Below are positions 1 through 19,617 of a stretch of 19,617 bases of DNA, in pieces. Numbering within the stretch: the stretch's first letter is position 1; every line of letters starts with the position of its first letter. The translations under genes and the position numbers were made by a program. The DNA comes from Amoebidium appalachense (Eukaryota; Protista; Ichthyosporea). Under the pieces are notes generated by a model. The model searched no databases. It saw only the letters and a program-made list of their open reading frames with translations, and was not told the DNA's origin. The DNA is taken from assembly GCA_963693365.1 (NCBI GenBank), contig CAVNZM010000067.1, positions 1 through 19,617 on the forward strand, in the 5' to 3' direction.

Positions 1-1
1 G

Positions 2-457
2 TTGTGTGATACTATCTATCCCCCATGTATGGCTGAGTTAAGACCATTTGTTCATGTAGCACGGCGCAATGGAAGTGTAGAGAAAGTGGTGCGTGACATG
101 CTTGCTGATAAGCTTGATGGTACTGTTGAAGTTAATACAATACACGGGCGAATTGATATACTTACAGCTACCGAGCTGATTGAAGTTAAGTCATGGAACC
201 TATACAAGACAGCAATGGGCCAGATAGTGTTCTACCGTCTGAGCTATCCCATGCACCAGACACGTGTGCACTTTTATGGTAACGAGTTTCCAAAAGCAGC
301 AAAGATTAAGAGCATTGTGGATGGCTTCATTCTGCATGGCATCCACGTGAGTGCCCAGTGTGGGATGGAAGTCATCTGGCTCACACAGATCAACAGCGAC
401 GGCCAATTGGAACTCAACAGAGAAGGCTTCACGGCACTGGTCATGCCTAGGTTCTAA
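2..457 (+). CDS. PD-(D/E)XK-type nuclease domain protein of the kind seen in large DNA viruses; probably 5'-partial
   Basis: Motif E..VRD.L....G..EV.T..GRIDILT..ELIEVK......AMGQ...Y...YP....RVHFYG. The frame is open to the window edge. AATAAA at 462-467 follows the stop. Paralog of the N-terminal half of 14245..14940. Confidence 0.75.
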   Translation: MCDTIYPPCMAELRPFVHVARRNGSVEKVVRDMLADKLDGTVEVNTIHGRIDILTATELIEVKSWNLYKTAMGQIVFYRLSYPMHQTRVHFYGNEFPKAAKIKSIVDGFILHGIHVSAQCGMEVIWLTQINSDGQLELNREGFTALVMPRF

Positions 458-504
458 TGCCAATAAAACCATCTTCTAGCATGCACGTGTTGGAATGCCA
501 CCAC

Positions 505-705
505 TGGGGGGCCTGGTTCCGGGAGGCAGGGGAGCAGGGGAGGGGGGGGGGGGGGGGGGGGCCGGGGGAGGCAGGGGGGCTGGGGGGGCACCCAGTGTGT
601 GGGTGTGCATATGGGCAGGGGAGCAGGGGGGCAGGGGGGCAGGGGGGCAGGGGGGACAGGGGAGCAGGGGGGCAGGGGAGACTGGCATGCCACTCACGGG
701 GAGGA
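505..705 (+). repeat. G-rich low-complexity tract (G20 at 542-561, GCAGGGGG(G) repeats) with G-quadruplex potential
   Basis: Visible directly. The ORFs over it are Gly/Pro-rich shadows. Confidence 0.8.
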
Positions 706-756
706 TAGTGTATGTTGGCACGTGTGGGTGTGTGGGTGATAAAGGCAGAAGCCACA

Positions 757-1639
757 ACACGTGTGGTGTCTAAACAGCCTATAGGCATGCTCCGTGTGCA
801 GGCACCAATTTCTACCCTCTTCTGGTTGGTGCCAAGAGGCAGCGCCCTACACGTGTGGTGTCTAAACAGCCTATAGGCATGCTCCGTGTGCAGGCACCAA
901 TTTCTACCCTCTTCTGGTTGGTGCCAAGAGGCAGCGCCCTACACGTGTGGTGTCTAAACAGCCTATAGGCATGCTCCGTGTGCAGGCACCAATTTCTACC
1001 CTCTTCTGGTTGGTGCCAAGAGGCAGCGCCCTACACGTGTGGTGTCTAAACAGCCTATAGGCATGCTCCGTGTGCAGGCACCAATTTCTACCCTCTTCTG
1101 GTTGGTGCCAAGAGGCAGCGCCCTACACGTGTGGTGTCTAAACAGCCTATAGGCATGCTCCGTGTGCAGGCACCAATTTCTACCCTCTTCTGGTTGGTGC
1201 CAAGAGGCAGCGCCCTACACGTGTGGTGTCTAAACAGCCTATAGGCATGCTCCGTGTGCAGGCACCAATTTCTACCCTCTTCTGGTTGGTGCCAAGAGGC
1301 AGCGCCCTACACGTGTGGTGTCTAAACAGCCTATAGGCATGCTCCGTGTGCAGGCACCAATTTCTACCCTCTTCTGGTTGGTGCCAAGAGGCAGCGCCCT
1401 ACACGTGTGGTGTCTAAACAGCCTATAGGCATGCTCCGTGTGCAGGCACCAATTTCTACCCTCTTCTGGTTGGTGCCAAGAGGCAGCGCCCTACACGTGT
1501 GGTGTCTAAACAGCCTATAGGCATGCTCCGTGTGCAGGCACCAATTTCTACCCTCTTCTGGTTGGTGCCAAGAGGCAGCGCCCTACACGTGTGGTGTCTA
1601 AACAGCCTATAGGCATGCTCCGTGTGCAGGCACCAATTT
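757..1639. repeat. Tandem array of a 92-bp unit, ~9.6 apparently identical copies
   Basis: ACACGTGTGGTGTCTAAACAGCCTATAGGC... recurs at 757, 849, 941 ... 1585. The unit contains palindromes ACACGTGT and GCCTATAGGC and a GGCACCAA/TTGGTGCC stem. Confidence 0.97.
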
Positions 1640-1825
1640 GTTGTGCCTTCCTTTTTTGGTTAGATCTATACCCGGCCAATGGTTAGCAGCCACGGGTTTG
1701 TTTTCATCAAGCTTAGACGTGATACTTTGCCAACCATCAAGGCCGTTTGAGTGACAATGACCGTTGATTGGAGAGATCTATCCCATTGAGCCTTGGCACC
1801 ATTGCTGTAAGCTGCTTTGTACCGT

Positions 1826-1838
1826 GGCATATAAAAGC
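1826..1838 (+). promoter_or_regulatory. TATA box GGCATATAAAAGC with upstream CCAAT motifs
   Basis: About 100 bp upstream of ATG 1933. The same 13-mer lies on the minus strand at 5448-5460. Confidence 0.7.
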
Positions 1839-1932
1839 AGCACACACGGTCACATTCACTCATTTCAACACTGACACTCAATAGTAAAAGGCGACACACA
1901 ACAAACTTGTTTTTCAAACACTCACACGAAAC

Positions 1933-3174
1933 ATGGATTCTTGGAAAGAGGAGCTTCAACAGCTGCAGAAGCGCTTTGATTTTCTGTACACGGACCATTC
2001 GTCTCGCTTAACGGCCCTGCACACCGACGTCACCAGCCTCCGCACCGACCTCACCAGCCTCCGCAGTCAAGTGACCAATGAGAATGCTGCGCGTACCCCC
2101 CGACCCCCCCCAACCCCAGCCCTCTGATGTAGAGGCACGACTGAGGGCAGCCGAAGAGCAGATCAAGACCCTGCAGGCCGAGCTTGCCAGCCTGCAACGG
2201 GCTGCAGCACCCCGTCGGGATGGCCAGGTGGCCTATGAAAACTACATTTTCAGTGGCCCTCGCAAGACTACCATTGCCGCCAACACCACCACTGTGACTG
2301 CTGACCCCACCCCTGCCGCCAACACCACCACTGTGACTGCCCCCACCCCTGCCGCAAAGACCACCCCTGTGACTGCCCCCACCCCTGTCGCAAAGACCGC
2401 CCCTGTGACTGCCCCCACCCCTGCCGCAAAGACCACCCCTGTGACTGCCCCCCCCCCCCCCCCCCCCAAGACCACCCCTGTCGCAAAGACCGCCCCTGTG
2501 ACTGCCCCCACCCCTGCCGCCAAGACCACTCCTGCCAAGACCACCCCTACCACCAAGACCACTCCTGCCAAGACCACCCCTACCACCAAGACCACTCCTG
2601 CCAAGACCACCCCTACCACCAAGACCACTCCTGCCAAGACCACCCCTGCCGCTAAGCCCAGGCCCAAGCACACCAAAACACCTGAGACTTCGTTGCATGA
2701 CCATACGATGGACCTCGATGCACAGCTAACTAGTGTGAGGGGGAGCTCCAGAATGCTCGAGAGCGTGTCAAAGAGGCAAAGGCGGCTGAAGATGAAATGG
2801 CGGAGGGCCTGGCCATTGCTGCTGTGTGTGCAGCCCAAAACACCATAAAAAGCATCCGAAGGAAGATTCTGCGACGGGAGAAGAACTTGAAGGCATACAC
2901 AGGTGGTAATGAGTCTGTCTCTTCACCTGCCTCACCCGCCAAACGCGTCCATGATCAATGTGATTGGGACTCAGATGAAGCATTCAACCCCAAGCGGCTC
3001 AAACGACGGGCAAATCAGGTACTCGATGATATGACAGATGACGAATCTGCGTCTGATCGTGAGTCGGTCGTGTATGACCGCAAACCTGAACCCAAACATA
3101 AACAAACTGAAGAAATTCCCCTCATTGATCTTGACCAGGAAGAGTTTGACCAGTATGAGCATGAGATGTACTGA
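1933..3174 (+). CDS. Coiled-coil protein (~413 aa) with Thr/Pro/Ala/Lys repeat linker and basic-acidic C-terminus, split by two homopolymer frameshifts
   Basis: ORFs 1933..2127, 2078..2848 and 2797..3174 join on removing one C from the C-runs at ~2096-2111 and adding one G to G5 at 2739-2743. This gives ...LTSVRG-ELQNARERVKEAKAAEDEMAEGL..., a continuous coiled coil. Start context AACATGG. Confidence 0.65.
2270..2655 (+). repeat. Coding minisatellite (AKTTPVTAPTPA and KTTPA/KTTPT units) with a C20 run at 2448-2467
   Basis: Repeated 15-36-bp units, in frame. Confidence 0.9.
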
Positions 3175-3576
3175 TTTGATTGGTCGACTAAGTGGCATTC
3201 TCTTTTGATTTGTATTTGAATTGATCGGTCTTGATTTATTTGTTTCTTTTCTCTTTTAGTTTGTATTTGAATATACTCGGTCCAAGTTGATTTGTTCTTT
3301 GTAATCTGACTAGACTATCATGTACGTACGTACTCTTTTTCTATACAATCACTTGTGTTCATATTAAAGGATTCTGTGTACGTGGACCACGGAAACATAC
3401 ACCATTTTTTGCAGTGCTTCATGCTATAAAATAACCATGAGAGACACAAACAAATACACTAAGTGTGTACACGTCTACCCATAGGCCCAAGTGTTGACAT
3501 GTCTGCCCACAGTTCCCTAAGGCTTAAAGCACACATCTGCCTGTATGCCATAAACTTTACTTTCACCACAAGACAC

Positions 3577-4560
3577 CCACCTAAGTACACTCTGCACCAC
3601 CCTAAGTACACTGTGGTGCACAGCCCCACCCTAAGTACACGTCTGCACCACCCTAAGTACACTGTGGTGCACAGCCCCACCCTAAGTACACGTCTGCACC
3701 ACCCTAAGTACACTGTGGTGCACAGCCCCACCCTAAGTACACGTCTGCACCACCCTAAGTACACCTCTGCACCACCCTAAGTACACGTCTGCACCACCCT
3801 AAGTACACCTCTGCACCACCCTAAGTACACCTCTGCACCACCCTAAGTACACCTCTGCACAGCCCTAAGTACACCTCTGCACCACCCTAAGTACACTCTG
3901 CACCACCCTAAGTACACCTCTGCACAGCCCTAAGTACACCTCTGCACCACCCTAAGTACACGTCTGCACCACCCTAAGTACACCTCTGCACAGCCCCACC
4001 CTAAGTACACCTCTGCACCACCCTAAGTACACCTCTGCACAGCCCTAAGTACACCTCTGCACCCACCCTAAGTACACTCTGCACCACCCTAAGTACACCT
4101 CTGCACCGCCCTAAGTACACCTCTGCACCACCCTAAGTACACCTCTGCACCACCCTAAGTACACCTCTGCACAGCCCCACCCTAAGTACACTCTGCACCA
4201 CCCTAAGTACACGTCTGCACCACCCTAAGTACACTCTGCACAGCCCCACCCTAAGTACACTCTGCACCACCCTAAGTACACTCTGCACCACCCTAAGTAC
4301 CTCTACACCATCCTAAGTACACGTCTGCACAGCCCCACCCTTTAAGTACACGTCTGCACAGCCCCACCCTTTAAGTACACGTCTACACCATCCTAAGTAC
4401 ACGTCTGCACAGCCCCACCCTTTAAGTACACGTCTGCACAGCCCCACCCTTTAAGTACACGTCTGCACCATCCTAAGTACACGTCTGCACAGCCCCACCC
4501 TTTAAGTACACGTCTGCACAGCCCCACCCTAAGTACACTCAATGTTAAGTACACCTGCAC
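3577..4560. repeat. ~1-kb minisatellite of roughly 40 variable 21-29-bp units, consensus CCACCCTAAGTACACCTCTGCA
   Basis: TAAGTAC core recurs throughout. A 51-bp higher-order unit lies near the left end and CCCTTTAAG variants at the right end. Confidence 0.95.
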
Positions 4561-4617
4561 ACAAGCACTAGAATAGCCTGAGGCTACTCTCTAATAGCGG
4601 CCCCTTTTTTCACCGTG

Positions 4618-5364
4618 TCAAGGCCAGTTGATATCTCCGTCTGAAGACTCGGAAGACGCCCCAGAGCTGCTGGCTTCACTGGCTCGTGCCCTTTTCTGCT
4701 GTCCCCGTGTCAAGGTCTTGGACTCGGAAGACGAGTGCTCCTCAGAAGACGAGTACTCCTCAGGTCCCCATAGCAAGGTCTTGAACCAAGGAGGCACTTC
4801 CTCCTGTACCTCCGACCCAGAGCTTTTGACTTCCTCTCGTGTCCTCTTCTGCTGTCTTCGTGGTTTCTCCCGTGTCTTGGACCCCTGTGTGAAGGTCTTC
4901 CAGTTGAACCAAGGAGGCACTGGAGAATGGTGCTCCTCCTCCGACCCAGAGCTTCTGACTTCCTCTCGTGTCCTCTTCTGCTGTCTTCGTGGTTTCTCCC
5001 GTGTCTTGGACCCCTGTGTGATGTGCAAACGTGAGCGCTGCAGGGGCAGGGGGGACAAGTCCACGGGATAGGAGCTGCCATGCTCGCCAGCACGAAGTGC
5101 AGGTGCCGCTGCCAGGACAGGGGGTGCCACGGTCAGCGCTGGGGGTGCCACGGTCAGCGCTGGGGGTGCCACGGTCAGCGCTGGGGGTGCCACGGTTGCT
5201 GCTGTAGTGGTGCGCTTGCTTAAAGCCATGCGGGCGTGCCTAGCAAGGGCGCACGCGAAACGGGTCTGGGTGTCCCGCAGGACCTTTGCATCCTCCTCCA
5301 AAGTCTTGAGTCTTGTCTCTATTTTTTTAGCGCGCCTTTCTAGATCTTTGATGTTAGAACTCAT
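4618..5364 (-). CDS. Hypothetical protein with N-terminal coiled coil, TVAPPAL repeats and a duplicated basic/Ser-Glu-rich module
   Basis: Likely start MSSNIKDLERRAKK (AAAATG at 5364), ~90 bp downstream of the TATA. It has a 21-bp x3 repeat and a 129-bp-period duplication encoding TQGSKTREKPRRQQKRTREEV. Confidence 0.7.
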   Translation of the reverse strand: MSSNIKDLERRAKKIETRLKTLEEDAKVLRDTQTRFACALARHARMALSKRTTTAATVAPPALTVAPPALTVAPPALTVAPPVLAAAPALRAGEHGSSYPVDLSPLPLQRSRLHITQGSKTREKPRRQQKRTREEVRSSGSEEEHHSPVPPWFNWKTFTQGSKTREKPRRQQKRTREEVKSSGSEVQEEVPPWFKTLLWGPEEYSSSEEHSSSESKTLTRGQQKRARASEASSSGASSESSDGDINWP

Positions 5365-5447
5365 TTTCGTGACAGTTGGATGTACGTTGTGTGCCAAGGG
5401 AGAAGCTAGCTAACATGGAAAAGGTGTGTGGATTGAAGAGAGTATGG

Positions 5448-5700
5448 GCTTTTATATGCCGTGCCCGGCTTTGGCATCAGATGCTTTATTGCATTAGATT
5501 GGTTGGATATACCCCAGCCGCGACGCTTGATTGGATCTAGAGATCGCGTGAATATCTGATTGGCTAATTGTCATTTGGGCATCTTGGTGTATCCGATAAG
5601 TTGGGGCTCAACCAAATCTGCTGACTGATTGATGAATTCTGATTGGATCAACAAGAGCATGTTTTGACTTGAGAATTGTCATTTGACAGATTGGATTGTA
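5448..5700 (-). promoter_or_regulatory. Pol II-like promoter: TATA (5448-5460) plus at least five CCAAT boxes
   Basis: GATTGG occurs on the plus strand near 5498, 5529, 5558, 5641 and 5688, which reads CCAATC on the gene's strand. Confidence 0.65.
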
Positions 5701-6312
5701 ATCCGATCTTTGCAACTTGGCCGTCAGTGTTTGAACACAATATATTTTGATGTAGCAACTCCTAAAAAAACACGAATATGCTTCCCAACAATTACGAGCA
5801 TTATTCTGTCTATCAGGGATACAAAAATTGGTCAGGAAAAGTACACAATCACATGGTGCTGACTGCTTGAACACGATGTCAACTGATAGCGAATCGGTGC
5901 ACTGCCTGCTGGGAACAACATGTCACTTTTTGAGCAGCACTTAGGAAACTCGCGCTCACGTGGATCCAATACTTATACACCAACCAGAAGTGTGCGCACA
6001 AAAAGGGGTCCGAGCTGGATACAAATGGCTTGGTGTGTGTGTGTGTGTGTTTTATTTTGCACTGTGTAAGGAGCGCTTTTTTTTTGTTCACACTGCTTTA
6101 CTTTGTAAATAATCAGTGGCGAGTTTTTTTAGTTCACGGTGTGTTTGCGCATCATAGGATTTTGCTTTATTTTGCATTGTGTAAGAGGAACGTTTTTTTT
6201 TGGGTCACACTTTTGCTTCGTAAAAATAAGAGGGACGTTTTTTTTGTTCACACTGCTTTGCTTCGTGGATAAAAACTAAACACCTCCTGCCCAACCGGCT
6301 GCAAACGACACA

Positions 6313-6669
6313 ATGGATGAAACAGATACACAGCGCCAAGATGCACACACCGAGCAGCTGCAAGAGACCAACAAGATGCTGAAGGAGGCCAACGAGGGGC
6401 TGCACGGGCTGATCCAGCAGCTGAGGGAGTTGAACAACGACATGGACAAGGACAACGACGCGCTGCGCACAATGAACAAGAACCAGCGGGAGGTGATCAA
6501 GGGCCTGCAAGAGGAGCGCAACAAGGTGTGCGAAGAGAACAAGAATTTGGTGGTGGAGAACCAAGAGCTGCAGCTGGAAAACGACAAGCTGAAGAAGCAA
6601 AAGGACTTTCTACGGGCCTGTCTCATACGGCTGGGCCAGTCCGCTAAGACTCCGGATGAAACGGATTGA
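6313..6669 (+). CDS. Small all-coiled-coil protein (118 aa) with a leucine-zipper-like C-terminus
   Basis: ACAATGG start, strong GC3 bias, heptads V.EENKNL.VENQEL.LENDKL.KQKDFL. Confidence 0.75.
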   Translation: MDETDTQRQDAHTEQLQETNKMLKEANEGLHGLIQQLRELNNDMDKDNDALRTMNKNQREVIKGLQEERNKVCEENKNLVVENQELQLENDKLKKQKDFLRACLIRLGQSAKTPDETD

Positions 6670-6727
6670 TACAATCATGAGGGATAACACTTGCGAGTGA
6701 TTTCATTCTGTTACTTAGTATGTATTA

Positions 6728-7030
6728 ACGTCCAAGCTTGATGAAAACAAACCCGTGGCTGCTAACCATTGGCCGGGTATAGATCTAACCAAAAAAGGAA
6801 GGCACAACAAATTAGTGCCCTGCACACGGAGCATGCCTATAGGCTGTTTAGACACCACACGTGTAGGGCACTGCCTCTTGGCACCAACCAGAAGAGGGTA
6901 GAAATCAGTGCCCTGCACACGGAGCATGCCTATAGGCTGTTTAGACACCACACGTGTAGGGCACTGCCTCTTGGCACCAACCAGAAGAGGGTAGAAATCA
7001 GTGCCCTGCACACGGAGCATGCCTATAGGC
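6728..7030. repeat. Right inverted repeat: 81-bp unique arm plus ~2.3 copies of a 93-bp variant of the 92-bp unit
   Basis: GTGCCCTGCACACGG at 6815, 6908 and 7001 (period 93). The array ends abruptly at 7030. Confidence 0.95.
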
Positions 7031-7310
7031 AGTGATGGGGTGAGTAGGATGAGTAGCTTGAGTACCTACTCATCTGGTCTCCCCCCGGGTGTTCCAATTT
7101 CCTTTTGGATTGAGATTTAGGTATACCCGTAGCCCACAGTAGATGAGTACGTACTCATCCTACTCATCCTACTCACTATATGACAATTGCATATTTTTAT
7201 ACCTAAAAAGGAAACCTTTACCATATTTGGTCGAGTAACATCTAGTGTGGGACACTTGTCTGTGTTACTCAGAATCAGTACCTTGAGTAAGATAATTATT
7301 GTTACTCAGT
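7030..7310. mobile_element. Possible DNA-transposon (hAT-like) terminus with GAGTA/TACTC subterminal motifs
   Basis: Starts CAGTGATGGGG at the point where the 93-bp array is cut. It has a 17-bp inverted repeat (7040-7056/7160-7176), an 18-bp perfect palindrome (7142-7159) and about ten GAGTA/TACTC motifs. Confidence 0.4.
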
Positions 7311-7568
7311 GCAACAAGTTTCAGGTGACGTGTATCTGCTTATACTTATATATATATATATCCTGAGTGTAGGGCTGGCTCCCTAATGGACACTCCAAAC
7401 CCACATATTTGTAACAATATTATCGACCATAATCCCAACGCACACCAGACATGTGCTCCGATGACTCCCTGGCTGTGGACCTCCTTATATTCACATGCTG
7501 CGCCATCCAGGGCACAGTTGCACCTTCACCGGCAGTCGCACACACACACGCACTGCGTGATACCTGCA

Positions 7569-8087
7569 TTATTCTCTACACTGCCGCCTATTTTTCTGTA
7601 CTGATTCATATAACTGCAGCGACAGAATGTCGCACCCCATGTCATGCCAAAGGAAGTCCTTCAAAAAGTCGATTCGCAGAAGGGTTGTTCGTTTTCTCTT
7701 TGCCTCCATGGGGACAGCTCGTCCCTCGCTCATGCCCTCCTCCTCCGTCGGATCCCTCGGTGGCAGCAGCGACAGCGTGGTGTCCCAGCGCTCCCAGGTC
7801 AGCCGAAACGACTTGCCCCAATCCAGGTCGATGGTCACCGCATCCCCGGCCCCCTCCAGTGGACACGTCGAAAACACCAGGTGGTTGAGTCCAGTCCTGT
7901 TCGACGTTTCCACCGACTGCAGCGGCAGCATCGTGTCCGACAGCATCGTGTCGCCCTTGCCGAGTCTTGCGTGGAGCTGTAGCGGCCGGCTTGCCACCCT
8001 CCCGGCGCCGTTCGAGTCGAACGTCATGTTGGATACAAGCAGCGACAGCCGATTGACAAATAGCTTCAGGTCCTGCTCAAAAGCCAT
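7569..8087 (-). CDS. Hypothetical protein (172 aa)
   Basis: ACCATGG start (MAFEQDLK...), with TATAAAAG on the minus strand at 8139-8146. No recognisable domain. Confidence 0.65.
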   Translation of the reverse strand: MAFEQDLKLFVNRLSLLVSNMTFDSNGAGRVASRPLQLHARLGKGDTMLSDTMLPLQSVETSNRTGLNHLVFSTCPLEGAGDAVTIDLDWGKSFRLTWERWDTTLSLLPPRDPTEEEGMSEGRAVPMEAKRKRTTLLRIDFLKDFLWHDMGCDILSLQLYESVQKNRRQCRE

Positions 8088-8637
8088 GGTCGGTTCTGGT
8101 GCAGATTCAGACTGGCAGCTCCCCGTGTCAGACACACGCTTTTATACCCTCCAGAGTCCCCGCCTGCGTCGGCGCACACTCATTCGCAAGGTGCCAGTTC
8201 TCGAGGCGCTGCATGACCACGAGTGCGCGCTTGCGTGTTTCGGCGTGTGTGTACGTGGGCCCGACACGGTGTGTGAGGTGCTGAGCGTGCGCTGTTGCAC
8301 AAGCATGTGGACCGCAGGTGTGCGACCGGGAGACATTGTGGTGGCGTGCGAGATCAAGCGCGCAGAATCCGGGTGGCGCAAGGTGTCCCTCGAGCTCGAG
8401 GAGGGTGCGTGGACCAGCAACCTGTGCGCGGCTGGGTGCAAGCGGAGAAAGTGGTTTCACAGGGGTTGTGCAGGGCAAGCGCCCAAAATTTTGGGGTAGA
8501 GGTCATGCCAAAACAAGGAGGTCAGTCCAAAAAGAGGGGTCACAGACGTGCAAGGAAGTACGTGTTTGCCAACGAGTTCATGCCAAAATACCGGAGGCTG
8601 GTGATCCTCCAGAGCGTGCGAGTGAAGCGTAAATGAG

Positions 8638-9919
8638 TTATTGTTTGGTTTCTGCGTCCATCGGATTGGTTTTCGCTTTAAACGGAGCCAATAGCCTCTC
8701 CATATCTTCCGACGAAACTAGCCTGCTGTACAGCACGCCAAGGTCTTGCGTCACCTCGTGCCAATCATAGAACAGGTACCCCATGCGGATGCGCCCGTCC
8801 TTGAACAGCGCGACGTAGTCTGTGTCTCGCACATGTCTGATGGCGACCGTGAGTGCCTCGAGCCTCTGCTTCATTGGAGCTCTGTGTTTTGCTGTCGACC
8901 TTGAATCCGTGTGGGTTGAACCGAATAAACATGGTCGGCACTTCGTGCGCAGATGCCTGGTTGAACATCCGCGCAACCTCACACGTGGTGTCATAAGCAC
9001 GGTGTTGGTCCTCGTCTACCTCTACAACCAGCACAAAAGTCCCAAAGTCGTAGTACAGATCCGGACGAGTGCGCTCTCCACAATCGTTTGGTACTACTTT
9101 GTCGTGGCTGGTGGGGGGGCCTATGAGGCCTGACACATGACGCAAAACCTTGATTTCTGGACGCGCCTCGGACCACTTGGCTCTACATGTGGATTGTGGG
9201 TCACAAGTGGCGCACAGATTTCCCCTCTTCTTCACGTGTGTCAGTGTGCACGCGGCGCAGAAGTAGCTCAGGTCACATAATCGGCAAAATATCTTCCGCT
9301 TCCCATGGTGGCAGAGCGCTGTGCCTCCACAAAACACACACCGCGCTTTTTGTTTTCCATGTTTGCAGTACCTTGTGCCCCCACACGACCTACAGTCAAA
9401 CTTGGTCTTACCATGTTTGCAAATCGCCTTTCCGTTGCATTCTTTACATCGGTCTCTCCGTTTACGATGTGGGCAGAGCGCTGGCCCTCCACAAAGCCCA
9501 CAGTAGACTTTACATTTGCCATGTTTACAAAAGCTCCTCCCACCACACCGTCTGCACCTGGCTTTCGGTTTCCCATGCGGGCACAATCCTGATCCACCGC
9601 ATGACTGGCAGAAGATTTTGCGTGCTCCATGCGGACACAGCTGCGATCCGCCACACCCCTTGCACAGAGGCCTATATCGACCGTGCGGGCACATTTGCTT
9701 CCCGCCGCAAGGTACGCAGATATATTTGCGCCTGCCGTGGGGGCAAAAGGTTGCCCCGTTGCATGCTTTACAAAAACTCCTCTTCTTCTCATGTGGACAC
9801 AGAGCAGATCCTCCACAGGTTTTGCAGTACCCTCTCGGTTTCCCGTGCTCGCATTTTCTGGTCCTAGGGCTGGGTCGGGGCTGCCTTTCGACCATACTGT
9901 CAATGTTAGCAGATGCCAT
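8638..9919 (-). CDS. Cys/His-repeat (11x18 aa, CxH-x6-CxxC) protein fused to a PD-(D/E)XK/Vsr-like endonuclease; one frameshift at 8887-8890
   Basis: The repeats are followed by RPDLYYD...VVEVDEDQH..Y...CE..RM...FIRFNP. The expected family tail (RL..L...I...YLFYD) lies in the 8638..9000 frame and joins at an A4 run. Confidence 0.8.
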
Positions 9920-10329
9920 TCTCGTTCTTAGTGACAGAAAATATTGAAACCTAGCAAGGCATTGGTTGGCCGCGATTAGATGCTAAATATATCTGACAGA
10001 CCTGTATGGACGCGGTTATGAAATTTAAGCGCGTGGGTGGTCTTGAGAATCGCCCCGCATCCAGTGCGTGGACCAGCAACCTGTGCCCGGCAGGGCGTAA
10101 GAGGAGGATTATGGTTTCACTAGGAGAGGTCGCCCACAATTTTTGGGTGAACGTCATGTCAAAACGAAGAGGTCGGTGTGCTGGTGTACAGGTGGTAGGG
10201 GGGGGGAGTATGTAATTTTTATTCCTGGGCCGTACCAGGAGGACTTCACACGAGGGTTTACACACTTTTTATTCCTGGGCCCGACAGTCCGATGAGCCAT
10301 CTCAAAGCACTGGCATGGCATGACCGTAG

Positions 10330-10530
10330 CGCCATTCGATTGGATATCTCGCTAGATTACGCCTCACGCGCTGATTGGTCAGCCGCGATTGGATCGTAAA
10401 TATAAATTCCGATTGGATCATGTGGTTACATCTCATGGTAAGTAAATTTTGATTCCATCAGATAAATCATGTCCATCCAATCAAAACGCGACAGCTGTCA
10501 GCCTTGCCCTGCCTGGCAGGTATAAAATGC
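10330..10530 (+). promoter_or_regulatory. CCAAT cluster and TATA box upstream of 10586
   Basis: GATTGG near 10338, 10373, 10387 and 10411, CCAATC at 10477, TATAAAA at 10521-10527. Confidence 0.65.
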
Positions 10531-10585
10531 CGCGACTCAGCGCTATGCTGACACTTTCCACTCTTCCTGTTTCTCTTCACCAACA

Positions 10586-11062
10586 ATGTCCGGCACACCA
10601 TCTGCAAAGGCCGGCCCTGACCCAGCCGGGCAGCCTGCCAGTCCACGGCCCCCAGGGTCATTTGCCACGTGGCCTCCCGAATGGCAGCAGTACCTGTACG
10701 AGGAGGCAAAGCGTGACCGCTACCGTGCGCGCGCCAGCGAGCGGGAGATGCAGCTCAAGTACAAGTTGCTGCACAAGAAGTACAAGCGCCTCAAGACCAG
10801 CGTGAGCCTGTACCGTATGACATGGAGGAGCCTGAAGAACCTCAGCGACCCCGAGACCTCCGCCGAGGAGTCCCCCACCGAGGAGCGCCCCATTCGCATC
10901 TTGAGCTCCGAGGAGGAGCGCCTCCACAAGAAGCCCCCCGAGAAGAAGCGCGCGCGGTCGCCCGAGGACACTTCGGCGCCCACCGAGAAGAAGCGCGCGC
11001 GGTCGCCCGAGGACACTTCGGCGCCCACCGAGAAGCGCAGCCGTGCTGGACACGAGGAGTAA
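10586..11062 (+). CDS. Small basic helical protein with NLS-like KKRAR repeats (158 aa)
   Basis: ACAATG start and high GC3. A 45-bp tandem duplication encodes EKKRARSPEDTSAPT. AATAAA overlaps the stop (11062-11067). Confidence 0.75.
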   Translation: MSGTPSAKAGPDPAGQPASPRPPGSFATWPPEWQQYLYEEAKRDRYRARASEREMQLKYKLLHKKYKRLKTSVSLYRMTWRSLKNLSDPETSAEESPTEERPIRILSSEEERLHKKPPEKKRARSPEDTSAPTEKKRARSPEDTSAPTEKRSRAGHEE

Positions 11063-11402
11063 ATAAAAATTGCCACTTCCACTTCCACACCTGTGTTGTG
11101 GACCGTAGCGCTTGCATGCATGGTGCTGCTCGTGCTGGCGTGCTGGCACTCAGGGGGGGGGGGGGGGTCTTGTTGTTTGTGTTAATGCACCCACAGCGTG
11201 CCCTTTGTGACACTTGCAGTGGGTTGTTGTTGTTGCCTTTTACAACCACCGCTCTGGACACAAGATCGAACAGCTATCAAATTGACCATATATATGACAA
11301 AGAAAAACAAGGTTGCCAAAGATCATTGTAGCAGTGCGTCCTCCGTCTTGGCGCGCCCTACGTCCCAGCGGTTTTTAGGTTCCATTAGCACTGCGATGCA
11401 TA

Positions 11403-11720
11403 ATGTCTGTGTGTGCTCCCCGAGTTGCTGGGGAGGGGGCGCTCCAAACTATCTCTTCGGAAGGTATGACTTCTCCGAACATTGCAAACCTGAGATTTGA
11501 CAACCCGAGTAACTCGTGGTTGCGCAGGGATGACATTGCCGACGACCCGCACGAGTACCACCTGACCATCGACAACAACACGCGCTTCATGCTCTACATG
11601 GGCACTTCATTGGACGACCATGATGCACAGCTCAAGAGCGCTTCGATGTGGAGGGGCATAGCGCTTGCATGCATGGTGCTGCTCGTGCTGCTGGCCGGCC
11701 TGCTGGTGTACAGGTGGTAG
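11403..11720 (+). CDS. Small protein with a C-terminal transmembrane helix (tail-anchored type); the start may be 11466
   Basis: GIALACMVLLVLLAGLLVY at the extreme C-terminus, GC3 bias. Confidence 0.6.
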   Translation: MSVCAPRVAGEGALQTISSEGMTSPNIANLRFDNPSNSWLRRDDIADDPHEYHLTIDNNTRFMLYMGTSLDDHDAQLKSASMWRGIALACMVLLVLLAGLLVYRW

Positions 11721-11887
11721 GGGGGGGGGGGTGGGGGGGGGGGGGGGGGGGCACTATGATGGATTGTTGTTGAAGCCGTTGAACCGTTGAGGTCCGCGAG
11801 ATCACCCCACACACACACAGCCCGTCACACTTCTATTTTAAACAACCCCCCTTCAACAGCTTCAACAGCTTTAACTCTTCAACAGGG

Positions 11888-11895
11888 TATAAAAG
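11888..11895 (+). promoter_or_regulatory. TATA box TATAAAAG upstream of the helicase
   Basis: GGGTATAAAAG lies ~45 bp before ATG 11937 and has the same context as the TATA at 8139-8149 (minus). Confidence 0.6.
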
Positions 11896-11936
11896 GAACA
11901 TGCATGCTTTTTTTTCTTCAGTCTACTGTAAGCATC

Positions 11937-13388
11937 ATGAGAGCTCCACCATCTTATGATGCATTCGAAGACCTTTCGGTTGACCATAGCATGTTGTTTG
12001 ACCCCCACACATGTGTTCAACGCGCAAATTGGACTTTGGATGAGGTGTTTGCCTTTTTAAGCCCAAACATCGCATATGTCAGCAGGGAAGGTGCCTATCT
12101 GGTCAAGATTTATGACCAGGACACGAACCTGTACAAACACCATCGCAAGACAAAGGCTGCACTCCAAGAGTTTTTGGGAGCCTTTCTATTTCAGCTTGTT
12201 CCGCATGCAAACGGCAAACAGGATACGTACAACGGTGCAAACGTGTTGAAAACACCTTGCTTTCCATACTACACCTGTTTTGTTTTTGACCCGTCATCCC
12301 CAGACCCACGCACTGGAAACACGAAGCCAGCATACCTTGTCCCACGTTGCCGGGCATACAACATGTTCAAGGGATTGGCGCTACCCCACCAACCCGAGAA
12401 CGTTTCTTGGCAGTCAGGTTCTGTCTCCCTGTTCGAACGCCACGCCTTTGAGGTGCTTTGCAACAATGACCGGGAGAGCTTTCATTATCTGATGCAATGG
12501 GTCGCACACATCTTCCAGTATCCTGAAGTCAAGTCTGGCACAGCGATTCTCATGAGATCGATACAGGGAATAGGGAAAAACATCTGGTGGGAGATCATCG
12601 CCAACATCATTGGCAGTTGTTATTGTGGTTATATCACACACAGAGAGCATTTGGAGGGGAAGTTCAACGCGCATCTGGAGAACAAGCTACTGGTTGTGTG
12701 CGACGAAATGGGTCTTGGCAGTAACAGGGAAATTGCGAACCTGATGAAGGCTCGCATCACCCAGCAGGTGAACATGATAGAGCGAAAGGGGCAGGACGCT
12801 GTGTGTGTGAAGAGTTTCGAACGCTATGTCTGGCTTTCAAACGAGAAATGGCCCGTTCGGGTGGAGGAATCGGACCGTCGTTGGGTGTGCTTGCAGGGGA
12901 CCCCAGTGGTCTATCCAAGAGCCTACTACCAGAACTTTACACGGTTTTACGAAGACCCTGCAAACCTACAGGCTGTCTGTGACTACTTCATGAAGATGCC
13001 AAATGTTCCCCGTGTTCTTCCGCTTCCACCCAAGACTGAACTCTGGTGCGAACTGCGTGAAATGACACAGCCAGATGAACTCCTGTTTCTCAAAGATATG
13101 GCTACAGGCGCCGAGGGCATGTCTGTCGAGCAACTTCCCAATGGGGCCCGTGTTACAGCCACCACAATGCTGCATCTGTACAAGGAGTGGCTTTCACTCA
13201 ACGGCAAGACCAAGAGCATCCCGTACGCCAGTGTGAAGAGCATGGGCTCCATGCTCAGCAAGATACTTGGACCCAACAAGGGAGTGCGAAACAACCACCT
13301 GATTGTTGCCCCTGGGATGCCCGCGTTGTCCCCAACCGGAACGTCGTACGCTTTTTTGTTCGACTACGAGAAGATCAAACAGGCTTAG
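11937..13388 (+). CDS. Superfamily-3 (D5/NrS-1-like) helicase, 483 aa, with probable winged-helix C-terminus and no evident primase domain
   Basis: Pre-ATPase YNMFKG...VLCNND...YLMQWVAHIFQYP..KSG, Walker A SIQGIGKN, FN..LENKLLVVCDE (Walker B), IERKGQD, motif C VWLSNE, and SDRRW. Confidence 0.88.
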   Translation: MRAPPSYDAFEDLSVDHSMLFDPHTCVQRANWTLDEVFAFLSPNIAYVSREGAYLVKIYDQDTNLYKHHRKTKAALQEFLGAFLFQLVPHANGKQDTYNGANVLKTPCFPYYTCFVFDPSSPDPRTGNTKPAYLVPRCRAYNMFKGLALPHQPENVSWQSGSVSLFERHAFEVLCNNDRESFHYLMQWVAHIFQYPEVKSGTAILMRSIQGIGKNIWWEIIANIIGSCYCGYITHREHLEGKFNAHLENKLLVVCDEMGLGSNREIANLMKARITQQVNMIERKGQDAVCVKSFERYVWLSNEKWPVRVEESDRRWVCLQGTPVVYPRAYYQNFTRFYEDPANLQAVCDYFMKMPNVPRVLPLPPKTELWCELREMTQPDELLFLKDMATGAEGMSVEQLPNGARVTATTMLHLYKEWLSLNGKTKSIPYASVKSMGSMLSKILGPNKGVRNNHLIVAPGMPALSPTGTSYAFLFDYEKIKQA

Positions 13389-13399
13389 CCATTCCCCAA

Positions 13400-13540
13400 C
13401 GCTGCGCGGGGGCATGGGGGGCTGGGGGTGGCTGGGGGTGGCACACAGGGCATGGGGCCGGGGAGGAAGAGGAGGCACAGTGGTCTCACGGGCAGCACGA
13501 GGCAGGCGAGCCACGCATGCCCCTCACAGCCCCTCAGGAA
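13400..13540. repeat. GC-rich quasi-palindromic intergenic repeat, copy 1
   Basis: GGGGCATG (13409-13416) pairs with CATGCCCC (13516-13523). The 20-mer AGGCACAGTGGTCTCACGGG at 13473 is identical to 17433. Confidence 0.7.
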
Positions 13541-13613
13541 CCAACAGATGCTAGCTATAGGGGGGGGGGTACTTAAGCAGACCCGGGTTCATTTTCTCCC
13601 CATTCTTTCTACA

Positions 13614-14114
13614 ATGGACAACATGGACGATCTATACATGCAGATCGCCGCGGACATGTCCGAGAACGAGCAGCGCAAACTGGCGACATACGAAGAGTTT
13701 GAGCGGACAACAGGCACGCGCAACAACTGGTTGGACGCAGACATTGTCGAGAATTACGAGTGGACCGAGGAGCAGATCCACACGTTCTGTCGTACACTAG
13801 TGGCTTATTCCCGCCCGGACGGTGTGTACCTCTTCAAGCGTTTCAAGGATGGGAGATTCGTCCATGAGGTCAAGTCCAAGAAGAAGGTGGCCGACATGCT
13901 GTCCAAGTACAAGTTCAAATACAACCCGACGGGCAAAAAGGTGGAAACATACAAGGGCTCATGGCATCTGGACAGCAGCCAAATGGTCGTCTACGACGGT
14001 GGTATTGTTTTCGACCCCAGCGACCCCGACCCCAAGACCCGTGTCCGTAACCAGCGATACACGTCTACCCACAGCCGTACGTTCAACACTGCGGGGGCGC
14101 CTGGGGGGCCCTGA
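13614..14114 (+). CDS. Stand-alone paralog of the helicase N-terminal domain (166 aa)
   Basis: WTEEQIHTFCRTLVAYSRPDGVYLFK matches WTLDEVFAFLSPNIAYVSREGAYLVK, VFDPSDPDPKT matches VFDPSSPDPRT, and RTFN matches RAYN. ACAATGG start. Confidence 0.75.
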   Translation: MDNMDDLYMQIAADMSENEQRKLATYEEFERTTGTRNNWLDADIVENYEWTEEQIHTFCRTLVAYSRPDGVYLFKRFKDGRFVHEVKSKKKVADMLSKYKFKYNPTGKKVETYKGSWHLDSSQMVVYDGGIVFDPSDPDPKTRVRNQRYTSTHSRTFNTAGAPGGP

Positions 14115-14190
14115 GGGGCATGCGAGGCACGCGAGGCCCGCGAGGCACGTGTGCCACGGGAGCCACCCACAGCCCCTCAAGCCCTCACTG
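14091..14190. repeat. GC-rich quasi-palindromic intergenic repeat, copy 2
   Basis: TGAGGGGC (14112-14119) pairs with GCCCCTCA (14172-14179). Internal (GCGAGGC[A/C]C)x3. Confidence 0.75.
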
Positions 14191-14244
14191 GTATGCACAG
14201 CATCGGGTGTCGTGGCTTGTATATTTTTTCTAGCGCCAACTACA

Positions 14245-14940
14245 ATGGCTAGCACGCTGTGTGACGAAGGTTTGGTGAGGGACCGACTTATGCGACTGGA
14301 GGGTGGGAAGAGCGAGGTGCATACTCCCGCCGGTAGGATCGACCTGCTGACGGACACAGAAGTCATTGAAGTAAAGAAGGTTCAACGTTGGAAATCGGCA
14401 ATGGGGCAGGTGCTTGCATACACAGATTACTACCCCACCCACCGTGCACGAGTCCATCTATATGGCTACGCCCCCGCCAACACATACAAGGTAGCTGTGG
14501 AAACCATGATGCGCCATAACATTACCGTCACCACCGAGCATGATACACTGCAGCATATGTGGGGTCCACTCGCCAAAGCAGAAACTGCAAAACCCAAGAA
14601 TGCCCAGCAGAAACAAGCCGAACAGCAATTTTTAAAAGATTTGGTCTCTCATACCAATGGATGTGAGGACATGACTTTCATAAAGGATGACTGCCGCGTG
14701 ACTTCATCTGACCTGTACCAACTATACCTTTCGTGGCATAAACGGAATACTTCTAACACAGCTACTCCAAGTTTGAAAATCTTTGGCGTAAACCTCAGGA
14801 AGATTCTGGGAAAACCTATCGGCGTCAAAGCAAAAAGGGTGACGCGCTGGCCAGACCACCCACGTGTGTCTGAAACAAACAATGTTCTGTATTGCTACAG
14901 GATCGACAGCCAGGTCATTAACAGCCAGGAGCAGTCGTGA
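14245..14940 (+). CDS. PD-(D/E)XK nuclease fused to a helicase-type C-terminal (winged-helix-like) domain, 231 aa
   Basis: N-terminus EVHTPAGRIDLLT..EVIEVK....WKSAMGQVLAY. The C-terminal EQQFLKDL, RVTSSDLYQLYLSW and SLKIFGVNLRKILG match helicase ELLFLKDM, RVTATTMLHLYKEW and SVKSMGSMLSKILG. Confidence 0.8.
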   Translation: MASTLCDEGLVRDRLMRLEGGKSEVHTPAGRIDLLTDTEVIEVKKVQRWKSAMGQVLAYTDYYPTHRARVHLYGYAPANTYKVAVETMMRHNITVTTEHDTLQHMWGPLAKAETAKPKNAQQKQAEQQFLKDLVSHTNGCEDMTFIKDDCRVTSSDLYQLYLSWHKRNTSNTATPSLKIFGVNLRKILGKPIGVKAKRVTRWPDHPRVSETNNVLYCYRIDSQVINSQEQS

Positions 14941-14972
14941 TGGAATTTATTTTCTCCCACTTCTGTAACACA

Positions 14973-15218
14973 ATGTTCCTGTGCACGTGCCGGTCTGACC
15001 GAGGCGCTGTCATGGTCAAGGAGTATAAGGTGTATCGGTGCACAGTCGACGGCTGCAGCTATTTCACCACCCGCAACAGCAACTTTGCCGCGCACAGCGA
15101 CAAGCACACAGGCGCCCTGCGACACGTGTGCACGCATGCAGGGTGCGGGCGGCAGTTTCGGTATGCTCTGAGCCTCAAGCGGCACACCGCCAAGCACCAG
15201 AGCCCAACCCAAACCTAG
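14973..15218 (+). CDS. Two-finger C2H2 zinc-finger protein (alternative start 14940)
   Basis: YRCTVDGC...F..H...HTGALRHVCTHAGCGRQF.....LKRH...H, with a Kruppel-like HTG linker. ACAATG at 14973. Confidence 0.8.
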   Translation: MFLCTCRSDRGAVMVKEYKVYRCTVDGCSYFTTRNSNFAAHSDKHTGALRHVCTHAGCGRQFRYALSLKRHTAKHQSPTQT

Positions 15219-15305
15219 CGCCCAGGCCCGCGAGGCCCGCGAGGCACGCGAGGCACGTGCGCCACAGGAGCCCCCCCAGGCCCCCAGGCCCCCAGGCCCC
15301 AGCCC
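15219..15305. repeat. GC-rich intergenic repeat, copy 3, between convergent genes
   Basis: GCGAGGCCCGCGAGGCACGCGAGGCACGTGCGCCACAGGAGCCCC, followed by CCCCAGG repeats. Confidence 0.7.
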
Positions 15306-15352
15306 GGATGGGTGACCGAGGACGACAGATATGGACCCGACTCGGGGTGGGT

Positions 15353-16228
15353 TTATTGACGCGCCGCGGCGGCCCAGGCAGCAAACGCCGTGCGGCCATC
15401 CGCAAGCGCCTGCGCGACCTTCCCGGGGTCGACGTCCATGGGCGACGCAAACAGCCTCCGCTCTGGAGCGACCACCACGAGGCGGTCTCCGAGGCGGGTG
15501 CGGAGGTTGGCGAACTCGGTGGCCGCTAGCTCGGTGCCCGAGTCACGCTGCAGAGCATAGCAGAGCTCCATGCCCGTTTTTGGCACGGATTCTGCGGGGC
15601 AGTGCGCCAGCGAGTCGCACAGCACCGTGACGTAGATGCCGTCGAACCCATCTGCGGCATCCTCGAGTGCCTTGGTGAGGGGCACCAGCTCAGAGACCCC
15701 GCCGTCCAGAAACACGGTGCCGTCGTACTCGACGGGGGGGACCGCGAGTGGAAGGGCCGAAGACGCGCGCATGCCGACCTGGTACTCGGGCCCTGTGAAC
15801 CACCGCTCCTTCTTGTTGAGGAAGTCCCAGGCGACGCAGTGGCAGCGCGTGTAGATGTCCGCGTCGATGCCCTCCAGAAGCGCCGCCGCACGCTCCTGCA
15901 GGGTGAAGCGGCTGTACGCCGCCCCGTACAGCATTGACCCCACAACCGTCCTCCAGCTTTTCGGAAGCAGCGCCATTGCGCCGCCCCACGGTTCCACAAT
16001 GTCCTCCACGCACTTCAGCGTCCCCAGCTCGCGCGCCAGGTCGTCCAGGCGGTCGGCAACCACGAACGGCGCCACCAGCGCGCCGACGGACGTGCCGTAC
16101 ACCCTGTCGACCTGGTACAGCCCCGACGCGAGCATCCCCTGCATGAACCCGACTTGGAAGCAGCCCTTGACGCCGCCCCCGGGCAGCAGGATCCGCACAC
16201 GTGTCCTGGCTTGGGAGGGTGTGTCCAT
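15353..16228 (-). CDS. Patatin-like phospholipase
   Basis: GGGVKG oxyanion loop, GTSVG nucleophile, ASSALP and FLDGG catalytic Asp. AACATGG start; AATAAA overlaps the stop. Confidence 0.93.
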   Translation of the reverse strand: MDTPSQARTRVRILLPGGGVKGCFQVGFMQGMLASGLYQVDRVYGTSVGALVAPFVVADRLDDLARELGTLKCVEDIVEPWGGAMALLPKSWRTVVGSMLYGAAYSRFTLQERAAALLEGIDADIYTRCHCVAWDFLNKKERWFTGPEYQVGMRASSALPLAVPPVEYDGTVFLDGGVSELVPLTKALEDAADGFDGIYVTVLCDSLAHCPAESVPKTGMELCYALQRDSGTELAATEFANLRTRLGDRLVVVAPERRLFASPMDVDPGKVAQALADGRTAFAAWAAAARQ

Positions 16229-16260
16229 GTTGATGTAGGGCGCGATAAAAGTCGACGGCT

Positions 16261-17058
16261 TCATTCCAAATCCAGGGCGTTGCACACCGAGACCAGGTTT
16301 GCCCTTGCGCAGTCCAGCACGAAGGCCGCCAGCTCGGAGTAGTCGTGGGGGGGCGGCTGGCTCTGCGCGGCCAGCAGCAGCGAGTGGTAGCGCTCGCGGG
16401 AGCTGCGGTCTGTGTACAACGAGAGAGGAACGGCAATATAGGGCGAGAGCAGCACGCTGACCAACAGACGGGCGACGCGCCCGTTGCCGGTGCTGAACGG
16501 GTGGATGTAGAGGAACTCCCCGAGGAAACGGGCGGTGACCTGTATGGCACCGAGAACGTCATTGCAGCCTTGGAGTTCGGTGCGTGTCCTTTCGAACAGA
16601 CGCTTGAGAGCCTCTTCGATCTTGAACGGTGCAAGGTACTGATGACTGCAGCCTGCGGGAAGCGCAAAGCGCACCCGATACCGTCCAGCGCTATCGAGCA
16701 GCCCGTCCATGACCTTGCGATGGACCTCCCTAGCGAGCTCCACCGTAAACGTGCCCGGATCAATCCCCTTCCAAACCCACGGTGTGGGGAACAGCTCGCG
16801 AACTGCTATAACGACGTTTTTCAGTTTCTTCGATGAGCGCGTGTGTTCGGACGTTTCATCGGGGCAGGAGATCAGCCTCTCAATATGTTCGACTGGGACC
16901 TTTTCGTTTATTTCCAATTCCATCAGGTGCTTGATGTATAACACTAGGTGGTGCGTTGTGTATCCCTGCATGAACAAAGCGCTGCTCTTATCGTTATCCA
17001 AAAACGTGCGCACCAGGTGGAGGCAGCGCACAACCGCCCCTTCGCTGAGTTGAGACAT
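16261..17058 (-). CDS. Fic/Fido domain protein
   Basis: FLYIHPFSTGNGRVARLL, with upstream REVHRKVM....AGRYR. Start placed at the first ATG (MSQLSE), which is uncertain. Confidence 0.9.
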   Translation of the reverse strand: MSQLSEGAVVRCLHLVRTFLDNDKSSALFMQGYTTHHLVLYIKHLMELEINEKVPVEHIERLISCPDETSEHTRSSKKLKNVVIAVRELFPTPWVWKGIDPGTFTVELAREVHRKVMDGLLDSAGRYRVRFALPAGCSHQYLAPFKIEEALKRLFERTRTELQGCNDVLGAIQVTARFLGEFLYIHPFSTGNGRVARLLVSVLLSPYIAVPLSLYTDRSSRERYHSLLLAAQSQPPPHDYSELAAFVLDCARANLVSVCNALDLE

Positions 17059-17213
17059 CACGGTGTTGAACCGACAGATAAAGTACCACAAACTATCAAA
17101 ATCGACCTTTACGTCACACGGCAACAACCCGGCCCATATCCACCTGCGCGTTCACCACCCTGTTCTCCTGCCCCCGCCCCCTACCCAGTCCACCGATTTC
17201 TCCACAAACCAGA

Positions 17214-17355
17214 GAGAACACGGCAGTGCCCATGAACGTTTGGCCCGCATTTTGCTAGAGAACAGCATCGCCGGTCCCCCCCATGTCTCCCGGAACCCAA
17301 GAGAACACCATGGCATCCCCAACCATGTCTCCCGGATCCTTGGAGAACAGGTGCC
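17214..17355. repeat. Degenerate ~43-bp tandem repeat, about four copies
   Basis: GAGAACA at 17214, 17258, 17301 and 17343. CCATGTCTCCCGGA occurs twice. Confidence 0.65.
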
Positions 17356-17394
17356 GGGGGTGGACCCTGTTCGCCGATTGCTTTTTCCTAGGAG

Positions 17395-17485
17395 CGGGGC
17401 CTGGGGGGCATGAGGGGCACGCGAGGCACGGAAGGCACAGTGGTCTCACGGGTCTGTGTGCCACAGGCGCCCCCCCAGCCCCCGG
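17395..17485. repeat. GC-rich quasi-palindromic intergenic repeat, copy 4
   Basis: CCTGGGGGGCATGAGGGGCACGCGAGGCAC resembles copy 2, the 20-mer is shared with copy 1, and GTGTGCCACAGG leads into a C-rich tail. Confidence 0.7.
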
Positions 17486-18108
17486 AACAGGCAACGCGGA
17501 ACCACAACTTCGTTCCAAAGCAGCGCCAGATGTGCCAATAAACGGCCAAAGCAGCGCGCAGTTGGCTACCCCGCTATTCGATCTGATTGGTCGAAAGCGT
17601 TCAAGATCCTGACCAAGGTTTCAGAATCTGTTTGTAATCGTTGAAAGGACTATTTCTTCGCGATTTCTATTAGAAATGTGACCGAATTGTTTATAAAACT
17701 ACCTTGAATATGAAATTGGGTATAAAACGTTTGATTTTATTCGTATGTTTGGTTCTAAGGGATAGAAGAGAAAAAGCCATCAGCTGTCATTGAAAAATCT
17801 TGAAGCACTGGCATTGCCTGCTCTTCGCGGGATCTGATTGGATCTTGAATTGGGTGTGATCCAATCCCCAGCAGCCAATCGTGCAGTTTGGTGATCTGGA
17901 TCTGAAAGCATTCTCCCAATCAAACGCGTGACTGGATATCATTTCGTCAGCATCAGTTGGGAATTGGCTTCTAAGGGCATGGCACAGCTGATAGGGTGTC
18001 ACTTTCACACACCTTCTGTAGTGTCAACATCAAAGGCTTTGAAGTCGCTTGTTAGGTCGCCTTTTACTGATTTTTCGCTTTGCACCCCCATTTCTACACA
18101 CACACACC

Positions 18109-18972
18109 ATGGAACAAGTAGGCAAGCGCAGCTACAAATGGCTGACCGATCACCTTTTCACTAAGAACACCAAGGACAAATACATGGTCAAGTGCCGCGC
18201 TTGTGTCGCTGACATGCACAGCGACCAGATCCCCTCGCATGTGAAGGTGTGCAGGGAATTAAACCACTGCCAGGACGCCATCCTTGCCCTCGTCGCCGCA
18301 GAGAACGCCGTCGGGCCCGCGCGCGACAAGGTGCGTCCGTTGGTCACGGAGTTCGGGGGGTGCGCAGTGGCTGCACAGTCCGTCGTGCCGGGTCTGCGCC
18401 AGTACCTGCAGCAGCCTGGGCGCAACGTCGTGGGCGCGGCTAAGGCACGGGCGGTGGCGCAGGCGCTCCACGACATGGCAGAGGCGGCTCGGGCGGTTAA
18501 GGACGGGTATGTGGGTTTTTGGTCGGCGGAGGATGCTGTGGAGCGCAACAAGCAAGCGCTGCGCCATCGGATTGCCGAACGTGTCCACCGCCGCCAGGGC
18601 GGGGAGGGGCCCGGCCAGTTCGCCTACGTTCCCCGCCCCCCCGGTTCTCCCCGTCCAAACCTCGTCCCCTTTGCGCTCACACCCGGGGAGCTTGCAAGTG
18701 GCAACGTGCTCCGGCAGTGCGAGATATTTCTGTTTGATCGAGTGCAGAGGGATCCGAAGTACCCTCCCGGGAAACGTATCGACTTGGACGATGTGTGGGG
18801 GGCGGAGGAGAGAGACTCTGCTCTTGCGGCATCGATCGATGAGTGGGCGGTGGAGGTTCCCGTTTGGTGGGATGAGGGCAACCACTATTTTGTTCAGGAC
18901 ATGGAGATGATTGAGCAGCGCCTGCGGGAGGGGTATGATTGGGTGATGAAGGTTGTTGCGGAGCTTGAGTGA
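18109..18972 (+). CDS. Hypothetical protein (287 aa) with an N-terminal BED-finger-like zinc knuckle
   Basis: ACCATGG start, then KRSYKW...HLF........VKCRAC..........HVKVC. CCAAT cluster upstream at 17836-17922. Confidence 0.65.
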   Translation: MEQVGKRSYKWLTDHLFTKNTKDKYMVKCRACVADMHSDQIPSHVKVCRELNHCQDAILALVAAENAVGPARDKVRPLVTEFGGCAVAAQSVVPGLRQYLQQPGRNVVGAAKARAVAQALHDMAEAARAVKDGYVGFWSAEDAVERNKQALRHRIAERVHRRQGGEGPGQFAYVPRPPGSPRPNLVPFALTPGELASGNVLRQCEIFLFDRVQRDPKYPPGKRIDLDDVWGAEERDSALAASIDEWAVEVPVWWDEGNHYFVQDMEMIEQRLREGYDWVMKVVAELE

Positions 18973-18997
18973 GGGCTGAGGGGGGGGGGGGGGGGGA

Positions 18998-19141
18998 GGT
19001 TGATGGGGTGGTGTTAGCATAAGCTAGATGGGGGTTGGTTTGATGGGATGGTGTTAGCATGAGCTAGATGGGGGTTGGTTTGATGGAACGGTGTTAGCAT
19101 GAGCTAGATGGGGGTTGGTTTGATGGGATGGTGTTAGCATG
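18998..19141. repeat. 40-bp tandem repeat, ~3.5 copies, after a G17 run
   Basis: GGTGTTAGCAT at 19010, 19050, 19090 and 19130. Confidence 0.9.
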
Positions 19142-19290
19142 GGAGGGCTTGGAAGTTGTTTGATGTGCTTCCGGGAGAAGTTCATGCACGAAATAAACCA
19201 AGTATCTGTGTATCATGCTGCTTTTTTGAATAAAGCAACACGTCGGTGGTTCTTTCGGGCAATGTTCATACATTTTGATATGTGGCTGTA

Positions 19291-19617
19291 ATGACCACAC
19301 GCTGGGACCCAATCCAGATCACCACGGAGGAAGACTTGGTGGGGCTTCTAAATGAAATGGATCCAGCATATGGTGTTGAAGACGGGGATGTGACATGGAG
19401 ACAGCAGGGGTCTGCATACAGGATTGCCCATCCCGTGATAACACCGGTAACCACCACGGGTCCGGATGGCACGGGAATAGAAAACTCCATTAACGTATTC
19501 AGCGGCGCCATAAGCGAGGTCTGGCGTCTTAGATGCAACTTCGACTACGGCAGTGGTCGGTATCGCCCCGGACATCCCGCTGCCAATACCAGCCTCAGCC
19601 CCTACTACTACGTCCTG
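19291..19617 (+). CDS. 3'-partial hypothetical protein, absent from the supplied ORF track
   Basis: 109 stop-free codons from ATG to the window end (MTTRWDPIQITTEEDLVGLLNEMD...YYYVL), after an AT-rich spacer. Confidence 0.55.
   Translation, partial: MTTRWDPIQITTEEDLVGLLNEMDPAYGVEDGDVTWRQQGSAYRIAHPVITPVTTTGPDGTGIENSINVFSGAISEVWRLRCNFDYGSGRYRPGHPAANTSLSPYYYVL

Follow-up and report, generated by a model that had tools for sequence, protein, structure and literature searches.

To our knowledge, simple repeat-to-base readers are rare, and C2H2 fingers and TALEs are the familiar examples acting on DNA. A gene on contig CAVNZM010000067.1 of the ichthyosporean Amoebidium appalachense (assembly GCA_963693365.1; the whole 19,617-nt stretch analysed is called the window below) raises the question of whether another such reader exists in nature, as it encodes eleven 18-aa Cys/His repeats followed by a nuclease-like domain. 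An earlier reading made from the sequence alone (the sequence-only reading) had proposed a ZFN/TALEN-like modular DNA reader with a possible repeat-to-base code. Our analysis leads us to favor, with a probability of roughly 0.63, a free-standing homing endonuclease in which each repeat would read about 2 bp. The gene and its parts are as follows.

8638..9919, minus strand: repeat-array nuclease gene, running from an ATG at 9919 to a stop codon at 8638-8640 and broken by a single frameshift in the window
9263..9856, minus strand: eleven 18-aa CxH-x6-CxxC repeats, head-to-tail, 54 nt each
9203..9256, minus strand: C4 finger between the array and the nuclease, in which C236 and C239 are invariant
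8638..9160, minus strand: PD-(D/E)XK / Vsr-like nuclease domain, with its last helix and strand in a second frame
9059-9067 and 9002-9022, minus strand: nuclease motifs RPD and EVDEDQH, respectively
8875..8885, minus strand: frameshift in the window sequence, near 8879

A 384-aa ORF (9919..8765, minus strand) carries the array, the C4 finger and then RPD..EVDEDQH..FIRFNP. The eleven six-residue inserts listed in the sequence-only reading were all recovered as listed. From repeat 1 to repeat 6, positions 7, 9 and 10 read PGY, KSF, RYI, YPL, RIF and PAR, and from repeat 7 to repeat 11 they read CVY, RDR, TFD, QAR and RIF, while positions 6 and 8 are mostly basic. The core of the proposed scaffold, (L/F)CxH-x6-CxxC(G/N)G, holds in all 11 repeats; its edges do not, since L or F precedes CxH in only 7 of 11 and repeat 11 reads CxxC-DL. 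All 44 Cys/His ligands are kept, the array is modeled with a pLDDT of 85-94, and the invariant C/H pattern suggests that the repeats probably bind zinc. The repeats are diverged at the DNA level as had been claimed (mean identity 51%, best pair 70%), and the RKIF and KAR types do recur, with 50% and 56% of bases identical within the respective pairs. Because the two RKIF repeats share only half of their bases and 2 of 11 codons for shared residues, they are not a recent duplicate. One contig of one run skips 108 nt at 9596-9705, exactly two repeats, which is either a length variant or a graph artefact. The window protein matched no Pfam family, no PHROGs family and not PF19114.

We observed that similarity to relatives in the first frame stops after FIRFNP. 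As the C-terminal helix and strand of intact relatives were found in a second frame that ends at the 8638 stop, the window contains a frameshift near 8879. This break could mark a decayed pseudogene in which repeat variation is mere drift, and the long branch of the nuclease and the contig with two repeats fewer (one run) point in the same direction. However, when contigs of four runs were compared, the frameshift was absent from all three runs that span 8879, one of which has a contig depth of 4.8 and may be the window's own sample, the fourth having no cover there. Therefore, the frameshift is probably an assembly error, and the organism probably carries an unbroken gene. The 44 ligands and the catalytic-type residues are also kept in a gene whose repeats share 51% of their bases, and we regard the pseudogene reading as most improbable. 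At least 20 runs among those listed contain the region, and no RNA run was listed.

The architecture is not a product of chance, as 323 homologues were retrieved at E<=1e-3, the best at about 45% identity among the 120 matches listed. In these 120 homologues, the 18-aa spacing is exact in 1061 of 1124 repeat spacings, and entropy reaches 3.0-3.6 bits at positions 7, 9 and 10 and 0.7 bits at position 8. Homologues contain 6-18 repeats, in which the hypervariable positions 7, 9 and 10 are interleaved with basic positions 6 and 8. The sequence-only reading had placed similar proteins in giant viruses and algae, and the relatives that we found are giant-virus genes: atlas neighbors belong to unnamed Nucleocytoviricota clusters, and BFVD matches that bear a name come, at E<=1e-3, from giant viruses. 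Fifteen prokaryotic matches, all on MAG contigs, are probably mis-binned viral DNA. The nuclease motifs occur in about 1200-1400 viral and about 4800 metagenome stretches, other repeat types counted in.

In giant-virus loci L001-L008, this nuclease domain carries longer, EsV-1-7-like repeats; repeats of EsV-1-7-like type are also attached to it at L405-L411, and the repeat type switches several times on the nuclease tree. Compared with EsV-1-7 repeats (PF19114), the nuclease is common to both (L001-L008), whereas repeat length and Cys/His order differ; PF19114 is also present in 2 of the 120 listed homologues. The nuclease of the window sits on a long branch among the EsV-1-7-like rows, a placement in which long branches may attract, and outside the main 18-aa clade from which a code was deduced. 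A search with residues 205-349 alone returned no close relative.

Residues D287, E300, D302, E303 and H306 are invariant in 116 sequences, and the RPD and EVDE motifs, a feature of PD-(D/E)XK enzymes, are invariant across the family. The PD-(D/E)XK-like domain that had been proposed from the sequence is supported by these motifs and by the best fold matches, which are mostly to PD-(D/E)XK proteins and each weak (E>=2.3e-3, Z<5): R2 endonuclease with Z 4.7, I-Bth0305I (3r3p) with Z 4.3 and Hjc with E 2.3e-3. The VIA match to 3r3p (Z 4.3, rmsd 4.5, 68 aligned) and that to Vsr 1cw0 (Z 3.8) stand among unrelated VIA rows. Regarding the EDxHD features, conserved E, D and H are present and the last Asp is unmatched. 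Foldseek against the PDB gave no match at E<=1e-3 for either model (window, intact homologue), and PDB sequence searches returned nothing beyond weak A20-finger matches; profile matches between the C4 finger of the family and A20-type zinc fingers were likewise weak (E 0.13 and 0.017). No solved fold matched the array, though fold searches barely probe it, and for this reason no new fold is claimed.

The surroundings of the gene revealed how it is carried.

8630..9998, no strand assigned: optional slot, with loose contig ends at 8629 and 9999 in 4 of 4 runs
8405..8526, plus strand: left copy of an imperfect direct repeat of about 120 bp flanking the gene
10064..10177, plus strand: right copy of the same repeat

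Other copies share the flanks of the slot and then switch to unlike DNA beyond 8629 or before 9999. Since contigs leave the window at these two points, the slot is optional, and the element in which the gene sits is multi-copy. In the runs, the flanks, the left one included, have a much greater depth than the gene, a depth that does not translate into copy number. Furthermore, some contigs are common with the window at the nuclease end and at the 5' end of the gene and unlike it in the middle (joints 9068-9563, 9125-9898 and 9180-9916), and contigs of this kind attach to other spacers (9950-14115 and 9950-15225). In our reading, they are paralogues that occupy different slots and carry different arrays. 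The two copies of the direct repeat are 75% identical over 124 columns; the repeat has no Rfam match and is not a predicted target of the window array. A single contig of a single run joins 8451 to 10112, with only 30 nt on one side, and is absent from a second contig listing; this joint is too weak to be taken as an empty site, and the four runs yielded no clean allele in which the window slot is empty.

The neighbors in the window include genes for a DUF5906 primase-helicase, a patatin and a Fic protein. No capsid or packaging gene was recognized among the 17 window ORFs scanned, and none of 10 window proteins was found in the protein collection searched. The element looks virus-derived or Polinton-like, of a eukaryote, and it is a member of a mosaic element family.

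Several other features of the window were noted in passing. A 92-bp tandem array of 9.6 perfect copies lies at 757-1639, and an inverted 93-bp version is found 5 kb away at 6728-7033; these arrays could be the ends of the element. Long tandem arrays of 22/29-bp, 33/36-bp and 40-bp units occupy 3574-4540, 2275-2660 and 18980-19165, respectively, and several poly-G runs are present. ORFs 2-457 and 14245-14940 have a common GRIDxLTxxExIEVK domain, nuclease-like in appearance, and the latter shows a faint Pox_D5 match near its end. The DUF5906 primase-helicase region (11787-13388 and 13428-14114) exhibits contig indels near its 5' end and exists in several diverged copies; by eye, 13614-14114 resembles the N-terminal part of the primase-helicase, and one relative is 63% identical. 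A GC-rich spacer is repeated between genes (13448-13492, 14096-14187, 15224-15300 and 17396-17482) and is the point where contigs change neighbors, much like a cassette joint. Segments 7200-8535 (with the unnamed ORF 7569-8135) and 15216-17200 (patatin, Fic) are far deeper than the helicase region, and one run has the 7200-8535 module and hardly any helicase region.

The family lies beside giant-virus core genes. In a first, untargeted scan, a gene for the major capsid protein (MCP) was found within 4 kb for 33 of 69 distinct proteins, and directly adjacent for 21 of them. Among 65 related MCP loci with at least 1.5 kb downstream, 2 have the array nuclease gene downstream, 19 a T5orf172-type gene and 12 an HNH-type gene. 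Orthologues at the same site conserve their residues repeat by repeat. Both the family and the slot of the window display an optional intergenic gene beside conserved genes, a trait of free-standing homing genes. By analogy, the placement of optional nucleases at the side of MCP corresponds to the pattern of free-standing homing endonucleases.

If the arrays guide cleavage of the neighboring gene, their residues should relate to its bases. We scanned 80 geometries with Arg-to-G as the sole prior. A reading of 2 bp per repeat, antiparallel, with position 10 and then position 7, ranked first of the 80 settings (mean z of about 0.9 over 12 groups), and geometries of 1, 3 or 4 bp per repeat scored lower in both the prior-based and the entropy scans. 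With this top register, the arrays of six groups are placed at the very start or the very end of MCP, on its first or last codons. In the training rows, Arg stands opposite G in 191 of 219 instances and other residues do so in 41 of 295, a circular count over rows that are related within groups.

Two further tests are independent of the Arg-to-G geometry fit. At position 7 of repeat 1, Arg co-occurs with a G in MCP in 13 of 13 arrays, and Gln, Val, Ile, His or Ser with an A in 8 of 8; this set comprises 21 of the 22 arrays that lie tail-to-tail with MCP, a truncated one having been excluded. Of these arrays, 12 were added after the pattern had been noticed, and 7 had inner repeats missed by the search pattern, so that six were assumed. 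The covarying MCP column predicted by the register ranked first among 704 variable columns, and the Arg/non-Arg label changes four times on the nuclease tree, three of these changes being forced. Residue entropy also tracks base entropy (rho 0.58, n=48 positions in three groups), the register ranking first of 300. Comparing repeat strings with flanking sequence across homologues, a check that the sequence-only reading had suggested, thus revealed that MCP-adjacent arrays covary with MCP bases. For the family, covariation and entropy match both argue for the modular reader it had envisaged, while of its repeat-to-base code only Arg-to-G is clear. The pairing of fixed residues with consecutive bases, the trait of a modular reader, was found in MCP-adjacent relatives only, as a correlation.

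A codon beside the predicted site provided another line of evidence. In the capsid-adjacent group, every one of the 21 carriers of the nuclease has TCN as the Ser codon lying 2-4 nt 5' of the predicted site. In 73 non-carriers, the same codon is TCN in 34, AGY in 36 and Ala in 3, and this column ranked first of 90. The next Ser codon, used as a control, has no bias, and carriers of start-site arrays have 9 AGY and 5 TCN at that MCP Ser codon. Carriers arise through seven changes on the MCP tree, five of them forced (20 carriers, one short row left out), and three close non-carriers have AGY. A carrier allele that differs at the predicted target, as in homing systems, is seen in this group. The nuclease would lie 5' of the site because the array is antiparallel.

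Other peculiarities of MCP loci were observed. A Thr codon follows the MCP start in 12 of 12 carriers of the ten-repeat start-site group (L383, L382, L044, L169, L170, L168, L380, L172, L056, L060, L071 and L171) and is absent from the other start-site loci listed; it is possibly another immunity mark. The MCP genes of L060, L088, L054, L044, L020, L049, L025, L499, L505 and L509 break at conserved codons, several of these breaks falling inside the predicted site of the capsid group, as if the insertion blocked cutting.

The code did not extend to arrays on which it had not been trained. In leave-one-group-out tests, 3 of 12 groups came out at p<=0.05, a result tied by one 3-bp geometry. The mapping of non-Arg residues is loose (Asn goes with A or C, Gln with A or G), and at nuclease-proximal repeats of two groups Arg stands opposite T rather than G. 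When the learned code was applied to held-out arrays at their own loci, 7 of 101 had a site at p<=0.05, about chance, as did 0 of 8 arrays rescanned singly, 7 of which lie beside or near MCP; the code did not predict the targets of unseen arrays. Judged by eye, L088 and L011 have arrays that fit MCP termini; these fits were rejected as formal scans gave p 0.75 and 0.39, the L088 array having been parsed with a gap. A portable code beyond Arg-to-G is unsupported by held-out arrays.

These failures are what one would expect if the protein were a site-specific homing nuclease whose array forms one co-adapted surface, with no portable code besides Arg-to-G and with repeats that could not be swapped freely. 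The loose mapping of non-Arg residues, the chance-level prediction of held-out targets and the apparent slip of the register at nuclease-proximal repeats in two groups all favor such a surface. Conversely, the covariation of a single residue with a single base across several lineages, and the regular pattern in which variable residues face wobble bases, point to position-wise contacts. The held-out failure may also mean that targets lie outside the scanned 3.5-kb flanks or outside the window, and decay may affect many of the arrays. Together these points make a purely co-adapted surface unlikely in our view, and we retain a homing endonuclease with repeats of about 2 bp each as the preferred reading.

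For the window array itself, no target stands out: the best predicted site in the window has p=0.17 and the flanks p=0.92, and genic sites of the window with G at all 7 Arg positions number 3 for a null mean of 3.4. Candidate sites in the helicase gene (12788, plus strand) and in the Fic gene (16778, minus strand) were rejected as being at chance level, and the helicase candidate found no motif match in the relative L429.

The lack of a target or immunity mark in the window would suit an accessory nuclease cassette, such as an anti-competitor weapon, a cutter of host DNA or a DNA-binding regulator, moved not by homing but by recombination between shared intergenic modules. The element has a mosaic make-up with shared spacers at which paralogues join, and nucleases of giant viruses directed against hosts or rival viruses are discussed in 10.1101/299784. 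In contrast, the arrays of relatives match their own neighbor gene, and a codon mark sits at the predicted cut side, as homing predicts; we consider the cassette reading improbable for the window copy.

Under the preferred homing reading, the array would lie antiparallel on DNA, with position 10 of each repeat opposite the 5' base and position 7 opposite the 3' base of a dinucleotide. Arg would select G, and residues opposite wobble bases would be tolerant. In a relative that lacks the gene, cleavage by the C-terminal nuclease would fall immediately 5' of the site, and repair from the carrier would copy the gene. Carriers would be protected by a silent difference on the side of the cut, which in the capsid group is a TCN in place of an AGY Ser codon. 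For the window copy, the expected target would be some 22 bp long and lie in a conserved gene within its own family of elements. We infer that the protein binds and cuts DNA, that the gene homes and that the code carries over to this distant copy; homing and the antiparallel register come from relatives that are about 40% identical and are presumptive for the window copy. Beyond the sequence-only reading, our analysis adds a likely homing role, an optional slot with paralogous arrays and a frameshift that is probably an assembly error.

How does this design relate to known systems? C2H2 fingers use about 28 aa per 3 bp and bind antiparallel with Arg-G contacts, and TALEs use 34 aa per 1 bp. 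Like C2H2 zinc-finger nucleases and TALENs, the family combines tandem modules, few variable residues and a PD-(D/E)XK fusion, and its predicted antiparallel binding and Arg-G contacts are those of C2H2 fingers. It differs from these engineered nucleases by its 18-aa unit, a putative step of 2 bp and the fact that the fusion is natural.

As described in PMC3239194, I-Bth0305I (PDB 3R3P) is intron-encoded in phages and has two N-terminal NUMOD repeats that bind DNA, followed by a C-terminal Vsr-like nuclease using Asp and His. The bipartite design of N-terminal repeats and C-terminal nuclease is common to both proteins, whereas the window protein has 11 Cys/His repeats, is encoded by a free-standing gene and has no NUMOD repeats. 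Nucleases of R2 retrotransposons and of Holliday junctions match its fold at least as well as I-Bth0305I does, and sequence searches gave no match to I-Bth0305I. The T4 Seg and Mob genes are intergenic beside conserved genes, with a cleavage site away from the insertion and co-conversion of flanks, according to PMC2988022. The family is likewise intergenic beside conserved genes, while Seg and Mob, as described there, use GIY-YIG or HNH chemistry in phage hosts and have no long uniform repeat array. By analogy, the family would work like T4 Seg/Mob genes and be built like I-Bth0305I minus the NUMOD repeats.

Two other mobile elements share traits with the family. In MIGE of PgV/CeV-type viruses, a short non-coding piece precedes a single ORF that contains a zinc-finger motif, and each genome has several copies (10.1101/299784 and PMC4669402). 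The zinc-finger ORF and the multiple copies are alike, and, comparing descriptions only, the passages on MIGE in these two texts mention neither a repeat array nor a nuclease. Yeast WHO genes lie beside a conserved gene, contain zinc fingers and are associated with allele-specific cleavage (10.1101/2020.01.20.913210). In WHO, an intein-like nuclease replaces the 3' end of FBA1, and no such replacement was seen here. Our literature search, which covered parts of open texts including PMC9356565, PMC12477816 and PMC12768974, returned no description of an 18-aa array nuclease; the VSR-like and PD-(D/E)XK intron nucleases of the PMC12768974 supplements might include this family.

A wider proposal, which we put forward tentatively and at somewhat less than even odds, is that the 18-aa CxH-x6-CxxC unit is a third natural modular DNA reader, covering 2 bp per repeat through positions 10 and 7, retuned residue by residue by viruses to their target gene and giving arrays that could be rebuilt at will. 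If so, a reader using 9 residues per base, far more compact than TALENs, would come already fused to a nuclease, and a programmable nuclease of about 430 aa would have a 22-bp address. In the capsid group, the prediction comes down to a named site, a single residue-base pair and a single silent codon. The population of elements to which the window belongs would then form a natural library of nucleases that share one scaffold and have been retargeted, and the same reader would account for the optional nucleases that ring giant-virus capsid genes and for the insertions that split them.

Follow-up and report, generated by a model that had tools for sequence, protein, structure and literature searches.

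Organization of the locus

Three genes follow one another on the forward strand of the window, by which we mean the whole 19.6-kb stretch of DNA analysed (Table 1). They encode a helicase, a short protein resembling the N-terminal domain of the helicase (N-ORF) and a fusion of a nuclease with a winged helix. A sequence-only reading had described them as a helicase followed by a split paralog, with the ATPase core replaced by a repeat and a nuclease. The coordinates, order and collinearity given there hold for all three genes. It had also assigned ACAATGG starts to the N-ORF and the fusion gene. This word, which occurs three times on the forward strand of the window, is found before the N-ORF and the fusion gene, but the start of the helicase differs (GCATCATG).

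Table 1. Positions of the genes, domains and GC repeats in the window
Feature	Position	Strand	Remarks
Helicase	11937-13388	+	483 aa
GC repeat copy 1	13396-13548	+	about 8 nt past the helicase stop
N-ORF	13614-14114	+	166 aa
GC repeat copy 2	14085-14196 (start about 14085-14089)	+	where this allele leaves the N-domain
Fusion gene (nuclease + winged helix)	14245-14940	+	231 aa
PD-(D/E)XK nuclease domain of the fusion	14245-14544	+	residues about 7-100
D5-type winged-helix domain of the fusion	14605-14940	+	residues 121-231
C2H2 zinc-finger ORF	14937-15218	+	overlaps the stop of the fusion gene; sub-threshold match to Pfam zf-C2H2 (E 6e-4)
GC repeat copy 3	15219-15300	+	directly past the zinc-finger stop
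GC repeat copy 4	17392-17492	+	

The helicase and the stand-alone N-domain

Judged from its sequence, the helicase is a primase-less D5-type enzyme (DUF5906, SF3) with an N-domain (residues 1-146), an ATPase core and a C-terminal winged helix (about residues 381-480). Pfam DUF5906 is matched at E 1e-19 (71 bits against a cut-off of 27.6), and the family profile of the helicase matches the NrS-1 helicase 6k9c at E 2e-33. The Walker A and B motifs read GIGKN and VVCDE. Just about 145 aa precede the ATPase core, and these match the N-domain family, not a primase. No primase family was matched in the 483-aa protein or in the 20 window ORFs scanned. A TATA box lies ahead of the gene at 11888, and 20 of its 27 listed variants are synonymous. 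An exact sequence look-up with the helicase matched no contig.

The N-ORF does match the N-domain of this helicase, as had been claimed: 38 of 142 positions (27%) are identical to helicase residues 2-142 (E 3e-13), and the alignment score of 129 was reached by none of 2000 shuffles, the maximum being 54. It is 60-62% identical to the N-domain of another helicase, L001, against 27-28% to its neighbour, and groups with L001 and P0059 with support of 98/99. In homologs, the N-domain sits directly before the ATPase domain (15 N-domains aligned, ending at N-x-F-x-G). We read the N-ORF as a free-standing N-domain, probably the collar, of a second helicase type. A structure model of it (pLDDT 60) retrieved D5-type collars in three of 22 structure rows, all weak (7ola, Z 2.7; 8apl residues 323-404, Z 2.4; 8hwa, Z 2.2). 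The ESM Atlas held no match for the N-ORF, and BFVD gave none with E < 0.001 for its model. The ATPase core is present in 11 of the 14 N-domain profile matches, and none of the 14 offers another clear case of a free-standing N-domain. Two candidates were discarded: P0005, considered as a stand-alone N-domain, is a gene model spliced across a full-length helicase that carries a frameshift, and P0067, considered as an N-domain relative, is a repetitive plant protein. The last eight residues and the TGA stop of the N-ORF are supplied by GC repeat copy 2, and its end differs between copies of the locus.

The nuclease and winged-helix fusion

The PD-(D/E)XK nuclease reported in the fusion gene is confirmed by an intact motif (D33, E42-x-K44, Q55-x3-Y59) and by its fold. 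Equivalents of D33, E42 and K44 are present in P0041 and P0004 too. The fold prediction, which used an alignment (A3) with one short misplaced stretch, gave a restriction-endonuclease-like PD-(D/E)XK fold with pLDDT mostly >90. It superposes on 1y88 (AF1548; Z 9.5, rmsd 3.2, 93 residues aligned) and 2vld (NucS; Z 8.4, rmsd 2.5, 89 aligned). In BFVD the domain matches giant-virus proteins (E 6e-9 to 1e-6), four of the top six being annotated as KilA-N or 'N domain'. Local identity to 17 other matches is 46-64%, and ten of these have HTH-type Pfam domains on record. L002 carries the nuclease behind another domain, which we take to be MSV199. A second, stand-alone copy of the nuclease (44%) is found at positions 2-457 of the window. 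The BLAST match to the helicase extends into the nuclease part, but this extension is an artefact; the nuclease alone scores like shuffles against all nine helicases compared (138-486 of 500 shuffles reach its score).

The last 105 or so residues of the fusion match the winged-helix end of the helicase, again as had been read, with none of 2000 shuffles as good. Fusion residues about 127-226 share 33 of 96 positions with helicase residues 381-480, and the homologous domain of the fusion folds as a winged helix. Its closest relative is the winged helix of helicase P0064 (49% local identity). The wing motif W-x-x-H-P is found in three of 12 proteins, namely the fusion, P0041 and P0064. Pfam PF03288 (Pox_D5) reaches 16.5 bits against a cut-off of 21.4, Pox_D5 clusters of the ESM Atlas score 0.95-0.96 with the domain, and the winged helices of ORC/Cdc6 and RFX5 match at Z 5.6-6.2. 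Nuclease and winged helix fill all 231 aa, and a KilA-N domain is absent from the fusion. When PDB sequences were searched with the fusion alignment, the single match was due to chance, and Foldseek on PDB gave none with E < 0.001.

P0041 is a full-length homolog of the fusion (39% identity over 93%) and the sole one of 18 matches to cover both domains. It is the one fusion homolog found outside, and its place beside P0064 is judged from equal size: the two apparently lie on one contig, both being listed with a longest contig of 7,624 bp. Among the listed variants of the fusion gene, eight of 13 are synonymous (22% expected), and a copy with about 14% divergence aligns across about 500 nt free of gaps. 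Since a full-length homolog exists outside and the listed variants are mostly synonymous, the fusion of nuclease and winged helix is likely an old, selected gene. In the N-ORF, eight of 17 listed variants are synonymous (p 0.015). These counts come from 40 of 406 and 40 of 281 variants found, from other copies; ten rows private to run X19, which has an excess of C>T/G>A like that of chemical conversion, were left out. Decay had been named as the alternative to selection, and on these data the N-ORF and the fusion look like maintained genes, not decaying debris. The C2H2 zinc-finger ORF probably travels together with the fusion gene. The two stay in line in the diverged copy (X16, X18).

Ancestry of the N-ORF and the fusion

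Neither the N-ORF nor the fusion has DNA-level similarity to the neighbouring helicase (best local scores 25 and 23). The ATPase core was not swapped in register. The end of the N-domain and the start of the winged helix are separated by 539 nt, whereas the corresponding distance in the helicase is 717 nt, and the 539-nt stretch includes the leader and ATG that belong to the fusion gene itself. The idea of a single split paralog of the adjacent helicase is not supported either, since both halves are rejected as its sisters and differ in nearest relative and age. In AU tests, a grouping of the N-ORF with either the neighbour clade (p 0.003) or P0064 (p 0.007) is rejected, as is one of the fusion winged helix with the neighbour clade (p 0.023), but a grouping of the fusion with L001 is not (p 0.305). 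The winged-helix tree is weak (fusion + P0064, support 81/63). The two winged helices in the window are just 26% identical, which makes it doubtful that the fusion targets the same replication origin as the neighbouring helicase.

Identities to the same helicase separate the halves further. The N-ORF shares 93 of 155 positions (60%) with the N-domain of L001, and the fusion 34 of 105 (32%) with its winged helix (Fisher p 1.5e-5). P0064 reverses this order, with 27% for the N-ORF and 41% for the fusion (p 0.03). In six of seven helicase pairs, the N-domain and winged-helix identities differ by no more than 10 points. The identities thus do not give both halves the same nearest relative and age, as one parent would. 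Third-position GC differs as well (120/158 versus 59/111, p 1e-4). We conclude that the N-ORF and the fusion are probably two distinct genes with different ancestors. The winged helices of L001 and P0064 share 42%, and therefore the helicases themselves are mosaics; the unseen parent of the N-ORF could have carried a winged helix of this kind. The age gap between the halves could also reflect a higher rate of change once the fusion had formed.

GC repeats and other copies of the locus

Joints in other copies were read from short contig ends near the repeats, at 80% likeness. In four of four runs, contigs have loose ends at 14088. In a contig of run X8, repeat copy 2 and the start of the fusion gene are unchanged behind another sequence, a contig of X2 joins 13483 to 15349, and one of X18 spans 13901-14219 without a break. 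With GC repeats at gene borders and differing gene orders in the copies, the three-gene order looks unfixed. The proposed three-gene module is accordingly doubtful as a fixed arrangement. A related helicase and fusion gene are probably paired elsewhere. Some copies seem to be without the cassette. An integron-like cassette array would have a tyrosine recombinase and folded sites of the attC type. Folding of the GC repeats does not exceed that of shuffled sequences (z from -0.18 for copy 1 to -1.28), and no recombinase was seen among the 20 window ORFs scanned. A GC-repeat profile search of L001-L003 gave no match.

Proposed function and alternatives

On balance we favour the reading that shuffling, probably bounded by the repeats, has set together two genes of likely different ancestry, an old nuclease fusion predicted to cut at helicase origin repeats and a collar-like fragment. 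The winged helix would bind short origin repeats, by analogy with P4 alpha and SaPI Rep, in which it is the origin-binding part according to the available text of PMC4889955 and PMC9371898. It would carry the nuclease to these repeats, where cutting is predicted. Sequence-specific binding is not universal in the D5 family, since the winged helix of vaccinia D5 is only weakly like RFX1 (PMC9611036, section 4.1). The winged helix of the fusion belongs to the P0064 type rather than to that of the neighbour, so the target would most likely be the origin of another, related element, and the fusion would act as a competitor-cutting enzyme. The N-ORF may, with less confidence, be a leftover where a second helicase gene ends at the boundary of collar and ATPase. 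The sequence-only reading had suggested that the free N-domain may poison helicase oligomers; in NrS-1, the closest solved relative, the head and ATPase are monomeric when the tail is missing. If functional, the N-ORF would act as a decoy subunit on helicases of its own type and not on the neighbouring one.

A less than even but substantial chance is given to the N-ORF being a functionless remnant in a silenced, rearranging endogenous element, in which the marks of selection were earned in ancestral active copies. The stop taken from the repeat and varying among copies, a degenerate TATA position, the ATPase core kept by most N-domain relatives and a frameshift in L001's own helicase all fit this. 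However, the continuations past F-Q-G in other copies are unlike the hydrophobic motif found there in 13 of 13 helicases, and the N-domain may therefore end at this point in copies about 17% apart, which are still synonymous-biased. The remnant reading still allows the fusion to have been a genuine gene. It is rather unlikely that the fusion instead serves its own element, nicking or cutting its origin or termini for a primer end or resolving replication products. An initiator or resolvase of this kind would suit a family whose helicases mostly lack a primase, as do this helicase and the 20 window ORFs, and two members of which bear a common, unassigned N-terminal extension in its place; the winged helix of P0041 also scores best with its likely neighbour P0064 (131; the next 112). 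Against it stand the low identity of the two winged helices in the window, the copies seemingly without the cassette and the 21 kb of L001 without such a nuclease.

Descent from one ancestral helicase, with the ATPase core exchanged for repeat and nuclease and the halves diverging at unequal rates, is improbable. Although order and strand are collinear, neither domain recurs in the six frames of the window and pairing of the fusion with L001 was not rejected, this scenario has to accommodate the unequal identities to L001, the differing third-position GC, the stand-alone fusion P0041 and the X8 copy with the fusion start behind another gene. We regard as very improbable a splice from 14077 to 14233, which would remove repeat copy 2 and give a collar-nuclease-winged-helix mimic of the helicase, the nuclease replacing the motor. 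GTACGT at 14077 is the sole donor-like 6-mer on the forward strand in 10438-17743 (18 in the window), a pyrimidine run with TAG ends 11 nt ahead of the ATG, and the join is in frame. However, this signal was found after the fact, the donor-like word stems from codons for the conserved R-x-F-N motif, and the helicase leader has a similar acceptor word (two of nine leaders). Moreover, the joint is absent from the contigs of six runs, none of them on record as RNA, and a contig of X18 is unbroken across the donor.

Relation to known systems and implications

D5-family SF3 helicases (NrS-1 6k9c, vaccinia D5, SaPI Rep/PriRep5 and P4 alpha) have a collar or head, a DUF5906 ATPase and a C-terminal winged helix in common with the helicase described here. 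In contrast to these, no primase is fused here, and a collar-like domain and a winged helix are present in other proteins besides the helicase. The nuclease family of the fusion is shared with proteins of giant viruses and bacteria that join PD-(D/E)XK to KilA-N, MSV199-like or HTH domains. Unlike in KilA-N-type proteins, the nuclease is N-terminal here and its partner is a helicase-derived winged helix. Stand-alone Pox_D5 winged helices of phages and prophages are a precedent for a freed D5 winged helix. The Atlas Pox_D5 clusters (89-101 aa; 17-64% of members have Pox_D5) are single-domain by length, and none of those listed bears a nuclease, unlike the fusion. A literature search, with subscription papers mostly outside its scope, gave no nuclease fused to a D5 winged helix and no free collar.

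Giant endogenous viral elements of protists, adintoviruses and Plavaka-flanked clusters are described in the available text of PMC11244446 as multi-copy, intron-poor, gene-dense, often truncated and carrying D5 genes. The window resembles protist endogenous viral elements in these respects. No capsid, packaging (A32) ATPase, PolB or VLTF3 was seen among the 20 ORFs scanned. The element is not assigned to any of these classes, and the resemblance does not bear on the provenance of the window. The best reading of the setting of these genes is a multi-copy eukaryotic viral element. Scans of viral contigs with the helicase, the N-ORF, the fusion and the N-domain alignment gave no relative; the fusion alignment hit two loci, both with the nuclease domain only. 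Two metagenome scans gave no match. A broader idea, which we hold to be unlikely, is that eukaryotic viral elements turn the helicase into tools of conflict. The nuclease would destroy origins in sister elements, the collar would serve as a motor-less decoy, and both would be traded between copies as cassettes bounded by a GC repeat; in this allele the two might even be spliced into one helicase mimic.

Large DNA viruses commonly have nucleases that are aimed by a DNA-binding domain. A nuclease aimed by the origin-binding domain of a replicative helicase would point to a named target, the origin. The predicted origin targeting makes it testable where replication by these primase-less helicases begins, and whether related elements that share a nucleus compete for origins. 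A stand-alone collar, if maintained, would contradict the published expectation that this domain is not found without its ATPase. If the N-ORF is just a remnant, the fusion gene still represents a small new family with two known members.

Origin of the N-ORF

The helicase belongs to the DUF5906 proteins and lacks a primase; searching with its family profile retrieves the NrS-1 helicase (E 2e-33). The sequence-only reading had taken the N-ORF and the fusion ORF downstream as a split paralog of this neighbour. Both homologies hold, with 0 of 2000 shuffles reaching the match of the N-ORF to the helicase N-domain and likewise that of the C-terminal part of the fusion to the helicase winged helix. 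In contrast, the neighbour is not the source of the N-ORF. In the N-domain tree, the N-ORF clusters with the helicases of L001, an outside locus, and P0059 (support 98/99), and the alternative placement beside the neighbour can be rejected (p 0.003). Thus, the N-ORF derives from a second helicase type. Its identity is 60-62% to the L001 N-domain versus 27-28% to the neighbour; relative to L001, dN is 0.30 and dS, at ~2.5, is close to saturation. The structural comparison of the N-ORF model gave three D5-type collars among 22 rows, all weak.

In the 90% database, the N-ORF matched only a gene model of 170 aa; the underlying DNA (L001:9968-11466) encodes a helicase of full length that carries a single frameshift. 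A profile built from four N-domains and run over 1.84 billion representatives returned 14 matches: 11 with an ATPase core, the 170-aa model, one 109-aa fragment from a short contig, and a repeat protein rejected as spurious. Two contigs carry the closest named relatives of the helicase family: that of L001 (183 kb, Daphnia sinensis assembly) and one of 1.2 kb from Daphnia pulex. The L001 contig encodes two such helicases (gene models GHT06_003790 and GHT06_003869), so an element may commonly carry several paralogs.

L001, P0061 and P0069 group together in the core tree (support 94/93). Their Walker B has N-E or Q-E in place of the usual D-E, a sequence change that may mean weakened or otherwise altered ATPase activity. 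Among these helicases, in which Walker B was read, L001 is the nearest to the N-ORF.

Coordinates of features in the window
Feature	Position	Strand	Description
PD-(D/E)XK nuclease, second copy	2-457	+	stand-alone; 44% to fusion nuclease, motif intact
92-bp array	757-1720		perfect tandem, 9.6 copies
22/29-bp array	3597-4538		between the 92-bp and 93-bp arrays
93-bp array	6728-7035		inverted, 2.4 copies
384-aa ORF	8765-9919	-	many C-x-H-G cysteine repeats, then tail PDL...VEVDE
ORF	10586-11062		followed by AATAAA
Helicase (neighbour)	11937-13388	+	483 aa
GC repeat 1	13396-13548
N-ORF	13614-14114	+	166 aa
GC repeat 2	14085-14196
Fusion	14245-14940	+	231 aa
GC repeat 3	15219-15300
Patatin-like and Fic genes	15353-17127	-	intact, tandem, between repeats 3 and 4
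GC repeat 4	17392-17492

The nuclease-winged-helix fusion

The firmest new item is the fusion itself, of which two members are known. The proposed joining of a helicase-type C-terminal domain to a PD-(D/E)XK nuclease is borne out by its model (mean pLDDT 86.6), with the nuclease at residues 7-104, the winged helix at 118-231, and D33, E42 and K44 intact. An apparent similarity between the nuclease part and the helicase core was put down to alignment overextension. The outside homolog P0041 shares 39% identity over 93% of the fusion length (nuclease 55%, winged helix 33%). Among helicases, the winged helix is nearest to P0064 (score 253, versus 143 for L001 and 97 for the neighbour). A W-x-x-H-P wing motif is present only in the fusion, P0064 and P0041 (3 of 12 proteins checked) and is absent from L001. 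Because both list a 7,624-bp longest contig, P0041 and P0064 probably share one contig. No description of such a fusion was found in a literature search that took in few subscription papers.

As to whether one parent gene gave rise to both ORFs, the N-ORF is 60% but the fusion winged helix 32% identical to L001 (p 1.5e-5). In six of seven helicase pairs, N-domain and winged-helix identities lie within 10 points. The exception, L001 with P0064 (28% and 42%), indicates that domain swaps do occur, and grouping of the fusion with L001 survives the winged-helix tree test (p 0.305). Tempered by these two points, the identity gap makes a single parent unlikely. The sequence-only observation is confirmed, and its interpretation as a whole is partly supported.

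GC repeats and selection

At 14088, the start of repeat 2, contigs depart from the window in all four runs (3, 3, 2 and 2 contigs). The consensus beyond continues in frame with S-F-Q-G, the N-domain closing motif, then D-Q-S-K or H-A-S-K, whereas a hydrophobic G-[FLM]-x-[FYIL] comes next in 13 of 13 helicases. Some copies appear not to continue from the N-domain into an ATPase, in a consensus pooling contigs with only ~0.7 agreement. Runs X5 and X18 contain a more L001-like paralog continuing for at least 255 letters. In an X8 contig, repeat 2 and the first fusion codons are unchanged and are preceded by different sequence. Among the inter-repeat joints listed, four have at least 31 letters on the short side (e.g., 13483->15349 and 15300->16261). 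The repeats start shortly after stop codons and showed no unusually good fold. We infer that they are exchange points. Repeat 3 is joined directly to the end of the Fic gene in contigs of X5 and X16 (window 15293-16261), suggesting that copies without the patatin gene exist.

Among the variant rows listed (40 of 406 in one listing and 40 of 281 in another, excluding 10 private to X19), 20 of 27 in the helicase (p 1e-8), 8 of 13 in the fusion (p 0.003) and 8 of 17 in the N-ORF (p 0.015) are synonymous, against 21-22% of sites. Variants were scored one by one, and three sit in a single N-ORF codon. These variants reflect family history, not present use of the window allele. X5 and X8 have a few small deletions at 14253-14258 among the rows listed.

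Proposed function

P4 alpha and other D5 proteins bind the origin by a C-terminal winged helix (PMC4889955), and SaPI Reps bind iterons likewise (PMC9371898). By analogy with these domains, the simplest reading of the fusion is that its winged helix would bring the nuclease to origin repeats. The PD-(D/E)XK family co-occurs with several other DNA-binding domains. As the winged helix is only 26% identical to that of the neighbour, the predicted target would be a foreign origin rather than the neighbour's. The main rival is that the fusion serves initiation or resolution of its own element. Candidates for an origin or termini are present: the 92-bp and 93-bp arrays have a common unique flank (1452-1720 aligned to 6728-6998) and thus bracket ~5 kb like inverted arms, with the 22/29-bp array between them.

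For the N-ORF, the idea of a decoy is tempered by NrS-1: there, a protein of head and ATPase that lacks the tail is monomeric, and a construct ending at the head shows no ssDNA binding (PMC7102993). On paper, the N-ORF and fusion could instead be joined by an in-frame splice, but the joint is absent from the run contigs examined. Upstream of its ATG, the frame of the fusion stays open over 141 codons, through repeat 2 and the N-ORF end (13822-14940, + strand).

Other features of the window

The window has high gene density and many repeats, TATA boxes ~50-60 nt upstream of several ATGs, and C2H2, patatin and Fic genes. Several diverged versions are present in contigs of public runs. We infer that the stretch is an element of the eukaryotic DNA-virus kind, present in multiple copies. 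The 21 kb of L001 that were read also encode cytosine methylase, GIY-YIG and zinc-finger genes. The 384-aa ORF had no match in Pfam or PHROG; its tail may be nuclease-like. The outside helicase-family proteins P0066 (1-143) and P0072 (1-134) have a common N-terminal extension with a W-x-[FY]-x-I and H-x-[HE] pattern, which may resemble that of HUH nickases. It had no match in Pfam or PHROG, and nothing similar was found in the window or L001. An X16 contig terminates in poly(A) at 11085, directly past the AATAAA behind the ORF at 10586-11062. Depth in X16 and X18 is heaped at 10586-11085, and these runs, marked 'DNA?', may be RNA instead.
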